DNA of 61,638 nucleotides from the IMG/VR virus record IMGVR_UViG_3300029309_000027, positions 1-61,638 of that record. One strand, written 5' to 3'. Numbering within the stretch: position 1 is the stretch's first letter; every line of letters begins with the position of its first letter. The stretch is from a virus. Its lineage: Duplodnaviria > Caudoviricetes. A model generated the notes under the pieces. That model made no database searches and was not told where the DNA came from. It was given only the letters and a program-made list of their open reading frames with translations. Of the stretch, positions 1 through 61,638 are shown piece by piece. The position numbers were made by a program, and so were the translations under genes.

Positions 1-306
1 GGAGGGGATTGTACCGCTTTCCCTTTGTCCTGCTGAATGATTAGCAACACAAAAGAGGGTGACACAGCAGCGTAACTCACTGAGAATCAAGGACTTGGGA
101 TCGTGTTAGTATTGGAAAAAACGCTGAAAAATTGCAGAAATACAAATAGTAACACAAAGTCAGGCAAAGTCAAGTCGATTCGGCATCGCAATGCAAGGCG
201 CTATTGTATTATATAATCCCCATGGTAAATATTTCTCACCCCGATTTTTGATCGTGGACAATATAGACGAATTTCAGCTGTCTCTTTTTCTCCTCGTCTC
301 TAATTC
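1..306. repeat. Left direct terminal repeat (306 bp)
   Basis: Matches 61333-61638 without indels; substitutions at positions 62, 114, 122, 159 and 228. Confidence 0.95.
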
Positions 307-366
307 TTTCCCCAAACCCTGGTAGTTGGTCTATTTACAGGTCTTGACATTGTAGATTTTTTGGTG

Positions 367-374
367 TAACTTTG
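367..374 (+). promoter_or_regulatory. Bacteroidota-type -7 promoter box TAACTTTG
   Basis: Matches TAnnTTTG; CTTG (-33-like) at 343-346 with a 20-nt spacer; lies upstream of the first + strand gene. Confidence 0.6.
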
Positions 375-539
375 CCAAGACTCCTGTTAGACAAACAAAT
401 CGAGTTTAGAATATATAAATAAGTCTACTGGGTCAATTATTTTGGTGAATTAGGGGAGGCTGTGCCTTGTACTCCCGTCTAGTTAAAGTGATACTTTAAG
501 TCCCACCCCCGTATTACAGCTTATTGTATCTTTACTTCT

Positions 540-1829
540 ATGAGACTCAGGAAGATGCAAAACGGCGGGTACCCTGCCAACGTCAAGGAGCTCCTCGAGG
601 GGTTGGAATCCGACTTGAGGCCCAATACACTGGCCACTGTACCGCGAGATTTAGACATCGAGGCCAACAGACGCCGCCGTGTTGACGGTCCCAACGCAAT
701 TCCTATGCCTTATGGGCTGCAGGACTTCACCCCACCCCCTCCTGAGCGCCCGATCGGTGGGGATCAGGTCTTCTACACCCCAGAAGAACAGAGATTCCGC
801 GAATACTCTCGCCCTGGTGGGGGTAGAGACCAGATGAAAGAGCAGATGGGGGAGGTTGCCGCTGGATTCGTACCTGGTTTGGGGGATGCGATGGAGATTG
901 GGTACATCGGACGGGACGCTGCCGCAGGTGACTACGACGCAGCTGGCCTTGGTGCCCTGTTGATGCTCCTCCCTGGGGCTATGGGCAAGTATGGTGTTGA
1001 CGCTTATCAGAAATTGCGAGCTGCGCTGCCTGACCGAAAGCGAACTCAGGCAATTAACGACGTGCTCAAGAACTATATGACGCGCCTCACTCCGTTTCAG
1101 CGCGGATTGCGTGAGCAGGAGATGCAAAAGGGCAGGCAGACTGTGTCGAGGTTTATCGATGAGACAAACGACAGCCAGACTAGGTTGAACAGAGCGCGTA
1201 CCGCAAAGCCTCTTACCGCGTACAATAATATGCCAGCGGATCTCGTCTCTGACAGTCGAATCCTAGATGAAAGCATCCCGTTGGCCCAGCGGAAGCAGAT
1301 GATCTATGAACGGGCATCCATGCAGCCTGACTATCCCATGCTGAAAGAGCAGCTAGATGAGATGAGCGATGCCGACTTTATGGAAATGATTGAGGCAACC
1401 AGACGTGGAGAGGACGCACAAGAGATGCTTCTTGGTGAATACAGGAATTTCACTGGGATCCCTGAAGACGTTCTGTCTTTGGCAGCATCACGTCGAGGGG
1501 GCATGCCGCTGGACGAGTATGTGCGCAGGCTTGCAGGCAATCCAGACCCCTCTCTCCCGATCTCCCCAGAGGAGCAGCGTCAGTTCCTGAGATTTCTAGA
1601 CGAAAAAGGAGCTGATGATTTGGATACAGATCTGCTTATGCAGGTCATGAAATACCAAGAGAAGAATGCAGGTAAACTTCCAAGCGAGGAGATCATCAAG
1701 AACCTGGAGAGCATCTTGCGCAGGCAACGTCTTGGTGTGGCCCCATACCAGCTTGAATTCAATTCTAGAAACGCACCACTGCTGAACGAGAAGGGCGGTA
1801 AGATCCCCTACAAGATCATCAAGAGATGA
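540..1829 (+). CDS. Putative virion-internal cargo protein with pre-toxin-TG-like segment
   Basis: 429-aa ORF; GFVPGLGDA...GDYDAAGLGALLMLLPG motif; N-terminal MQNGG and C-terminal NEKGGK tags; near-consensus box TATCTTTA 5 nt before the ATG. Confidence 0.6.
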   Translation: MRLRKMQNGGYPANVKELLEGLESDLRPNTLATVPRDLDIEANRRRRVDGPNAIPMPYGLQDFTPPPPERPIGGDQVFYTPEEQRFREYSRPGGGRDQMKEQMGEVAAGFVPGLGDAMEIGYIGRDAAAGDYDAAGLGALLMLLPGAMGKYGVDAYQKLRAALPDRKRTQAINDVLKNYMTRLTPFQRGLREQEMQKGRQTVSRFIDETNDSQTRLNRARTAKPLTAYNNMPADLVSDSRILDESIPLAQRKQMIYERASMQPDYPMLKEQLDEMSDADFMEMIEATRRGEDAQEMLLGEYRNFTGIPEDVLSLAASRRGGMPLDEYVRRLAGNPDPSLPISPEEQRQFLRFLDEKGADDLDTDLLMQVMKYQEKNAGKLPSEEIIKNLESILRRQRLGVAPYQLEFNSRNAPLLNEKGGKIPYKIIKR

Positions 1830-4800
1830 AGAACAGAAAGAAAAAGGCCCCTGGTGCCTACCTCAAGAAAAAAAAAGTAAAGAAGTATCAAGAGGGGGGT
1901 AAGGAGCCTGGGGTAAAAGACCTATTGAGTTACCTCGAGGGTTTTGACCCTAATAGGCGCATGCAAGTCCCTACTTCTGATGCCTTCGATATCCCAGTAG
2001 CTCAAGTCAATCTCCCTGCTGCTGAAGTGGTGACAGAGGGGACAGAGACCACTGTAAACCGCATGCTGCCTGAGCGCCTGGCCAAAACCGAAGGGGACCT
2101 GGCGGCGATCTACAAGGAACTTGGTAGTGAGGGGGTCGATAAGTACCTGGATATGACCCAAGGGGTAGTGGATGCACAGAACAGGGCGTATGAGCTCATT
2201 GAGCCTTTCTTGTACCTGACCCCGATGGGGACCCCAGCAATGCTTAACCATATTGTCAATAACCTAGAGGATTACAACCCACAGGATCCTGAGGGGGCGC
2301 TGAACCTGGCTGGTGCTCTCGCTACGTTTGGTAGAGGCAAAGCCCCACAGCCTGTTACTATTGCAGAGCGTTTTGCCATGCAGGGGCTGAAGGATAAGGT
2401 GACAGAGAAGTTCAGGCAGATCTTCCCGCGTAAACCTGAGATTGTCCCTGGTACTGGTCGCCCTCAGGGCGCCCCGTCACAATCTGGTATGTTCAGCGCA
2501 ATGGAAGAGGCAGCTACAGAAGCAGAGTTTGCAAGAACACTAGCTCTCCCAGGGTCGCAAACTCCAGCAGCAAGAATTTCCCCCCTGGCAGAACAGACTT
2601 TCCGTAGGGATGATGCATCAGGTCTAGCAGCCTTGACACGCTTAATATCTGACCCAAAAACAAAGTTTGAAGACCTGCCCCGCCTGGCCCAATCTGCGAT
2701 CACGGGGCGGCATGCTTCGTATGATGATAACAAACCTGGCTATCAAATCATTCGCAATGCTTTGTTGGCCAGGGGGTATGTCAATCCCGATCGTGATTCT
2801 GCTCCAGGCTATACTCTCTTTCAAAACAGAAGTGCTGGTAGTCTAGAACCTTCAAGCTTTACTCTTCTGGAGGACACGAGAACCTGGCGGCAAACAAAAC
2901 AGGGTAATACCCTAGGCGAGATGGGGTCGTACAACCCTTGGTCGGTCAATCCATTTGTGGGATCAAATAAAGCGCTGGCAAAAAATATCCAGCAGATCCC
3001 CCTTCTGATAGGAGATAAGTTCTTGAACAAGGTTCGTAAGCAGAAAGGCACTGGACTTTTGGAAATCGAATCCCTCAAAGAGCAGCTCAATGCAAAAGGG
3101 GTAAAAGAAAAAGACAGGGCGTTGATTTTAGACCTCGTTGACAATCTCACTGAGCATGATATGTTACCTCAAGAGGGCTATATCGACCCAAGTCAGCTCA
3201 GGGGATATATCGCCGCGTACTACACGGACAACAGAACTACGGGTCAATTCTTTGACCCTGAAGATTTTCTAGATGAAGATGGTCGTCGTCTCTTCGAGGA
3301 TGGACAACTTGGAATCGATCAAGCCGATAATTACTTGAACTTCAAGTACTCTGGTTACGGGATGAAAAACCTGGGGTATAAGACAGTACCTGTTGATGGA
3401 GTAGACGTCCGAAACAATTTCTTTGACCCCGCAGGCAACCCCTTCCAGATCCAGATCTACGGTGTAGCGGCAGAAAATCCTACGTTAGCACCAAGCTATG
3501 CTACGGGATACCTGTATGAAAGTCAAGAGGGACACATGGGTCATGTGAGAGAAATCTTGGTCACACCAAAAGATGGGGGGGCCAAGAGGCACTACATTGT
3601 TGAGATACAGTCTAACGCCCTGCAGAAAAACAAGCTACCAGAAAATCTGCAGTATATTGAACCCAGGGCCATTCACGCATCGGCTAGACCAGAGCTAGAT
3701 GGGAAAATGAAATTCCTCAACCTATCTACTGGCCTGGATGCGGAAGCTGTTTTTGGTGATCCCAATCCGTTGAACAGTGCCTTGTGGGCCACCACGGATC
3801 CCTACAGCAAGTTTCGACAGCACGGCAGGATCGATAACATACCTGAAATGGTAGAGGATATGCCACATGCATACGACCCTAAATACTGGGATGGGGTTGT
3901 GGAGTATCACAACAACCTGCTCCGAAAGATCGGAGATACTAATGATTTCGGATCCAGTGGGTATGCAGGGCGGCGACTGCTAGAGCAGGGTACTAAGCAA
4001 ACCAGAGAGTTTGCTGCAGATGAACTTCGACAGAATCTTCGAGACATGGTCGATCGGCAAAAACGTGACGCCATAGACAAGGGCTTTGTTACGTACCTGC
4101 CTAAGACGGTACAGGGGACAAACTTCACCGAAGCGGAGATAGAGAACCACCCGTTGGTAGAAGACTTGAGGGTAAGCCGTGAGGGGATTTATACTGTTTA
4201 CCTGCCTGATGGGATCGTGTATGTGACTAAGAAGTATAGAGGGGGCGAGGATGTTTCATCAATCATCACGGGAGACCTAAGCGAAATCACAAGAGTGCTG
4301 ATGAACGATCATTGGGGCCGTTTTTCGGATAAAATGTATTTTGCTCGTCAGGTACAATTCTATGGGTATATCCCTGTCACGTACAGGGATGTATTAGGTA
4401 CAAATATTACGATGTTCCCAGACCAGGTCATGGCGCCTCTGGAGGATCAGTGGAAAATGGCTAATCTGGCCACGCGCAATGCATCTTTGGACCTTCAAGA
4501 ATATGTTACTGAGCAGGGTCAAAATGCCAGTCGTCTGCAGCAGTATCTGGAAATGAACGACTTGAACCCCCCTGGCACGTTTACTGACGCTCGGCTTCAG
4601 GATTCATTTGATCAGGAGGCTGAGTTCTACAACATGCAGAGCAAGTTGAGGGCGCTCTATGAGGAGGTAAACATCGATCAACTAGAAAAGTGGGATAGAC
4701 GTCCGAAAGTCCCGAAAAACAATCCTGAGCAAAAAAACCTACTGAAAAACAAGACTCAGTTCATGTTGACCGAGTACTTGACGGACCTAATCGGTACATA

Positions 4801-5554
4801 CGCTCAGGGTGGGAGTGACGCGAGGATTTTTGTCCCAACCCCAGAAACCGCAGCATCGGTTCAGGGCTTCTATATGACAACTGCTTATAATTTGGCCAGT
4901 GCCCGAGCGAGAGTAGCCGAATATGAGAGGTTGTATAAGGAAGCTGAGGAAGGGCTGCGAGAGCTTCGTCAGAAGTATGGTATCAAAGCATTAGAACCGC
5001 GTTTCATTCAGCTTACAAGTTCATATAGTGACCCTATATCTCATGACTTTGGTTATGATGATTGGATCAAGAAGCAGTACCCTAGATTAACGCGTCAGGA
5101 TCAGCCTAGTAAAGGTTATGTACGTGATGCTTTGCCTAAGGATATGCTTGGAATCGATCGCCGTAACTATCACGAATTGATAAAAGACCTTGAAGAATAT
5201 AGTACTGAAAGTCGTAGAGTACAAAGTGAAATGGATAGGATTGCAGACCTTGAGAAAACTCTAGAGGAGCAGAAGAAATCTGGGGTGAAGCACCACTATG
5301 CTATGAATCCAGACGGCGGTATGAGCCAGGGGTCAGCTGATAAGATTCACTTTACGGTAAAAGCGTATGCGGATTTGCCTAAGGTCCTCAAGGATATGGG
5401 TATTACGTACAAGGAGCATACCGACGACCTGGGTAACACATGGCTAGAGTTGGATTTGAGCGCAGCCCAACGCATCGGTGCTGGTACATTCAAGGCTTAC
5501 CAACGAGGTGGCAAAGTGATAAAGAAATCACCATTCAAACTGATCAAAAAATGA
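1826..5554 (+). CDS. Large putative virion-internal (polyvalent-type) protein
   Basis: 1242-aa ORF with ATGA overlap; YQEGGK and YQRGGK tags; GHVRE...VEIQS and TDDLGNTWLEL motifs resembling large phage cargo proteins. Confidence 0.55.
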   Translation: MKNRKKKAPGAYLKKKKVKKYQEGGKEPGVKDLLSYLEGFDPNRRMQVPTSDAFDIPVAQVNLPAAEVVTEGTETTVNRMLPERLAKTEGDLAAIYKELGSEGVDKYLDMTQGVVDAQNRAYELIEPFLYLTPMGTPAMLNHIVNNLEDYNPQDPEGALNLAGALATFGRGKAPQPVTIAERFAMQGLKDKVTEKFRQIFPRKPEIVPGTGRPQGAPSQSGMFSAMEEAATEAEFARTLALPGSQTPAARISPLAEQTFRRDDASGLAALTRLISDPKTKFEDLPRLAQSAITGRHASYDDNKPGYQIIRNALLARGYVNPDRDSAPGYTLFQNRSAGSLEPSSFTLLEDTRTWRQTKQGNTLGEMGSYNPWSVNPFVGSNKALAKNIQQIPLLIGDKFLNKVRKQKGTGLLEIESLKEQLNAKGVKEKDRALILDLVDNLTEHDMLPQEGYIDPSQLRGYIAAYYTDNRTTGQFFDPEDFLDEDGRRLFEDGQLGIDQADNYLNFKYSGYGMKNLGYKTVPVDGVDVRNNFFDPAGNPFQIQIYGVAAENPTLAPSYATGYLYESQEGHMGHVREILVTPKDGGAKRHYIVEIQSNALQKNKLPENLQYIEPRAIHASARPELDGKMKFLNLSTGLDAEAVFGDPNPLNSALWATTDPYSKFRQHGRIDNIPEMVEDMPHAYDPKYWDGVVEYHNNLLRKIGDTNDFGSSGYAGRRLLEQGTKQTREFAADELRQNLRDMVDRQKRDAIDKGFVTYLPKTVQGTNFTEAEIENHPLVEDLRVSREGIYTVYLPDGIVYVTKKYRGGEDVSSIITGDLSEITRVLMNDHWGRFSDKMYFARQVQFYGYIPVTYRDVLGTNITMFPDQVMAPLEDQWKMANLATRNASLDLQEYVTEQGQNASRLQQYLEMNDLNPPGTFTDARLQDSFDQEAEFYNMQSKLRALYEEVNIDQLEKWDRRPKVPKNNPEQKNLLKNKTQFMLTEYLTDLIGTYAQGGSDARIFVPTPETAASVQGFYMTTAYNLASARARVAEYERLYKEAEEGLRELRQKYGIKALEPRFIQLTSSYSDPISHDFGYDDWIKKQYPRLTRQDQPSKGYVRDALPKDMLGIDRRNYHELIKDLEEYSTESRRVQSEMDRIADLEKTLEEQKKSGVKHHYAMNPDGGMSQGSADKIHFTVKAYADLPKVLKDMGITYKEHTDDLGNTWLELDLSAAQRIGAGTFKAYQRGGKVIKKSPFKLIKK

Positions 5555-5685
5555 GAGAAGAAGAGTGGGATACCCCCACGTTCCTAGACAAGAAGAAGCT
5601 TCAGGAGACAGAAGAGAAACTGGAGTCAGGGGAGATCACCTGCAACATCGACTCCCCAGAGGACTGCGAATCCTGCTCTGGCTAA
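5551..5685 (+). CDS. 44-aa acidic Cys-motif peptide ending CNIDSPEDCESCSG
   Basis: ATG at 5551 overlaps the upstream TGA; fills the gap before the next promoter. Confidence 0.7.
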   Translation: MREEEWDTPTFLDKKKLQETEEKLESGEITCNIDSPEDCESCSG

Positions 5686-5691
5686 TCATCT

Positions 5692-5699
5692 TATATTTG
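5692..5699 (+). promoter_or_regulatory. -7 promoter box TATATTTG (leaderless, 4 nt before ATG)
   Basis: TAnnTTTG; TTATATTTG recurs before six + strand genes. Confidence 0.75.
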
Positions 5700-5703
5700 T
5701 AAT

Positions 5704-6156
5704 ATGTCAACACTATCAGTTTCTATCGCTGAGAAGCTTAACCTGAACGGTAAGGACCGTGGCAGTGTTATCACAAAAGACATCTCCAGTATCACTGAGA
5801 CCTTCCACCGCATTATGGATGTGAAGACCTCAGGGACGCAGACGATCTTAGAGATGGATGCCACAGAGGGGAACTCAGCTGGTGGTAAACTCTTCAGCGA
5901 CAACGTCAAGTACTTGCGTATCACTAATTTGGACGGGACAAACTTTGTTGCCCTCACAGTGCAGAACGATGGTACTGAAGAGTACATGGTGAAGTTGGAG
6001 GCTGGCCAGAGCTACGTCCTTTTTAACAGTAGCCTTGACGCCAACGCGGCGGGAGACAATAGCGCAGCGGCAGGCAATCTGACCGCAATCGATAACGTAT
6101 TGGCCAGAGCGAATAGCGCTTCTTGCCAGGTAGAAGTTTTTGCAGCATTAGAATGA
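5704..6156 (+). CDS. Small beta-rich virion structural protein
   Basis: 150 aa; KYLRITNLD...VKLEAGQSY resembles the proteins at 19320 and 19715. Confidence 0.6.
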   Translation: MSTLSVSIAEKLNLNGKDRGSVITKDISSITETFHRIMDVKTSGTQTILEMDATEGNSAGGKLFSDNVKYLRITNLDGTNFVALTVQNDGTEEYMVKLEAGQSYVLFNSSLDANAAGDNSAAAGNLTAIDNVLARANSASCQVEVFAALE

Positions 6157-6803
6157 GATTAAAAAGAAAAAATATGTACATGGGTGGGGGTAAGACCCCG
6201 ATGTACATGGGTGGTGGCATGATGTATGGTGACGGCGGCATGATGTACGGTGACGGCGGCATGATGTACGACGAGGGAGGCAAGCTCAAGATGGTCGAGA
6301 AGGACGGCAAGAAAGTCCCGTTCTTCCTGGCGGAGGAGGGAATGAAGTATGGTAACGGTGGCATGCAGCCTGATGAAGATCGTATGACTATGCCCCCCAG
6401 AGCCATGGGTCGGGATCGCTTTGCGACAGATCAATACTTTGCAGAGAAAGGAATGGAAGCCGCTTTGCGACAGGACATGCGCAAAGAAAACCGAATGGCA
6501 AATCGTGAGGGTCGTAGAACAGGGTACTTCCCCGCTCGCCCTAGCGATACCGAGTTTCTTTTAAAGCGTTTGGAGAATCCAGAGACCACAAGGGACGCCA
6601 TGGTAAATAAGGGTTTCCGTAACGAAAGCGCCCGTATGCTGGCCAGAAATGCTTTGCTTGCTGCTCTTGGTCTCGGTGTCAGCGAATACACCAAAACCCC
6701 TAAGACCGTTCAGGGCCCCCTCGGACCTGGTGGTCAGCCTGTCCCTGTAGACTTGAACACGCTGCAGCGCATTGGAATGATGTTGGGTCTCGGTCCGTAT
6801 TAA
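6153..6803 (+). CDS. Putative cargo protein with tandem MYxxGG repeats
   Basis: Start re-assigned to ATG 6153; MYMGGG x2, MYGDGG x2, MYDEGG, YGNGG. Confidence 0.7.
   Translation: MRLKRKNMYMGGGKTPMYMGGGMMYGDGGMMYGDGGMMYDEGGKLKMVEKDGKKVPFFLAEEGMKYGNGGMQPDEDRMTMPPRAMGRDRFATDQYFAEKGMEAALRQDMRKENRMANREGRRTGYFPARPSDTEFLLKRLENPETTRDAMVNKGFRNESARMLARNALLAALGLGVSEYTKTPKTVQGPLGPGGQPVPVDLNTLQRIGMMLGLGPY
6219..6281 (+). repeat. 21-nt coding tandem repeat (about 3 copies) atgatgtaYggtgacggcggc
   Basis: Units at 6219, 6240 and 6261 (third is degenerate). Confidence 0.85.
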
Positions 6804-6866
6804 TGCCGAACAAGCATTACTTCAATCCCAGGCTGAAGAGGTATGACAAAATAAAATCAGGGAAGC

Positions 6867-7343
6867 GTGAAGCTAGAGGTAGTAAGGTTCAGTTCAGAGA
6901 TGGACTCCACAAACGGAGCGCTCTTCGACATAACAGACGACACTCGCCGCTTTCTGTGTTACACACTAGAAGACGAGCATCGTGATGAAAAAGTGGCTGG
7001 GGAAACCAGAATACCTGCTGGAGAGTATAGTGTTACTCTTAGAAGAATTGGTGGGTTTCATGATCGATATGCTAGTCGCTTTAGGACGATACACAAAGGC
7101 ATGTTGTGGGTCCGTGATGTACCTGGTTTTGAATACATTCTCATTCATTGCGGTAATACTGATGAGAATACTTCTGGGTGTTTGCTTGTGGGTGATACAC
7201 AGGAAAACAATCAGATCAAGAAGGGTGGGTTCATAGGACACAGTACCAGAGCATACTTCCGAGTTTACCCTTACATCGCTTCTGCTATTGAGCGAAAGGA
7301 AGAAGTTACTATCTTGTACTCTGATTTCGATACACCTAGATAA
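6867..7343 (+). CDS. DUF5675-family (L,D-transpeptidase-like) putative peptidoglycan enzyme/endolysin
   Basis: YTLED...GETRIPAGEY...VPGFEYILIHCGNT...TSGCLLVG, with a His/Cys motif. Confidence 0.8.
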   Translation: MKLEVVRFSSEMDSTNGALFDITDDTRRFLCYTLEDEHRDEKVAGETRIPAGEYSVTLRRIGGFHDRYASRFRTIHKGMLWVRDVPGFEYILIHCGNTDENTSGCLLVGDTQENNQIKKGGFIGHSTRAYFRVYPYIASAIERKEEVTILYSDFDTPR

Positions 7344-7345
7344 CT

Positions 7346-7516
7346 ATGCTGGATTTTATCATTGAAAACTGGGGTGAGCTGGTCATTGGACTCCTCGCTT
7401 TCGCCAAGGTTGTTGTGAACCTGACTCCAACGGAGACCGATAACAAGATTTTCGGCTGGCTCGATAGTATGATTAACATGATCATCGAGGACCGCAGAAA
7501 AACCCCTACGAGCTGA
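7346..7516 (+). CDS. Small membrane protein, putative holin (56 aa, absent from ORF track)
   Basis: MLDFIIENWGELVIGLLAFAKVVVNLTPTETDNKIFGWLD...; TM helix plus TPTxxD motif; directly follows DUF5675. Confidence 0.7.
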   Translation: MLDFIIENWGELVIGLLAFAKVVVNLTPTETDNKIFGWLDSMINMIIEDRRKTPTS

Positions 7517-7919
7517 GGCTCCTGTAGAACCTCTGTACCATTAGCCTTCCCTTTTGAGTTAAGGCGTATCTAACCCTGTAGTTGTATTTAGTCTCCTCCC
7601 TGAAGAGGTGGTCCTCTCTGGTTTGAGACGGGGTTAGTCTATCGAAGTACTTATGGATGTAACCTTCTTTCATCAGAGGGTATACTATCCTATCCCCTAG
7701 TTTTTTCTTGTGCATCCCGTATTCTTTTGATGCATACTTGAGGGTCCAGAATTCTAGGTCATATGCCCAGAGCAGGAAGAATACTTCCTTTTGGTATAAT
7801 TCATACTTGTCTTGAGTTTCCAGCAAGCTGGACCTCAGTGACTTGAGGTGGTTGTTATTTAAGTATCTTTGAGGTAGACGGGAACTTTCCCGAAACATCT
7901 TATTTATAGACCGCTTCAT
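7506..7919 (-). CDS. Putative winged-helix transcription regulator (start uncertain)
   Basis: Only - strand gene in the late arm; ...YPLMKEGYIHKY...RVRYALTQKGR resembles a MarR-like wing. Confidence 0.6.
   Translation of the reverse strand: MKRSINKMFRESSRLPQRYLNNNHLKSLRSSLLETQDKYELYQKEVFFLLWAYDLEFWTLKYASKEYGMHKKKLGDRIVYPLMKEGYIHKYFDRLTPSQTREDHLFREETKYNYRVRYALTQKGRLMVQRFYRSLSS
7864..7871 (+). promoter_or_regulatory. -7 promoter box TATCTTTG for the packaging operon
   Basis: TAnnTTTG 46 nt upstream of ATG 7918, inside the antisense gene. Confidence 0.55.
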
Positions 7920-8247
7920 GTCTGAATTATCTAAGCAGGACCAATTTCTCCTTGAGATCCAAAAGGTACATCGTATCGTAGATATGCTAGTCGATAAGTA
8001 TGAGATGAGGGGTGAGGTGGTCAACATCATGCTTACTGGGATGATCTCTACAGACGAGTTTGATGAGCCTGTTTTAAAGGCTGTGTTTAGTATGGATGTG
8101 GAGAGTGAAGATGTTCTGGATGAGACATTTGACTTCTTGAGATTCTCTTATTTCTTCCCTGGTCCAGAAGACGAAGAGTGGGAGTCTGAAAATTGGTATA
8201 AAGATTTACTTGACAGTTTGGGTGGTATTGACCCATCTTTAAACTGA
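7918..8247 (+). CDS. Acidic hypothetical protein
   Basis: 109-aa ORF coupled to the next gene by TGATG. Confidence 0.7.
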   Translation: MSELSKQDQFLLEIQKVHRIVDMLVDKYEMRGEVVNIMLTGMISTDEFDEPVLKAVFSMDVESEDVLDETFDFLRFSYFFPGPEDEEWESENWYKDLLDSLGGIDPSLN

Positions 8248-8483
8248 TGAATGGACTTGTAAGAAAAATTATTATAGGGCGAGACCCGAAAAACGCCATG
8301 GCATATTATGTAGGTATGCGAGCTGGCTCTGGAGAAGTTTGTGCGATCGTACCTGATGATGAGCATCTTGATCGGTATGGTAAGATGAGATACCTGGTTT
8401 ATCAGGAGACAGACGGCACTCAAGCGCTATGGAAGGCGGTTGAAGACATGCCCTGTATAGTAGAGTTTGACTGTAACTTTTGA
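8247..8483 (+). CDS. Conserved-looking hypothetical protein
   Basis: 78 aa; RKIIIGRDPKNAMAYYVG; translationally coupled. Confidence 0.75.
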   Translation: MNGLVRKIIIGRDPKNAMAYYVGMRAGSGEVCAIVPDDEHLDRYGKMRYLVYQETDGTQALWKAVEDMPCIVEFDCNF

Positions 8484-9061
8484 CCATGAATCTTCTTTAT
8501 TACTTCGTCGTGAGGTTGCCCAAGCGACTCAACGACGAAATCAAGATGGGGGATCAAGAGATCTTCTTGGAGACCAAGTTTAACGAGTTTGAGCACAGGA
8601 TACATGAAGGGGAGGTGGTCCACACCCCCTTGAAATTTGACACCCCTGTAAAACCAGGGGACACCCTGTACTTCCACCACTTAGTAGTAATCAATGGGGG
8701 TATGCCCTTTGCTGACTACAAGGACCACTACGTGGTGAGCTTCGATCCAGATGTAGCGATCAACAGTCATGCTTATGCTTACACCCCACAAGGGACTAAG
8801 GACATCCTGCCCTTAGATGGATGGAGCATATTAGAGCCCACCTTTGAGGAGGGGGTTGAGGAGTCTATGTTCGATGTGGTTGAGTTTGAAAAGAAACCCA
8901 GGACTACTGGTATTGTTTCGTCTCCAAGTCAGGATCTTGAGCGTCTAGGCGTTGAGGTGGGAGATACTGTTGGGTTCAAAAAAAATATGGACTACACGTT
9001 CCAAGCCTTTGGAAAGGACTTTTTCCGTACCAGGACAGAAGACTTGCTGTATGTCCTCTAA
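8480..9061 (+). CDS. GroES-like co-chaperonin (two GroES-like halves)
   Basis: GEVVHTP...VKPGDTLYF and GIVSSP...VEVGDTVGF motifs; lies upstream of terminase. Confidence 0.7.
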   Translation: MTMNLLYYFVVRLPKRLNDEIKMGDQEIFLETKFNEFEHRIHEGEVVHTPLKFDTPVKPGDTLYFHHLVVINGGMPFADYKDHYVVSFDPDVAINSHAYAYTPQGTKDILPLDGWSILEPTFEEGVEESMFDVVEFEKKPRTTGIVSSPSQDLERLGVEVGDTVGFKKNMDYTFQAFGKDFFRTRTEDLLYVL

Positions 9062-9341
9062 GAAGTTTACGACTTTGGATGCTGCCAAGCGTCTGATGAA
9101 GAGCATGGAGGTGGCTATAGATAACATGATTGAGGAGATCAAAAAACCTGTAGACTCTGAGATCAATGGTAGTGCTAGAAAAGCTGAACTACAGTCCATT
9201 AAGCAGACAGCGATAGATTGTAAAGAGTTGCTTGTTGAAAGACAGAAGCTAGAGCAGATGATGAAAGATCTTACATTGGGTGGGCACGTCTCCGAGGGTA
9301 AGGATTACACTGGGGGGTTTGCCGAAAAATTCTCGAAATGA
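9051..9341 (+). CDS. Helical protein, possible terminase small subunit
   Basis: Start re-assigned to MSSKKF at 9051; coiled-coil ending GFAEKFSK; near terL. Confidence 0.45.
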   Translation: MSSKKFTTLDAAKRLMKSMEVAIDNMIEEIKKPVDSEINGSARKAELQSIKQTAIDCKELLVERQKLEQMMKDLTLGGHVSEGKDYTGGFAEKFSK

Positions 9342-9643
9342 AAGTAGAAGACACTCTCCCGCACGACGCCCTCATGATCGCTTTAGAGGACAACGAATGC
9401 CTTTTGGCTGACGGGTTTGACTCGGCCCTTATTGGCATCACGGAGGGGCCAAACCCAGTTGCAGTTTACGACATCAACAGAATGATCGAGCACCTCTTTA
9501 AGAAGGAGGGTATGACTCCAGAAGACGCTCGAGAGTATTTAGAGTTTAATGTTATCGGTGCTTATGTTGGGGAGAAGACCCCGCTGTACATTGATTTAGA
9601 TTTTGGTAGGGCGTGTGACATAGGCCACCCAGATGAGTTCTGA
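9338..9643 (+). CDS. Phage hypothetical protein
   Basis: LADGFDSALIG...EDAREYLEFNVIGAYVGEKTP motif. Confidence 0.75.
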   Translation: MKVEDTLPHDALMIALEDNECLLADGFDSALIGITEGPNPVAVYDINRMIEHLFKKEGMTPEDAREYLEFNVIGAYVGEKTPLYIDLDFGRACDIGHPDEF

Positions 9644-9651
9644 GTTTTGTT

Positions 9652-11769
9652 ATGCTGACAGAAGTAAAAGGCTATGAAGAAAAAGCTGTGGGCATTTGCC
9701 CCAACGGTACGCTGGGCGACCACATCGAAATCGGTGGGGTTCTCATTGTCCTTCCCAAGGCCCCTAAAGTCAGAGACATCCTCTTCCACGATCTTGCCGT
9801 TGAGGATCAGCGATGGAGGAGAACTGATCTACCAAAAGAGATATCGCGTATACGCTCTATGGATGAGTGGGCGGAAATGCCGAGGGAATTTAGAGAAAAG
9901 TTTCGTCCATATATCGAAGAAGAGTTTCGGCGTAGGCGTGAAGGGGTTTGGTTTTATAATCGAGGTGATGCTACATACATCACTGGTCGGCACTATATGA
10001 TGCTGCAGTGGTCAGTGCTCGACGTGGGGGCGCCGTACTACCTTGAATTTCAAAGAGATATATTCTTACATTTGGCTGCGTGTGAGGCAGACCCTCGTTG
10101 TATTGGACAGCTATATACTAAGTGCCGTAGATCAGGATACACTAACATATGTTCTTCTGTCATCGTTGACGAGGCTACCCAGGTAAAAGACAAGCTCCTG
10201 GGGATACAGAGTAAGACGGGTAAAGACGCACAAGAGAACATCTTTATGAAGAAGGTGGTCGCTATGTTTCGTAAGTACCCCTTCTTCTTTAAGCCCATCC
10301 AAGACGGCACCACCAACCCGCGTATGGAGCTTGCTTTCCGTGAGCCATCTAAAAAGATTACGAAGAACAACAAGACGGCCACAGTTGGGGACGCCTTGAA
10401 TACAGTGATTAACTGGAAGAATACGACTAACAACGCCTACGACGGGGAGAAGCTGCACTTATTGTATTTAGATGAGGCAGGGAAATGGGAAAAACCCACA
10501 GATATAAGAGAGGCTTGGAGGATTCAGAGGACCTGTTTGATAGTGGGTCGGAAGGTGGTCGGAAAGGCTATGGTCGGAAGCACCGTAAACCCCATGGGAA
10601 AAGGGGGAAGAGAGTACAAGGACCTCTGGGCGGATTCGAATCCTGGGGAGAGGAACAAGAATGGTAGGACCAGGTCTGGTCTATACAGGTTGTTCATCCC
10701 TGCATACGATTCCTTAGAGGGGTTCTTTGATCAGTACGGTAAATCTGTTGTAGAAGACCCTGAGGATATGGTGATGGGGATTGATGGGGAGATGATCCAC
10801 ATGGGTGCTAAGACGTTTCTAAAAAACGAGCGAGACAGCTTGCGCCACGATGCTTCTGAGTTAAACGAAACAGTTCGTCAGTTTCCCTTTACAGAAGACG
10901 AAGCGTTCAGAGATAGCATTGAGTCCACCCTATTTAATATCGGCCACATCTACGAGCAGGTGGAGCACAACGACTCTCTGTACCCCAACCCAATAGTATC
11001 TGGACAATTCTCTTGGAAGGGTGGGGTAGAAGACAGTGAGGTCGTCTTTACCCCAGACCCCAATGGCAGATTCAAGGTGGCGTGGATGCCGCCCCCAGCA
11101 CTTCGGAACGTCAAGAGTTATGAGAAAAGCAAAAGAGTACCACCTCACGTACACCTTGGTTGTGGCGGGGTGGATAGCTACGATCTCGACGCTACTGTGG
11201 ATGGGAGAGGATCCAAAGGTGCGCTCCATTTGTACAACAAGTTCAATATGGAGGTGCCTGCTAATATGTTTGTTCTTGAGTACGCTGCCCGTCCGCCGCT
11301 GGCTTCGATATTTTATGAAGATGTGCTTATGGCGGCGGTCTTCTACGGGTACCCCATCTTAATCGAGAACAACAAGTATGGTATCGCCAGGTACTTTGAG
11401 CAGCGTGGTTACGATGGCTATCTCATGGATCGCCCAAAACACTTGCTGTCTGGTAGTGGTGCGGTCAAAGTAAAAACCAAGGGGATCCCATCTAATTCTT
11501 TAGATGTGATTCAGTCCCATGCTCAGGCTATCGAGGCTTACATACATGAACACGTCGGCATCAACAGAGACACTGGCGAGATGGGGAAGATGTATTTCAA
11601 CGCTACTATGGAGGACTGGATTGGTTATGACATCAACAATAGAACTAAGTTTGACTTGACAATTAGTTCTGGTCTTGCATTATTAGCTTCACAAAAAGTA
11701 AAACCCACTGCCCCCCCTACAGACTTTAGCGAAAGACGCTTTTTTAGGCGATATAAAGTCAGGGGCTAA
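9652..11769 (+). CDS. terL: Terminase large subunit
   Basis: Walker A-like KCRRSG, Walker B LYLDEAGK, GST coupling motif, nuclease GVDSYD, ENNK. Confidence 0.93.
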   Translation: MLTEVKGYEEKAVGICPNGTLGDHIEIGGVLIVLPKAPKVRDILFHDLAVEDQRWRRTDLPKEISRIRSMDEWAEMPREFREKFRPYIEEEFRRRREGVWFYNRGDATYITGRHYMMLQWSVLDVGAPYYLEFQRDIFLHLAACEADPRCIGQLYTKCRRSGYTNICSSVIVDEATQVKDKLLGIQSKTGKDAQENIFMKKVVAMFRKYPFFFKPIQDGTTNPRMELAFREPSKKITKNNKTATVGDALNTVINWKNTTNNAYDGEKLHLLYLDEAGKWEKPTDIREAWRIQRTCLIVGRKVVGKAMVGSTVNPMGKGGREYKDLWADSNPGERNKNGRTRSGLYRLFIPAYDSLEGFFDQYGKSVVEDPEDMVMGIDGEMIHMGAKTFLKNERDSLRHDASELNETVRQFPFTEDEAFRDSIESTLFNIGHIYEQVEHNDSLYPNPIVSGQFSWKGGVEDSEVVFTPDPNGRFKVAWMPPPALRNVKSYEKSKRVPPHVHLGCGGVDSYDLDATVDGRGSKGALHLYNKFNMEVPANMFVLEYAARPPLASIFYEDVLMAAVFYGYPILIENNKYGIARYFEQRGYDGYLMDRPKHLLSGSGAVKVKTKGIPSNSLDVIQSHAQAIEAYIHEHVGINRDTGEMGKMYFNATMEDWIGYDINNRTKFDLTISSGLALLASQKVKPTAPPTDFSERRFFRRYKVRG

Positions 11770-11775
11770 CTTTAT

Positions 11776-11783
11776 TATATTTG
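11776..11783 (+). promoter_or_regulatory. -7 promoter box TATATTTG upstream of portal
   Basis: Intergenic TAnnTTTG. Confidence 0.75.
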
Positions 11784-11804
11784 TGGGTAATAACTACACC
11801 CCAC

Positions 11805-14228
11805 ATGTACAACACGAAGCCAGGTGATCCAGGCGGATTCCCAGATCCGCTCGTGTCGCAAGAGGAGAAGTTACAGAAGAGCTACGGGCTAAAGTACGCC
11901 AAGGCTATTGAAGGGCAATGGGGTAATACTCAAGATAATACAAGTACATACGGGGGGAGAAAGAATGTATTTGCGCGTAACAGGGATTACGCAAATGGCA
12001 CGCAGGACACAGCCATATACAAGCAACTCCTGAACACTAACAACCCAAACAATGGGGATGGTAGTTTGATGAACTTGGATTACACCCCTGTCCCAGTCCT
12101 ACCTAAGTTCGTCAGGGTGGTGGTCAACAAGATCCTGTCTCGCAACATGCATCCCAACGTGGAGGCTATTGACCCTTTGTCTTCTAGTGAAAAAGACAAG
12201 GAGAAGAACATGATGAAGAACAAGGTCCAGGCCAGACCACAGATGATGGCTTTGGAGGAGAAGATGGGTTCTCCAGTTCTTGATACCCCAGCAGAACAGA
12301 TACCAGAGACTCTTGAGGAGGCGGAGATCTTGATGGACACTAACCTCAAGACTGACGCTGAGATTGCCGCGCAGATTGCTACTGACACTACGTTGCAGTG
12401 GAATAACTTTGAAGACAACACCTACCGCAGATGCATCAATGACTTGGCGTCTCTAGGTATGGCTGTTGTCAAGCGAAGCAATGATCCGAACTACGGTATC
12501 AATCTAGAATACGTTGACCCCATCCACTTCATTCACAGCTATACAGAGGACCCAAACTTTGAGGACATCACTTACGCTGGACACGTCAGAGAGATTACTC
12601 TGGATGAGTTGAAGCGGATTGCTGGGGACTCTTTGACCGATCAGGATATGAAGAAGCTGGCTAAAAAAGCCAGGCGCTCTACATCCAATAAGTATCCTAA
12701 CCACCCATATGCCAGTGGGGGCTTGCAGAAAGAGAACTTCAGTAACTACGTCATCGAGGTCTTGGACTTCGAGTTTATTTCTGTTGACTGCATGTACTTC
12801 GAAGAGAAGGAGAACCAGTATGGTAACACCAACTTCTTCTACGAGGGTTTCGAATACAAAGAGAGGAAGGGCAGTGTGTACGATCGCACCCCTCACAAGA
12901 TGGAGGTCGAGGTCGTTTATTGCGGCACCTACATCCTAGGTACCGACCACCTCATTAAGTACGGGCTTCAGACTAACGTACCGAAGAACATCCATGACAT
13001 CTCTAGAGCTCGGATGTCTTACTCTGTGGCCGCCACAAACATGGTGGCAAACATGCCCAAGTCCATGGTCGATGGGTGCGTGGGGTTTGCGGACATGCTG
13101 CAGCTGACGCACTTGAAGATTCAGCAGGCGATTGCAAAAGCCAAGCCCGATGGCCTGGTCATTGACATCGAGGGGTTGGAGAACGTGCAGCTCGGGAAGG
13201 GAGGAGAGCTCCAGCCTTTGGATCTTCACGACATCTACGAGCAGACTGGTGTCTTCTACTATCGCAGTAAAAACCCTGAGGGCGGCTTCCAGAACCCGCC
13301 AGTTCGAGAGATCGGCAATAGTATCCGAAACATCAATGAGTTGATCGGACTGTACAATCACTACCTGCGTATGATCCGAGACACCACTGGGATCAACGAG
13401 GCTGTGGATGCGTCTACCCCTAAGAGCGATGCGCTGGTCGGGGTCCAGCAGCAAGCCATTGCGGCCAGTAACAACGCCACGTATGACATCACCAATGCGT
13501 CCATGGTGTTGTTCAAGGCGGTTTGCCAGGACGTGGTAAAGTGCCTCCAGATCCTGCCGACAGAAACCATTATCCATAAGGCTTACAGGAGCGCAATTGG
13601 AGAGAGCAATATGTCTGTCTTGCAGACTTTTTCTGACCTCCCTATGTACAACTTTGGTGTCCATGTGATGAAAGACATGGAAGATAAAGACAAGGCATAC
13701 TTGGAGCAAAACATTCAGATGTCTTTGAATCAAAAAGAAATCGACCTAGAGGATGCTATTGCGATTCGCAACCTAAAAGACATCAACCAGGCGGAGAGGC
13801 TTTTGATTCTCAGGAGACGTAAGCGTATGGATAAAGTTCAGCAGCAACAGATGCAGATGCAGCAAATGCAGTCTCAGCAAGCACAGCAGGCCGAACAGAT
13901 TAAGGCTCAATCAAGAGCTCAAGAGATTCAGCTTAAAGCTCAGACAGAAGCTCAGTTGATTCAGGCTCAGGCTATGGCGGATGTTGAGGTCGCTAAGATC
14001 AAGCATCAGATGGAGATGGAGATAACGCAACTTAAAATGCAAGTCAAGGGCCAGGGTGTTGACATTGAGTTCCAGAACAGAAAGTCCATAGAGACCCAGA
14101 AAGACAATAGAAAAGACGACAGAGTAAAGCAGCAGGCTGTGGAGCAGAGCAAGCTCATCTCTCAAAGACAGGGAAAGCGGGCGGAGCTAGAGGAGGAGCC
14201 TAAGATTGACCTTTCACAAATCATTTGA
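11805..14228 (+). CDS. Portal protein
   Basis: Follows terL; about 807 aa; NLDYTPVPVLPKFV motif; Gln-rich C-terminal coiled coil typical of podoviral portals. Confidence 0.88.
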   Translation: MYNTKPGDPGGFPDPLVSQEEKLQKSYGLKYAKAIEGQWGNTQDNTSTYGGRKNVFARNRDYANGTQDTAIYKQLLNTNNPNNGDGSLMNLDYTPVPVLPKFVRVVVNKILSRNMHPNVEAIDPLSSSEKDKEKNMMKNKVQARPQMMALEEKMGSPVLDTPAEQIPETLEEAEILMDTNLKTDAEIAAQIATDTTLQWNNFEDNTYRRCINDLASLGMAVVKRSNDPNYGINLEYVDPIHFIHSYTEDPNFEDITYAGHVREITLDELKRIAGDSLTDQDMKKLAKKARRSTSNKYPNHPYASGGLQKENFSNYVIEVLDFEFISVDCMYFEEKENQYGNTNFFYEGFEYKERKGSVYDRTPHKMEVEVVYCGTYILGTDHLIKYGLQTNVPKNIHDISRARMSYSVAATNMVANMPKSMVDGCVGFADMLQLTHLKIQQAIAKAKPDGLVIDIEGLENVQLGKGGELQPLDLHDIYEQTGVFYYRSKNPEGGFQNPPVREIGNSIRNINELIGLYNHYLRMIRDTTGINEAVDASTPKSDALVGVQQQAIAASNNATYDITNASMVLFKAVCQDVVKCLQILPTETIIHKAYRSAIGESNMSVLQTFSDLPMYNFGVHVMKDMEDKDKAYLEQNIQMSLNQKEIDLEDAIAIRNLKDINQAERLLILRRRKRMDKVQQQQMQMQQMQSQQAQQAEQIKAQSRAQEIQLKAQTEAQLIQAQAMADVEVAKIKHQMEMEITQLKMQVKGQGVDIEFQNRKSIETQKDNRKDDRVKQQAVEQSKLISQRQGKRAELEEEPKIDLSQII

Positions 14229-14229
14229 A

Positions 14230-14697
14230 ATGAGTAAAGTAAATCTAGACGTAGCAGAGAAACTAGACATCACCTGCAGACGTGGTGACACTTTCGAGTT
14301 GACTCTTACACTTAAGGATAGTTCAGGCACTGCGTTACCCTTGGTAACAGACGATTACAAATTTCTGATGCAGGTAAGAGCCAGTAAGCTTTTAGTGGCA
14401 AGAGCGCAGCGACGGACGCCAACTGGTGGTGGCGGTGAGGCCGACTCAGAGGATGAATATGGAGAGGATGGAATTGTAATTGGCAGCTCTGGTCAGGGCA
14501 AGCCAGGTAGGTGCAATTTCACTTTCAAAGATCTTGATAATAATGGTAATGTCACTGTGTTTTTGTCTGCCGCTGACATGAGAAAGGTTCCTTCAGGACG
14601 TTATAAATACGACATCCAGTTTCTAAAAGGAGATACCCACAAAACTCTCCTTGAGGGTAGATTCACTGTAAACGAGGATGTCTCAAAGAGTCTGTAA
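14230..14697 (+). CDS. Fibre adaptor/attachment protein (Ig-like)
   Basis: [11 protein letters not shown]...GRYKYDIQ...LEGRFTV pattern; coupled to the fibre gene. Confidence 0.55.
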
Positions 14698-16361
14698 TGT
14701 CAACTCAAGTAACAGTAACAGGGGGGACTAGAGTAACAGTATCAGTACCATCCACTGGATCCGTTTCAGTAATTAGCACTGGTGTAAAGGGGGAGACTGG
14801 GGCCACAGGAGCAACAGGTCCCGCAGGTCCCGCAGGCGCTACGGGCGCTACGGGCGCTACGGGCGCAACAGGTCCAACAGGCGCAACAGGCCCTCAGGGA
14901 CCACAAGGTCCTGCGGGTTCAGATGGTGCCGACGGTGCTGATGGTGGCACAAACATCGTAGTGGATACCTCCCCGCAGCTTGGCGGGGACCTAGATGTAA
15001 ATGGTAATGACATTGTCAGCACTTCCAACGGGGACATTGATATCAAGCCCAATGGAGACGGGAAGGTCAATATAGATAGCTCTAGTTCATCGAGTGGGGT
15101 CAAAATATCAGATGGTCACGTCGAACTAAGAAGTGGCACTGGTAGCCCCGCCAAGATTGACTTTTACTGCGAAAGTGCTGCGGCCCACAAGGTCACAGTT
15201 CAGGCTCCCGCACACGCTAGTTTTTCAGGGGATGTGCAGTTCACCCTCCCAACATCTAACGGCAGTAGCGGTCAGGTATTGAAGACAGATGGGTCTGGAA
15301 ACCTGTCGTATGTAAATCAAACGTCTGACACTCAGCTTACCACCGAGGAAGTCCAAGACATAGCTGGTGGAATGTTCACTGGCAACACCGAAAGTGGTAT
15401 CACTGCGACCTATCAAGACGCGGACGGCACCATCGACTTAGAAGTGGGTGGCCTGACGGTGGCGCAGGGTGGAACAGGCGCCACTTCGTTTGCTGACAAG
15501 TCAGTGTTGATTACGCAGGACAGCGGGACCGATACAGTATCTGCTGCGGCCATGTCCACTAACGGTCAGCTTTTGATTGGGGGGACTAGCGGACCTGCTG
15601 TAGCCACCCTGACGGCTGGTAGCAACGTCACGATTACCAATGCTGACGGAGCCATTACTATTGCTGCCTCAGGTGGTGGTGGTGGTGGTGGCGGTGACAT
15701 CGAGGGTGTTACCGCAGGGGATGGGCTCTCTGGTGGTGGCACCACGGGCACTGTGACTTTGAATGTGGGGGCTGCTCAGACGACAATTACTTCGATCATC
15801 AACAGCAGCCTGACGAAGATTGGTACGGCTACCGATCAAGAGTATATAGACTTCAGCACCGCTGATGAGGTCAACACTAAGATCAATGATACAGAGCGTC
15901 TCAGCGTAACAAACACGGGCGTTGACGTTACTGGTGAGCTCACATCAACAAAGAATGTCTTTGCTAAAACCTCAAACACGGACTTCAGTGTTCAAGGGGA
16001 TATTGTAAAGATTGGGACTGGTAGCACAACTCAAGGCGAATTGTGCTACTACAAATCTGACGGGACTTGGGCTGCAGCCGATGCAGACGCTGCTGCAACT
16101 TCTGGTGGGTGTCTTCTTGCTATCGCGCTCGGCACAGACCCAGATGTTGACGGCATGCTTTTGCGCGGAATGTTCACTAGAGACCACCAAGACGCAAGCC
16201 TGGCTGATGAGCTGTATGTCTCTACTACGGCAGGGGATATTACTGGCACCCCGCCGTCTGGTAACGGTGATGTCGTCCGTGTGGTGGGGTACTGCCTAGA
16301 CAGCACGAATGGTCAGATTTGGTTCAACCCATCAAATGACTTCATTGTCCTGTCAGTATAA
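14697..16361 (+). CDS. Collagen-containing virion fibre protein
   Basis: G-X-Y run; [37 protein letters not shown] and [11 protein letters not shown] fibre motifs. Confidence 0.85.
14790..14945 (+). repeat. Collagen G-X-Y coding repeats including 9-nt tandem ggcgctacg
   Basis: Directly visible. Confidence 0.9.
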
Positions 16362-17671
16362 TGCCAGACATAGCATCATTTAACGGAATCGACGTGGGTA
16401 ATATAGCATCAATAAACGGTCAGACAATTGCCTCGGGAGGAGGGGCTTATAACCCTGTAACTGATAGCGGAACATACACTGAGACGCTCCCCACTTCTGG
16501 GCTGCTAAAGTTTGGTGGGTTCAGGCAGAGTAATGACTCCAGCAGCAACGGCTTCAAATACAATTATGGGGCTGAACCAGTGACAAATCTATCGAGCGAT
16601 AAAGACGCCCAATACGTTAGAGTTGCTGAGTCAAAAAGCGACTTTGTAAAAATTAGCTATGGCAGGTATTCCGCTTTCGCGATCACCGCGTCAGGACAGC
16701 TTTGGGAGATTGGTCAACAATCGAGTTATACGGAAGGGACAGCATCAGACAGTTGGCAGCAAGTCACAGGTGTCGGAGACTCTGATACTGGATGGACAGC
16801 GGTATCTTCTAGTTATCTAGGGGCTTTGGGTATTAACAGCGGCAAGATGTATTACATCGGGGGGAACAGTTATGGGGAGTCGGGAATGGGCAGCACCTCC
16901 ACGAGCTATGGAACTTGGACTCAAGTTGGGTCTGATTCTGACTGGCAAGATGTTAAGAGGGGGAGGTACTACTCTATGGCGACGAAGAGCAGTAGCAATG
17001 TTTTATATGTAGCGGGTAGAAACAGTAAGTACGCGACTGGACTTGACACTACTAGCGGGAACACCACTAGTTGGACTGCTATCAATAGTGACAACTTTAC
17101 CAACACCAACGTAACTTTCTTTACCGTGAATGCAGACGGTGGGTTCTTGATAAGAGGTGGTGAGGTGTACGCTTGGGGGGATGAGGACAGCAACGAAAGG
17201 TTCGGCCTTAACTCCTCGTCAGACTTGACTAAGCCGACCCAAACTGGAAATGTCGGGGGTAGCCTACAAAGCGATTGGGCTCAGGGCTGTCTTGCAAACA
17301 ATGCGATGCTTCTGATCAATACTTCGGGGGAGCTGTATCACGCAGGAGAGGGTACAGCTCGTAGAGGTGACGGCTCCAACACCGACAACAAGGCTGGCAA
17401 CTTTGTTCAAATAGGTAGCGATACAAACTGGGTTAGAGTGGAGGCGGACCCAACTGGTCAAACAACCAATGACTATGGTATGTCTGCACAAAAAGGAAAC
17501 AGGTTGTTCTTCTGGGGGTACAATCAATACTCAGGTGTTATCGACGGGACTTTGAGCAACACTTTTACTGCCACAGAGATTTTTGATCAAGACCTTGCGT
17601 CAGGTGACTACTGGGTTCCATTCTTAAACTATGGAGGCAGCACAAGATATGGGATTGTTGGAATCTACTAA
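16361..17671 (+). CDS. RCC1/BLIP-II-like beta-propeller, putative receptor-binding protein
   Basis: Repeats TQVGSDSDW, QIGSDTNW, GEVYAWG, GxNxYG. Confidence 0.75.
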   Translation: MPDIASFNGIDVGNIASINGQTIASGGGAYNPVTDSGTYTETLPTSGLLKFGGFRQSNDSSSNGFKYNYGAEPVTNLSSDKDAQYVRVAESKSDFVKISYGRYSAFAITASGQLWEIGQQSSYTEGTASDSWQQVTGVGDSDTGWTAVSSSYLGALGINSGKMYYIGGNSYGESGMGSTSTSYGTWTQVGSDSDWQDVKRGRYYSMATKSSSNVLYVAGRNSKYATGLDTTSGNTTSWTAINSDNFTNTNVTFFTVNADGGFLIRGGEVYAWGDEDSNERFGLNSSSDLTKPTQTGNVGGSLQSDWAQGCLANNAMLLINTSGELYHAGEGTARRGDGSNTDNKAGNFVQIGSDTNWVRVEADPTGQTTNDYGMSAQKGNRLFFWGYNQYSGVIDGTLSNTFTATEIFDQDLASGDYWVPFLNYGGSTRYGIVGIY

Positions 17672-17673
17672 TC

Positions 17674-17928
17674 ATGGCTACATATTCAGTTATAATTACG
17701 TCTGAACAAGACCTCACAGAGCAGTGGCTAGACTCTAACGTGCCTCACATGAGCTTTACCTACAATGAGGTTGAGCTGGAAGAGTGTGTCGACAATCGAG
17801 ACGGCACGTATACAGCTACATACGAGAGCATGGTGTTGCCCTCAGAGAGGACTTACACATATGTCCACCCAGTCAATGGGGAAACCACTTACACTCTTTC
17901 GGCAGGCGAATATGGCGTGAAGCCATAG
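17674..17928 (+). CDS. Small acidic hypothetical protein
   Basis: 84-aa ORF in operon. Confidence 0.65.
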   Translation: MATYSVIITSEQDLTEQWLDSNVPHMSFTYNEVELEECVDNRDGTYTATYESMVLPSERTYTYVHPVNGETTYTLSAGEYGVKP

Positions 17929-17932
17929 TATT

Positions 17933-17940
17933 TATATTTG
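17933..17940 (+). promoter_or_regulatory. -7 promoter box TATATTTG (leaderless, 4 nt before ATG)
   Basis: Intergenic TAnnTTTG. Confidence 0.75.
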
Positions 17941-17944
17941 CAAC

Positions 17945-18223
17945 ATGGCCGCGTCTTCTACATCTAATAGAGTAAAAAACTTACTTAAGAAGCATGGCCT
18001 ATCTGGTGTAAACAAGGCCAAGAGAACACCTAAGCACCCGAAGAAATCGCACATCGTATTAGCGAAGGAGGGGAACAAGGTGAAGCTCATTCGTTTTGGT
18101 GAGCAGGGGGCAAAAACAAACCAGAGCGCGAAACAAAGAAAGGCGTTTAAAGATCGCCATAGAAAAAATATTAACAGGGGTAAAATGTCTGCTGCCTGGT
18201 GGGCAAACAAAGTAAAGTGGTGA
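17945..18223 (+). CDS. Small basic phage protein
   Basis: KRTPKHPKKSH...LIRFGEQG...MSAAWWANKVKW. Confidence 0.8.
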   Translation: MAASSTSNRVKNLLKKHGLSGVNKAKRTPKHPKKSHIVLAKEGNKVKLIRFGEQGAKTNQSAKQRKAFKDRHRKNINRGKMSAAWWANKVKW

Positions 18224-18426
18224 TGGATCTAACGCAGTTTGAATTACTTAGTATTGCTGGGGCTTTAATAGGAATGTGGTTGAAGTTTCAATCGGAATTC
18301 ACTACGCTAAAGTCTAGGGTCAAAGTTCTTGAAATGGACAACGGTGAGTTTAAGAGTAAGATCGACACGTTGCTTACAGAAATTCAAGAGATTAAGATGC
18401 TCCTCGCAAAAAACCAAGTACAGTAA
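18223..18426 (+). CDS. Single-TM plus coiled-coil protein (holin/XhlA-like)
   Basis: Start at TGATG overlap; LLSIAGALIGMWL followed by heptads. Confidence 0.6.
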   Translation: MDLTQFELLSIAGALIGMWLKFQSEFTTLKSRVKVLEMDNGEFKSKIDTLLTEIQEIKMLLAKNQVQ

Positions 18427-18428
18427 TT

Positions 18429-18677
18429 ATGCCACAAGGAAAAGGAACATACGGGAATCAAGTAGGTCGTCCGCCTAAGAAGATGAAGGTCTTGAAGAAA
18501 GGTGGGAAGATTCCAAAACTTACGATCCTAAACAAGACAGTTATGGTTGATCCTCCAAAAGGTTTTCATTGGATGGAGGAGCAGGGCCGTTACTACTTGA
18601 TGAAGGGGGATTACAAGCCACACCCAGGAGCTGTTAAGCAAGCCAAGTTTAAGCAGGCGAACCACCCAAAAGGATAA
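18429..18677 (+). CDS. Small basic protein with LKKGGK tag
   Basis: MPQGKGTYGNQVGRPPKK start. Confidence 0.75.
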   Translation: MPQGKGTYGNQVGRPPKKMKVLKKGGKIPKLTILNKTVMVDPPKGFHWMEEQGRYYLMKGDYKPHPGAVKQAKFKQANHPKG

Positions 18678-18868
18678 TGGCTAAAAAGTTCAACCCCAAG
18701 TACACAAAGGGTAGCTCGAATGTAGCGGAGCGCAAGAAGCTGATGAGTCAGATTGCCGCCATCTACGAGAAGCATAGAGGGACTAAGGGTAAAAGAAAAA
18801 AGAAAGGGTTTCCGCCAGCGGTTGCAGCGAGGCTAAAACAACTCATGAAAAGAAGAGACAAGCTATGA
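18677..18868 (+). CDS. Small basic protein
   Basis: 63 aa, Lys/Arg-rich, coupled. Confidence 0.7.
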   Translation: MAKKFNPKYTKGSSNVAERKKLMSQIAAIYEKHRGTKGKRKKKGFPPAVAARLKQLMKRRDKL

Positions 18869-19059
18869 AGATGAAAAAGAAAGACACCCCCAAGTACATG
18901 AAGGGTGGTGAGATCAAGAAGATGCCAGGTGGCGGCAAGATGCCCATGTACATGTACGGGGGTAAGGTCTATGCACAGGGTGGTAAGATGTTAGAGGAGA
19001 TGGCTAAAGACCCTAAGATGATGGCACAGATGAAAAGCATTGTGGGCAAATCAAAATGA
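18865..19059 (+). CDS. Small basic protein with four xxxGG tags
   Basis: YMKGG, MPGGG, YMYGG, YAQGG. Confidence 0.75.
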   Translation: MKMKKKDTPKYMKGGEIKKMPGGGKMPMYMYGGKVYAQGGKMLEEMAKDPKMMAQMKSIVGKSK

Positions 19060-19289
19060 GGGTCTACAAAAAAGGGGGGAAGACCAAGAAGAAAGGTGGG
19101 GGAATGGCAGGTCTGTCTGCCGCTCAAAAAGAAGTGTATCGCAGAGGATTGGCTGCATACATGAGTTCTGGTAATAGACCCAAAGTCTCTCAGCACGCCT
19201 GGGCTATGGCGAGAGTGAAGTCTGATTTTGGCAGAAAAGAAGCGGCTAAGATTGCGGCTAAAGCCAAGAAAAAAGGGAAGAAGAAATAA
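19056..19289 (+). CDS. Small basic protein
   Basis: YKKGGK tag; VYRRGLAAY...SQHAWAMARV motif. Confidence 0.75.
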   Translation: MRVYKKGGKTKKKGGGMAGLSAAQKEVYRRGLAAYMSSGNRPKVSQHAWAMARVKSDFGRKEAAKIAAKAKKKGKKK

Positions 19290-19292
19290 CAT

Positions 19293-19300
19293 TATATTTG
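19293..19300 (+). promoter_or_regulatory. -7 promoter box TATATTTG for the head operon
   Basis: Intergenic TAnnTTTG. Confidence 0.75.
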
Positions 19301-19319
19301 TAGGTAAATACTAACAGTA

Positions 19320-19715
19320 ATGCCTACGACTACTGCCTCGATTACTCTATCCAGCTCGGACTTGACTGGGGACGCTCTGTCCCTGAGTACGACTTCGACG
19401 CTGACTAAGGCTGGCACGACTACTGGACTGGATCAAACTACTGGTGTGGGTCGTAAGACGACTACCTCCGTCTCTCAGTACACTCTTGTTGACAAAGCAG
19501 ATTATGCTGATGACAAAGCTCACAAGGTTTACATTAAAAATTGTAGCACCACTGCAACGGAGAACGCTATAGTCACTGTTGAATCTCAGCTCCTTGGTCG
19601 CCTCTACGCAGGTGATTGGTGCTTGCTCCCTTACAACGGGGACCAGGACATTAAGATCACCCCCAGCGTCAGCACTGCCTTCACGATTGAGTTCCTCGTT
19701 ATCTACGAAGCCTGA
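19320..19715 (+). CDS. Putative capsid auxiliary protein
   Basis: Thr/Ser-rich, beta-rich; in the head operon. Confidence 0.6.
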   Translation: MPTTTASITLSSSDLTGDALSLSTTSTLTKAGTTTGLDQTTGVGRKTTTSVSQYTLVDKADYADDKAHKVYIKNCSTTATENAIVTVESQLLGRLYAGDWCLLPYNGDQDIKITPSVSTAFTIEFLVIYEA

Positions 19716-20122
19716 TGGCATCGGTTAGAGCTAATCTTACGCTAGCCAGTCCAGGGGTGATGAGCTCACCTCTGAACCTGAACGTATCCAGCGCTTTCAC
19801 AGCAGACTCTGGTAGTCTGATCCGTGGTAAGGTGTTGGGGGTGGCTGCTGGTAGTGACGCCACTGTCATCTACAAGCCTAGCGATAAGCTCGATCGGGCA
19901 TACATCTACATCAGCAACCTGGATCAGGAGCGAGAGCATTTCATCTTCGTGTATGCTGATACTTCTTCTGACGACCCAGTTGTCATGAAGATTGCTGGTG
20001 GGGAGTTCGCCTTCTTCCCTGCCAAAAACGACATCAGCCTCAAGGCCTACGGCACTGAGGTAGACCAGATCATTGAATATGGAGTGTTCGGACTGGATAG
20101 CTCCGCAGTAAGACTTAGCTAA
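19715..20122 (+). CDS. Putative capsid auxiliary protein
   Basis: Similar layout to 19320 (YIxN...xLxAGE/D). Confidence 0.6.
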   Translation: MASVRANLTLASPGVMSSPLNLNVSSAFTADSGSLIRGKVLGVAAGSDATVIYKPSDKLDRAYIYISNLDQEREHFIFVYADTSSDDPVVMKIAGGEFAFFPAKNDISLKAYGTEVDQIIEYGVFGLDSSAVRLS

Positions 20123-20652
20123 TGCCGTTCACTGTATCTACTATCGCCCCCACTGTGTCTGACAACGCCCATGATCCAGGCGACGTGATGTTCAACCTCA
20201 CTGAGGTGAAACTTCCCGCTAGGGCTTGTAAGCTGATTAGCTGTTTTGCAGAGGTGGAAAATGGTGGTGGAGAAACAGACACCAAGATTGGCATTCTCTT
20301 CTTCAAGAAAAACACAACAGCAGCCTTAGGTGATTTGAACGCTACGGCAGACATTTCCGCTGCCAACTTCCTGGCCAACGAATACATAGGGCAGGCGTTT
20401 ATCGGATTGCACAACGGGAATAGCGAGCTGCAGTTGACGGTGGGGAGTACTGGTTTGTACTACCCCATGGCTGCGTTTGCAGACTCTGCCGCATCAGGTG
20501 CTGATGGCGAGCACTTCAGCGTTTTTGAACCGATGGTATTGCAAGGCGATGCAGGGAGTTCAGTGGTATATGCTGGCGGAGTCATTCACGACGGTGCGCC
20601 AGATTTTGATGGGACGGCAAACGTCAAGATTCACTTTCATTTTGAGTACTGA
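20122..20652 (+). CDS. Putative structural protein, paralog A
   Basis: Clear similarity to 20656-21210. Confidence 0.7.
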   Translation: MPFTVSTIAPTVSDNAHDPGDVMFNLTEVKLPARACKLISCFAEVENGGGETDTKIGILFFKKNTTAALGDLNATADISAANFLANEYIGQAFIGLHNGNSELQLTVGSTGLYYPMAAFADSAASGADGEHFSVFEPMVLQGDAGSSVVYAGGVIHDGAPDFDGTANVKIHFHFEY

Positions 20653-20655
20653 GTC

Positions 20656-21210
20656 ATGCCGTTCGACATCATTACCATCAACCCAGTGACTACGGCTGCT
20701 GCGTATGCAGCGGACGACGTGGCTTTTGACTTGACTAAAGTTGATCTGCCTTCGCGTGCGTGCAAGTTGATAAAGGTAGAAATGGAAGTCTCGGGCGGAA
20801 CGGAGGCAAACGACTGTAAAATCGGGATTCTTTTTTTCAGGAAGAATACTAACGCTTTTGGGACCGCCAATGGCGCTGTGTCAATTAGCGCTTCTGAGTT
20901 TACGGCTAACGAGTACATCGGTCAGACTTTCGTGGGGTTCAACGACAACTTGAATTCTAGTGATGGGGCTGGGTCTGAAACGTTACTCCCCAATGTCATC
21001 GACAACGTCGCGTTTTACTACGCTTGCCAGTGGTCCACAGATACGTCAGCCACAGGGCAAGACGGCGAAAGCAAAAGCCTCTTTGAGCCAATGGTGCTGG
21101 AGGGCACGGCAGGAAACACGGAAGTGTATGCTGCTGGCTTAATTCATGATGGCACCCCAACGTTTGGGGGTACTGATAAAGTTAAAATTCATTTTCACGT
21201 AGAGTATTAA
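20656..21210 (+). CDS. Putative structural protein, paralog B
   Basis: Shares LPxRACKLI, KIGILFFxKNT, ANEYIGQ, FEPMVLxG and VKIHFHxEY. Confidence 0.7.
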   Translation: MPFDIITINPVTTAAAYAADDVAFDLTKVDLPSRACKLIKVEMEVSGGTEANDCKIGILFFRKNTNAFGTANGAVSISASEFTANEYIGQTFVGFNDNLNSSDGAGSETLLPNVIDNVAFYYACQWSTDTSATGQDGESKSLFEPMVLEGTAGNTEVYAAGLIHDGTPTFGGTDKVKIHFHVEY

Positions 21211-21214
21211 TACA

Positions 21215-22393
21215 ATGGAACAAGAAGCACAAGTACAAGAGCCTGCCGTCGAGCAGGCTCCCGCACAAGAAGCGGTAACGGAGACTGTACAGGAAGCCCC
21301 TGTACAAGAGACTCAACCTGAAGCCCCTGTACAGGAGGCGCCAGCACCTGAGAACCCACCTCCGTTTGAGATCTTTGACAGCCCGCAAGATCTTGCGGCC
21401 AGCATGCAGCGAGACGCTGCCCAGGCTGCGCCAGTCGAGCAGGTTGTAGAGCAGGAGCAAAGCGCTCCACAGCCTGAGTACGTCCCACAGGAGGATCGTC
21501 AGATCCAACCTGAGCCGTACCAGCAACAGCGGTATTCGCAACAGGATGTTGAGGGTGCTGTACTGGGTTTCCTGAGCGAGAGGCTAGGGAGACAGTTCAG
21601 TTCTTTGGACGAGCTTGCACAACCGCAGTACGATCAGACGCTTGCGCCGATCGCCAAATTTGTACAGGATACTGGGAGACGCCCAGAGGATTGGTTCCGT
21701 TATCAGTCGCTCAATACGTCCGAGATGGACGATATGACTGCCGTGCGGATCCACACTGCTTCTGAGCATCCTAACCTGACTGGCGAAGAGCTCAATCTAC
21801 TGGTCAATAGGAAGTATAGCGTGTCGTCGGAGGGTTCCGAAGACGATAAGCGAATGGCCCAACTTCAGTTGAAGATGGATGCAGCGAAGGCACGGGAGAC
21901 CATTGAGTCTTTCCGTTCTAGTTACATGACTCCAAAAGAGGTCGAGACCCCCGTCGAAGACGAGCAACCGCTTGTCGATGAGCGCTGGGTGTCTGAGATG
22001 TCTTACAACGTAGACGCTATGGAAGGTGTTGAGTTTGATCTGGGTGGCGAAAAGTCATTCACGTTTGGACTTGACGACCAGTACAAGCAAGAGCTCAAGT
22101 ACAAGAATGCCAACCTGGAGAACTTCTTCGACCCCTACGTCAATGAGGCGGGGGAATGGGACTACGACCTTTTGTCGTCTCACCGTGTCGTAATCGATAA
22201 CATCGATAAAATCGTTCAGTCTGCCTATCGGCAGGGTATGAGCGAGGGACAGCGCGGAGTGGTGAATACGGCTGCTAACGTCCAGGCCAAACCAACAGAC
22301 GACGTGTCTGGACAGCAAAACTCAAATCCGCTTGGCGAACAAGTCAGGCAGATCCTTAACAACAACAGGTCCACTTTGACCTTCAACATCTAA
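21215..22393 (+). CDS. Capsid scaffold protein
   Basis: Acidic, low-complexity N-terminus (EAPVQE repeats); directly upstream of MCP. Confidence 0.7.
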   Translation: MEQEAQVQEPAVEQAPAQEAVTETVQEAPVQETQPEAPVQEAPAPENPPPFEIFDSPQDLAASMQRDAAQAAPVEQVVEQEQSAPQPEYVPQEDRQIQPEPYQQQRYSQQDVEGAVLGFLSERLGRQFSSLDELAQPQYDQTLAPIAKFVQDTGRRPEDWFRYQSLNTSEMDDMTAVRIHTASEHPNLTGEELNLLVNRKYSVSSEGSEDDKRMAQLQLKMDAAKARETIESFRSSYMTPKEVETPVEDEQPLVDERWVSEMSYNVDAMEGVEFDLGGEKSFTFGLDDQYKQELKYKNANLENFFDPYVNEAGEWDYDLLSSHRVVIDNIDKIVQSAYRQGMSEGQRGVVNTAANVQAKPTDDVSGQQNSNPLGEQVRQILNNNRSTLTFNI

Positions 22394-22409
22394 GTAAAAA
22401 AAAGAAACC

Positions 22410-23825
22410 ATGGCAACTATTGCTGGCGCCATCACTGATGGCCAATCAACCCAAGCTCAGGCGGCACTCGAATTCCGAGCGAACCCTGAAACCTACACCA
22501 CGCTCAACGACCTGATCAAGACGACGAAGGACTTCGTCATGCCTGATCTGGTTGAGACGTTTGGTAACCAAGGCATCACGGGCTTCCTTGAGCTCACTGG
22601 TGCAGTTAAAAGCGGCGGAACCTCCGACCAGATCGACTGGTACGAGGTGGGGCGCCGCCACAGAGTCCTGAACTACACGTCGGGTAACACCTCCGATACG
22701 GGTGCTGGCGTGAGTGTGACCTGCACGGACACTGAAATCGTCAACAACGTTCAGCTCAACGACGTGCTCATGGAAGTCGATACGGGCTCCCGCTTTATCG
22801 TTCAGTCTGGTGGTTTCGGTACGGGCTCTGCTGTGTCTCCTGTGATCCTCGTCACGCTTGACGGTGGCACGTTCGGGTCGACAGACATTGATGTCAGTAC
22901 TAACGGTAGCTTCATCAAGCTGGGCAACATGTACGCTCAAGGTTCTGAGCAGCCTGGTGCCTACAACGAAACTGACGTTCACAAGCGGAGCAACCCGTTC
23001 ATGATTGTCAAGGGTCGTCACGAAGTCAACGGTTCTCAAGCCACGAACATCGGCTGGGTTAACCTCGGTGGCGGTGAGTACCGCTGGTTTATGTACGCAG
23101 AGCAAGAGGCTCGTAAGCGTTTCGAGGACCAGCGTGAAATGATGCTCCTCTTCGGAGAGCAATACATCACTTCTGGGGGTGGCACGAATCTCACGGAAGA
23201 CCTGGCTGGATCTGACGGTTACTTTACGCAAGTAGAGAACTTCGGCATCAACATCACTGGTGCTAACGGCAACCCAATCGACAGCTTCGCAGAGATCGAC
23301 GATATCATCCTCGAGCTCGATAAGGTCGGTGCTCCTGCCGAGTACGCTATGTACTTGAACAGAAAGCAAGACTTGGCTATCGACGACATGCTCGCTTCTG
23401 GTATCGCTACCTCTGTTACGGCTGGTCTGCCTGGTCAGTTTGGTGCTTTCCAAAATCAGCCTGATATTGCCGTCCAGCTCGGATTCAAGAGCTTCACGCG
23501 TGGTGGTTACACCTTCCACAAGCACGACTGGAAGCTGCTGAACGATCCGACTTTGCTCGGTGCCAGCACGGTGTACCAGGGGGCAATGGTCCCGCTGGCC
23601 AACGTGGCTGACCCGCGCACGGGTAACACGGCTCCGTCCCTGGCTATGTACTACAAGGAGGCCAACGGCTACAGCCGTGAGATGGAGCACTGGGTGACTG
23701 GTGGTGGCGTCCTCGGACACAACAACAACGGCGACGCTGGTAAAGACCAAGCGGTCTTCCACTACCGCTCTGAGTGCAACTTGATTGTCCGCGCTGCTAA
23801 CCAGCACGTAGTCATCAAGGGCTAA
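22410..23825 (+). CDS. Major capsid protein
   Basis: 471 aa; follows scaffold; strong codon bias; WYEVGRRH, LGFKSFTRGGYTFHKHDWKLL; 3' stabilising hairpin. Confidence 0.88.
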   Translation: MATIAGAITDGQSTQAQAALEFRANPETYTTLNDLIKTTKDFVMPDLVETFGNQGITGFLELTGAVKSGGTSDQIDWYEVGRRHRVLNYTSGNTSDTGAGVSVTCTDTEIVNNVQLNDVLMEVDTGSRFIVQSGGFGTGSAVSPVILVTLDGGTFGSTDIDVSTNGSFIKLGNMYAQGSEQPGAYNETDVHKRSNPFMIVKGRHEVNGSQATNIGWVNLGGGEYRWFMYAEQEARKRFEDQREMMLLFGEQYITSGGGTNLTEDLAGSDGYFTQVENFGINITGANGNPIDSFAEIDDIILELDKVGAPAEYAMYLNRKQDLAIDDMLASGIATSVTAGLPGQFGAFQNQPDIAVQLGFKSFTRGGYTFHKHDWKLLNDPTLLGASTVYQGAMVPLANVADPRTGNTAPSLAMYYKEANGYSREMEHWVTGGGVLGHNNNGDAGKDQAVFHYRSECNLIVRAANQHVVIKG

Positions 23826-23838
23826 TAACCTGAAGTGA

Positions 23839-23866
23839 GAGAGAGGGCCCTTCGGGGTTCTCTCTC
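23839..23866 (+). terminator. cUUCGg hairpin after MCP (no U-tract; stabiliser or weak terminator)
   Basis: GAGAGAGGGCCC-TTCG-GGGTTCTCTCTC. Confidence 0.75.
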
Positions 23867-23888
23867 AACCTTCACAATCCATAATATT

Positions 23889-24374
23889 ATGATTAAAACA
23901 TATCCTGGAGGAGCCCAGATCGTTGCAAAGAAACTCGTTACTGATGAAGCTCTCGTAAGCGCTGGTAGCAGCGTCATTATGGGCATCAATCAGCCCGCCA
24001 ATAGTTTTGTCGAGAAGATTTACTTGAGAGTCTTGGAGGCTCCCTTGATTAGTTCTGGCAACATTATGCTAGAGGTTGGAACTGAAAGTGATGATCCAGA
24101 TGACTTTGTCACTGACGCTAGTGGGTCAGACAATATTCTCGATGGGGGAACTACCCTACCCGTTAATACTGTCTTTGATTTGACTAGCGCTACTGGAACT
24201 TCCACATTCCCGAGTCCTGACTTTGCTACTGGCGACGCGAGTGCTGAAACAGACACCGCACCTAACACCTGCATCACAGAGGACAGAGGATTGTTTTTGA
24301 AGTTTACTACTTCGACTGCAGTCACTACCCCTGGCAAGTTTGAAATTACATTCGTTTTTAGAGTTTTTGAATAA
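23889..24374 (+). CDS. Putative head decoration protein
   Basis: Start MIKTYPGG at 23889; follows MCP. Confidence 0.6.
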   Translation: MIKTYPGGAQIVAKKLVTDEALVSAGSSVIMGINQPANSFVEKIYLRVLEAPLISSGNIMLEVGTESDDPDDFVTDASGSDNILDGGTTLPVNTVFDLTSATGTSTFPSPDFATGDASAETDTAPNTCITEDRGLFLKFTTSTAVTTPGKFEITFVFRVFE

Positions 24375-24847
24375 TGGCTGAAGTAACGCAACTCCCAAGT
24401 GTTGTCTGCGCCAACTTGCAGACTGCCAACCGACACGACGACTTCTTTGATATCGTTGTAGAGGCTGGCGACTTCACGGCTGTGGCTGGCAAGGAGTACG
24501 GGCTGAACAAGGCAGCAGGCATTGCTGTCACGCTCCCCGCTTCTACGCCTGGTGCCCGCATCAGCTTCTTCAACGTTGCTGATGTCACGTCGAACGCCCA
24601 CGTCATCACGGCTGCTACTGGAGATCTGCTCAAGGGCTACGCCTTTATCCGCGATGAGGCCGATGGCGCCGCTAACGACTTCAAGCACTTTGCACCTGAC
24701 GGGAGTGATGACTTGATCATCACCCTCAACGGTAGCACGAAAGGTGGTCTGATTGGCGACCGCATCGAGCTTATCGGCACCCCTGGTGGCTGGAACGTGC
24801 GCTGCATCCTGAGCGGTGCAGGTACGCTTGAAACTCCGTTCAGCTGA
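24374..24847 (+). CDS. Putative head fibre/decoration protein
   Basis: VTLPASTPG...ITLNGSTKGG...TPFS pattern. Confidence 0.65.
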   Translation: MAEVTQLPSVVCANLQTANRHDDFFDIVVEAGDFTAVAGKEYGLNKAAGIAVTLPASTPGARISFFNVADVTSNAHVITAATGDLLKGYAFIRDEADGAANDFKHFAPDGSDDLIITLNGSTKGGLIGDRIELIGTPGGWNVRCILSGAGTLETPFS

Positions 24848-24865
24848 TAGCACATCTGATACACG

Positions 24866-24893
24866 AAAAGGGCCCCCTAGTGGGGCCTTTTTT
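24866..24893 (+). terminator. Intrinsic (likely bidirectional) terminator
   Basis: AAAAG-GGCCCC-CTAGT-GGGGCC-TTTTTT. Confidence 0.85.
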
Positions 24894-24899
24894 ATTTCG

Positions 24900-24907
24900 T
24901 ATTTTTG
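24900..24907 (+). promoter_or_regulatory. -7 promoter box TATTTTTG (4 nt before ATG 24912)
   Basis: TAnnTTTG directly after the terminator. Confidence 0.65.
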
Positions 24908-24911
24908 ATTG

Positions 24912-26192
24912 ATGGCAAGCGATAAGTACTTCCTGTTCAGGACTGGGGATATCACTGAGTTCAGTGAGGTCTTCACAGACACTGGTGAAAACCTTTCTTT
25001 ACTGTCTATCAGCACAGACCAGGTAGCGTACATCACTGGTAAGCAAGGGAGCGTAGTGGTCGTGTTCAACAACGCTGGCCTGTACGACAGTTTCCAGGGG
25101 ACAAGCCGAGAGGCGTTGACTAAAACTCGTATGGAGATATCGTGTGATATTGGAGAGGAGTTTAAATTAGTTCGCAGGATCACAGACTTCATCACCAACC
25201 CCTCTCCTGTACGCAGGGTTTTGGAGTTCGATGCTGTCACTTCTAGCAGCAGCTTCAAGGAATCTAAACCATCCACGCTGAAGCCTTTGCTACCTAAGTT
25301 CCCTGTCGTTATGGCTACACAGGAAATCAGCGATGACCCTGCATCAATTGACCTGACGCAGACGACCACCACCACCATTGCGGACATCACGTTCCCTGCC
25401 CCGTCTTTGATGCCGATCATCGACTACAACGAAACTGGGTTGGCTGGACTTGGTGTGGGTGACCAAGTGGGGGCGACCAACACTTGGGCCAACGCTGGTA
25501 CTGGAGGCACTACATTCGACATCACAAACGATACAGGAATTCCAGACGTACAAAGGGACAACGGGATTATGGGGGGCAGTGACCTTGCTGTACAGTTTAC
25601 CAGCTCTGAAACTTTGCACTTGGCTAATACTTTGGAAATAAAGGATAGCTACACTGCATACATGGTAGTGGGGACAACAGGACCATACGGTGCGTTTGGT
25701 GGCAGCATCTTCGCTCACTCTACTGATGGCACATATATTGGTTTTGGATCATCAGTAGTGTTTTCTAGCCCCAACACTGATGAGTTTCACGTAAGCCATG
25801 CTGTAGGAACCTTATATAGGCGTGCTTTTGTAAACACAAATAACACTGAGTTTGATACGCAACAGTATAAAATACCCGACCCATTGCTAGACAATGACGA
25901 TGTAAACACATCTACCTTTGAGGGACAGCAGACTTACGTGTTTGTTTTGCGTAGAGATAAAGAGAACAACCTTTACCTACACAACCACTTGGGGAGTATA
26001 GTAGGGTTTATACCTAAAAATTTAGAGGTAGGAAACTTCCGAACTAACGGACCGCTTACTATCAACCGCATAGGTGGCGATGCATTTCGCCACAATATAG
26101 CCCGTGTGGGAGTTATACCTAGTGATATTGGAGGGGCAGCTGCAAAGAAGTTGGCGATAGACTTACACGAAAAATACCAATTCTCTGTTTGA
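24912..26192 (+). CDS. Structural protein with probable LamG/ConA-like C-terminal domain
   Basis: YTAYMVV...FVLRRD...LYLH...INRIGG pattern. Confidence 0.55.
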   Translation: MASDKYFLFRTGDITEFSEVFTDTGENLSLLSISTDQVAYITGKQGSVVVVFNNAGLYDSFQGTSREALTKTRMEISCDIGEEFKLVRRITDFITNPSPVRRVLEFDAVTSSSSFKESKPSTLKPLLPKFPVVMATQEISDDPASIDLTQTTTTTIADITFPAPSLMPIIDYNETGLAGLGVGDQVGATNTWANAGTGGTTFDITNDTGIPDVQRDNGIMGGSDLAVQFTSSETLHLANTLEIKDSYTAYMVVGTTGPYGAFGGSIFAHSTDGTYIGFGSSVVFSSPNTDEFHVSHAVGTLYRRAFVNTNNTEFDTQQYKIPDPLLDNDDVNTSTFEGQQTYVFVLRRDKENNLYLHNHLGSIVGFIPKNLEVGNFRTNGPLTINRIGGDAFRHNIARVGVIPSDIGGAAAKKLAIDLHEKYQFSV

Positions 26193-26193
26193 T

Positions 26194-26201
26194 TATATTT
26201 G
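26194..26201 (+). promoter_or_regulatory. -7 promoter box TATATTTG
   Basis: Intergenic TAnnTTTG. Confidence 0.75.
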
Positions 26202-26218
26202 TAGCAAATTCAATTTAA

Positions 26219-27052
26219 ATGAGTGAAGCTACAACACAGCGACGTCCAGGTCGCCCTAAGAAATCTGTCTCCCCTGAGGCAAAAGAGGCTACTAAGCCTA
26301 CCCCAAAAAAGAACATCGTCCGCCGCAAAGAGGAGGTCATCAGCCACGCCGAGTTTGAGATCCCGAAGAACGCTGGAGTCGTGACTCTTCTGCCTCAGAA
26401 GGGTGTCACCATTTACGACGAGGAGAACGACACGGTGCGAGAGATCCGCTACTGCCCTAACGAACCCAGTATCTACACAGATGAGCAAGGGGACAAGGCC
26501 AAGCGTGAGGCCGTGGTCTTTCGCGATGGCCGCATCTTCGTCCCAAAGAATAAGCCTCAGCTCCGCAAGTTTCTGGAGTTGCATCCAGACAACATGGACA
26601 ACGGCGGACGGCTGTTCCGAAAAGTAGATAAGAAGGCCGATGCAGAAAAGGAGCTGCATCGCGAGTTTCTCCAAACTGATGCTATCACTATGGTGAGAGA
26701 CAAAGCTATTGAAGAGCTTCTCCCTATCGCCATTTACTTCGGGTATAACATCAACGCTTCGACTAGCGACATCAGGTTCAACCTGCTTCAGAAAGCCAAG
26801 AAGCACCCGCAGGAGTTTATCGAAGCTTTCGACAGCCCACAGGTGCAAGTGAGATCGGTGGTGCAACAGGCCAAAGAATACCAGTTCATTGCTGCCAAGG
26901 ACAGCGGTGTATACTGGTTCGATAGCAACCAGCTGATTGTGTCTGTACCAGCAGGCATGGATCCGCTCGACGTTATGACTCGATTCTGTATGACCGAGAA
27001 AGGAGCTGCAGTGCTGAGTAACCTGGAGGAGAAGCTACAGAAGCTAGCGTAA
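26219..27052 (+). CDS. Conserved phage protein of the head-tail block
   Basis: IRYCPNEPSIYTDEQ, FLELHPDN; N-terminal AT-hook-like PGRPKK. Confidence 0.75.
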   Translation: MSEATTQRRPGRPKKSVSPEAKEATKPTPKKNIVRRKEEVISHAEFEIPKNAGVVTLLPQKGVTIYDEENDTVREIRYCPNEPSIYTDEQGDKAKREAVVFRDGRIFVPKNKPQLRKFLELHPDNMDNGGRLFRKVDKKADAEKELHREFLQTDAITMVRDKAIEELLPIAIYFGYNINASTSDIRFNLLQKAKKHPQEFIEAFDSPQVQVRSVVQQAKEYQFIAAKDSGVYWFDSNQLIVSVPAGMDPLDVMTRFCMTEKGAAVLSNLEEKLQKLA

Positions 27053-27069
27053 CCCTCTGGTATACAGAT

Positions 27070-27100
27070 GAGAAGGCCGCCTTGTGCGGCCTTTTCTTGT
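27070..27100 (+). terminator. Intrinsic terminator
   Basis: GAGAAGGCCGC-CTTGT-GCGGCCTTTTC-TTGT. Confidence 0.8.
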
Positions 27101-27108
27101 TATATTTG
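27101..27108 (+). promoter_or_regulatory. -7 promoter box TATATTTG (5 nt before ATG 27114)
   Basis: TAnnTTTG abutting the terminator. Confidence 0.75.
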
Positions 27109-27113
27109 TAGCT

Positions 27114-27935
27114 ATGGTCAGCATTGTTAGGGTATACAACATTGTTAGGGACATAGCGAACAAAGATCAGAAGGGATTTATCTCCCCTAACGTGTTCAAC
27201 TCGTTCGCTAGAGTGGCCCAGCAGAACATCTTCAATGAGATGTTCAATGAGATGAAGTTGGCTACAGCTTTGCGTCGCTCTGGCCGTGATGCTGGCCGAG
27301 ACAAGTCGGCCTACAAAATGGTGGAGGAGGACCTGTCAACTTATATCATCAACTTAGTTGTTGAGGACGAAGATGCGTTACAAACCGCTGAGGACGGAAC
27401 CAATCCTGACGGGGCTTTTGTTTTTCGTAGGCCCAGGGATTTTGCTCGCATCATCAGCATGACCGTCACTGACACCAACACTTCGATGGAGTTGATCAGT
27501 GACAGTGAGAAAGTAAACCGCATCCTAAACAGCAATCTCTCTGCACCTACTCAAGAGTTCCCTGTTGCCCTCGAGATGAACGAAGTCTTCGAGGTCTTCC
27601 CTGACACCATTGATGCTGTGTCATTGAGGTACTACAGACAGCCTGGGGGTAGAGCAGAGGCGAATGTTACTGTAGGTGAGTTTGTGGCAGGTGCTTTTGT
27701 GACGACAGATTATGTGCAAGGAGATCTCATCCCTAACAGTCAGCCGACTTTTGTTGCTGACACTGTAAATGACGACACGGGCTTTATCGTCCCCAACTTG
27801 AATCAGAGTAGAGGATTTGACTTGCCAGCTCACTACATACAAGAAGTGGTGATGGAAATCCTTCAGCTGATCGGAGTCAGGCTTAGAGATCAACTCCTGC
27901 AGCAATACGGACTTCTTGAAACCCAAGCTGAATAA
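27114..27935 (+). CDS. Tail ring/adaptor protein (crAss-like)
   Basis: NKDQKGFISPNVFNSFARVAQ motif; position. Confidence 0.7.
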   Translation: MVSIVRVYNIVRDIANKDQKGFISPNVFNSFARVAQQNIFNEMFNEMKLATALRRSGRDAGRDKSAYKMVEEDLSTYIINLVVEDEDALQTAEDGTNPDGAFVFRRPRDFARIISMTVTDTNTSMELISDSEKVNRILNSNLSAPTQEFPVALEMNEVFEVFPDTIDAVSLRYYRQPGGRAEANVTVGEFVAGAFVTTDYVQGDLIPNSQPTFVADTVNDDTGFIVPNLNQSRGFDLPAHYIQEVVMEILQLIGVRLRDQLLQQYGLLETQAE

Positions 27936-28798
27936 TGGCAAACATCAACCCAGCTGATGGCACAATGAACCACGTCAGTCTCCGCCAGGTGATTGACGAT
28001 TTCATTATTACCATGGACAGCGATGACTACATCAGTAACGTCAACGACGCTGCAATTAGAAACATCGCGCTCAGAGGCATTAGAGAGTTTGGTTTTGACG
28101 TTACGTCTCGAATCCGATCCCTGAAGCGAACAATAAACTCTAACAGCACTGTAACCCTACCTGACGACTATGTCGATCTCACCAAAATTGGTGTGGTGGT
28201 TGACGGGATTGTCTATGTGTTGGGGGAGAACAAGAACATCAATATCTCTCAGAAGATTGAGGATGCTGATAGTGATGGAGACGTAGGGACGGATCAGTTC
28301 GACGACGGTGTTTTGGACATTGTTGCCAATCGAATCCAGGATAGAACTGACGACACCACAGATACCTCTGGGGGAGGGGATAGCGACAACGACTACGACT
28401 TCTATGTATTCCAGAACTACCTGTATCAAGGCGGGCTGGGCAGATTGTATGGGGCTGGAGGTGGACATATGCGGGGTAACTACCGCATCAACCTCGATCA
28501 GAACCGCATTGAGTTAGATACAGATATTGACACGACTGAGGTGGTGATCGAGTATGTCGCCGACGAAGCCAGGTCTACTTACCCTGTCATCCACACCTAC
28601 GCAGAAGAGGCTCTGAGGTGTTACATGTACTACAAGCTCTGCGAAAGGAAGTCTACAGTTCCTGCTGGCGAGAAGGCTCGAGCCAGACAGGAGTATTACA
28701 ACGAGCGTAGAAAGGCTAAGGCGCGTATGAACAACTTCACCAAGCACGAAGCCTTGAAGACCATTAGACAGAACTTCAGACAGTCGCCCAAGTACTGA
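27935..28798 (+). CDS. Tail ring/tubular protein
   Basis: LPDDYVDLTKIG, VIEYVAD, AEEALRCY. Confidence 0.7.
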   Translation: MANINPADGTMNHVSLRQVIDDFIITMDSDDYISNVNDAAIRNIALRGIREFGFDVTSRIRSLKRTINSNSTVTLPDDYVDLTKIGVVVDGIVYVLGENKNINISQKIEDADSDGDVGTDQFDDGVLDIVANRIQDRTDDTTDTSGGGDSDNDYDFYVFQNYLYQGGLGRLYGAGGGHMRGNYRINLDQNRIELDTDIDTTEVVIEYVADEARSTYPVIHTYAEEALRCYMYYKLCERKSTVPAGEKARARQEYYNERRKAKARMNNFTKHEALKTIRQNFRQSPKY

Positions 28799-31700
28799 TG
28801 ATTGACAAGCTATTCCCGAGAGTACTGAACTCTTCCAAAGACAATAGACTGAGGCAGAGAACGGAGATGAATGACGCCCTGAACGTGGTGGCGACAGACG
28901 ATTTCAACGAAATACAAGATCAAAACGACGGGGGTAATAGCGGGGTTCTGAAGCCAGCCAAAGGCAATGTAGCTCAACCGATCAAGACGTTTGAGTTGGA
29001 TTCCATTTTCCCAACAGACCCCCAAACAGCTAGACGTGTTATCGGCCAGGTCAGCGACCCAAGGGCTGGGGTGGTGTACATGTTCGTCTTTTCGGAGAGG
29101 GCCACGGAGATGGGGGTGTATGCTTACGATGCATACGGGTTTTTCCCTGGGAATGACGAATCCTACCGTCCAATTTACACGACCAGTGAGTTTCAGTTTA
29201 GCTCCACAGGCAGGGTGAAGGGTGACGTGGTACACATCACAGGTCCCAACGATACCTTCCGCCCTATCCTCTACTTTACTGACGATGAAAACGAGCCAAG
29301 AAAACTAGACGTATTGCGTTGCGTAGACTCTTTGTCGTACAACCCTGACGGATCCTTTGGGTATGTTCAGAACAGTGTGGATGACAAGGACTTTATTACG
29401 GCCTGCCCCAAGGCCCCGATGCACCCCATTCAGTTCTCTTGGGATCCCGCCCCAGACGCTACTAGACCTACAAGTAACTTCAGGCGAATCCCTGGGATGC
29501 AGTTTGCTTTTCAGTGTGTCTACACCTCTGGTGATGTGTCGGCCCTGAGTACGTACTCTGACATCGCGGTCCCCCCACAATACGTGCAGCAAGGTTACAG
29601 CACTACGCAACTCAACCTGCCAAGCTACCTAGAGCTTGTCATACCGTCCAATGTACTTGGGGTATTCAACTTCACCCAGGAGGTAGAGAGAGTCAGGATC
29701 CTAGTTCGGCAGGGTAATATCGGGGGGTGGTACGAAATCGACGAGGTTGACGTAGCTGCAGACCCCGAACTGCCTGTCGTATACAATTTCTATAACGACA
29801 GAGTTCTCAAGGGGTTGACCGAAGAGGAGCAGAACAGAGACTTCGAAGCCCTCCCTAAGATCGCACAAGCTGTAGCTGTGGTGGAGAACAGACTGATGTA
29901 CGGTAACTACGTGGAGGGTTTTGATGAAGAGCCTTTTTCTGCTACTGTAGATGTCAACTATGTCGATAGACCGCAAGAGTTCATCAACGTCAATATCCAG
30001 GCCACACCAGTGGTAGTACCGCTTGGATTGAGCAACAACGACTTGAATGGAGACCAGACGCGACTACAGCAGCGGGTGGCTGGGGTGGCGCTTAATCTCA
30101 CTGAGGTTCCCAATAACTTACCCGTCAACAGCCTGATTACCGCTATTATCAGCTTTGATTTTGGTGGTAGCGTTGAGGTATACGATGCGACCAAATCTTT
30201 TCATGCCTCAGCCAGTATCGCTGACAACAGGGCTGCTACCAACGCTCAGTGCTTCGATACTGACAACAGCTACTTTACAGGAAACTTTTTTTCAGCTGGC
30301 GATGTGGTCGCTAGCGACAAACCTGTGCCTCTTGTAAGCTGTTCCCCAGGTGTCTCTGAGGGATTGCGTTGGCGATCTACAGCAGAGGCCGTTGATCTAG
30401 GGGCTACTCTTAATTCTGATTGTCGTGTCGGTGTGTCTGGCGTAGCGCCGCTGAGATTTAGGGGGCCAGACGGTGTAAATGAGCAGCTCACTTTCTCAGT
30501 GACTTTGAGGTCTACTCAAACAGTCAATGATGCTCAAAACGTAGTGCGCACAGCTTTGCTAAACGCCCTTGGGTTTGCGGAAGCCATAGGGCCTTTCGAG
30601 ATCATAGATATTTCTGACACGGCGTCATACAGTTTCAACCTGAACCTGAAAGACCCGACAGACAACTCCCTGTACAACGAGGCCATTGAAAACGGGACGC
30701 CAGATTCAGAGGACATTTTATCCCTGGGTAAGTTGACTCTGGGTACGCAAAACCAAAACCAAAGTCTTACCAACTCCATCGTTAGGAGCCCATCGCCTGA
30801 GTACGGTATTATACCAGCCCAGAACGCAGCCCACAGAGACGTCGCCAAACTGATCACTATGGTCGATCGGGATGACAACAACCCCGATAATCTCGTTGAC
30901 TCTTTCTTTAACAATCGAGGCCCCAGGGGTTGGGTGGTGGTAAACCAAGCCACCTTGAGTTTCAAGCTAAGGCCCCAGCGCGGTGTTTTTGAAGATGAGT
31001 TGGGGTCTTTGGTTTTTACTCTGGAATTGTCTGACGTTTCCAACGCAGATATCAGAACCTGCATCCCAGTATTGGACTCTCTAAGCTCTAAGTTTGGTGC
31101 TGACTATGGTGGAGGAGGGAGCATTTCGCAACCAGGTAGGTTTAAAGGCTGGAGGGTGTTCAGCGGTCAATACCTAAAAGAGAACAGTATTTTTGATTTG
31201 GGTACCGCAGACCCTAAGGATCTATCTGCGGTCTTTGCTGACCTCAGCTTAGGTGACAATCAGCCACTAGCCCTCTCTCAAAGAGCTTGCTATGCAGGGT
31301 ACATGGAAACCGTGGACACCCAAAACAATGCGAACCCCTCTATAATACCTGGGGGCAACCTGTACGTCACCAACCAGCAGAGACGTATTACGGATGGGGT
31401 ACCAGACAATGAGCCTTTTTCGGACGTTATTGGTGGGAGCCTTGTAGATGGTGAGATCCACCCTGCAATTTTCCAAGGTAGGTTCCGCGACGACATCGAA
31501 GAGGTCGGCGGTAACGGCACCCGATCGGGTTTTGTTTTTGGTGAAAACGTAAGCGGGTATACATCCCCAGAGATTGGTTGCTACGGAACCATGGCAACCC
31601 TGTTTAACTATGGGTTGTGGGGGACACAGTGGAACAGAGGTGAGCTTAGTGATAACGCAGCTTTCATTCTCGACGGTGAGGAGCCACTGAGTGGGCAGGT

Positions 31701-34700
31701 AAGTTTGTTCAATACTTTTGAACGTCTCGGCGGTGAGCTCTTGTTCAACGAGGGGGTGGGCAACATTAATACTTCCCCTTTCGGCGACACCCCAGTATAT
31801 CAGTTGACCGCCACCGATGTAAACGGTCCACAGCCAGAAACTGCCGCTGATGTTTTCATCAGTCAGCAGGAACTGACCTCTACGTTTAGGTCATTTAAGA
31901 CAAACGCTACTCACGCCCTAGGTGTGGTGTATTACGATGAACGTGGTAGACCAGGTAATGTCAACCCAATCGACCCAGTGTTTGTGGCTGGGTACTCTCC
32001 AGAGGAAAGAAACGGGGTTGGGGTTCAAGGTCGAGTGGAAATGGAGGTGACGATCAATAGCGACCCGCCTGAGTGGGCTCACTTCTATCAACTCGTGTAT
32101 GGGGGGAGTAGCACGGTCCAGAGCTTTATCCAGTATTCTGCTGGTGGGGCTTTTATTGCAACTAGTGGGGAGCAAGAGCAGGTCAGCAACATCTACGTCT
32201 CTCTCAACTACTTGCAGAACCACCCCACAGTGTCATACGCTGAGGCTTTTGGTGCCGTCCACCCTGACGGGACGAGTGATCTGTATGTGTTTACCCCTGG
32301 GGATTACCTTCGAGTAATCTCTTACTTTACCGATCCGATCACCCAAGAGTTCCCTCAGAACATGGTGTTCGAGATTGCTGGTCAAGTCACTCTAGGCAAT
32401 GACCCAGAGACCAACCCATTGTACGAGGGGTTAGATGGCGGTGGAGATGTCCCAGACAACCTACAAGGGCAGTTCCTGATCTTAAAAAACAACCAGTCCG
32501 CCACAGGTTTTGACTTCAACTCAGTGGCTGCTGCTGGTAATTTCCAACAGGCCACAACATCTCATTTTTGGAACAACAGATGCATCTTCGAGATCATCAC
32601 TCCAAGAAGGCAGGCAGACACAGAAGACCAAGTGTACAGAGAAACCTCGCAGGTGTATAATGTGGGGAGGGCGACAGCGCAGAACATCTACCATCAGGTC
32701 CCAGTAATCAACTTCGTAAACGGCGATGTGTGGTGGAGGGCTGTCCCAGTTAACACAAACGAGTTCACAGCCTCAGGCTTTGAGAACTTAATATCTGCGT
32801 CAGACGATGTTGACAACGACTTCATCAACAGGCCCAGGTTCCGCAATGTGTACTTGGAAACAAGAACTTTCAATGACACCTTCCCTGCTGCGGACGTCAA
32901 TGGCTTTGGTAAAATCAAGGTATACCGTGCTGATTCTGCTGAAGTGCGTAGGTTCTCTAGCGTCACGTTCAGTGACGAGAACAGGTACAGCGTACCTCGC
33001 ATCAGGTTTACGACCTTCAACCCCTCGTTAGCACCGTTCAAGGATTTGCCTAATGAACACGGTGCTATCAATGCGTTGCTGAACTATTCAGACTCCCTGT
33101 TCGTGGTCCAAGAAGACAAAGCTTCTATGGTCCCTGTAAACAGGCAAATTATTAGTGATGCCCTGGGCTCAAATACGCTGATCGCCACGGCCAAAGTTTT
33201 GGGGGATCAGAAGCTACTCCCTGGTCACGCAGGAGCGGACAATAACAGAGAAAGCGTAATCAAGGTTGACGACACAGTTTACTTCGCTCACAAGGGCAGG
33301 AACGAAGTGTATAGATACCTACCTGGAAAGGGCATCCAGGTCATCTCTGAGGCAGGCCTAAACGCCTACTTCGTTGACGCTTTTGAGGACATTGGGTTTG
33401 GTCCTCTAGCTCGCGTGGTGAGCGGCTACGATAGCTTAAAAGATGAGTACATCATCACTATCATGCTCGCCCAACCTCTTGTTGATCCAGCTATCAACGA
33501 GTATCGACAGCCAAACGTAAGCCAATTCGGTACAGCCGATGACGATGGTGCAGTCAACCCAGGCGGCACTGACGATGGTGTGGTAGACATTGACTTCAAT
33601 GGGGTCTATGAAGAGGCTATTACAGAGGAAATAGACAATATTATAGATATAGCAGGGACGGCGCCTGACGGCGTGGCCCCTACTGATGGGTTCCCACCCC
33701 CCAATGGAGGTGGAGTCAATGGTTCAGACTCTGGTATCCTGGACGTAGCGCTAGAAAACAAAGACAAGATCATAGAGGCTCTTGGTGGAGGGGTGTCTGG
33801 CTTCCCCAACCCGACCGACTCCACTGCCTACCCGATAATTGGGTCACCTACAGTTGACGCAGTTAACTCTATCTTCAATATTGGGGTCAATGTCGGTGCT
33901 GTGCTACCTACTGGGGTGATGAGCACTCTAGGTGATTTTAATATACTAAATGGCACCTTCGATTCTGCTTCAGGTGTTGCTACGTTTAGCGTGCCATTTG
34001 CAGAGGTATTTGCGGCAGGGGGTAACCCACAAGTTTACGCAGGTCAGCAATTGGGTAGGACGCCTACCGTAGCAATTACAGAGACTAACTACACCACATA
34101 CCTAGACGCAAATGAACAGCTAGTAGGAAATCTTTCTTTGATTGAGGCCTTATCTGTGCGCAGGTTCTATCTAGAGGATAAGGTTAAGCGAGTTATCGCT
34201 GGTGTCAAAAATGACAACGAGCAAAATATCGTAGATGCAGTGGCTTCTATGAAGAACGATCTTGATGCTATCACGGACAACTTGATCGAACTTGACTTAA
34301 ACAATGACCCGAACTTTGCGGTCTTGATCGACAGCATGAACGACGGTTACGATGCGCTGTCTGACCACGTCAACTTTGTGTTGGGGGCAGGAAATCCCTA
34401 CTTCATTACCCTGCAAAGTGGGGAGCAGCTGCCTGTGGTTGGATTCGGCAACTTTTCTGAAAGTGATTACCCGCTTACTGCAGTGGAGTTCAATGCATTG
34501 CAACAGATAAACACGCTTGTAGACGCTATAGCAGCCCCTGTCAACGCCTTGTCATCTAGCGGGATTGACATCAGCTCTACTTTGCAAAACTTGCTGAATG
34601 AAAACGCTTCTTTAAGAGGTAACGTAGACGTCCTGGCTGACCAGGTGCAGGCTTTAAGTGATGCCCCATCAAACTTTGGGGTGGGCAACTTTATCCCAGG

Positions 34701-35979
34701 GGTCAACTCTAATCAGCTCGAGAGTGTCACTATTAACAACCTGTCTGGGGATGGGGTTTTAAGTTTCAATGACGTCGTAAGGGACTTTGACCCCCTGCTT
34801 CAATTCCTAATTGATAATAATGCAGTAGTAGAGACGATTATTGACGAGGTCATAGTAGAGGTGGGTACACCCTTGACCAATGAACTAGCGGCTAGGCTGG
34901 TCATAGAGGTCATAGCTAACCTTGCCGAGCAACAAGGGTTTACCGATAGAGGTGATGCTACATCCCCCTCAGTCCAGAACCAAGCGTTTAATATGTCCAC
35001 CTTGAGGAATCTAGCAAACGAGACTTCTGCAGAAAACGCAATGCTAAGTTACCTTGCTGTCTTAGACCCCGCCAACATAACGGGAGGGGCTGGCGTTACT
35101 ATTCAAGATCTTCTTGGCGCCCTTGCGGAGTTTAACGAGCCAAGTGCAAGTGGGATCGGGGTAGTCAATTCCTTTCAGCCTTCTCAACCCTTCCAGTTTA
35201 CTGGAGAGGCAGTATTTATTCACCTTAATAACTACGTCAGTGCAACTTACCCTTTAGATGTGCTTATAGAATCTGCAGACCAGTTGTCTAGAGATTTTTT
35301 TGAGGATATACAAGCGCCCCAGGGTGAACAATACCCCTTGTTTTATATTTATGCAAGGGCCATACTTAAAAACTTACTTGAGGGTCGATTCGTAAACCCA
35401 ACCCTCCCAACAATATTTGATCCCGAGACGTTTACTGGTGGTCCCAGCTTTATGACTCCATACCCACCTAATCCAGACGACGATGTAGAAGATCTGAGTG
35501 CGTATTATGCAGGGTTTCTCGCTACGTTCGTTGACCCGAACGTACCCCCAGTAGAATTTGGGTGGGAAGACCCTCGCTTATCGAATGCAGGCACACTTGG
35601 TTCAACTCTAACAGTGGGGGAGATTAGCTACAACGGGCTTCCTGATGACATCCCCGCAATGCAGCGGTGGTTTAGCGCGGGAGGAGGGGTTTTTCGAGGA
35701 GTTTACAACACAGTAAGGCAGTTTTTTATAGAGGCGATACAAGAAGGCGCGACTACGCCCTCTTTTACTACGCCGCGATATGTAAACCCAGGAACAACAG
35801 CAAGAGTAGTAGAAAAAATAGCGCAAGTAAGAAGTGCATCATTAACTCAATACTTTAACAGCTTGGCTGCCCCTTCCCCGCTATCAAGGTTTGGAAACTC
35901 TCTTGACGCTGTTGCTATAACGCCAGAACAAAGAGACCAGGCTTTGGCAGATGCAGTTAATTATATAAACAACAGCTGA
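28798..35979 (+). CDS. Tail stabilisation/muzzle protein, N-terminal part with large C-terminal extension
   Basis: DALNV, LYFTDDENEPRKL, NRLMYGNYVEGFD, GVVYYDERGR, FKDLPNEHGAI, QEDK and GYDSLKDEY motifs. Confidence 0.8.
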   Translation: MIDKLFPRVLNSSKDNRLRQRTEMNDALNVVATDDFNEIQDQNDGGNSGVLKPAKGNVAQPIKTFELDSIFPTDPQTARRVIGQVSDPRAGVVYMFVFSERATEMGVYAYDAYGFFPGNDESYRPIYTTSEFQFSSTGRVKGDVVHITGPNDTFRPILYFTDDENEPRKLDVLRCVDSLSYNPDGSFGYVQNSVDDKDFITACPKAPMHPIQFSWDPAPDATRPTSNFRRIPGMQFAFQCVYTSGDVSALSTYSDIAVPPQYVQQGYSTTQLNLPSYLELVIPSNVLGVFNFTQEVERVRILVRQGNIGGWYEIDEVDVAADPELPVVYNFYNDRVLKGLTEEEQNRDFEALPKIAQAVAVVENRLMYGNYVEGFDEEPFSATVDVNYVDRPQEFINVNIQATPVVVPLGLSNNDLNGDQTRLQQRVAGVALNLTEVPNNLPVNSLITAIISFDFGGSVEVYDATKSFHASASIADNRAATNAQCFDTDNSYFTGNFFSAGDVVASDKPVPLVSCSPGVSEGLRWRSTAEAVDLGATLNSDCRVGVSGVAPLRFRGPDGVNEQLTFSVTLRSTQTVNDAQNVVRTALLNALGFAEAIGPFEIIDISDTASYSFNLNLKDPTDNSLYNEAIENGTPDSEDILSLGKLTLGTQNQNQSLTNSIVRSPSPEYGIIPAQNAAHRDVAKLITMVDRDDNNPDNLVDSFFNNRGPRGWVVVNQATLSFKLRPQRGVFEDELGSLVFTLELSDVSNADIRTCIPVLDSLSSKFGADYGGGGSISQPGRFKGWRVFSGQYLKENSIFDLGTADPKDLSAVFADLSLGDNQPLALSQRACYAGYMETVDTQNNANPSIIPGGNLYVTNQQRRITDGVPDNEPFSDVIGGSLVDGEIHPAIFQGRFRDDIEEVGGNGTRSGFVFGENVSGYTSPEIGCYGTMATLFNYGLWGTQWNRGELSDNAAFILDGEEPLSGQVSLFNTFERLGGELLFNEGVGNINTSPFGDTPVYQLTATDVNGPQPETAADVFISQQELTSTFRSFKTNATHALGVVYYDERGRPGNVNPIDPVFVAGYSPEERNGVGVQGRVEMEVTINSDPPEWAHFYQLVYGGSSTVQSFIQYSAGGAFIATSGEQEQVSNIYVSLNYLQNHPTVSYAEAFGAVHPDGTSDLYVFTPGDYLRVISYFTDPITQEFPQNMVFEIAGQVTLGNDPETNPLYEGLDGGGDVPDNLQGQFLILKNNQSATGFDFNSVAAAGNFQQATTSHFWNNRCIFEIITPRRQADTEDQVYRETSQVYNVGRATAQNIYHQVPVINFVNGDVWWRAVPVNTNEFTASGFENLISASDDVDNDFINRPRFRNVYLETRTFNDTFPAADVNGFGKIKVYRADSAEVRRFSSVTFSDENRYSVPRIRFTTFNPSLAPFKDLPNEHGAINALLNYSDSLFVVQEDKASMVPVNRQIISDALGSNTLIATAKVLGDQKLLPGHAGADNNRESVIKVDDTVYFAHKGRNEVYRYLPGKGIQVISEAGLNAYFVDAFEDIGFGPLARVVSGYDSLKDEYIITIMLAQPLVDPAINEYRQPNVSQFGTADDDGAVNPGGTDDGVVDIDFNGVYEEAITEEIDNIIDIAGTAPDGVAPTDGFPPPNGGGVNGSDSGILDVALENKDKIIEALGGGVSGFPNPTDSTAYPIIGSPTVDAVNSIFNIGVNVGAVLPTGVMSTLGDFNILNGTFDSASGVATFSVPFAEVFAAGGNPQVYAGQQLGRTPTVAITETNYTTYLDANEQLVGNLSLIEALSVRRFYLEDKVKRVIAGVKNDNEQNIVDAVASMKNDLDAITDNLIELDLNNDPNFAVLIDSMNDGYDALSDHVNFVLGAGNPYFITLQSGEQLPVVGFGNFSESDYPLTAVEFNALQQINTLVDAIAAPVNALSSSGIDISSTLQNLLNENASLRGNVDVLADQVQALSDAPSNFGVGNFIPGVNSNQLESVTINNLSGDGVLSFNDVVRDFDPLLQFLIDNNAVVETIIDEVIVEVGTPLTNELAARLVIEVIANLAEQQGFTDRGDATSPSVQNQAFNMSTLRNLANETSAENAMLSYLAVLDPANITGGAGVTIQDLLGALAEFNEPSASGIGVVNSFQPSQPFQFTGEAVFIHLNNYVSATYPLDVLIESADQLSRDFFEDIQAPQGEQYPLFYIYARAILKNLLEGRFVNPTLPTIFDPETFTGGPSFMTPYPPNPDDDVEDLSAYYAGFLATFVDPNVPPVEFGWEDPRLSNAGTLGSTLTVGEISYNGLPDDIPAMQRWFSAGGGVFRGVYNTVRQFFIEAIQEGATTPSFTTPRYVNPGTTARVVEKIAQVRSASLTQYFNSLAAPSPLSRFGNSLDAVAITPEQRDQALADAVNYINNS

Positions 35980-36938
35980 TGGCTACAGAAAAAACCGTGG
36001 CGTGGAGCCACAAGGGTGGATATTGGAAAACCAGGTACAGTTTCGCTAGCTATTGCTATGCTTTCATTGACAGGATCTTTTTGTCTTTCAATACTTTCTT
36101 TACCAACGCGCCTGTATGGAGGCACGACGACGACACAGTAACTAGAACTAGCTTCTATGGGAACGTCGGGGGGAGCGCCATTTCTGTCACGTTTAATGAA
36201 AACGTGAGTAGCAATAAGATCTACAAGGCGCTGTCTCTAGAGTCCACAAACAACGTCAATGGTATAACTGCCCTTACCATCAACAACAGTACTGTTGCTG
36301 ACCAGACAAAAAACATTACCGCTACGGTCCTTGAGGAGAAAGGTGGGATCATGTACGGGGGCGTCGGGTTTGACAACCGCCTTACAGGGGCTAACGTCAA
36401 GGCTGTAGGCAGTGTCTCAAACATGATTGGGGCGGCAGGGATAACTACCGTTTTTATTGATTTTATTGACGGGGGGAACAGCTACAACTTAACAGTAGAT
36501 AGCTCTACGAGGTACTTCTTTATGAATGTCGGTGAGGACGGGGTGTCAACATTCTTTGCCACTGATCTTGCCACCCCTATTGCGGTGCCAGATGAGTTCA
36601 ATACGACCTTTACGCCTTTTACTTTGGTAACAGAAGGGGAAGCTGAAGCAATCGGAGTAAACTACATGAACCTTGCTGGGGGCGTAGCTGTAATGCCTAC
36701 TACTGGTAATACTTACTTATATTCTGCTACCCCAGGGGAAACAAACGGGGAGGGGGCTCGAGGTCAGACAGCAGACGCAGTGATTACACTGGGGTCAAAT
36801 GAGTATGAGCTTTTTGCTGTTAACTTAGAATACGAGGAGACGGACTACGATCACAGAGACGAACGCTTTGCAAGGCGCAGCCAGAGCGGCACACAGCGCA
36901 ACAGGCAGGGTAGGCAGAGACAGAGGAGAAGGAGATAA
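35979..36938 (+). CDS. Separated C-terminal part of muzzle/stabilisation protein
   Basis: WKTRYSF, WRHD, FYG, FNENVSSNKIYKALSLES, EKGG, ELFAVN; Arg-rich tail. Confidence 0.65.
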   Translation: MATEKTVAWSHKGGYWKTRYSFASYCYAFIDRIFLSFNTFFTNAPVWRHDDDTVTRTSFYGNVGGSAISVTFNENVSSNKIYKALSLESTNNVNGITALTINNSTVADQTKNITATVLEEKGGIMYGGVGFDNRLTGANVKAVGSVSNMIGAAGITTVFIDFIDGGNSYNLTVDSSTRYFFMNVGEDGVSTFFATDLATPIAVPDEFNTTFTPFTLVTEGEAEAIGVNYMNLAGGVAVMPTTGNTYLYSATPGETNGEGARGQTADAVITLGSNEYELFAVNLEYEETDYDHRDERFARRSQSGTQRNRQGRQRQRRRR

Positions 36939-36951
36939 TTTTGTAATTTTG
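36936..36951 (+). promoter_or_regulatory. Tandem -7 boxes TAATTTTG-TAATTTTG before the ejection-protein operon
   Basis: Exact 8-nt duplication; second copy 7 nt before ATG 36959. Confidence 0.65.
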
Positions 36952-36958
36952 CATTAGA

Positions 36959-38098
36959 ATGTGGCAACTTATACCATTCGCGGTAGGACAAGCTGTAGCC
37001 TATGACCAGACTCGCAAGCTCGGCAAGGCTGGGGAGGAGCTGGCTATGGGGGCGGAGGCCGACATGGACCTGAGCCTGCAGAGGCTCGGTAATATCGCAG
37101 AGAACGTAGGTTTAAGCGACCAGAGCTACAAGCTCAGAGACACTTACTTCCAAGTGGCAGAAGAGCTGTCCAGGGCTGGGGTGGCAGACGCCGACGAGCT
37201 AGCACAATCTATTGTTGCTGGTATCGGGGACAGCAGAGAAGAGCTCGCTGCCCTGAGTAAGATCGGGGACCTAGCCAAAGGCAAGAGAGACGCCCGCATG
37301 GAGGGGGCTTTGATGAAGCTGCAAGGTGAGGCAGGGTTGACAAAGCGTGCGGAAGAGCTCGAGGACACCAAGCGTGGTCTGGAGTTCAACATCGCAGACA
37401 CCAGGGAGATGGATATGGCTCGGATCAACACTGGTCTAGACGCTAAGTTCGGTGCTCAGGCAGCTATTGCAGAGCAGGCTGCTGCTGCAGGCAACACGAT
37501 CAGCAGTTCTCTGATCGCGGCCTCTGGCACACCTGACCAACGCGCTGCAGCTAGAACACAGAGGCAGGCAAACAGGGCTTCGCAACGTCAATTTGAGGAC
37601 GCTATTAACCCTGCTGCTGCAGACCAGCGCCCTGGCATGTTTATAAACCCACCCACAGAGGGGCGCACTGCCATTGAGGGTCTACAACCAGGCGAACAGG
37701 TAGATCTTGGTAGGGCATTGGAACAAAACAGATCGGAGAGAGGCTTCTTTCTACCTGAGGATGACAACTATAACTTCTTTCCCGAAGAGGGCAGGGACTA
37801 CGTTGACTTTCCTAATCAATCTGGATTAGCCATTGGTCAGTTTTATCGTAACGAGCAGGGCGGATACATCGGAGAGCAGGGGGGTGTGACTGAAGGGGAG
37901 TTCAGCCATGACACCAACAAGAAAGCTGTGATCGATGAGGAGTCTGGTGAGAAAGAGGGGGAGCTGACTGGGGGTGAGGTTGTCTTCAACCCTGAGCAGA
38001 CAGATAACATCGAGGGTCTAGTAGAGAATCGCGATGCTGAGGGCTTGCTGAAGTACATGACGATGCTGTTCTCCTTGCCGCAATTCCAAGAAGCGTGA
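36959..38098 (+). CDS. Internal virion/ejection protein 1 with C-terminal GEFSH...ELTGGE domain
   Basis: Ala/Gln-rich helical body; first of three genes of increasing size after the tail. Confidence 0.6.
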   Translation: MWQLIPFAVGQAVAYDQTRKLGKAGEELAMGAEADMDLSLQRLGNIAENVGLSDQSYKLRDTYFQVAEELSRAGVADADELAQSIVAGIGDSREELAALSKIGDLAKGKRDARMEGALMKLQGEAGLTKRAEELEDTKRGLEFNIADTREMDMARINTGLDAKFGAQAAIAEQAAAAGNTISSSLIAASGTPDQRAAARTQRQANRASQRQFEDAINPAAADQRPGMFINPPTEGRTAIEGLQPGEQVDLGRALEQNRSERGFFLPEDDNYNFFPEEGRDYVDFPNQSGLAIGQFYRNEQGGYIGEQGGVTEGEFSHDTNKKAVIDEESGEKEGELTGGEVVFNPEQTDNIEGLVENRDAEGLLKYMTMLFSLPQFQEA

Positions 38099-39861
38099 GA
38101 TACACAGGCAAAATCCCAATCCCAGACCTGACTCAGGGGATGGAGATGATCCCCCAGGCGATCCTGGCGCGTAACAAGCAAGCGCAAGCAAATAGAAAGC
38201 TGCAGGCTGAAGGCATCAAGGCTGCCAACGAGCAGTACGCTAAGGCTCTTGGTGAGGTCGGGGGTATCAGCCAGAACATCCACCCCTTCTTCGTACCGTA
38301 TGTGCAAGAGGCCTATGACCACTTCCGCAACGTAGAGGTACCACAGATCCTGGCTGGTAACCCAGCCACTGCGCAGGCAGAGATAAAGAGGAGGTTCGAG
38401 AACTTCAGCAACTCCGTAGACAAGTACCTGACCAACCCAGATATGATGTCTTCTATGGCTCAGTACGCTGACTACATGGAGGGGCCAGGCAACACGCTCT
38501 TTGATGCGACGCAAAAGAACCTGGCGGCAGACCGCAGGTTGAACCCATCTCTAGAGGAGTTCAACAGAAAAAGGAACTACCAGATGAAGGGGCTGATGAG
38601 TGGTGCGCACAACGTGTACAATCCAGACGGCAGCTTCTCGGTCATGGGGTTGGAGACAGACCCCAACACTGGTCTACCCAAAGCCGATATGGAGATCGAC
38701 GGGAGAACAGCCACGCACTTTAATGACAAGAACTGGTTTACACCAGGAACAGTGCGCATGGCCCCCAGAGACTACATGGAAATTGCTAAAGACGTTCACG
38801 CTCACTACTCTGGCCGTGAACAACCTTACGATTGGGGGAGGATCAGCTCGGACCTGATGGGTCACTGGCAAACCCCTATGAGTTTCGCGACTGTGAACAG
38901 AGAAAGCGAGGCCTATGAGTTTAGGGTGGCAGCTGCAGAGCAGGCTATCCCCAAGATGAGGGATCAAAACAACCCCCTTTATGCGCCAAGTGCAGCGGCT
39001 ATGGATGACCAGGTGCTGATGGATATGTTTTCCCTGGACCCAGAGGTTATTAAGGATTACCCTGTGCTAGCTGGCGTAGTCCAGAATGCCTTGACTAGTG
39101 AGTGGAACAACGAGTTCAGACCGCTAGTGGAGTATCTGGCAACAGGGAGTGGCGGCAGCGGCCCACGCCTTGAGGACCTGCTGAATGGGGCGGCACCATT
39201 CACTATGAACATCCAGGAGTTTAACCCTGGTGACATCCCCCTTCTCCCTAACATCCCAACCGCTTTGGCTAATGCTGACGACCCAGAGCAAGTTCTGCGG
39301 AGCACAGAGGAGTATGACGACTTGAACGTACAGTTGCGCTCGGTCAACTTGCGTAGCACGAACGACTTCCCGAACGTGACCGCCAACATGTTCAACGCTT
39401 CTTACTATGACGATGTCAAGTTCCTGAGAGAAAGCGCCATCATTACGCAGGATTCAAACACTGGAGCGTGGGTGGCTCAGGACCCCGCGATGATCACACC
39501 AGGGGTTGTCGAGCTTTTGACTAAGGCCAACCAGCAGTATGAGTCGGTCGTCATCCACAGTATTGCATTCACCGAGGACCCGAACAAGTACGTTGTGATC
39601 GCCGAGGACAACAGAGTTGTGGTGGTGGACAAGAACAACTTGAACTTCGCTACTCAGGATCTGCATACATCCATCAGACAGTCCCTGTCTATGAACAACA
39701 CTGAGGTCCAGAACCCGATCGAAGAACTGCGCAGAAGAGTGCTCATTGCACATCCCTTTGATTCAGGCAGTAGCGTCCAGTCATATCAGAATTGGAAGAA
39801 CAGTCAGCCTGCTGGTGCAAGCACGACCTATGAGGACTATCTCCAAGCAATAGGACAATAA
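38095..39861 (+). CDS. Internal virion/ejection protein 2
   Basis: 588 aa, GTG start, synteny. Confidence 0.55.
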   Translation: MRYTGKIPIPDLTQGMEMIPQAILARNKQAQANRKLQAEGIKAANEQYAKALGEVGGISQNIHPFFVPYVQEAYDHFRNVEVPQILAGNPATAQAEIKRRFENFSNSVDKYLTNPDMMSSMAQYADYMEGPGNTLFDATQKNLAADRRLNPSLEEFNRKRNYQMKGLMSGAHNVYNPDGSFSVMGLETDPNTGLPKADMEIDGRTATHFNDKNWFTPGTVRMAPRDYMEIAKDVHAHYSGREQPYDWGRISSDLMGHWQTPMSFATVNRESEAYEFRVAAAEQAIPKMRDQNNPLYAPSAAAMDDQVLMDMFSLDPEVIKDYPVLAGVVQNALTSEWNNEFRPLVEYLATGSGGSGPRLEDLLNGAAPFTMNIQEFNPGDIPLLPNIPTALANADDPEQVLRSTEEYDDLNVQLRSVNLRSTNDFPNVTANMFNASYYDDVKFLRESAIITQDSNTGAWVAQDPAMITPGVVELLTKANQQYESVVIHSIAFTEDPNKYVVIAEDNRVVVVDKNNLNFATQDLHTSIRQSLSMNNTEVQNPIEELRRRVLIAHPFDSGSSVQSYQNWKNSQPAGASTTYEDYLQAIGQ

Positions 39862-42800
39862 TGGACGAGAAAGAACTAGAGCTGCTGTTAACGCTGCTCC
39901 CTACAGGACATTTCAACAACACAGATGAGCTCCGCTCCCTGATCGAAAGCGAAGGGTTGGGGGCTATCTATGCCGCAGACACAGCACGAGAGAACTCTGT
40001 GTTGAAGGAGCAGTTTGGTAGTGAGGCTGGATTGGTTGGGGCTTTCCCCTCACTGGCTCCGTTCAGCCCTGTAAAAAAAAAAGATACAGAGACACCGCTC
40101 GCACCTTCCGCCTCAGCTTTGGATGGGAACCAAACTTCTGTGGTGTCACCGCAACTATCGGTGGAAGAACAGTTCGGATTGGGATCTTCCGATCCTAGCG
40201 ACACCTATGAAGACCTTGTCCTCCAGGACATGGGGGTGCAGCCAAAGCAGCAAAAGTTTCAAGGGCTGACATATGAGCTGAAGGACGGGAACGTATCTCT
40301 GCGCTCTGCTCGCAGACCGAATCTGAGGGATTCTCGGGTCGGGGCAGACCTGAACATTCCGAATGAGATGCTGCTCAACAGGATGCAGCAGCAAGGTTTC
40401 TTGACTACAGCAAAACTTCTCGAACCCTACAGGGATCAACTTCCTGATGAGCTCAGTGACGTCATGAGAGGCATGGCAACTTACGAGGTCCCCACATACG
40501 ATGCGATGCAACAGATAACTGATGTTATTGCAGCAGACCCTGAGTTGTCAGCTGAAATCTTCGGAGTGCAGGTGAACCCTATGCAAGGGGGGTCATATCA
40601 GCCTGGCATGCAGACCTTCACTATGGCAAGTGATGAGGATATGACAGAGCAGCGCAAGAGCATGATTGCCCCTATCCTCGAGCGCAATCTCTACGATGCT
40701 ATGGCTGGGGATATCGTAGGTAGCCTGCCACCAGAGCACCAAGACAACCCAGAGTCCCTGCACACGATCGAAGACAACATCTTCAAGAAGACTGGGATGC
40801 TCATGGACCTGACTGGTGACGGCAGGATCCAGACACAGCCACTGTTGAAGTTCGAAGGGTTTGAGTTTGCTCAAGGCACAGGGTCTTCTCAAGATGGATA
40901 TGGCGCGTTCGGGTTCCCCACCCCCAAGTTCTCAGGCTACCTAGTGGACCTGGCAGGGGCAGCATCTGTAGACCTGTACAACGCTATTGCCCAGTTCTAT
41001 GATGGGGATAAGCACGTCATCGAGCGCCGACAATACGCCGAGAAACTGCGCACGGATGCCATGCAGTTTACTCGGGACTTCAGCGATGACGACTTCGGTA
41101 ACCAACTGAACAGAACTTTCGGGACGATGGCTGAGGGCGCCCCGTTCTTTGCGGCCACACTGCCACTGCAGATCTACACCATGGGGCGGTTGTCAGCACT
41201 GAATGCATCGACCTCTTCGATCATTGCTCTGACCGCAGCAGAGAGCACTGGTTTGCTGTACATGCAGGAACTGGCCAGGCTCAAGGGTGACCCTGAGTTC
41301 AACATCTATAAGAAAGATGGGGTCGAGTACACGTATGAAGAGATGATGGTGGCCACGGGCGGAGACCCAGAAAAAGCTCTGCAGTACACAGAGGAGGTAG
41401 ACATCGCAGCCAAGTACGGATACCTCGGCAGCATAGCCGCCACTAACTTTGCTATCGACGGGGTCAGCTCTGCTTTCTTTATGAACGCGCTACGTGGTAT
41501 GCCAACCCATACTATGGCGGGTCCGCAGATGACCAAGTGGTGGCAGAACTATGCTGCCAACCTTGGGTATGCGGTGCCTGTCGGAGCGGCCACCTCTAGT
41601 ATTGGGGCTATGCAGATGTACGTGGCTCGAGCCGAGGCCACAGGCAGAGAGATAAGTTGGAGCGAGGTTCAGAACCACGGGTTACAGGCTCTGACTACAG
41701 GGGCAGTTATGGGCTTTACCATGACCACTCTGGGCACAGTAGGGAGTAGACTGCAAAGCACTGCCCTGGCCAAAGACAGGTTTGGTCGTGGCATGCAGAA
41801 CATGAACTATCTGCGGCAACAAGAGCAGATCCTGAAGCGCATGCAGGCAGCGACCGATCCCGAAAAGGTTGCAGAGTATGGGAAGCAGTACTTAGAACTG
41901 ACCAATCGCAACTTGGCGAGGCAGCTGACAGACATCGAGTTCTACAGACGCATGTCTGTTGAGGATCGCAATGAGTTGCTGGCCTTGCAAGACGGGATGA
42001 ACGAGGCCAGAAGGAAGATGCTGATGTTTTCTGACGAGGAGGATCCGCTGCACATCCAGGCTAAGAAAGACCTGGAGCAGTTGACTAAGCAGCGGGACAA
42101 CCTGGAGTCTCTGTATGAAGCCATGGATCAGCCCGTCAGATATGATGACGATGGGAACTTGGTGGAGAGAGATCCGTTTGCTGAGGGACCAGACATCCCA
42201 GATCAAATCAGGATCTTCGCCAACGCCGAGGCTCAAGGTGGCATGAGCACGAAGCCTGGCTATGGCCCCAACACCCCTCGCATGGTGCCGATCAAGCCGA
42301 TCCGTATCAACGGATTGATGTTCAACAAAGAGGGCAAGTTGTCACGTTATGGGTATCGAAAGCAAGAGCAAAGCGACGAGGCGTTTTACGAGTCATTTGT
42401 TGACCGATACGAGGGCATCGTTAATCTGCAGCGCTCGATTCAAGAGCGCGAGGGGTTGGGGTTGCGAGTGCGTTTGGACCAAGATGTGGATGGCTTCCTC
42501 CAAAGACTGGAGTCCATACAGCAGGCTGCTGTAGAGGGCAGCAAGCCGATCATTTCAGGGAAGGGTGGCGTTGTCGACATCATCCGTGGTGGACGAGGCA
42601 CTGCCATAGGCAAGACCGTGGACAAACTGACTGGTCAGCGGACCACGGCCAAGGTCCTGCAAGAAAACATTGAGGGGATTGCCCCTTTGATGCCTAAGGA
42701 TAAGGACGGCAACACCATCCCTATCAATCCCTTGAGCGTATTCGAGCAGTACCGCTATGCTGTTCATGCTCCTGAGCGGAACCAGCACATCTACAACAAG

Positions 42801-45464
42801 AACCAGACGGAGTACAAGAAACTCAACGGCAAGGATGTTCTGACTGCGGCTGAAGCCTCACGCATGCGGGAGCTGGAAAGGTTTATGGACAGCAAGCGCG
42901 GTAGCGGAATGAGTGACGAGCAGGCACAGCAGTTCATAGACGCCTTGCCCGACGAGTTGCTCACTAGGTTTGATGAAGCGAACGCCAAACTCAATGAGAT
43001 GATTCTGGATACTCAGAACGCACTCTTGAAGTACGGAATGATCGATCAAGAAACCTACAACGGTCTCAAATCTAACTTCAAAAACTACACACCGCTGTAC
43101 GGTAGAGCCATCTTGGACAACATCATCAAGCCTGATGGTACGATTGTCGTGGCTGACAACGCGTACTCCAAGGTGCCAGGATCTACGTACCTCGACAACA
43201 AGTTCCTGAGAGAGGCCCAAGGTAGAAGCGAACAGACTGGTGACGTAGTATCCAAGATCCTCATGCAGAACGTCGAGGCTCACGTCTTGGGGAACAGGAA
43301 TGTAGCTATGACCAGGCTGCACAACTTGATGCTGGATAACCCTGACCCCAGGTACCGCATCATGGACACGGGTCTACAAGACTCACCCAACACACAGGTC
43401 GTCTACATCAACGGACAGAAGAAGTATTTGGAGTTCTTCAATGCTGATGGGACTCCCAACCTGACGGTCCTGAGAGGATTGAAATCGCAAGGTGATCAGC
43501 TCGGATTGGCCAGGACTGCGATGAATGATCTCCTCACAACTACTTCGCAGCTACGCAAGATCCACGTCAACTACAACCCTTTCTTCGGACCTTATGCTTT
43601 CTTTAGGGACAAGCAATCCGCCATATCCAACGCCCTTTTTGAGAGTGAAGCACAGTATGGGTTTGCCCTGCGAGATCAGGACGGCATGCCTGTGAGCTCC
43701 TCTGAGTTTATGGCCATGGTCAACAACCCCATGCGTGACTTCAAGGCAATCGCCCTGGTCGCAGCCAGTGAGTCTGGGTTGTACAAGAGATTTACTGGAA
43801 AGGAGATCGAGCGTGTACAGTTGTTCAGGGAGCACGGCGGTCCCACAGGAATGACGCAGATGGAGAGCCTGAAAACCTTGGCCAGACAATTGAACGAAGC
43901 TACTGACGACAAGGCCAGATTGACCCTGACCAACAGCTGGGTCAAGAAGTATGCGTTCGACTTCATCATGGGTTTCAATACTGTGTTAGAGAACGCAGTG
44001 AGGTTCAATGCTTTCGATGCCGCCATGGATCTCGGTATTCACCCAGAGAGAGCAGCTAACATAGCCAAGAACGTCAGCGTCAACTTTAACAGGAAGGGGC
44101 TTGACACTCAGGTGGCTCAAGCAGCCAAGTACTTTTTCAACCCAGCTATGCAGGGTACCGACCAGGTGATTGGTAGATACTTTGGAGAGCGCGGTAAGGC
44201 AGCCAGCGTGGATGAGTATGGTAATCCCAGAAGCTGGTTCTCTGAGCAGGGGCCACGCTTCAAGTCCATGGGGGCTTTTGCTGCGTTGGGTAGCTTGATC
44301 ACGATGTACAACTTGGCCGTGTCTGGTGAGGATCCCACTGGTATCGATGCATACGACCTTATCAAAGACTGGGAGCTCTACAGCAGGATGACTGTTCTTG
44401 ATCCAGATAATCCACAAGGCAAGAGGTACAACATCAGCCTAGCATATGGTCATGGCTACCCGTATGCCCTAGGAGTGATGGGGACAGAGATGGCCATGAA
44501 TCGCAGAGGCTATGTGTCTGCAGCAGCTTACTTGGCCGAGGCCACACAGCACCACCTCGCGCCAATCTACATCTCTGGACCTGCTGAGGGTGCTGCTGAA
44601 GAAGGTCGCAACGTGCTTCAATCCCCAGCAGACTACGCCATGAGTCTCACCGTGCCTACCCAGTTCCTACCATACTTGGGTGTCTATGCCAACAGAGATC
44701 TTTTGACTGGCAGAGAAGTTTATCGTGACGCCCCAGGTAAACCAGACTCAGAGCAGAGCTTCCGAGCCCCATGGATTGTGCAGGAGTGGGCCAAGGGGGT
44801 CAATGAATGGGCTGGTGGTAGCGAGCACCTATCTGGTGACTTCCTAGGCATAGACATGGACTTCAATCCAGACCCCACCTGGTACATGCTAGAGTCCTAC
44901 CTCGGTGGTAACCTCAGATTCATTGAGCAGACGGCAGAATACAAGAGGAAACTGGAGTTGGAGAACTTCGATCCCAACAGTATCGATGGGTTCATCACGG
45001 TCAGAGACCTCCCATTCATCAATAGGTTCGTCACTGAGACCCCACGAACAGAAATCATCAATAGGTTCTATGACTACCAGGATCGGATGGGTCAGTTTGA
45101 GAATGAGTTCCGTGACAAACTCGATGTCGGCAAGCACATCGGAAAGAACCAGGTGTACAGAGAGCGCAAGATGAAAGAGGAAGAGGAAGGCAGCGAAGAG
45201 TTCAGATACTTGGCATACCTATCTACTCGCAGTTACGCACAGGCTATCAGAAAAGCCAACGGCTCTGAAGGCATTGGACTAGTCAGAGAGCTTATGGAGA
45301 AAAGATCCGACCTGATAAGAAAAGAAGGTTTGACTGAGGAGAATATGGAGGAGTACTACGACCTCAACCTCAAGATCAATAAGATCCGAGATACACAAAT
45401 TGGCCTGATGGCCATGTTCCTCAAGTACGCATACATCGTTTCACCACCCCGTGTCAAAGAATAA
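39861..45464 (+). CDS. Large internal virion/ejection protein 3 (LPD38-like C-terminal region)
   Basis: 1867 aa; ENAVRF...AKNVSVNFNRKG...YFFNPAMQG; hydrophobic helices; no DxDGD RNAP motif seen. Confidence 0.65.
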   Translation: MDEKELELLLTLLPTGHFNNTDELRSLIESEGLGAIYAADTARENSVLKEQFGSEAGLVGAFPSLAPFSPVKKKDTETPLAPSASALDGNQTSVVSPQLSVEEQFGLGSSDPSDTYEDLVLQDMGVQPKQQKFQGLTYELKDGNVSLRSARRPNLRDSRVGADLNIPNEMLLNRMQQQGFLTTAKLLEPYRDQLPDELSDVMRGMATYEVPTYDAMQQITDVIAADPELSAEIFGVQVNPMQGGSYQPGMQTFTMASDEDMTEQRKSMIAPILERNLYDAMAGDIVGSLPPEHQDNPESLHTIEDNIFKKTGMLMDLTGDGRIQTQPLLKFEGFEFAQGTGSSQDGYGAFGFPTPKFSGYLVDLAGAASVDLYNAIAQFYDGDKHVIERRQYAEKLRTDAMQFTRDFSDDDFGNQLNRTFGTMAEGAPFFAATLPLQIYTMGRLSALNASTSSIIALTAAESTGLLYMQELARLKGDPEFNIYKKDGVEYTYEEMMVATGGDPEKALQYTEEVDIAAKYGYLGSIAATNFAIDGVSSAFFMNALRGMPTHTMAGPQMTKWWQNYAANLGYAVPVGAATSSIGAMQMYVARAEATGREISWSEVQNHGLQALTTGAVMGFTMTTLGTVGSRLQSTALAKDRFGRGMQNMNYLRQQEQILKRMQAATDPEKVAEYGKQYLELTNRNLARQLTDIEFYRRMSVEDRNELLALQDGMNEARRKMLMFSDEEDPLHIQAKKDLEQLTKQRDNLESLYEAMDQPVRYDDDGNLVERDPFAEGPDIPDQIRIFANAEAQGGMSTKPGYGPNTPRMVPIKPIRINGLMFNKEGKLSRYGYRKQEQSDEAFYESFVDRYEGIVNLQRSIQEREGLGLRVRLDQDVDGFLQRLESIQQAAVEGSKPIISGKGGVVDIIRGGRGTAIGKTVDKLTGQRTTAKVLQENIEGIAPLMPKDKDGNTIPINPLSVFEQYRYAVHAPERNQHIYNKNQTEYKKLNGKDVLTAAEASRMRELERFMDSKRGSGMSDEQAQQFIDALPDELLTRFDEANAKLNEMILDTQNALLKYGMIDQETYNGLKSNFKNYTPLYGRAILDNIIKPDGTIVVADNAYSKVPGSTYLDNKFLREAQGRSEQTGDVVSKILMQNVEAHVLGNRNVAMTRLHNLMLDNPDPRYRIMDTGLQDSPNTQVVYINGQKKYLEFFNADGTPNLTVLRGLKSQGDQLGLARTAMNDLLTTTSQLRKIHVNYNPFFGPYAFFRDKQSAISNALFESEAQYGFALRDQDGMPVSSSEFMAMVNNPMRDFKAIALVAASESGLYKRFTGKEIERVQLFREHGGPTGMTQMESLKTLARQLNEATDDKARLTLTNSWVKKYAFDFIMGFNTVLENAVRFNAFDAAMDLGIHPERAANIAKNVSVNFNRKGLDTQVAQAAKYFFNPAMQGTDQVIGRYFGERGKAASVDEYGNPRSWFSEQGPRFKSMGAFAALGSLITMYNLAVSGEDPTGIDAYDLIKDWELYSRMTVLDPDNPQGKRYNISLAYGHGYPYALGVMGTEMAMNRRGYVSAAAYLAEATQHHLAPIYISGPAEGAAEEGRNVLQSPADYAMSLTVPTQFLPYLGVYANRDLLTGREVYRDAPGKPDSEQSFRAPWIVQEWAKGVNEWAGGSEHLSGDFLGIDMDFNPDPTWYMLESYLGGNLRFIEQTAEYKRKLELENFDPNSIDGFITVRDLPFINRFVTETPRTEIINRFYDYQDRMGQFENEFRDKLDVGKHIGKNQVYRERKMKEEEEGSEEFRYLAYLSTRSYAQAIRKANGSEGIGLVRELMEKRSDLIRKEGLTEENMEEYYDLNLKINKIRDTQIGLMAMFLKYAYIVSPPRVKE

Positions 45465-45882
45465 ACTACGCGATACCAAGGTAGGGGCATGGCTCAGAGA
45501 CAAGGCCCCCTCCGTACTCGCGGTGGTGGGTGACGCCCTGCCCGATCGGGGGGTGCTGGGCGTGGTGAAGAACCTGGTGGACAAAGACCCCACCCTGGAC
45601 AGCGATAGCTTTCAAGCTGTGATGGATGCTGAGATACAAGCCCAGGAGCAAGTGACCAGGAGGTGGGAGGCAGATGCCCAGACAGATGTAAAGCTGGCTC
45701 AGTACATCAGGCCTATTACCTTGGTGGCACTCACTCTGTTCTATATGATAGTCACGGTGTGGGATGGAGTGGACCCACAGTTCATGCCCCCAGAAAACTA
45801 TATCAACCTGCTGGAGGTCTTGATGCTCACGGTATTCGGAGCCTACTTCGCAGGGAGGACGATTGAAAAAATCAAACGCTAA
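45451..45882 (+). CDS. Holin (3TM/GTA-type)
   Basis: RWEAD...IRP followed by TM helices; GAYFAGRTIEK. Confidence 0.75.
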   Translation: MSKNKLRDTKVGAWLRDKAPSVLAVVGDALPDRGVLGVVKNLVDKDPTLDSDSFQAVMDAEIQAQEQVTRRWEADAQTDVKLAQYIRPITLVALTLFYMIVTVWDGVDPQFMPPENYINLLEVLMLTVFGAYFAGRTIEKIKR

Positions 45883-45928
45883 GGGCCATGCCGCCTAGCA
45901 GGAAAAGGAAAATGAGAATAAAAGTCAT
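45872..45928 (-). CDS. 18-aa hydrophobic peptide MTFILIFLFLLGGMALSV
   Basis: ATG 4 nt after a TACCTTTG box; stop overlaps the holin 3' end. Confidence 0.45.
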   Translation of the reverse strand: MTFILIFLFLLGGMALSV

Positions 45929-45932
45929 GCAG

Positions 45933-45940
45933 CAAAGGTA
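45933..45940 (-). promoter_or_regulatory. -7 promoter box TACCTTTG
   Basis: TAnnTTTG; same TTAAGTACCTT context as the site at about 47200. Confidence 0.6.
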
Positions 45941-45964
45941 CTTAACGTTCCCTTAACATGCAAG

Positions 45965-45993
45965 AAGGGAGGACGCCGTTGCGCCTCTCCCTT
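45965..45993. terminator. Hairpin at the convergence of the two arms
   Basis: AAGGGAG...CGC-CGTT-GCG...CTCCCTT imperfect stem. Confidence 0.45.
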
Positions 45994-46057
45994 ACCTACC
46001 AAATCAAAAAAAACGCTTGTCAATAGCTGACTGCTGTGGCTAATCTAAACCAACTTT

Positions 46058-46561
46058 TTAGATGTAGCAAATTTCTTTTGTCTCAGGATGCTCGTAGTAT
46101 CTTGAGTATGGGAGGATTCTGTAGCTGTTCAGTTCCTGGAGGTCCTGCAAGGCAAGCTTTGTGATCAGGTCCATCCTATCTTTTCTACGATAGCAGCGCT
46201 TGTACGCTTCTTCCTTGGTGACTAGAGAGGTGAAGTCTACATTGTCGCGACAATAGTCTACGAGCTCTGATCTATCTACGACAACGAACCCAGTGACCTC
46301 AGGCATATCAAAGGCGATGGTGGTTGCCTCACCAAACAGCCATCCCTTGTGGCCATTAACATTCTTCATCTCCACCCAGATCTCATCTGGCATGTTGTTC
46401 CCCTTCACGTCCACCCCCTGGTCGTCGTGCCAATAGTCAACGTGCATATACATGTCTTCTTCTTTGGAAGACTTGCGTGCATCTGGACAGGCGCGTTTGT
46501 ATCTTTTTTCAACAGCGGTACCTTGCTGCCAAGAGCGTATTTTTTTATACCCCTTCTTCAC
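46058..46561 (-). CDS. Putative PD-(D/E)XK-fold protein
   Basis: HVDYW...VDVKG...IWVE...GWLFG pattern. Confidence 0.55.
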   Translation of the reverse strand: MKKGYKKIRSWQQGTAVEKRYKRACPDARKSSKEEDMYMHVDYWHDDQGVDVKGNNMPDEIWVEMKNVNGHKGWLFGEATTIAFDMPEVTGFVVVDRSELVDYCRDNVDFTSLVTKEEAYKRCYRRKDRMDLITKLALQDLQELNSYRILPYSRYYEHPETKEICYI

Positions 46562-46757
46562 CTTGTTCTCGGCAAGCTTCGCGGATCAGATCTACTTCGA
46601 TCAGAACCCACCGCTTGTACTTGTTTACAATGTCCAGCACCCGCTGCATCTCTGCGTGAGCCTCACCTGTATCGGAATGCAGTTCCTCGTACAACGTAGA
46701 TGTTGCTCTGTGCATGCGTTCACAGGCACCCAGGTATGTCTCACTCAGACTGGGCAT
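46545..46757 (-). CDS. Hypothetical protein
   Basis: 70 aa; fills operon gap. Confidence 0.65.
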   Translation of the reverse strand: MPSLSETYLGACERMHRATSTLYEELHSDTGEAHAEMQRVLDIVNKYKRWVLIEVDLIREACREQGEEGV

Positions 46758-47193
46758 ATACTGTTTCTTTTATATCAGAAATCACCTGATCAATTTGCGA
46801 TTTATTTTTTGCAATATAAACAGCACAGTCTATGTTATTATCAACAAGATGCTTAAGGAAAAGTTTCCATCGCATCGGAAAGTCATGGTGTGAATGGAGA
46901 TACCCTTTGGTCTCTATGATCCACTTCCCATCTTTAGACACAAAGTCAGGGGTGTACCTGATGGGTAGCTGAACAGAGTTGCTCCGATCGGACAATTGCT
47001 TCCGCTTCGCTGTCATCTTGAGGTACCTGTTGGGGTAACGGAACTTGTCCATCAACAGGAACTCTTTCCCCTCGTACTCAAAGTCTAAACCAGCTTGCTT
47101 CAGCTGATCATTGCAATACTTTTCGATACCGCTTTTGAACTTACCTAGGTTCTTCTTACGGCTCGGACGCCTCGCTGCTCTCTTCTTCTTCAT
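46741..47193 (-). CDS. T7 endonuclease I-like Holliday junction resolvase
   Basis: FKSGIE...YE...YTPDF...IIETKG. Confidence 0.85.
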   Translation of the reverse strand: MKKKRAARRPSRKKNLGKFKSGIEKYCNDQLKQAGLDFEYEGKEFLLMDKFRYPNRYLKMTAKRKQLSDRSNSVQLPIRYTPDFVSKDGKWIIETKGYLHSHHDFPMRWKLFLKHLVDNNIDCAVYIAKNKSQIDQVISDIKETVYAQSE

Positions 47194-49039
47194 GCCCTGA
47201 CAAGGTACTTAAAAACTCCTTGTTAGGTTGAATGGTAAAAGAAATACGATCGAACATTTCTGCTTGCTTACCCTGCTCAGGAAAGTCCATGTTGGGGACC
47301 AGGATTTTGTTTGTCCCCCACTCTTTGAACCCCGTGCGTGACAGGTTCATAGTCATGCGGTATGGGTTCTCGATACTGGTAGGTTGACCTCCAGTTTCAG
47401 TCTCACGTACCTTTCGGACGTGTATCTCGGTCATACCCCTGGTGTGCGGGTCAGGAGCCTGTACTTTTCTGTGTATTGTCACAAAGCAGTCCGCCCTATT
47501 GACAAACTTACCACCCCCCTCAGTGTCCTCTGCATACGGGGCTTCGGGTAGCCCGTCTGCACCCTTGCGCCTTTGGGCCTCAGTTACGGCGTGCATGTTC
47601 AACCACACCGCTATATTGTGTGTGTTGCTGAAGGTCAAGAAGGCCGTGGCCGCCTCGTAGTGATAGTCGTGGGTGTTCTGCATCTCTGACCGCCGTAAGT
47701 CCAAGCGCAAGGAGTTGTAGGGGTCGATAAACACAGCATCGACCTTGTGGTGATGCACGACCTTCTCCATGAACATAATCATATCCATGTAACTGTACAC
47801 CTTGTGGTTGCCGATAATAAAGAAGTGATCGGTGACCCATTTGTAAGCAGTCTTGCGTTCGTTGTAAGTCATGTTGCCAACCTGCTTGTCGGCAATCATT
47901 TGCATCAGCGTCATCTTAATTGAAGCCGTGCGATTTTCTGCTGAGTACAGCATCCACTTCCATTCATGCCGAGCGGCAGCATTGACCATCAAGTACAGCG
48001 CAGTGGTTGTTTTTCCTACGTTGCTGTGGCCATTCAGTATGACTAACTCCTTCTTGTACTTAAAGTACTGGTCGAGCACTTGACTGCCCGTATCTAATCC
48101 CTGGGGGATGCGACCTAAACTGTAGTCGTCAATCCACTGAAAGTCTTCTTCGTGACTGGCCAGGAACGACATGTCCCCATCTTCAACACGCATGCGGCGA
48201 AGAGCCTCCTCTTCCCCCTGCATGATCTCTCTAATCGGGCGCGTCTTGCCATGCTCGATACCCTTCTGTATCGTCTCCCTGGCACCAGACTCACTCTCTA
48301 TATCGCGCTTTAAAATCTCTTTGAGCAGCACTCGATAGCACTCCTCCTCCTCCATCCTGCCAGCCGCGATGTACCCGCCGCACAATGTTGCCGCCTTGAT
48401 CAGGACGTTGTGCTTCTCCCCATCCACAGCACTGCGCACCATGCGCACTGCTATTTGTAGTTTCTCGTAGTCTGTGTGTATGACACTCGGGCCCTCGGGT
48501 TCTGCAGTCAGGGCTTCCTCAGAAACAAACTTCCCAAAGGTCCTGTACTTCGTCTTGATGATGATGTCAGGGTCATATGATTCGAAGCAAGCACGGCTCT
48601 CATTTATGCCGCTCTCGTCCAACTCCAACCCATACCTCTCATCAAAGTATCGAATGAGGGCGCGGAAGTGATCACGGTGGCGCTCAGGACTGGTCACCTT
48701 AACCAAGGCCTTGACCCCTGTGCCTGACGGGGACATCCAACAGCTTTGGATGTAATCGTCTGTGGCTAATGCTTTTTTGGTCGCCTCGACTTCGACATAA
48801 TCAAAGTCAAGAACAATGTATGCGCTGTGTTCTTCTATGTCAGAGTCGGACCTAGATGAAAACTCCCCACTGAACAATACAGCGGGGAGCCTCAGCTTTT
48901 GATCTTTATCGCCCTGACGTAGCGCCTCAACTTTTGTACGAGATCTCCCTTCCTTGATGCGTTGAAGAGCCCTCCCAAGACTTATCTTTTGAGGGTTGTT
49001 CTTGCTGAAGATGGTCTCGAAGATGGTTACGTTTTTCAT
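47156..49039 (-). CDS. Primase-helicase: BT4734/VirE-N (AEP-like) domain fused to DnaB-like helicase
   Basis: LPAVLFSGEF...VLDFD...SPSGTGVK; Walker A GHSNVGKT; Walker B FIDP; KVR finger. Confidence 0.85.
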   Translation of the reverse strand: MKNVTIFETIFSKNNPQKISLGRALQRIKEGRSRTKVEALRQGDKDQKLRLPAVLFSGEFSSRSDSDIEEHSAYIVLDFDYVEVEATKKALATDDYIQSCWMSPSGTGVKALVKVTSPERHRDHFRALIRYFDERYGLELDESGINESRACFESYDPDIIIKTKYRTFGKFVSEEALTAEPEGPSVIHTDYEKLQIAVRMVRSAVDGEKHNVLIKAATLCGGYIAAGRMEEEECYRVLLKEILKRDIESESGARETIQKGIEHGKTRPIREIMQGEEEALRRMRVEDGDMSFLASHEEDFQWIDDYSLGRIPQGLDTGSQVLDQYFKYKKELVILNGHSNVGKTTTALYLMVNAAARHEWKWMLYSAENRTASIKMTLMQMIADKQVGNMTYNERKTAYKWVTDHFFIIGNHKVYSYMDMIMFMEKVVHHHKVDAVFIDPYNSLRLDLRRSEMQNTHDYHYEAATAFLTFSNTHNIAVWLNMHAVTEAQRRKGADGLPEAPYAEDTEGGGKFVNRADCFVTIHRKVQAPDPHTRGMTEIHVRKVRETETGGQPTSIENPYRMTMNLSRTGFKEWGTNKILVPNMDFPEQGKQAEMFDRISFTIQPNKEFLSTLSGHEEEESSEASEP

Positions 49040-49289
49040 CTCGGGCAATAATGAGGAGGACAAGATAACCGACTAAGTCGAGTAGGGTATCCTCCGTTCG
49101 ATCGTCCAAGCCCACGTTTGCAATACGCTTCAACTTGTCGTCGATACGGTTTCGTATCCCATACTCAGCGTTAGCCTGAGAGAAGATGTTGAGCGGTGAC
49201 AAAGCGCTGTCACCGTAAGCATCATTCTTCTCAAGAAGCAACTCCCTGATTTGATTACAGGCCGCTGATATCTGGTCTCTTCTTGTCAT
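48927..49289 (-). CDS. Nucleotide-modification-associated domain 1 (DUF1599/Nmad1) protein
   Basis: KNDAYGDS...RIDDKLKR...EDTLLDLVGY. Confidence 0.8.
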   Translation of the reverse strand: MTRRDQISAACNQIRELLLEKNDAYGDSALSPLNIFSQANAEYGIRNRIDDKLKRIANVGLDDRTEDTLLDLVGYLVLLIIARDEKRNHLRDHLQQEQPSKDKSWEGSSTHQGREISYKS

Positions 49290-49521
49290 CCTTATTGTTT
49301 TCTCTACCTAACACGATGGTATCAAGGATCTCTACAACCTCCAGTGGTTGGTGCTTGGCCTTGCTCTTCTTGTACAGTTTCCTGTGAAGGCGGTTTCTCG
49401 TGTGTTCGCTGTCAGACAAGATGTCCTCGGCTCGCACAGTCTTTACAATGGCCCACTCCTCACTGAAGGCGTCACGTCCGTGACGCTTGTACTTGACCTT
49501 GATGTCGTGGTAGTAGATCAA
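49255..49521 (-). CDS. Hypothetical protein
   Basis: 88 aa in operon. Confidence 0.65.
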   Translation of the reverse strand: MIYYHDIKVKYKRHGRDAFSEEWAIVKTVRAEDILSDSEHTRNRLHRKLYKKSKAKHQPLEVVEILDTIVLGRENNKDDKKRPDISGL

Positions 49522-49839
49522 TTAGAAAGGTAAGTCGTCACTAAGTGTGGCGGCAGCCGCCACTGTGGAGGCCTGTTGCTTCTTGGCTCTCGCCTCCTGA
49601 GCACCCTCACTGTTTGGGTCATAGACCCTGCAGCATGCCTTACCTGCCTTACTCATAAAGAGTGTGAGGTATACGTTCCCACCACCACGGTCCGTGGTCT
49701 TGGTAACATACTTCTCAAGCATATCCTTGAGTTCATGGTCCTTCAACTTCACTCTCCAGCTACGGATTTCTCCGTTGTCATTCATTGAAGGCTCGTCTGT
49801 CCAGCCGACGAGAACGCTATCTTGTTTAAGTTCGCTCAT
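49522..49839 (-). CDS. Single-stranded DNA-binding protein-like
   Basis: Acidic tail DDLPF; adjacent to Sak and exonuclease; start MSELKQ at 49839. Confidence 0.7.
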   Translation of the reverse strand: MSELKQDSVLVGWTDEPSMNDNGEIRSWRVKLKDHELKDMLEKYVTKTTDRGGGNVYLTLFMSKAGKACCRVYDPNSEGAQEARAKKQQASTVAAAATLSDDLPF

Positions 49840-49893
49840 GGCTACAAAAAATATAAGGATCCCAATATAAAGACCATGCCCCAATAGATGAAC

Positions 49894-50679
49894 TCAAACA
49901 ATGAATCTCGCGAACCCATCTTGTTCACTTTCGTCTGTTGATAACCACTCCTTGATGTTTTCAAGGGCCTCGGCGAACTTCATCTCTCCATCAAACAGGG
50001 TCTTCTCACTGCAGGTTACCAAGCCAGGGTAGTACGGATCGTTCTTCTCCTGGACTAACCAGTAGAACTCCTTCTTCCCTGTGACTAGGGTGTAGATGTA
50101 CGCCTGGATATCATAGCAGAAGCTTCGAACATCGTACTTGAACTTGTCCATTGATCGGGAAGACTTGCTGTCCAGGACGAAGTCCACATGCAAGTAATCA
50201 ATAAATCCTTTGAGTGGGACTCCATCTACATCTTCATTAAACATGACCTGTGGTTGACCGCCAGACAGGACGCTGTCAAGCAGTCCTTCTTGGTCAAGCC
50301 TTTCGATCATCTGTTGCGCTTTCGCGTAGTCCTCTTGTGGGACTGGAGTCAACCCTTCCTGAACCACAGTGTCCTTTAGCTTCTCGATCAAGCTTTTGAA
50401 CTCCTTGGTGGACTTCGGACGAGACGACATCTTAGTGGCGTTACTACACTCTTTCAGAATGTAGTCCTCATCAATGACGGCATACGTCTTTTCAAACTCT
50501 GATGGAGTCAGAAGTAGACAGTCGTAGAGAGAACCGAAGTACAGGGCCTCGCTCTCCTTCCTTGTCTCCCCACGCATGTACATGTCGAAGTATCGCATGT
50601 CACCCAGGGCGTGCTTGAGTGAAGAGTACGACAGGTGCTCCTTACCGTACCTCTCCTTAAGTTGATCTCGCATACTCAT
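49894..50679 (-). CDS. RecE/exonuclease VIII-like PD-(D/E)XK nuclease (DUF3799-like)
   Basis: LSYSSLK, FGSLYD, KGFIDY...DSKS, YDIQAYIY. Confidence 0.85.
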   Translation of the reverse strand: MSMRDQLKERYGKEHLSYSSLKHALGDMRYFDMYMRGETRKESEALYFGSLYDCLLLTPSEFEKTYAVIDEDYILKECSNATKMSSRPKSTKEFKSLIEKLKDTVVQEGLTPVPQEDYAKAQQMIERLDQEGLLDSVLSGGQPQVMFNEDVDGVPLKGFIDYLHVDFVLDSKSSRSMDKFKYDVRSFCYDIQAYIYTLVTGKKEFYWLVQEKNDPYYPGLVTCSEKTLFDGEMKFAEALENIKEWLSTDESEQDGFARFIV

Positions 50680-51284
50680 CGCACAAACTTCAAGAGTCCT
50701 GCCTGCTGTGCATCGGACAGCTGGTCACCGTACTTTTTAACGATAGCATCATAAGACTTGCGCTTGTCTTTCGCACCCTTGATGTGGTGGACAGCTTTCT
50801 CCATGATGTCCTCGACAAGGGCCTCCTGCTTTTGTGGTGCCGCCTTCTTGACAGCAGACTTCTTAGCAGGGGCCTTCTTCTCCTCCTCAGACGGCACATC
50901 CTCACCCGTCCAAAGAGACAGGCCTAGACCGTGCAGTGCTATCGCCTTGGCAGTAGCCCTTTGGATCGTCTTGTTGACATCCGTGCTAGTCATCTTGTCT
51001 ACAGACACAGCGTTGTTTCGGAAGTCCATCACTGGGAGCATGTCGATATGCTCGACACCCTTGACGGTCACCCCTACTTTAACGTAGGCGGTACGCCCGT
51101 CGGTAAAGAAGTTCAGGCCCGTAGCAGGGTCTTCATACACCTTCCTGGTTGAGTCAGGATATTTCTGCATGAGCAGGTGCCAGGCGTTGGCCCATGACAG
51201 GTAGTCGAGTTGACCCTTGCGCTCGACCTTGGGTCGAACGTCGATTGAACTGAGGATCGCGTAGGTTGGTTTTGCGTTAGGCAT
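50676..51284 (-). CDS. sak: Sak (Rad52-like, DUF1071) single-strand annealing protein
   Basis: YLSWANAW...LPVMD...NKTIQRATAKAIALHGLGLSLWTGED. Confidence 0.9.
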   Translation of the reverse strand: MPNAKPTYAILSSIDVRPKVERKGQLDYLSWANAWHLLMQKYPDSTRKVYEDPATGLNFFTDGRTAYVKVGVTVKGVEHIDMLPVMDFRNNAVSVDKMTSTDVNKTIQRATAKAIALHGLGLSLWTGEDVPSEEEKKAPAKKSAVKKAAPQKQEALVEDIMEKAVHHIKGAKDKRKSYDAIVKKYGDQLSDAQQAGLLKFVR

Positions 51285-51286
51285 TA

Positions 51287-51901
51287 TTAAAATTGAATTG
51301 AATTGTAAAGGGGCGAAACCAAACCACGGCCTGCGCCTTGTGCTCTGATCCTCGCCATTGCGTTCATAAAATCGTCTTGGTTTAGTTCTGCGAGATACTC
51401 ATCCCAAACTTTAAAGACCTCTGTAATTAACTCTTTTGCGGCGATCATGTGCTGCATGTCTACCTCTCTCTGCTTTCTATCGCTGAGTTGAAGCGGCTTG
51501 ACATCTGGTATGCGAGCCCTCAAGTCTTTGTACGCAAGCTCAAACTTGTGGCTGTACACGGGGTCCGTCTCTCTCAGCTGATCACACCTCTTCATGGCAT
51601 TGATCACTGTGCTATGGTCCCTGCCTATCATCGACCCGATGGACGACAACGAGGTCTTAGGGCAGGCCATTCTACACAGGTAAAACACAGCATGCCTGGC
51701 ATCCATGACGTTAACGTTTCTATCCCTGCTTACTATTCGCTCCTCATCCACATCAAAGTGGTAAGACACCACACTCAACACCGTGTCGAACAGGGTCTGG
51801 GTCATTCCAACTTTTACTTTAAACTCTGTGGCCATGGCATTGATTTGATAGCGCCTTGCGTTAACTCGCAGTGCTAGTTTTTCTCTTTCCTTTTTGTTCA
51901 T
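51287..51901 (-). CDS. Protein with DnaA C-terminal (domain IV) HTH
   Basis: IVSRDR...ARHAVFYL...SLSSIG...GRDHSTVI; no AAA+ domain. Confidence 0.85.
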   Translation of the reverse strand: MNKKEREKLALRVNARRYQINAMATEFKVKVGMTQTLFDTVLSVVSYHFDVDEERIVSRDRNVNVMDARHAVFYLCRMACPKTSLSSIGSMIGRDHSTVINAMKRCDQLRETDPVYSHKFELAYKDLRARIPDVKPLQLSDRKQREVDMQHMIAAKELITEVFKVWDEYLAELNQDDFMNAMARIRAQGAGRGLVSPLYNSIQF

Positions 51902-52266
51902 CTTGGTATAAAAATCATGCGACCATACGTCATGAGTCGCTGGTACTCCTTGTTGTCGATGTCCTCATTGTTTGAGTTGCACCAGTGCGGTGCTTTGCGA
52001 GGGTTGTATAAACAGAACCCGTTCACATCAGGGAGGCCATCAAACAAGCGGGGTTGAACCTCTATGCGCTCACACTCCACCCAAGCACAGACCGTCTTGT
52101 TCTCTCCTGAACGTATGCGATCTGCTGTCTTACGATGGTTGCGAAGCTTGGCCCCGTACATATCGAGGTGTACGTCTTCAGGGTCGTAGTACTCTACCTC
52201 TTTGCCGTCCCTGACTTGCCAACGCTGGTAGTTTGGGCCCTTGGCAAGGTGAAATCTAACTCTCAT
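51898..52266 (-). CDS. Hypothetical protein
   Basis: Start MRVRFHLAKG; KTVCAW and YNPRKAPHW motifs. Confidence 0.7.
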   Translation of the reverse strand: MRVRFHLAKGPNYQRWQVRDGKEVEYYDPEDVHLDMYGAKLRNHRKTADRIRSGENKTVCAWVECERIEVQPRLFDGLPDVNGFCLYNPRKAPHWCNSNNEDIDNKEYQRLMTYGRMIFIPR

Positions 52267-52439
52267 TTCTTCTTCTTTTCTGCTCTCTTCTTCGCTCGTC
52301 TTGAAAAGCGAGAGTCTGACTTCACAAACCACTCCTGGCGTGATGTGACCCCGACAGTCTTTACTCTTTTCACACTGTGCTCCTTCTCGAAGCGCATGTT
52401 GTCCTGGCTGTCGGAGATATCATTGATTTTATGTCCCAT
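52263..52439 (-). CDS. 58-aa basic hypothetical protein (absent from ORF track)
   Basis: MGHKINDISD...KRAEKKKK; ATGA overlap with the next gene. Confidence 0.6.
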   Translation of the reverse strand: MGHKINDISDSQDNMRFEKEHSVKRVKTVGVTSRQEWFVKSDSRFSRRAKKRAEKKKK

Positions 52440-52443
52440 GTTT

Positions 52444-52662
52444 TCAGATGTCGAGGGTGTCGTTCTTCTTCCACTCCTGTCTCTCAGGGTGGAGCTGGTC
52501 CAGTATCTTCTGATACCTGCGACTGTACTTCTCGGCCACTGACTTGTCTACGGGGTCAGTGCTGAGTCTCTCGAGCGATGTCTGAAGGTCGAAGATGAGG
52601 TCTTGCATCTTCTCTATCCCCTTCCACTGGGCCATGTTTAGTTCTACTGTGTCTTTACCCAT
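52444..52662 (-). CDS. Hypothetical protein
   Basis: Start MGKDTVELN; near-consensus box CATATTTG at 52680-52687. Confidence 0.65.
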   Translation of the reverse strand: MGKDTVELNMAQWKGIEKMQDLIFDLQTSLERLSTDPVDKSVAEKYSRRYQKILDQLHPERQEWKKNDTLDI

Positions 52663-52711
52663 GATGAATTCAATTGCGGCAAATATGAACTTTGTTAACC
52701 GACCGTGCAAA

Positions 52712-53026
52712 TTAATTTTCACTTGTTGGTGGGGTGGGGATAAACTTGTCGGCGAGGTGGACGATCTGATCATGGATCTTCTGCTTACCCCCCTTGATGC
52801 CGAAGTATTGCTTCACCTGACGGATCTGCCATCCACGGTGCGGCTTTATACCTTTCATGTACATGCGCATGTCACGTCGTGTGATGAGCAGGTTATACAC
52901 GCACTGCTTGACGTCAACTCCGTTGATGTTGATCGTCCTTGCATCGGGGTCATTGATCTCTTGCCAGAACGGGGCGCTGGCATCAGCCTTCATATCGCCT
53001 GGGCTTGGTTTCTTTTTGTGACTCAT
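52712..53026 (-). CDS. Hypothetical protein
   Basis: GIKPHRGWQIRQVKQYFGIKG motif. Confidence 0.7.
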   Translation of the reverse strand: MSHKKKPSPGDMKADASAPFWQEINDPDARTININGVDVKQCVYNLLITRRDMRMYMKGIKPHRGWQIRQVKQYFGIKGGKQKIHDQIVHLADKFIPTPPTSEN

Positions 53027-53174
53027 TGTCTTGGATGTATATCTTGAGTTTTGCATTGTAGTTATCTACGGCTGCTGACAGCAAGACCGCTAACATTCGG
53101 TTGTCGGGGTCGTCCTTCAGCTCTTCCGTTAGCTGCTCTATCCGCCCCCACAGTTCATCGAGGTGTTGCTTCAT
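52983..53174 (-). CDS. Hypothetical helical protein
   Basis: 63 aa, early cluster. Confidence 0.55.
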   Translation of the reverse strand: MKQHLDELWGRIEQLTEELKDDPDNRMLAVLLSAAVDNYNAKLKIYIQDNESQKETKPRRYEG

Positions 53175-53394
53175 GGGGTTTCTGTTCTTTTTCGAGGTTA
53201 GCGGCGCTCACCCAAACGTTGACGTTTCCAGTCTCGTCCCTCAGTTCCTCTAAGGTGGAGGCTAGGTTGCGGCAAACACGCGCCCTTAGTGGATCCATCT
53301 TCGGGTTGTGCCAATCACTGATGAGGCTGTCGATGATGTCGTCTACGATACCCTTGTGTGTACTTATGTAGTCTGCTTCTGTGTACTTCTCCAT
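53155..53394 (-). CDS. Hypothetical protein
   Basis: Start MEKYTEAD. Confidence 0.6.
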   Translation of the reverse strand: MEKYTEADYISTHKGIVDDIIDSLISDWHNPKMDPLRARVCRNLASTLEELRDETGNVNVWVSAANLEKEQKPHEATPR

Positions 53395-53396
53395 GC

Positions 53397-53663
53397 TTAT
53401 TTGGTCTGCGGGGGTTTGGTCGCGCCTGGCCACTCGTCACCTGCCACCCCCCACGATCGGGAGAGCGGGACGCCTCGGTCACGATCGTGATCGTTCAGTG
53501 CGTCGGCTATCTTCTGCGCCTCGTTCAAGGTGTATCGCTTTGCCTCCTCCAACGTGGGGCTAGTGCCGACACCCTCGTCGGTGTAGTACAAGGTGTTCAT
53601 GTCACGTCCGTTGTTCTGAAAGACAACGTACTTCTGTCTTGGGGGGAGTTTTGTTTTACTCAT
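53397..53663 (-). CDS. Hypothetical protein
   Basis: 88 aa, early cluster. Confidence 0.6.
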   Translation of the reverse strand: MSKTKLPPRQKYVVFQNNGRDMNTLYYTDEGVGTSPTLEEAKRYTLNEAQKIADALNDHDRDRGVPLSRSWGVAGDEWPGATKPPQTK

Positions 53664-53669
53664 ATGGTT

Positions 53670-53909
53670 TTATCTAATGGTGTATCCTCCGTGTTCTACA
53701 GCAGTGCAGTGAATCGCTCCGCCGTCATTGCCCTCGTCATCCCGCATGGGGACCAGGAAGGTTTTGTCATCAAGAAGCATGACCACTGGCCTGTTGTACC
53801 AGCCCCAATCATCTGCTTCTTTCTTTGTCATGTAGCGCACCTCAACGATCTTGCGACCCTTGAGTGCGGCACGCATCTTCTCTGCGTGCTCTTTGTCTGT
53901 TCTATTCAT
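53670..53909 (-). CDS. Hypothetical protein
   Basis: LKGRKIVEVRYM...PMRDDEGNDGGA motif. Confidence 0.7.
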   Translation of the reverse strand: MNRTDKEHAEKMRAALKGRKIVEVRYMTKKEADDWGWYNRPVVMLLDDKTFLVPMRDDEGNDGGAIHCTAVEHGGYTIR

Positions 53910-54418
53910 AGTTCTTCTGCTGTTCCGTAAGCAATCGCCTTCACCCACGTACCTACTGGTGCGATGGGGTACACGGTGTACTTCCAAGTGTATTTATGTT
54001 CATCTTCTTTCTTGAGGGTCATCCTGTATGTGGTCCCGTCGATCTCGATCTGTCGCTCGGCCTGCATATCCCACGCCTCGTCCTCAGTGAGGTCGATGTC
54101 CTCATGGCCTTCGAGTTTACCCTCCAGCCTGAGCCACGTCACGTCCCTCTCATAGTACTCCTCACCTGAGATGTCACCGAGCCCTGGCATCTTGTCGAGC
54201 GGGTGCTTGGTGATGTGGTAGTAGATGCGGTTGACGTAGTGCCAACCCATAGCGAAAGAGATGCCACCACCCGTATCTAATGCGGTGATGACACGGTTCT
54301 CCTCGGCTGCTTTCTTGACCTCTTCGTACTCCTCCCCGAAGGTCTCCCACTGGTCACCCTGTGTAGGGTTCACATGGTTGGGGATGAGTTCGATCTTGTC
54401 GAATTGTTCTTCAGTCAT
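53906..54418 (-). CDS. Hypothetical acidic protein
   Basis: WETFGEE...GWHYVNRIYY motif. Confidence 0.7.
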   Translation of the reverse strand: MTEEQFDKIELIPNHVNPTQGDQWETFGEEYEEVKKAAEENRVITALDTGGGISFAMGWHYVNRIYYHITKHPLDKMPGLGDISGEEYYERDVTWLRLEGKLEGHEDIDLTEDEAWDMQAERQIEIDGTTYRMTLKKEDEHKYTWKYTVYPIAPVGTWVKAIAYGTAEEL

Positions 54419-54633
54419 CGTGATTTTTTGAGTTCATCTATTGGGGCTGCGTGTGATTCCCAAAATTGAATTTCTTCGTCGTGGATTCGGAAGCTCGTCG
54501 CCACGCCAAGGCCTTCGTTCCACACCTCGTCCAACCACACGCCGTGGTCGTCAGGCGCTCCCTGTACATGTGAGGCTTGGAATCCCTCTTCTTGCAGGGC
54601 CTTGACTGCCCGCTCGCATTGTTCTTGTGTCAT
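54415..54633 (-). CDS. Hypothetical protein
   Basis: 72 aa, coupled. Confidence 0.65.
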   Translation of the reverse strand: MTQEQCERAVKALQEEGFQASHVQGAPDDHGVWLDEVWNEGLGVATSFRIHDEEIQFWESHAAPIDELKKSR

Positions 54634-54644
54634 GTGTTCTTGTG

Positions 54645-54959
54645 TTAGATGTTGTGGATGCCACCCATCTCTTCGATGTATTCCTCCATGACCTCTCGGT
54701 CATCGATGTCTCGCCAGTGAATCTTGCGGTCGTCATACATCGGGTGGGCGTGACCTTCCAGCCACCGCTCGAGTACCCACTCCACGAACTTTGGGTAGCT
54801 ATGAGTGACGAAACTCCATTGGTCTTCACCTGCGAGGCCCGTGCCGTGGTTCTCGGTGACAGCCCACCATCCAATCAGCCCCCGCATACTGCCGATGTTC
54901 TCAACGGCTTCGATGTCTCTCTGTACTGTCTCCAGTACGCGCTTGTCAAAATGCTTCAT
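54645..54959 (-). CDS. Hypothetical protein
   Basis: 104 aa. Confidence 0.65.
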   Translation of the reverse strand: MKHFDKRVLETVQRDIEAVENIGSMRGLIGWWAVTENHGTGLAGEDQWSFVTHSYPKFVEWVLERWLEGHAHPMYDDRKIHWRDIDDREVMEEYIEEMGGIHNI

Positions 54960-54963
54960 AGCT

Positions 54964-55104
54964 TCATTTTTCGTGTGCGTGATACCATAGCTTTCGGGTC
55001 ACCACGGGGACTACCCATATGGTGTCAGTGACAGGGTCTTTGTACTCCAGCCAATCGCCCTCATCCTTGAGGAATACAAGGCGCTTTTGAATTTCTTCAT
55101 TCAT
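54964..55104 (-). CDS. 46-aa hypothetical protein (absent from ORF track)
   Basis: MNEEIQKRLVFLKDEGDWLEYKDPVTDTIWVVPVVTRKLWYHAHEK fills the gap. Confidence 0.55.
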   Translation of the reverse strand: MNEEIQKRLVFLKDEGDWLEYKDPVTDTIWVVPVVTRKLWYHAHEK

Positions 55105-55291
55105 GATTGTTTATGATATCGTCGGGTCCATCAAAGATTGCTTTATCGACTTCCTCTAACGGAGTGTTGTCAAGTCGGTCCAGCCTGTCCTGAAGCGCGT
55201 CACGCAGGTCAGAGTAGGTCAGGTCAGAAGCATCTTGCTTCTCGTGTTGCGCCTCGAAGGCGATGGTGAATACGGAGATGTACTTCTTCAT
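55097..55291 (-). CDS. Hypothetical protein
   Basis: 64 aa. Confidence 0.65.
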   Translation of the reverse strand: MKKYISVFTIAFEAQHEKQDASDLTYSDLRDALQDRLDRLDNTPLEEVDKAIFDGPDDIINNHE

Positions 55292-55294
55292 GTT

Positions 55295-55495
55295 TCAGTA
55301 ATCAGGTGATTCGTGTATGATAAATTCTTCGATGCACTCGTACTCGCTTTTGGTTTCGACGTTGTACTTGGATTCAAGAAACTCTTTGTATATCTCGGAT
55401 GCTAGCCCCCACTTGGTGTCGAGAGCTTGGTCAACTAAGGAGTCGTCACGACATTCCAACAGGTGGAGCGTAACGTATATGTAGTACGGGTTCAT
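55295..55495 (-). CDS. Hypothetical protein
   Basis: Start MNPYYIY; KSEYECIEEF. Confidence 0.6.
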   Translation of the reverse strand: MNPYYIYVTLHLLECRDDSLVDQALDTKWGLASEIYKEFLESKYNVETKSEYECIEEFIIHESPDY

Positions 55496-55662
55496 GCTTG
55501 CTCGTTTTTCCATTGGTCAGCGCGAAAGGCGGTTTCCGCTTTTGAGATTTCGACGTAGACCTCGAAGCCTACGTGAACGTATACCGACCCGTCTTTTTCG
55601 TATGCGTCCACATCAATAGACTCGAAGTGCTTGAGGCAATCCTTTATTACAATCTTGTTCAT
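55492..55662 (-). CDS. 56-aa hypothetical protein (absent from ORF track)
   Basis: MNKIVIKDCLKHF...WKNEQA; ATGA overlap with the next gene. Confidence 0.6.
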   Translation of the reverse strand: MNKIVIKDCLKHFESIDVDAYEKDGSVYVHVGFEVYVEISKAETAFRADQWKNEQA

Positions 55663-55676
55663 GTGTTCTGTGTTTG

Positions 55677-55771
55677 TGATGCGGGAGGGAATCGAACCCT
55701 CCAGTGTAATCTGTCACTTGGGCATTCGCGTTACCCGACTGGAACCATACACTTTCCGCCACTTCGCATCA
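55677..55771 (-). ncRNA. tRNA-like RNA lacking a D-stem, with an extended anticodon arm
   Basis: TGATGCG/CGCATCA acceptor; GAGGG-TTCGATT-CCCTC T-arm; AGTGTA/TACACT helix. Confidence 0.7.
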
Positions 55772-55774
55772 TGT

Positions 55775-55968
55775 AGTAGGCGCTTGGCTCTTCGGCGGCC
55801 TACCGTGTGAGTAACTCTCAAGACATTACCTGTCGGGAAACCCGATATAATGTGAGAGTATAAACCTTGCCCCTGTCGAACCCAGTCGGGGTATTTCTCA
55901 CGCCGCTCATCCGTGGAGTGTCAGCTCCCGATGAGTGTTGCACTTCTGTCTGACACATATGCAACAGG
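55775..55968 (-). ncRNA. Putative structured RNA with kissing loop
   Basis: Five helices in a 200-nt gene-free gap; loop-loop complementarity TGTCAG/CTGACA; strand inferred from context. Confidence 0.55.
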
Positions 55969-55973
55969 TGTGT

Positions 55974-56420
55974 TTATCTTCTTCTCTTCCTGCGAACCTC
56001 CCCTGTGATAGGATGCGTGTTGCAATCCGATGCTCTCAGCCCTCGGTCATTAGCCCCTCTCTTCTTCTTCCGCTTGGCTCCCACGGGTGCAGGGGTGTCG
56101 AGCACTAGCTTGATCCCGCCTGGCAGGTGGGAGCGGAACTGCTTCATCTCCTCCTTAGTGGCTCCCCACTTCCCCACCCCTGTCATCAGCAGTTCCTGAA
56201 TGTCCTCCGAGTGTATGTGCGCTCGGAAGTAGGACGCCGCTCGACGGAGGGTCATCGCAGGTCCTCTCACCTTGTCCATCTCCTCATGCGTCATCGTGTT
56301 CCTCCACTCTGAACGAGGGCCGTGAACCCTGACGCAGAATTCCATCTCCTGCCTCGCTCTGTCTTCCAACACCTCGGCCATGTGCATGTCGAGGTGTACG
56401 GTTCGTGTGTACATATTCAT
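55974..56420 (-). CDS. Hypothetical protein with basic C-terminus
   Basis: 148 aa between RNA elements. Confidence 0.65.
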   Translation of the reverse strand: MNMYTRTVHLDMHMAEVLEDRARQEMEFCVRVHGPRSEWRNTMTHEEMDKVRGPAMTLRRAASYFRAHIHSEDIQELLMTGVGKWGATKEEMKQFRSHLPGGIKLVLDTPAPVGAKRKKKRGANDRGLRASDCNTHPITGEVRRKRRR

Positions 56421-56435
56421 TTGTTCTCGTGTTTG

Positions 56436-56508
56436 TGCCCGTGGCAGGAATCGAACCTGCGACCGACTGCTTAGAAGGCAGTTGCTCTATCCCCTGAGCT
56501 ACACGGGC
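56436..56508 (-). tRNA. tRNA-Arg(UCU), no encoded CCA
   Basis: GCCCGTG acceptor; GCTC/GAGC D-arm; ACTGC-CTTCTAA-GCAGT anticodon arm; GCAGG-TTCGATT-CCTGC T-arm. Confidence 0.95.
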
Positions 56509-56628
56509 GAACGGGGGGAGTCCCTAAACCCTCCCCCCTGGCATACTTCGAGGGACCAATCTCACGCTATGCTAAACGCTACAATGTGGGTTGCCCACAA
56601 GTTTAGTTGTGGGGTCCCCCCAACTGTC

Positions 56629-57108
56629 CTACAAATCGGACTCTTTAGTTGGGTCAAGGAGGTACTCACGTCCGCCAGTAATGCGGTATATACGTTGGTC
56701 TGTCTGCGCTTTCTTGTGAATCTCTCGGATGTCCGACTCAATACGGGCAACACGAACGAGATAACCTGTGAAATGATCGCTGTGTGGAGCCACCCTATGG
56801 ATCTGAACCCCATAGCTACTTGGGTCCACGTTGAACTCAGTAGCGAGAGCCTGACCACGCAGAATTAGTTCGTGCCACGCCTCAAACCCACCCGCCAAGT
56901 TCAACCGTTCGGTGCGTGTACCTCGTTCGAAGAAGAAGTATCCGTATGACACAGGGTTGAGGAAGACATCGCACGAGACAATGTCTTGTCCGAAGGCAAG
57001 GCATCTACCACCAGACTCAGCAAAAACCCTAGTCGTTGCGTTGCAGTGAAGCAGCTTCGGGGTGTAGTCTTGGAAGGCAACGCCTTCGTCAGGTATGTGT
57101 TCACTCAT
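56629..57108 (-). CDS. Hypothetical protein
   Basis: 159 aa. Confidence 0.6.
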   Translation of the reverse strand: MSEHIPDEGVAFQDYTPKLLHCNATTRVFAESGGRCLAFGQDIVSCDVFLNPVSYGYFFFERGTRTERLNLAGGFEAWHELILRGQALATEFNVDPSSYGVQIHRVAPHSDHFTGYLVRVARIESDIREIHKKAQTDQRIYRITGGREYLLDPTKESDL

Positions 57109-57280
57109 CTTCTTCAGGGAAAAAATAGGGTTTCACCTTGTCCATAAATCTTGCGCATCGACGCAGGTCTTCGCTGACAGGTGTGCCAGTCATACGCTTG
57201 GTGTCCAACTCTGCACGAAGAGACTCGTATGCTTCGTCAAAGTCAGACCCTGCAATTTTCTTGGAATTATGTTTAGCCAT
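57101..57280 (-). CDS. Hypothetical protein
   Basis: Probable start MAKHNSKK. Confidence 0.55.
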   Translation of the reverse strand: MAKHNSKKIAGSDFDEAYESLRAELDTKRMTGTPVSEDLRRCARFMDKVKPYFFPEEDE

Positions 57281-57656
57281 AGTGTGTGCCGATTGCTTGT
57301 TCAACTGTCAAGTTGTGTAGGGTTCTCGAAGGGCGGACTTCCCATTGGTCTACATCCTCCGTGAGGCGAACGCACTGACCATCTCGCGTGTATGCCACGG
57401 GGTGGCCGCTTTCGTCTACGTCGTCATAAGGGAAGGTGGTGTAACAATAATCGTCCTCCCACTCATGGAGCACCCATTCATCACTTGCAGGTGCACCTGA
57501 CATGGTCACCCAATCGCCTTCGAACCTCTCTCGGAGTCGTTGTAGTAGCGCCTCTTCACTGGCATACACCTCAGTGTCGAACGCGAGGTAGCCCGTTATG
57601 AACCCCTTGCCCGTAACACTGCACTTGCGGGGGAATATTTCAATGTACTGATTCAT
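57273..57656 (-). CDS. Hypothetical protein
   Basis: FPRKCSVTGKGFITGY motif. Confidence 0.65.
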   Translation of the reverse strand: MNQYIEIFPRKCSVTGKGFITGYLAFDTEVYASEEALLQRLRERFEGDWVTMSGAPASDEWVLHEWEDDYCYTTFPYDDVDESGHPVAYTRDGQCVRLTEDVDQWEVRPSRTLHNLTVEQAIGTHYG

Positions 57657-57991
57657 TGCTTCGATCTTTCTTCTAAGAGTTCTCTGTAGTGCATGATTGC
57701 CTCTTGGATGTTACCGACCAAGGTGCGCACCGTGGACGAGGGGATGTACACCCCGTCCTCTGACGCGAGGTCTGCAATCTCCTGTGCGTCTTCATCGATG
57801 CTCTCAAGCAACTTATTGACGTCTTGCTGATGCAACAGGGGTTGCTCCATTTGCTCTAGCCTACTTCTATAGTATGCTGCTTTGGAAACGAGCTTGGGGT
57901 CGGACCTCCATCCGATGGTCATCTCGATATCTGATAGCCTCTTCTTGAAGTACTCGTCCTTCGGGAGGCGGGGGGGTTTAGTTCTACTCAT
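57653..57991 (-). CDS. Hypothetical protein
   Basis: Start MSRTKPP. Confidence 0.6.
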   Translation of the reverse strand: MSRTKPPRLPKDEYFKKRLSDIEMTIGWRSDPKLVSKAAYYRSRLEQMEQPLLHQQDVNKLLESIDEDAQEIADLASEDGVYIPSSTVRTLVGNIQEAIMHYRELLEERSKQ

Positions 57992-58229
57992 GTTGATTAG
58001 GGAGATTGAATTTGACTGCGATGTTGATTTTGATGTGGTCTGCAATGGTTTGCATTAAGTGGTCATTGTCCTTGAACGTAGCCACCAAAATGGCTTCAAG
58101 GTCTTCACGTTTGTAGCTTTCGAGGATGTTCATTTCTTGCATCTCTGCGACCACGTCTTCGACACCCCACTTCATTTCGGGGCCAACGTAAATTCCCTGT
58201 TCGCTTATGTATTCTTGCTTCTTTATCAT
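57984..58229 (-). CDS. Hypothetical protein
   Basis: Start MIKKQEY; KWGVEDV. Confidence 0.6.
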   Translation of the reverse strand: MIKKQEYISEQGIYVGPEMKWGVEDVVAEMQEMNILESYKREDLEAILVATFKDNDHLMQTIADHIKINIAVKFNLPNQHE

Positions 58230-58828
58230 GTCCCCCAGTTTTTTTTGATAGTGACCCAGATGATGGCTTGCAATTCGTAACCCTTGAAGCCCCTGCGTCT
58301 GGCAAGCTGTGCCGTGAGCCGCTCGATTCTGCGGTACTGCATAGAGGTCGGGGACTCCTGCACCTGCACCCGCTTGCGGGACGAGGTTAGGCAAGCCCGC
58401 ATATGCCACTTGTCCACCGTGACGTGGTCCGCGCTGTTCTCCCCAACGTTCATAGCGAATGCGTAGGTCTTTGGAGACTTACGTAAAATCGACTCGTCAC
58501 CCCTAGCAATGGCGAAAGCTTTTCGCTTGTTAGCATCATAGGTGCAAACCTTCACGTCATCGGGTCCGAGTCCATCGCGGACAGCTTGCAACACCGTGTA
58601 GGCGTCGATCTTGTTCCGCTCCCACTTATTGTTCGGGGAGAGGGCGGAGATAACCCCCGCCGCTACTTTGCGCGATACGTTGAACTCAACGGACAGATAC
58701 CTTGCATAGTCCATCGCGTCTCGATACCAACTTAGCCCCGCTTCGATGTCGTCGGGGGTTGCCATAGATAGCCACCCTCGCAGGTTACGAAGGATGGTGG
58801 CGTCTTTTGTGGCGGTCGGTGTTTTCAT
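58226..58828 (-). CDS. Alpha-helical DNA-glycosylase-fold-like phage protein
   Basis: GLSWY...AGVISALSPNNKWERN...PKTYAF...VTVDKWHMRA...LQAIIWV. Confidence 0.65.
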   Translation of the reverse strand: MKTPTATKDATILRNLRGWLSMATPDDIEAGLSWYRDAMDYARYLSVEFNVSRKVAAGVISALSPNNKWERNKIDAYTVLQAVRDGLGPDDVKVCTYDANKRKAFAIARGDESILRKSPKTYAFAMNVGENSADHVTVDKWHMRACLTSSRKRVQVQESPTSMQYRRIERLTAQLARRRGFKGYELQAIIWVTIKKNWGT

Positions 58829-59022
58829 AGTCCGAGCTGTTTGTTGAGGTAAGTAATCATCCTGTCTTTGCTGAGTTGATGAGCAGTCCAGCAGTAGTAT
58901 CCAACCTCGCAACTCCGTGGACCCAACCACGGGAGTTTGGGGGCAGTCTCGTATTGGTGGTGGCTGATGTCCCTCAGCGCCTGTTTGCGGGCTTTGGTCA
59001 TCCCGCCTCTCCAGTTACTCAT
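58825..59022 (-). CDS. Hypothetical protein
   Basis: 65 aa, coupled. Confidence 0.55.
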   Translation of the reverse strand: MSNWRGGMTKARKQALRDISHHQYETAPKLPWLGPRSCEVGYYCWTAHQLSKDRMITYLNKQLGL

Positions 59023-59203
59023 TTGAATTGTCTTGGGTGCATAGTTCGTGAATTTGAATGTCGTCGTAGTGCAAGGACCAAAAATCTCTGCACCTGTTGG
59101 CTTCGTGCTCTGTGTAGCACAGCCCGAGTTCGAAGGTTTTTCCGCAGCTCAAGCTGCGCCCAGGGGCTACCCCTGTGACTCGGAAGCGTGGTGTCTTTGC
59201 CAT
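59015..59203 (-). CDS. Hypothetical protein
   Basis: 62 aa. Confidence 0.5.
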   Translation of the reverse strand: MAKTPRFRVTGVAPGRSLSCGKTFELGLCYTEHEANRCRDFWSLHYDDIQIHELCTQDNSNE

Positions 59204-59208
59204 TCGGG

Positions 59209-59445
59209 TTATTGAATTTCCCAGTCACATTCGCCTGTACTTGAGCAATCGGGGCATCGCTCAGTCCATGCGTTGGGGTCGGCGTAGTGTCCGTGTCGAA
59301 TCTCGCCTTCGCCATCGCAGGTCTCGCACACCTCTTCGATGTACTCGCAACGCTCCATGCATTCACAGCATATGCCGATGTCTTCCGCCCACCCCAACAA
59401 GGTGTCTTGTGGGGGGGCTTGACAGCAGTCGCTTACTTTACTCAT
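59209..59445 (-). CDS. Small zinc-finger protein (DnaJ-type CxxCxGxG)
   Basis: SDCC, CCECMERC, CETCDGEG, CPDCSSTG. Confidence 0.75.
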   Translation of the reverse strand: MSKVSDCCQAPPQDTLLGWAEDIGICCECMERCEYIEEVCETCDGEGEIRHGHYADPNAWTERCPDCSSTGECDWEIQ

Positions 59446-59740
59446 TGCGCAGTCGTATGGGGAACATCTCAGCCATCAGGGAGTCGAGTGGGCGTGAGTT
59501 CATCTCCTCGGTGCATAGCTTGAGCATACGCTTCAGTACCCAATACTTCTTGCGTTTCTTCTCTTGCTTGACCCTGTCGTCATTGTAGGTCTTCAACTCT
59601 GCGAGGACTTTGGCTCTGCCCTCGCGCAGTTGCTTCTGACTCATAGACTTGAACAGCGCACGGAAGTCGTCGTCGTTCAGGGTGGTGATGTCCTTTGAAC
59701 CTAGGACCTTGAGTTGTTCGGGGGTGTACTTCTTACTCAT
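59438..59740 (-). CDS. Hypothetical basic protein
   Basis: Start MSKKYTP. Confidence 0.6.
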   Translation of the reverse strand: MSKKYTPEQLKVLGSKDITTLNDDDFRALFKSMSQKQLREGRAKVLAELKTYNDDRVKQEKKRKKYWVLKRMLKLCTEEMNSRPLDSLMAEMFPIRLRNE

Positions 59741-59770
59741 TTGATTCGGGAAAACCAATTGTTCTTCATC

Positions 59771-60034
59771 TTATCCGAGTTTGATGATGGTGTATCCGCC
59801 GCGCTCTTGGGTGTCCACACCTTTGTGCTTGGCCCATCGCTTGACTTTGTTCTTCATCACGTAGTCAGGCACTCGCTCCTTCTTGGGCTTGCGCTTGTGT
59901 CGCGTGCCGTTCCTGGCTTGCAGTTCTGCGATGCTGATGCGTCCGACACACTTGACTTTCGCGGCCTTGCTCATCTTGGGCAGGTCGAATGCTCCGCTTG
60001 ATGCGTAGCCTTGGTGGTCTCTGTCTCTCATCAC
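59771..60034 (-). CDS. Hypothetical basic protein
   Basis: 87 aa. Confidence 0.6.
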   Translation of the reverse strand: MMRDRDHQGYASSGAFDLPKMSKAAKVKCVGRISIAELQARNGTRHKRKPKKERVPDYVMKNKVKRWAKHKGVDTQERGGYTIIKLG

Positions 60035-60447
60035 TTCTTGCGCTTGAACACCACGGGTGTGGCGAAGGTCTTGGTCAGGTCGAAGCTGTCGATCAGGACG
60101 GTGAATCCCGCATCGGTTGCGATCTTCTTGAGGGTGAGGCGGTAGTTCATCACCGCAGATGACGTGTATCGCTCAGTGTCCATGACGAGTTCGTCGTCGA
60201 AGTGGACGCGGATGGCGATGGGTTGTGTAGCGCGGAATGCGTACACAGGCCGCTTGCCATACTTGTCCTTGAACGCTTGAGCTTTGCCTTCCATCTCGCG
60301 AGCAAACTCTTGAATCTTGCGGCCAGTGGCATGCAGGATATCGCGCTCGTCGCGTGGGTTGACAATAGTCTGATGCGTGGAAGCATCTAGCACGTGTCCG
60401 TGCTTGTTGGTCTGTGACAAAGTCACGGTCATGCGAATTTTGGGCAT
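60031..60447 (-). CDS. Hypothetical protein (first early gene)
   Basis: 138 aa; strongly biased codons. Confidence 0.7.
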   Translation of the reverse strand: MPKIRMTVTLSQTNKHGHVLDASTHQTIVNPRDERDILHATGRKIQEFAREMEGKAQAFKDKYGKRPVYAFRATQPIAIRVHFDDELVMDTERYTSSAVMNYRLTLKKIATDAGFTVLIDSFDLTKTFATPVVFKRKK

Positions 60448-60484
60448 GATATAGGGGGGTATTAGGGTGACACGTCATTGTGTC

Positions 60485-60564
60485 GTGCGTAGCGTGGACT
60501 CGAACCGCGCCGCGTGTAGGCCGTATCAATAGGCTCCGCGTCCTGCATCCTGCAGGCTACGCGC
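60485..60564 (-). ncRNA. Non-canonical cloverleaf tRNA-like element
   Basis: GCGTA/TACGC acceptor; CCTGCA-GGA-TGCAGG arm; CGCG/CGCG arm; GG-TTCGAGT-CC T-loop. Confidence 0.55.
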
Positions 60565-60569
60565 CCTCA

Positions 60570-61186
60570 TTGTTCCGTTCGTTGCAGGGGTCTGCGTATA
60601 GTCCGTGGGGTCGTGGCGTGGGCGTATGCGTCACGAAGTCGCCGCCCTGATTCGCTGCCCGTGGTGGACGTGGTGCATATAATTATGGCCGCTACTGCAG
60701 GGGCCGTGAAGCCCCACAGGTTCGGACCGCCTCCCATATGCAAGGGGTCAAATTATGGTACTTTGTCCCCCTGCCCACGTCAGACGGTGTAAGGGTCCAA
60801 CGTGGCCCCGTGGGGGGGTCCATGTACAAACGTAGTCGGCAGGGTGGATATCCCCGTTTCCGTAGCGTATACGCCATCGTGCTGTTAATCCCTGACTCCA
60901 TTGGATATCCCATCCATAAAAGCCGACCTTCTTGGTGCATTAACCGCGCCCCGTTTCATCGTTCATACTTAAGGGGCGGCATTAAGGGTGTCGAATGTGG
61001 CCCCCATTGTGGGGGTCATACGTGCTTATTCCGTCTGTTTTATATCAAGTGTTGCCCGTTACGTTGTAGTTAGGGCTGCGCCCCGTTGGACGCCATTCGG
61101 GGGGCAAGATGGGGACACACTTCGAACGAAACGCATTTATTCGGCAGACGGCCTGATAATCGAACATAGGTGCTGAGAATCAGATA
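60570..61186 (-). ncRNA. Putative large structured early leader/ncRNA
   Basis: No convincing CDS; many nested GC-rich helices; several TTCGA loops; downstream of the early promoter. Confidence 0.45.
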
Positions 61187-61190
61187 GTTA

Positions 61191-61221
61191 CAAACGTATA
61201 ATTTCGATGAACGGGATCAAG
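61191..61221 (-). promoter_or_regulatory. Early promoter: -7 TACGTTTG (61191-61198) with -33-like CTTG, 19-nt spacer
   Basis: Bacteroidota consensus spacing; points into the early arm. Confidence 0.6.
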
Positions 61222-61332
61222 TGGCGGGAATGCATATTATATCGACAAGGGGCGGGATGTGTTGGTAATTGAATTACAAATAGAAAAGCATGCCACCAAT
61301 CAAGGGGGGCGGGTCATCAACAACCAAGAAGG

Positions 61333-61638
61333 GGAGGGGATTGTACCGCTTTCCCTTTGTCCTGCTGAATGATTAGCAACACAAAAGAGGGTGGCACAGC
61401 AGCGTAACTCACTGAGAATCAAGGACTTGGGATCGTGTTAGTATTAGAAAAAAAGCTGAAAAATTGCAGAAATACAAATAGTAACACAAAATCAGGCAAA
61501 GTCAAGTCGATTCGGCATCGCAATGCAAGGCGCTATTGTATTATATAATCCCCATGGTACATATTTCTCACCCCGATTTTTGATCGTGGACAATATAGAC
61601 GAATTTCAGCTGTCTCTTTTTCTCCTCGTCTCTAATTC
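61333..61638. repeat. Right direct terminal repeat
   Basis: See 1-306. Confidence 0.95.

Follow-up and report, generated by a model that had tools for sequence, protein, structure and literature searches.

The window analysed here is the complete record of an uncultured marine phage (61,638 bp, positions 1 to 61,638), with recognisable terminase, portal, primase-helicase, RecE-like exonuclease and Sak-type annealing proteins. The capsid-type protein encoded at 22410-23825 matched 85 phage records, all at less than 60% identity (best 31.9%), and by organism name these were phages of Flavobacterium (68), Cellulophaga (15) and Maribacter (1) and one uncultured Caudoviricetes. On the basis of these matches, our best guess is that the host would be a member of the Bacteroidota, which would also fit the presence of CA-rich leaders without a Shine-Dalgarno sequence. 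Pfam returned nothing for 5 of the 10 large proteins, and seven small ORFs neighbouring the element studied here have no family in PHROG or Pfam. In a blastn search of 55400-56700, the genuine tRNA-Arg was the only part with a counterpart in 50,697 GenBank phage records (query cover at most 8%), and no annotated relative emerged. The element forms part of an early operon on the minus strand, where it is flanked by a conserved structured small RNA on one side and the next ORF on the other, and the region contains the following features:

55492-55662, minus strand: downstream ORF of 56 aa, beginning MNKIVIKDCLKHF..., no PHROG family
55663-55676, minus strand: CA-rich leader CAAACACAGAACAC of 14 nt, without Shine-Dalgarno sequence, upstream of the next ORF
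55677-55771, minus strand: tRNA-like element of 95 nt, with U(-1) at 55771, G1 at 55770 and discriminator A at 55677
55677-55684, minus strand: acceptor 3' strand CCGCAUC plus discriminator A, no CCA encoded
55685-55701, minus strand: T-arm GAGGG-UUCGAUU-CCCUC, pair probability 0.99
55703-55718, minus strand: variable-arm-like hairpin AGUG-ACAGAUUA-CACU, 4 bp, pair probability 0.74-0.79
55720-55736, minus strand: anticodon-like hairpin GGGUA-ACGCGAA-UGCCC, pair probability 0.8-0.9
55737-55760, minus strand: D-like arm GGCGGAA / AGUGUAUGG / UUCC-A-GUC, present in the minimum free energy (MFE) and centroid folds, pair probability about 0.7
55764-55770, minus strand: acceptor 5' strand GAUGCGA, 6 bp with 55678-55684, A7 facing C66 as a mismatch
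55776-55970, minus strand: conserved structured non-coding RNA of 195 nt, ending 5 nt before G1 of the element
55974-56420, minus strand: upstream ORF of 148 aa, beginning MNMYTRTVHL..., with a basic C-terminus, no PHROG family
56435-56508, minus strand: genuine tRNA-Arg(UCU), 73.8 bits, found by ARAGORN and Rfam, 760 nt upstream of the element

Read along the minus strand from 55771 to 55677, the element is UGAUGCGAAGUGGCGGAAAGUGUAUGGUUCCAGUCGGGUAACGCGAAUGCCCAAGUGACAGAUUACACUGGAGGGUUCGAUUCCCUCCCGCAUCA. A preliminary description of the window had located it correctly, its sequence being the reverse complement of 55677-55771 (UGAUGCG...CGCAUCA), and the helices listed there are all complementary: UGAUGCG/CGCAUCA (7 bp), AGUGUA/UACACU (6 bp), GUC/GAC, GGGUA/UGCCC (5 bp with one G-U pair, 7-nt loop ACGCGAA) and GGAGGG/CCCUCC (6 bp, loop UUCGAUU). 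The trailer CAAACAC starts right after the final A, in the same way as it follows the discriminator of tRNA-Arg(UCU), and in the relative L097 the base before G1 is a C instead of a U. As this C cannot pair with A73, the first pair is G1-C72; taken together with the start of the trailer, this indicates that G55770 is position 1 and A55677 the discriminator. The likeness of the 5' part to tRNA-Leu or tRNA-Ser, also suggested in the preliminary description, is a putative one.

We next considered how the element folds. The MFE and centroid structures are the same four-arm cloverleaf (-33.6 kcal/mol), consisting of the acceptor, the D-like arm, the anticodon-like arm, the variable-arm-like hairpin and the T-arm. 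The preliminary description had instead proposed a structure with no D-stem and a single elongated arm, which evaluates to -29.4 kcal/mol and is not the favoured fold. The long helix of this arm has a pair probability of 0.15-0.17, compared with 0.7-0.8 for the D-like and variable-arm-like arms, and the best structure that contains it is only 1.2 kcal/mol above the MFE; because the 95-nt form is identical in all three of its sources, covariation cannot choose between the two folds or test the insert. The acceptor stem and T-arm pair with a probability of 0.98-1.0. For the element as a whole the folding z-score is modest (-2.16), and 7 of 200 shuffled sequences fold as well. The T-arm has the canonical sequence GGUUCGAUUCC and matches the T-arm of the tRNA-Sec and tRNA models. 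The D-like arm, with 7 bp, one bulge and a 9-nt loop carrying GG at its 3' end, is non-canonical both in the bulged 7-bp stem and in its distance of 3 nt from the acceptor. The anticodon-like hairpin would read GCG and has C, not U, at position 33.

To see whether the element belongs to a known class of RNA, we ran ARAGORN and Rfam. In the window, ARAGORN at default settings called a single tRNA, the tRNA-Arg(UCU) at 56435-56508, and Rfam at gathering thresholds likewise found only this tRNA; neither called the element. When Rfam matches of the element with E-values up to 10 were considered, the best was tRNA-Sec (RF01852) with 22.5 bits (E = 0.13, threshold 47), in an alignment that places GCG at the anticodon where UCA is expected, and the match to the general tRNA family RF00005 scored lower. 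The preliminary description had named a strong match to a standard tRNA or to an Rfam family as a refutation of its reading; such a match did not occur, and the element belongs to no curated RNA family. Its naming as a tRNA mimic was well chosen: it has an acceptor stem with the 7:66 A-C mismatch, a canonical T-arm (a 5-bp T-stem with a GTTCRANYC loop) and a GG-bearing substitute for the D-loop, and it escapes tRNA detectors at normal thresholds. U33, a 2-nt linker at positions 8-9 and a D-stem of 3-4 bp with a standard D-loop are absent. The suggested likeness to tmRNA or Y RNA holds as an architectural analogy and goes no further. ARAGORN found no tmRNA at default or 80% thresholds, no tmRNA or Y-RNA-type Rfam family reached its threshold on the element, and no Y-RNA match appeared at E-values up to 10. 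As had been read from the sequence, the element has no G3-U70 pair (3:70 is U-A) and contains no tag ORF, and the complete phage record has no match to a Ro60/TROVE gene (PF05731).

One could still ask whether the element decodes, as an aberrant class-II-like tRNA-Arg(GCG) that supplements the host for CGY codons. At 90% thresholds ARAGORN does call tRNA-Arg(gcg), the MFE cloverleaf has an anticodon-like arm of 5 bp and 7 nt, and in relatives a tRNA-Arg occupies the same slot. Such a tRNA would not be useless, as CGU and CGC make up 35% of the Arg codons in 49 ORFs. However, the relaxed call requires another 5' strand, GUGGCGG, with 2 of 7 pairs mismatched, and the element stays below both the ARAGORN default and the Rfam tRNA threshold, its best match within the tRNA clan being the 22.5 bits given above. 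Position 33 is C, a canonical D-arm is lacking, only 3 nt separate the acceptor from the D-like arm, and the anticodon arm is absent from 8 of the 15 unique sequences of the family described below. We therefore regard a decoding function as highly unlikely.

The element has relatives. Its last 26 nt occur twice in the viral contig L080, in two much smaller elements with the same acceptor and T-arm as the 95-nt element. A search with an exact pattern of the 3' 22 nt, in which one position was left free, identified 27 metagenome loci in addition to viral loci, giving a family of 37 instances in 31 sources with the window included. The T-arm is common to all 37 instances by ascertainment, and as the search pattern holds the 3' half constant, the conservation of this half is not independent evidence. 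The 5' strand was outside the pattern, and a complementary GAUGCG is present in 37 of 37 instances. The 15 unique sequences measure 41, 44, 45, 61-62, 74 or 94 nt from G1 and differ only in the middle. They start with GAUGCGA-A(U/C)GGUU, or with GAUGCGA-AGUGG in the 94-nt form, and end with GAGGGUUCGA(U/G)UCCCUCCCGCAUCA. Two copies per genome are found in L080, L095, L101, L102, L103 and L110.

The middle part consists of nothing (41 nt), of one hairpin or of the pseudo-cloverleaf, and the window element is the longest member. The inserts with one hairpin read GACCCC/GGGGUC, GGCCCC/GGGGUC or GACCCC/GGGGUU, so that single-sided changes stay paired, and the single hairpin of the 61-62-nt members occupies the same place as the variable-arm-like hairpin of the window element. 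Three sources share an identical pseudo-cloverleaf: the window, L092, which has the same sequence context, and L089, which is another phage and carries it in a different slot. A scaffold without an anticodon arm (41-45 nt) accounts for 8 of the 15 unique sequences. The preliminary description had taken the element for an isolated case whose anticodon hairpin is displaced, and this no longer applies: the commonest members have 41-45 nt and no anticodon arm, and the middle is a variable insert. Hence, the pseudo-cloverleaf insert with its anticodon region is dispensable, and the 95-nt element represents an enlarged form within a family of phage RNAs that mimic the "top half" of a tRNA. The retained core is formed by the acceptor stem (6 bp plus the 7:66 mismatch), a GG linker and the canonical T-arm, and at the elbow the GG can take the place of the D-loop. 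When the window element is aligned to a covariance model built on the short forms, the alignment runs through an internal ACGCGAAUG, which suggests that the 95-nt form may have arisen from a one-hairpin form of about 57 nt by a 38-nt insertion flanked by GCGAA.

The covariance model, built from 7 short mimics, found no second element in the window; the best other match (14.1 bits, E = 0.48) lies inside a coding region. When run on 78 loci found through a DUF7178 protein, it recovered only 3 convincing elements that were not in the training set (L049, L061 and L046), and within these 78 loci the element was not matched by blastn, nor the small RNA by nhmmer. Other candidates were discarded. The matches to CACCTGTTGCNNNNGTGTCAGA in L112-L119 are in coding regions and lack the small RNA, and the matches in the genome contigs L120-L122 are due to chance (nhmmer E = 0.12-0.53).

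We also scanned for the structure, defined as a T-loop with a 5-bp T-stem and an adjoining 7-nt acceptor. The scan produced 128 matches in 121 sources, a number that includes genuine tRNAs and nested alternatives, compared with 0 in shuffled copies. Subtraction of 47 tRNAs called by ARAGORN left 51 elements, which comprise 29 unique sequences with 14 acceptor sequences; the same architecture with other acceptor sequences is thus found in related phages. Two features not required by the scan recur among the 29 unique elements: 25 have a GG no more than 10 nt past the 5' strand of the acceptor (background 0.33), and 24 have the 7:66 mismatch. Among the T-arm-like hairpins left uncalled by ARAGORN, 43 are unique, and 37 of these have an adjoining acceptor pairing, whereas controls with a shifted 3' strand gave 4, 2, 1, 11 and 4. 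Such numbers put the signature of acceptor plus T-arm well outside chance. The pair counts leave out a MAFFT alignment that combined mimics of different acceptor families, its 5' side being out of register.

These data also bear on readings at the level of DNA, according to which the element would be a tRNA pseudogene undergoing decay, a host tRNA fragment of the attP type or a recombination repeat for module shuffling. In favour of this kind of reading, L089 carries the identical 95-nt element on the other side of the small RNA from the window, and identical flanks could drive gene conversion between copies. The 3' half, however, is matched exactly in none of 185,579 prokaryotic species, each represented by one genome, and the complete phage record contains no match to a tyrosine integrase (PF00589) or a serine recombinase (PF00239). 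In addition, pairing, GG and T-loop are kept across the 14 acceptor types and the insert hairpin remains paired despite its single-sided changes, and such maintenance is not expected of decay. We consider an explanation of this kind to be very improbable.

The small RNA upstream of the element is itself conserved. We found 20 complete copies and 1 truncated copy, with 12 unique sequences of 151-196 nt, including a short form of 151-161 nt. The consensus fold has 39 pairs, 7 of which show compensatory double changes, and no Rfam family matches it. At its 3' side, all 20 complete copies have a tRNA-like structure within a few bases: a genuine tRNA-Arg in 10 (8 with CCU and 2 with UCU anticodon; one of the CCU copies is truncated where locus L094 ends) and a mimic in the other 10 (3 of 41 nt, 5 of 44 nt and 2 of 94 nt). 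At the 5' side of the 21 copies, the first base abuts the discriminator of a mimic in 13 and that of a genuine tRNA(CAU) in 2, and in the remaining 6, including the window, an ORF stop is just upstream (3 nt in the window). In the metatranscriptome run X19, a contig of 166 nt covers 55807-55970 with 0 mismatches and stops at the predicted 5' end, 55970. A contig of X20, a run labelled metatranscriptome that is probably DNA, stops at 55969, and the DNA contigs X5 and X9 run through 55970. As contigs rather than reads, these sequences cannot define RNA ends, and those of X19 and X20 do not cover the element or the flanking ORFs, which for contigs carries no information on expression; they give a weak hint that the small RNA could be a discrete, abundant species.

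Genuine tRNAs and mimics also replace each other slot for slot. L089 has a tRNA-Arg(UCU) between the small RNA and the ORF beginning MNKIVIKDCLKHF..., which is the slot of the 95-nt element in the window, and carries its 95-nt element on the other side of the small RNA. Conversely, the slot of the tRNA-Arg(UCU) of the window, upstream of the MNMYTRT... ORF, contains a mimic of 41-45 nt in L086, L101, L103, L106, L109 and L110. In the window, the tRNA-Arg is followed by a leader (56421-56434) nearly identical to that after the element. In 23 of 38 unique contexts an ORF of at least 40 codons starts with ATG no more than 45 nt after the element, and in 7 the small RNA follows directly, so that one or the other is present in 30 of 38. 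A stable hairpin lies 1-5 nt upstream of each element. We found no sigma-70-like promoter and no terminator on the minus strand between 54800 and 57300, which fits co-transcription of the region. Leaderless mRNAs seemed possible in L104, L105 and L108, where an ATG lies 1 nt past the discriminator, and were rejected as the ORF of at least 40 codons starts later (offset 26). Enrichment in the window is seen neither for the leader motif CAAACACRGAACA (3 occurrences versus 3.25 expected) nor for the loop motif GCTGACAC (3 versus 2.82).

RNase P, RNase Z and the CCA-adding enzyme recognise the part of a tRNA that comprises the acceptor/T-arm stack and the elbow. We hold with moderate confidence that the element is a t-element-like processing signal for RNase P and RNase Z. 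Like t-elements, it combines an acceptor and T-arm fold that has no decoding capacity with a position at RNA borders and interchangeability with tRNAs. Host RNase P would cut between U55771 and G55770, so that the upstream small RNA would end just past its terminal hairpin, and RNase Z or an equivalent enzyme would cut after the discriminator A55677, yielding a downstream mRNA with the 14-nt CA-rich leader. A tRNA-like by-product of about 94 nt would be released and may receive CCA; the phage record has no CCA-adding enzyme. Where a genuine phage tRNA occupies such a slot, it would serve the same purpose, and this would account for the interchangeability of tRNAs and mimics among relatives. 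Given the slot-for-slot exchange and a structured RNA that is bounded by both, a signal of the t-element type is the simplest account. As the small RNA of the window has no tRNA-like element on its 5' side, its 5' end would here need another nuclease, and with the host known only as a best guess, its set of RNase P and RNase Z is assumed.

Alternatively, the released tRNA-like RNA, with or without CCA, could itself be the functional product, and processing would then be no more than the means of making it. It could act as a decoy or sponge for host factors that bind the acceptor ends or elbows of tRNAs, for example tRNA-targeting defence nucleases or modifying toxins, or as a small RNA with another partner, as proposed for mascRNA. 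Several copies per genome and the GG elbow motif in 25 of 29 elements would suit such a role, as would the identity of acceptor and T-arm in phages whose flanking genes and small RNA have diverged (here too, the 3' half was fixed by the search pattern). Perfect identity across diverged phages may point to a sequence-specific partner rather than a purely structural signal. On the other hand, genuine tRNAs of quite different sequence replace the mimics in the same slots, which is expected of a positional signal and not of a sequence-specific decoy. Moreover, the elements are almost always located exactly at borders of cistrons or of the small RNA, and none of the genes adjoining them was identified as serving defence or anti-defence. 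In our view, it is unlikely that the released RNA is the purpose of the element. Still less probable is that the fold is never cleaved and stays on the 5' end of the mRNA or the 3' end of the small RNA as a shield from exonucleases or a 5'-end-dependent RNase. The acceptor and T helices are very stable and the element lies directly upstream of a short leader, which is compatible with such protection. However, the genuine tRNAs found in these slots have to be excised before they can function, and the stable hairpin before each element would already protect the upstream 3' end after a cut.

The preferred reading, a processing signal, has parallels in other systems. In the tRNA punctuation of animal mitochondria and in the tRNA-linked small RNAs of murine gammaherpesvirus 68, tRNAs or tRNA-like folds mark the cuts between RNAs. 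These systems have other hosts and polymerases, and their folds are full tRNAs or pol III tRNA-like genes. For plant mitochondrial t-elements, a role as signals in cis for RNase P and/or RNase Z was proposed (Forner et al. 2007, PMC1920247). They are non-decoding tRNA-like folds at the 5' or 3' ends of transcripts and share slots with genuine tRNAs, as do the phage elements, but are organellar, whereas the phage elements are viral, mostly 41-45 nt long and grouped in families with constant acceptor and T-arm, and their cleavage is predicted. In Haloferax, t-elements on both sides of an icrRNA release it precisely via RNase Z and RNase P (PMC6546412). The order of tRNA-like element, RNA and tRNA-like element, with an RNA that starts and ends at the element borders, is the same; the icrRNA system is an engineered construct in an archaeon, whereas the phage arrangement is natural and its release of the RNA is predicted. 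RNase P cleavage also makes the mature 3' ends of MALAT1 and MEN-beta, where mascRNA and menRNA (RF01684) are located (PMC8457004, PMC11693755), and these have in common with the phage elements a small tRNA-like fold after a non-coding RNA. They are eukaryotic and nuclear, and there is no homology. RF01684 is the best non-tRNA model for relatives of 41 and 61 nt (21.3 and 19.5 bits, threshold 42.5), and the 95-nt element has no match to it at E-values up to 10.

A full-text literature search, with subscription journals and supplements outside its scope, turned up the organellar, archaeal and MALAT1 precedents but no account of elements of this kind in bacteriophages. New here are the pseudo-cloverleaf form of 95 nt, its direct exchange with tRNA-Arg between slots and the small RNA that the elements bracket. 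If the elements are processing signals, the principle of tRNA punctuation in mitochondria, of plant t-elements and of MALAT1 would extend to bacterial viruses, and some phage tRNA genes may be kept for RNA processing as much as for decoding. This would offer a testable reason for the single odd tRNAs in the middle of early operons of phages. The elements would also provide for the precise excision of an undescribed, conserved structured RNA of 150-200 nt. Standard annotation skips this class of elements because ARAGORN and Rfam miss all of its members.

Finally, the comparison with tmRNA can be taken further. Its tRNA-like domain also combines acceptor, T-arm and a GG-bearing substitute for the D-loop, and the short members of the phage family likewise have no anticodon arm. 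tmRNA differs in having G3-U70 and in that its acceptor strands are at the ends of a long RNA, whereas here they belong to a contiguous small hairpin; the only Rfam match in this direction is a local one of 11.7 bits at the T-arm. It is conceivable, though we rate it as quite improbable, that the minihelices cooperate with the small RNA between them as a split analogue of tmRNA made by the phage, or as another trans-acting tRNA mimic. The excised minihelix would receive CCA and perhaps an amino acid, and the phage would then manipulate host translation or tRNA-directed defence, beyond cutting its transcripts. The first 50 nt of the small RNA contain a conserved mini reading frame, PVAYVS(D/E)R(S/G)ATL(I/V)(G/R)(S/G)-stop, whose UGA is in a hairpin loop, as is the end of the tmRNA tag. 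The variable columns of this frame are distributed over the codon positions with 8 at the third, 4 at the first and 0 at the second.

A conserved, structured non-coding RNA is encoded beside the 95-nt tRNA-like element, ending 5 nt before G1 of that element, and its first 50 nt carry a substitution pattern that resembles that of a coding sequence.

55776-55970, minus strand: conserved structured non-coding RNA (151-196 nt across copies).
55921-55970, minus strand: coding-like substitution pattern, the first 50 nt of this small RNA.

The small RNA was found in 21 sources, which comprise 12 unique sequences. Its consensus fold has 39 pairs, seven of them with compensatory changes, and two of its hairpins have the conserved loops CUGACA and GCCGAAR..GCCAA. 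No Rfam family matched this RNA. Positions 55807-55970 on the minus strand were matched exactly by one RNA-library contig (166 nt, metatranscriptome run X19), although such contigs cannot define RNA ends. The first 50 nt can also be read in the frame PVAYVS(D/E)R(S/G)ATL(I/V)(G/R)(S/G)-stop, with the UGA stop inside the CUGACA hairpin loop. The variable columns of this frame fall at codon position 3 (8 of 12) or position 1 (4), and none at position 2. The substitutions thus look like those of a coding region, but the signal is not decisive because compensatory pairing also accounts for six of the 12 variable columns.

Further hairpins precede tRNA-like elements at related viral or metagenome loci.

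L080 9310-9325, minus strand, and also L084, L085 and L088: hairpin GAGGG-CUGACA-CCCUC, 5' of a 61-62-nt mimic.
L080 1-75, L094 2228-2295 and L104 680-748, minus strand: a second conserved hairpin-rich segment of ~70 nt, CCCAUCGGAGGCUGUAUCCGAU..GGGAGGACGCUCCU..ACAGGCAGAACCUGU.

At all four loci the first hairpin is separated from the mimic by 1 nt, and its CUGACA loop is the same as that of hairpin P2 of the small RNA, so the loop may be a protein-binding site common to both hairpins. The ~70-nt segment lies directly 5' of another tRNA-like family, with the acceptor AGACACA or GACACAU, and may be another small RNA, freed in the way proposed for the first one.

Within the 95-nt element (region 55720-55764, minus strand), an internal GCGAAUG repeats the 5' GCGAAUG of the family. 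Such a repeat would fit a scenario in which a one-hairpin form gained a 38-nt insertion with GCGAA at its flanks.

The genuine tRNA-Arg(UCU) (56436-56508, minus strand) has similar surroundings.

56513-56545, minus strand: G/C-rich hairpin GGGGGGAGGGUUUAGGGACUCCCCCC, a few nt 5' of tRNA-Arg; the counterpart of the hairpins 5' of every mimic.
55663-55676, minus strand: CA-rich leader CAAACACAGAACAC, 3' of the 95-nt mimic.
56421-56434, minus strand: CA-rich leader CAAACACGAGAACAA, 3' of tRNA-Arg.

The two leaders are near-identical and lack a Shine-Dalgarno sequence, and their motif showed no other enrichment within the window.

Two other regions concern the phage itself.

22410-23825, plus strand: capsid-type structural protein with relatives in phage records.
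14697-17671, plus strand: a pair of neighbouring large proteins; one carries a collagen triple-helix repeat, the other RCC1-like repeats.

The capsid-type protein points to a Bacteroidota host for this phage group, which is without a cultured member, because its relatives (~30% identity) come only from phages of Flavobacterium, Cellulophaga and Maribacter; all 85 matching phage records were below 60% identity. The two large proteins probably serve as tail fibres or in receptor binding.

Follow-up and report, generated by a model that had tools for sequence, protein, structure and literature searches.

The window analysed here is the complete virus record IMGVR_UViG_3300029309_000027 of IMG/VR (61,638 bp). 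Small minus-strand genes fill its region from 46 to 61.6 kb, and their products include a primase-helicase, a PDDEXK nuclease, a Sak annealing protein, a DnaA-C HTH protein and a DUF7178 protein. Relatives of the large proteins among cultured phages are distant only, with the primase-helicase reaching no more than 32% identity. Within this early or replication gene region, with the primase-helicase, Sak and PDDEXK genes nearby, a 311-nt gap without a conserved reading frame (55663-55973) separates the minus-strand ORFs P0001 and P0002. The gap holds a structured RNA, named RNA-B here, and a tRNA-like element (TLE) (Table 1). Neither a sigma-70-like promoter nor a minus-strand terminator was found between 55300 and 56800.

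Table 1. Coordinates of the features in and around the RNA-B gap
Feature	Coordinates	Strand	Description
tRNA-Arg(UCU)	56435-56508	-	called by ARAGORN; only Rfam gathering-level match in the window
P0001	55974-56420	-	ORF, 148 aa, helical, basic tail; stop codon adjoins RNA-B
RNA-B	55771-55970	-	conserved structured non-coding RNA (homologues, identity, covariation)
H1	55936-55966	-	stem (55960-55966 with 55936-55942) and 17-nt loop; loop segment UGUCAG at 55950-55955
H2	55906-55935	-	bulged 11-pair stem (55925-55935 with 55906-55918); loop CUGACA at 55919-55924
Middle domain	55807-55901	-	closing helix GUGAG (55897-55901) with CUCAC (55807-55811)
Long interrupted hairpin	55814-55859	-	inside middle domain; lineage-specific insertion
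H5	55775-55804	-	terminal hairpin; ACAU (55771-55774), 4 nt, separates it from the TLE
TLE	55677-55770	-	94 nt, cloverleaf-like; proposed RNase P site
P0002	55492-55662	-	ORF, 56 aa

P0001 is an accessory insertion, separate from RNA-B, and is missing between the upstream TLE and RNA-B in three of the related loci described below (L096, L097 and L100). Its metagenomic homologues are 73-99% identical to it, but it falls in no Pfam or PHROG family and has no relative in the viral contig set. The AlphaFold model of P0001 is all-helical (mean pLDDT 66), and a Foldseek comparison of this model with the PDB gave no match below E 0.6.

The TLE shows an acceptor stem of 6 bp (the seventh position being an A.C mismatch), a discriminator A, hairpins resembling the D, anticodon and variable arms, and a canonical T-arm (GAGGG UUCGAUU CCCUC). 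Its cloverleaf fold has an energy of -33.7 kcal/mol, and the MFE structure accounts for 33% of the ensemble. It departs from tRNA criteria in the 6-bp acceptor stem (vs 7-bp), in a 4-nt connector (vs 2-nt) and in an anticodon-like loop, ACGCGAA, that has C at position 33 instead of U33. ARAGORN does not call it as a tRNA, and its best Rfam match, to tRNA-Sec, scored 22.5 bits (E 0.13) where the gathering level is 47. No tmRNA was found by ARAGORN in the window or in the homologous loci, and a search of four homologous loci gave only 17-nt T-arm matches to the tmRNA model RF00023, at 11.7-14.5 bits. A 46-nt version reduced to acceptor stem and T-arm, the mini-TLE (GAUGCGA-AUGGUU...-GAGGG UUCGAUU CCCUC-CCGCAUC-A), occurs in some relatives. 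Both versions have the form of t-elements, an acceptor stem on a canonical T-arm beside the end of another RNA.

Relatives of RNA-B and their flanking elements

RNA-B was found in nine marine phage loci: the window, L081, L082, L083, L084, L088, L096, L097 and L100. These represent six distinct core sequences; L080, which is identical to the window, and L087 duplicate two of the loci and were not counted. Loci L080-L084 came, with their flanking DNA, from a profile-guided scan of JGI metagenomes for P0001, and L088, L096, L097 and L100 from IMG/VR by means of patterns built from invariant stretches. A covariance model of H1 and H2 (R1) scored 84-106 bits over the nine loci and confirmed the four IMG/VR loci at 84-94 bits. 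L096, L097, L100 and L087 were also recovered with a loop-independent pattern, an extra match of which (L122) proved to be a chance match inside a coding region. Based on tblastx comparisons, L096, L097 and L100 are related phages that carry the RNA at a syntenic position. The fourth, L088, belongs to an unrelated phage with a GC content of 39%, and the common ground found by tblastx was the tRNA and RNA segment only. It retains H1-H2 alone, which make up the whole 67-nt spacer from a tRNA-Met to a tRNA-Arg. Since the pattern used to find L088 contained the H2 loop, the identity of this loop in L088 is by construction.

Searches elsewhere gave nothing comparable. A BLASTn search with positions 55600-56100 against 50,697 GenBank phages returned no match, and the 311-nt gap matched nothing by blastn and nhmmer in 78 related-phage loci collected via the DUF7178 gene, in which R1 also scored 0 of 78. 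The region is missing from L002, the closest whole-genome relative, where a T-arm-like match sits, by our reading, within a DNA methyltransferase-like ORF. Exact 22- and 24-mers spanning variable positions had no matches. In bacterial and archaeal genomes a strict pattern gave 0 matches and a loose one 17 loci, none of which exceeded 18 bits with R1. Three of these 17 represent a repeat within a single Verrucomicrobia MAG.

The elements that flank the RNA differ among loci in a regular way. On its 5' side lies the P0001 stop codon in the window, L081, L083 and L084, the stop codon of an ORF in L082, a TLE in L096, L097 and L100, and a tRNA-Met in L088; the tRNA-Met or TLE thus placed directly upstream in four loci ends 5 nt before H1. 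On its 3' side the window has the 94-nt TLE after 4 nt; L081, L083, L084 and L097 have the 46-nt mini-TLE after 4 nt; L082 and L100 have a tRNA-Arg(CCU) and L088 a tRNA-Arg(UCU), while the L096 contig ends there. A tRNA-Arg or TLE therefore follows within 4-9 nt in all eight loci with downstream sequence. The site upstream of P0001 is occupied by a TLE in L081 and L083-L086, by tRNA-Met in L082 and by tRNA-Arg(UCU) in the window, where this tRNA fills the site at which relatives have the upstream TLE or tRNA-Met. Real tRNAs, the degenerate cloverleaf and the minihelices are thus interchangeable at these two positions.

Structure, covariation and strand

Across the loci RNA-B measures about 155-200 nt, of which about 60 nt form the core. 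Its 5' end is proposed to lie near 55970 on the basis of the homologues in L097, L100 and L096, which begin directly after the discriminator base of the upstream TLE, and its 3' end is proposed at 55771, the last base before G1 of the downstream TLE. The two adjacent hairpins with complementary loops noted in the preliminary description (H1 and H2) are indeed present at the coordinates given there, and both covary in the homologues. The conserved stem of H1 comprises 6 bp (55960-55965 with 55937-55942), the extra U-A pair being lost in L083 and L088. Its apical pair is A-U in three and C-G in three of the six distinct sequences, and the remaining five pairs are invariant. The H1 loop contains the invariant GUGUCAGA, and its variation is limited to three positions, all outside GUGUCAGA; the kissing segment UGUCAG is flanked by linkers of 4 and 7 nt, of which the 3' one is purine-rich. 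In H2 the apical stem reads GGAG/CUCC, replaced by GAGG/CCUC in L096 and L097 and by GGGG/CCCC in L100, whose basal stem has U.G and G.U pairs. Pair 45-61 of H2 (numbered along the minus strand, the window coordinate being 55974 minus this number) varies between G-C, G.U and A-U.

Over the nine copies the nested pairs of H1 and H2 were 99.3% paired, a percentage inflated by fitting the alignment to the model and by deriving the structure from the same sequences; slid controls gave 23-49%. In four pairs both partners had changed. The covariation score was 0.194 vs 0.116 +/- 0.020 in shuffles, none of 500 reaching 0.194, with the reservation that diversity is low (six core sequences) and that the changes in L096, L097 and L100 may represent one or two evolutionary events. 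The H2 loop of 6 nt, CUGACA, is perfectly complementary to UGUCAG, and both segments are unchanged throughout the six distinct sequences, five of these having been identified without use of the loops. The preliminary description had spoken of a perfect kissing loop. The complementarity and its conservation stand; since the two segments never vary, covariation lends the kiss no support, and the loop-loop pairing is plausible and compatible with the data rather than proven.

The remainder of the RNA is more variable. The helix that closes the multibranch middle domain, GUGAG/CUCAC, is there as previously described and is invariant in seven of seven sequences, and its extension covaries (AAAU/AUUU in L082 vs AGGU/AUCU in L097 and L100). 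The domain contains the invariant CCCCGACUGG ... GGGG ... AGGU sequences, but its interior is ambiguous: CCCC/GGGG is invariant, yet RNAalifold favours an alternative on the same G run (GACU/GGUY plus GU/GC against AC/GU), which is changed on both sides. A further RNAalifold helix, between the 5' leader (CAC-CC) and GG-GUG, was rejected, being an alternative to the closing helix that covaries and having no counterpart in L088. Two hairpins recognized earlier in this domain exist in the window but were not found to be general. The long interrupted hairpin is shared by the window, L081, L083 and L084, where the sole change is in the apical loop (UUU to UAA), and is cleanly missing in L082, L097 and L100. 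In the other hairpin a different loop takes the place of GGTTCGA in L097 and L100, and in L082, L083 and L084 an A to U change breaks the inner CUG/CAG helix. H5, on the other hand, corresponds to the final hairpin reported about 4 nt before the tRNA mimic and shows compensatory change between the window type and L082, L097 and L100 (C-G to U-A, and terminal G.U to G-C). The comparison of homologues that the preliminary description had proposed as a check therefore revealed compensatory changes in H1, H2, the closing-helix extension and the last hairpin.

In the loci found through P0001, the gap shares 93.5-97.5% identity with the window over its first 211 nt, vs 77.6-89.3% for the P0001 gene (RNA-B/P0001 pairs of 97.5/89.3, 94.6/77.6 and 93.5/81.3%). 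These identities point to purifying selection on RNA-B, which changes more slowly than the adjacent P0001 gene.

Folding energy is a poorer guide. The 194-nt fold of the minus strand has -66.3 kcal/mol (z -2.40; 1 of 200 shuffles as good) and that of the plus strand -72.3 kcal/mol (z -4.02; 0 of 200). When every 194-nt window of the genome was compared after correction for GC, the region fell outside the 12 lowest on either strand, so the folding stability is ordinary for this genome and the signal modest. The middle domains of L097 and L082 fold no better than shuffles (z +0.80 and -0.24). A 6-nt complementarity between the H1 and H2 loops arises in 0.4% of loop shuffles. If all seven unpaired segments are considered, a match between some pair of them arises in 10.6%. 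Evidence from the window sequence alone is thus weak. Folding no better than shuffles together with a lack of conserved pairing had been named as grounds for dismissing the structure; what we found is a modest energy that beats most shuffles, and a pairing that is conserved. It is the comparison of homologues that lifts the feature above chance and establishes RNA-B as real.

The strand, left uncertain in the preliminary description, can be assigned. The wobble changes and the orientation of the neighbours settle the question in favour of the minus strand. Three kinds of change in H2 (C-G to U.G, A-U to G.U and G-C to G.U) keep pairing on the minus strand only. The GACU/GGUU helix, the extension of the closing helix and the last hairpin contain further G.U pairs, which are likewise valid only there. 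The flanking tRNAs, tRNA-like elements and genes are all on the minus strand.

Comparison with known RNAs

A search of Rfam 15 (4227 models) found nothing overlapping 55771-55970 at gathering level or up to E = 10, and nothing overlapping the RNA-B homologues in L081, L088, L097 and L100 up to E = 1. The GOLLD and ROOL models did not match RNA-B either. RNA-B belongs to none of the families with which we compared it (Rfam, t-elements/mascRNA, GOLLD/ROOL, T4 RNAs and pRNA), and the earlier suggestion of a novel ncRNA agrees with what was found, a conserved, covarying, non-coding sequence without a match in Rfam 15. No description of RNA-B was found in the literature searched, although the supplements of motif-discovery papers, which lay outside our search, might list it. 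The closest known RNAs are, by working principle, the t-elements and mascRNA-type tags, by biology GOLLD, ROOL and the stable RNAs of T4, and by loop design the pRNA of phi29.

The tRNA cluster of phage T4 encodes the stable 'species 1' and 'species 2' RNAs, which are matured by the tRNA-processing machinery. Compared by description only, these are alike in being small stable RNAs among phage tRNAs, and the phages and hosts differ. Adjacent hairpins are fixed alongside each other by pairing between their loops in purine riboswitches and in hammerhead ribozymes, but RNA-B has neither a ligand-pocket three-way junction nor a catalytic core, nor a match to these families. Processing arrangements similar to that proposed below are known from the haloarchaeal t-element upstream of 5S rRNA and from the MALAT1/mascRNA module. 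The likeness to t-elements and mascRNA lies in a non-decoding tRNA-shaped module beside an RNA whose ends RNase P and RNase Z define, as they would here. The difference is that the module lies here in a phage operon, and that the RNA freed by the predicted cleavage would be a small structured ncRNA and not an mRNA, rRNA or lncRNA. For plant mitochondria, t-elements are described as tRNA-like structures marking the 5' and 3' ends of mRNAs (Forner et al. 2007, PMC1920247).

GOLLD and ROOL are described as large phage or prophage RNAs often found near tRNAs (Weinberg et al. 2017, PMC5737381), and multimers of both are reported from cryo-EM (bioRxiv 10.1101/2024.12.08.627333). As far as these descriptions go, RNA-B resembles them as an ornate phage-borne ncRNA adjoining tRNAs and probably co-transcribed with them. 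However, they are about 580-800 nt long, whereas RNA-B, of about 155-200 nt, is 3-4 times smaller. The phi29-family pRNA is presented as a small phage RNA with two mutually complementary loops (PMC4201828), a feature that RNA-B shares with it. The pRNA loops join neighbouring molecules into a ring on the packaging motor, whereas the geometry of RNA-B allows pairing within one molecule. Moreover, RNA-B is located among early and replication genes and tRNAs and has no sequence or Rfam similarity to the pRNA.

Release, possible role and alternatives

Comparison of the loci argues that RNA-B is a genuine small non-coding RNA gene in a clade of uncultured marine phages, and we consider it rather probable that it is a new phage ncRNA freed from an operon transcript by tRNA-processing enzymes. 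RNA-B would be transcribed on the minus strand within the early-gene operon, without a promoter or terminator of its own, and punctuated by tRNA-shaped modules, one placed 4-9 nt downstream and another, in several relatives, directly upstream. Host RNase P would cut 5' of the downstream module at G55770 to generate the 3' end of RNA-B, leaving the stable H5 as a hairpin that could protect this end. Where an upstream module exists, tRNA 3'-end processing, putatively by RNase Z, would produce the 5' end. In the window lineage, with P0001 on the 5' side, the RNA may stay as a 3' extension of the mRNA unless another nuclease cuts. Bacterial RNase P prefers U at position -1, and an acceptor stem with a T-arm is its classic minimal substrate; every TLE copy has U at -1 and, after the acceptor strand, a GG that mimics the 'D-loop'. 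A release punctuated by tRNA-shaped elements thus seems well supported by the comparative anatomy of the loci.

Concerning the fold, we propose that the H1-H2 pair is the functional core and that the downstream domains are variable additions. UGUCAG and CUGACA would most likely pair with each other in a compact pseudoknot-like fold, and, as estimated rather than computed from the linker lengths in the 17-nt loop, such a kiss within one molecule is sterically plausible. It is improbable, in our judgement, that the loops pair instead between molecules in the manner of phi29 pRNA, so that the core of about 60 nt, once excised from the transcript by tRNA-processing enzymes, would self-assemble into a ring, filament or cage that could scaffold or sequester a tRNA-related factor during infection. 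Such an assembly would be a miniature counterpart of those of ROOL and GOLLD and could serve, for example, as a decoy for a defence nuclease that cuts anticodon loops, an idea suggested by UGUCA and CUGACA, which read like complementary Asp and Val anticodon loops. If the loops did pair between molecules, RNA-B would be a minimal natural self-assembling RNA.

The hairpins might also act in cis as a mere spacer, insulating the folding of the neighbouring tRNA or TLE and, after the RNase P cut, stabilising the 3' end of the upstream mRNA (here that of P0001). A strong hairpin does precede every tRNA or TLE at these loci by 2-6 nt, including those unrelated to RNA-B, as illustrated by the hairpin at about 56513-56545 before the tRNA-Arg and by the GGGGG...CCCC hairpin that precedes the upstream TLE of L081, and a stop codon stands immediately before RNA-B in the window lineage. 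However, a spacer needs stems and not fixed loops, whereas in RNA-B it is the stems that vary, and GUGUCAGA, CUGACA and CCCCGACUGG do not. The H1-H2 core is nearly unchanged between two tRNAs of the unrelated low-GC phage L088, and in L097 the RNA has a TLE on each side, with no mRNA there to protect. We regard this explanation as unlikely, though it merits some weight; because the loops are invariant while the stems vary and the bare H1-H2 survives in an unrelated phage, we favour a specific fold or partner.

The remaining explanations fare worse. A self-cleaving ribozyme or a ligand-sensing riboswitch, which the preliminary description had considered, is highly unlikely: the invariant unpaired nucleotides and the possible pseudoknot would suit either, and self-cleaving ribozymes do occur in phage tRNA regions, but no Rfam model matches, those of the self-cleaving ribozymes (hammerhead, twister, pistol, hatchet, HDV-like and others) included, up to E = 10 in the window and up to E = 1 in four homologous loci. 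The RNA lies downstream of genes, or between tRNAs in L088, and outside any 5' leader. Self-cleavage would also be unnecessary because the ends of RNA-B coincide with tRNA or tRNA-like processing sites. Hardly any credence can be given to an element acting as DNA, whose inverted repeats would form a protein-binding, replication or recombination site, or an attP with a tRNA 3' end. This reading could account for the slightly better fold of the plus strand, for the inverted repeat formed by TGTCAG...CTGACA and for the repetition of the TLE 3' half on either side of P0001 in L081, L083 and L084. Against it, the G.U-type substitutions preserve pairing on one strand only, and no tyrosine or serine recombinase or integrase is encoded in the complete 61.6-kb record; the TLE is, besides, a whole minihelix rather than a tRNA 3' fragment, since its 5' acceptor strand is present. 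Least credible of all is a small protein gene, for which a 48-codon TTG ORF (55818-55964, minus strand) would be the candidate. In all six full-length homologues the in-phase sense frame stays open over some 50 codons or more, but the differences between the window and L097/L100 are mostly non-conservative in the protein and compensatory in the stems. In addition, the in-frame ATG is gone in L096, L097, L100 and L088, a 43-44-nt deletion changes the frame in L082, L097 and L100, and L088 has just 67 nt between its two tRNAs.

A contig of 166 nt from a metatranscriptomic library corresponds to positions 55807-55970 with 0 differences; it is compatible with an abundant discrete RNA and indicates presence in the library, which may contain DNA, but as a contig it proves neither transcription nor RNA ends. 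Run X2 is probably DNA. The two runs gave no cover of P0001, the TLE or P0002, a lack that carries no weight as evidence, and their cover at 56424-56525 was discarded as generic tRNA similarity to other organisms.

Phage tRNA regions hold several enigmatic structured RNAs, such as GOLLD, ROOL and the T4 RNAs, among which RNA-B would be far smaller and easier to study. Its core, about 60 nt long, shows clear covariation and fixed loops, and the RNA has moved between unrelated marine phages. The use of tRNA shape as punctuation is a principle well known from organelles, and we did not find it described for phage operons in the literature searched; the arrangement of these loci argues that phages may use tRNA shape as an RNA-processing 'punctuation mark'. 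In this respect the locus represents a natural experiment, in which real tRNAs, a 94-nt cloverleaf and 46-nt minihelices swap at two flanking positions.

P0001 and the tRNA-like elements beside RNA-B

The 148-aa product of P0001, the ORF whose stop codon abuts the structured RNA-B, is predicted to be helical with a tail rich in Lys and Arg, and it gave no family match in Pfam or PHROG. This ORF looks like a cassette put in between an upstream tRNA-like element (TLE) and RNA-B. Three of the loci that carry RNA-B (L096, L097 and L100) are devoid of P0001, and in L081, L083 and L084 the ORF is bordered on both sides by direct repeats of ~38 nt, which combine the 3' half of the TLE with the ACAAACAC..ATG leader.

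The cloverleaf-like TLE of the window and the mini-TLEs of its relatives have in common, by alignment, the acceptor strand, the AUGGUUC..GUCGGG linker and the T-arm. In the same alignment the window form has, on top of the mini-TLE parts, one insertion of about 14 nt and another of about 32 nt. The sequence of its anticodon-like loop is ACGCGAA. The window element is either a minihelix that has expanded or a tRNA in decay.

Positions of the features discussed
Feature	Location	Strand
P0001	window 55974-56420	-
P0001 homologue	L081 1283-1708	
TLE, 94 nt, cloverleaf-like	window 55677-55770	-
Mini-TLE, 46 nt	L081 1934-1979	
Mini-TLE, 46 nt	L097 9037-9083	-
Second structured leader	L081 1150-1231; L083 2870-2948; L085 2420-2505; L086 1840-1918	
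8-bp GC hairpin	window about 56513-56545	-
Extra hairpin GAGGG CUGACA CCCUC	L097 about 9305-9330; L100 about 1806-1854	-
GTGTCAG...CTGACAC inverted-motif repeat	L105 6300-6338; L109 1251-1289; L117 4047-4085	
Non-coding elements with tRNA-like ends	L042 ~9820-9955; L052 ~9326-9460; L046 ~9951-10052; L061 ~9269-9370; L049 ~9500-9612	+
tRNA-model match, 116 nt (40.7 bits)	L025 5717-5832	+
Acceptor/T-arm minihelices	L066 ~5632-5703; L011 ~4728-4795; L032 ~1481-1550; L025 ~87-155	

Hairpins preceding tRNA and tRNA-like modules

Across these loci a pattern is repeated: each tRNA or tRNA-like module is closely preceded by a strong hairpin. The GC hairpin of the window, GGGGGGAG ... CUCCCCCC, lies 4 nt 5' of tRNA-Arg(UCU). 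Immediately 5' of the upstream mini-TLE, four loci have a leader, GGGGUGUGAAGGGUGAGAGCGCACCACCC ... GGGGGUGAGAGGCCCC, which differs from RNA-B and is possibly a second ncRNA built like it. The extra hairpin of L097 and L100, placed 2 nt 5' of the upstream TLE, has a loop identical to that of RNA-B hairpin H2, and therefore these loci have two CUGACA loops versus one UGUCAG loop. The inverted-motif repeat, found on three contigs of a single Verrucomicrobia MAG, was rejected as an RNA-B homologue because R1, the covariance model of H1 and H2, matched only the L117 copy, with 12 bits.

tRNA-like ends and minihelices in related phages

Other phages with the DUF7178 gene have non-coding elements of about 115-165 nt that lie the same ~2-2.5 kb downstream of that gene. 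They start with AGCGAU or AGCAUU and end with a T-arm and the matching acceptor strand, and thus consist of a large insert between tRNA-like ends. None was called by ARAGORN or matched Rfam at gathering. Compensatory changes were observed between L046 (CCGCAU/AUGCGG) and L061 (CCCUAU/AUAGGG). In the tRNA-model match of L025, also uncalled by ARAGORN, the acceptor stem, D-arm and T-arm are all normal, with a long odd insert replacing the anticodon and variable region. At other positions, related phages bear minihelices of 42-47 nt in which an A-Y-G-G-U linker follows the acceptor strand.
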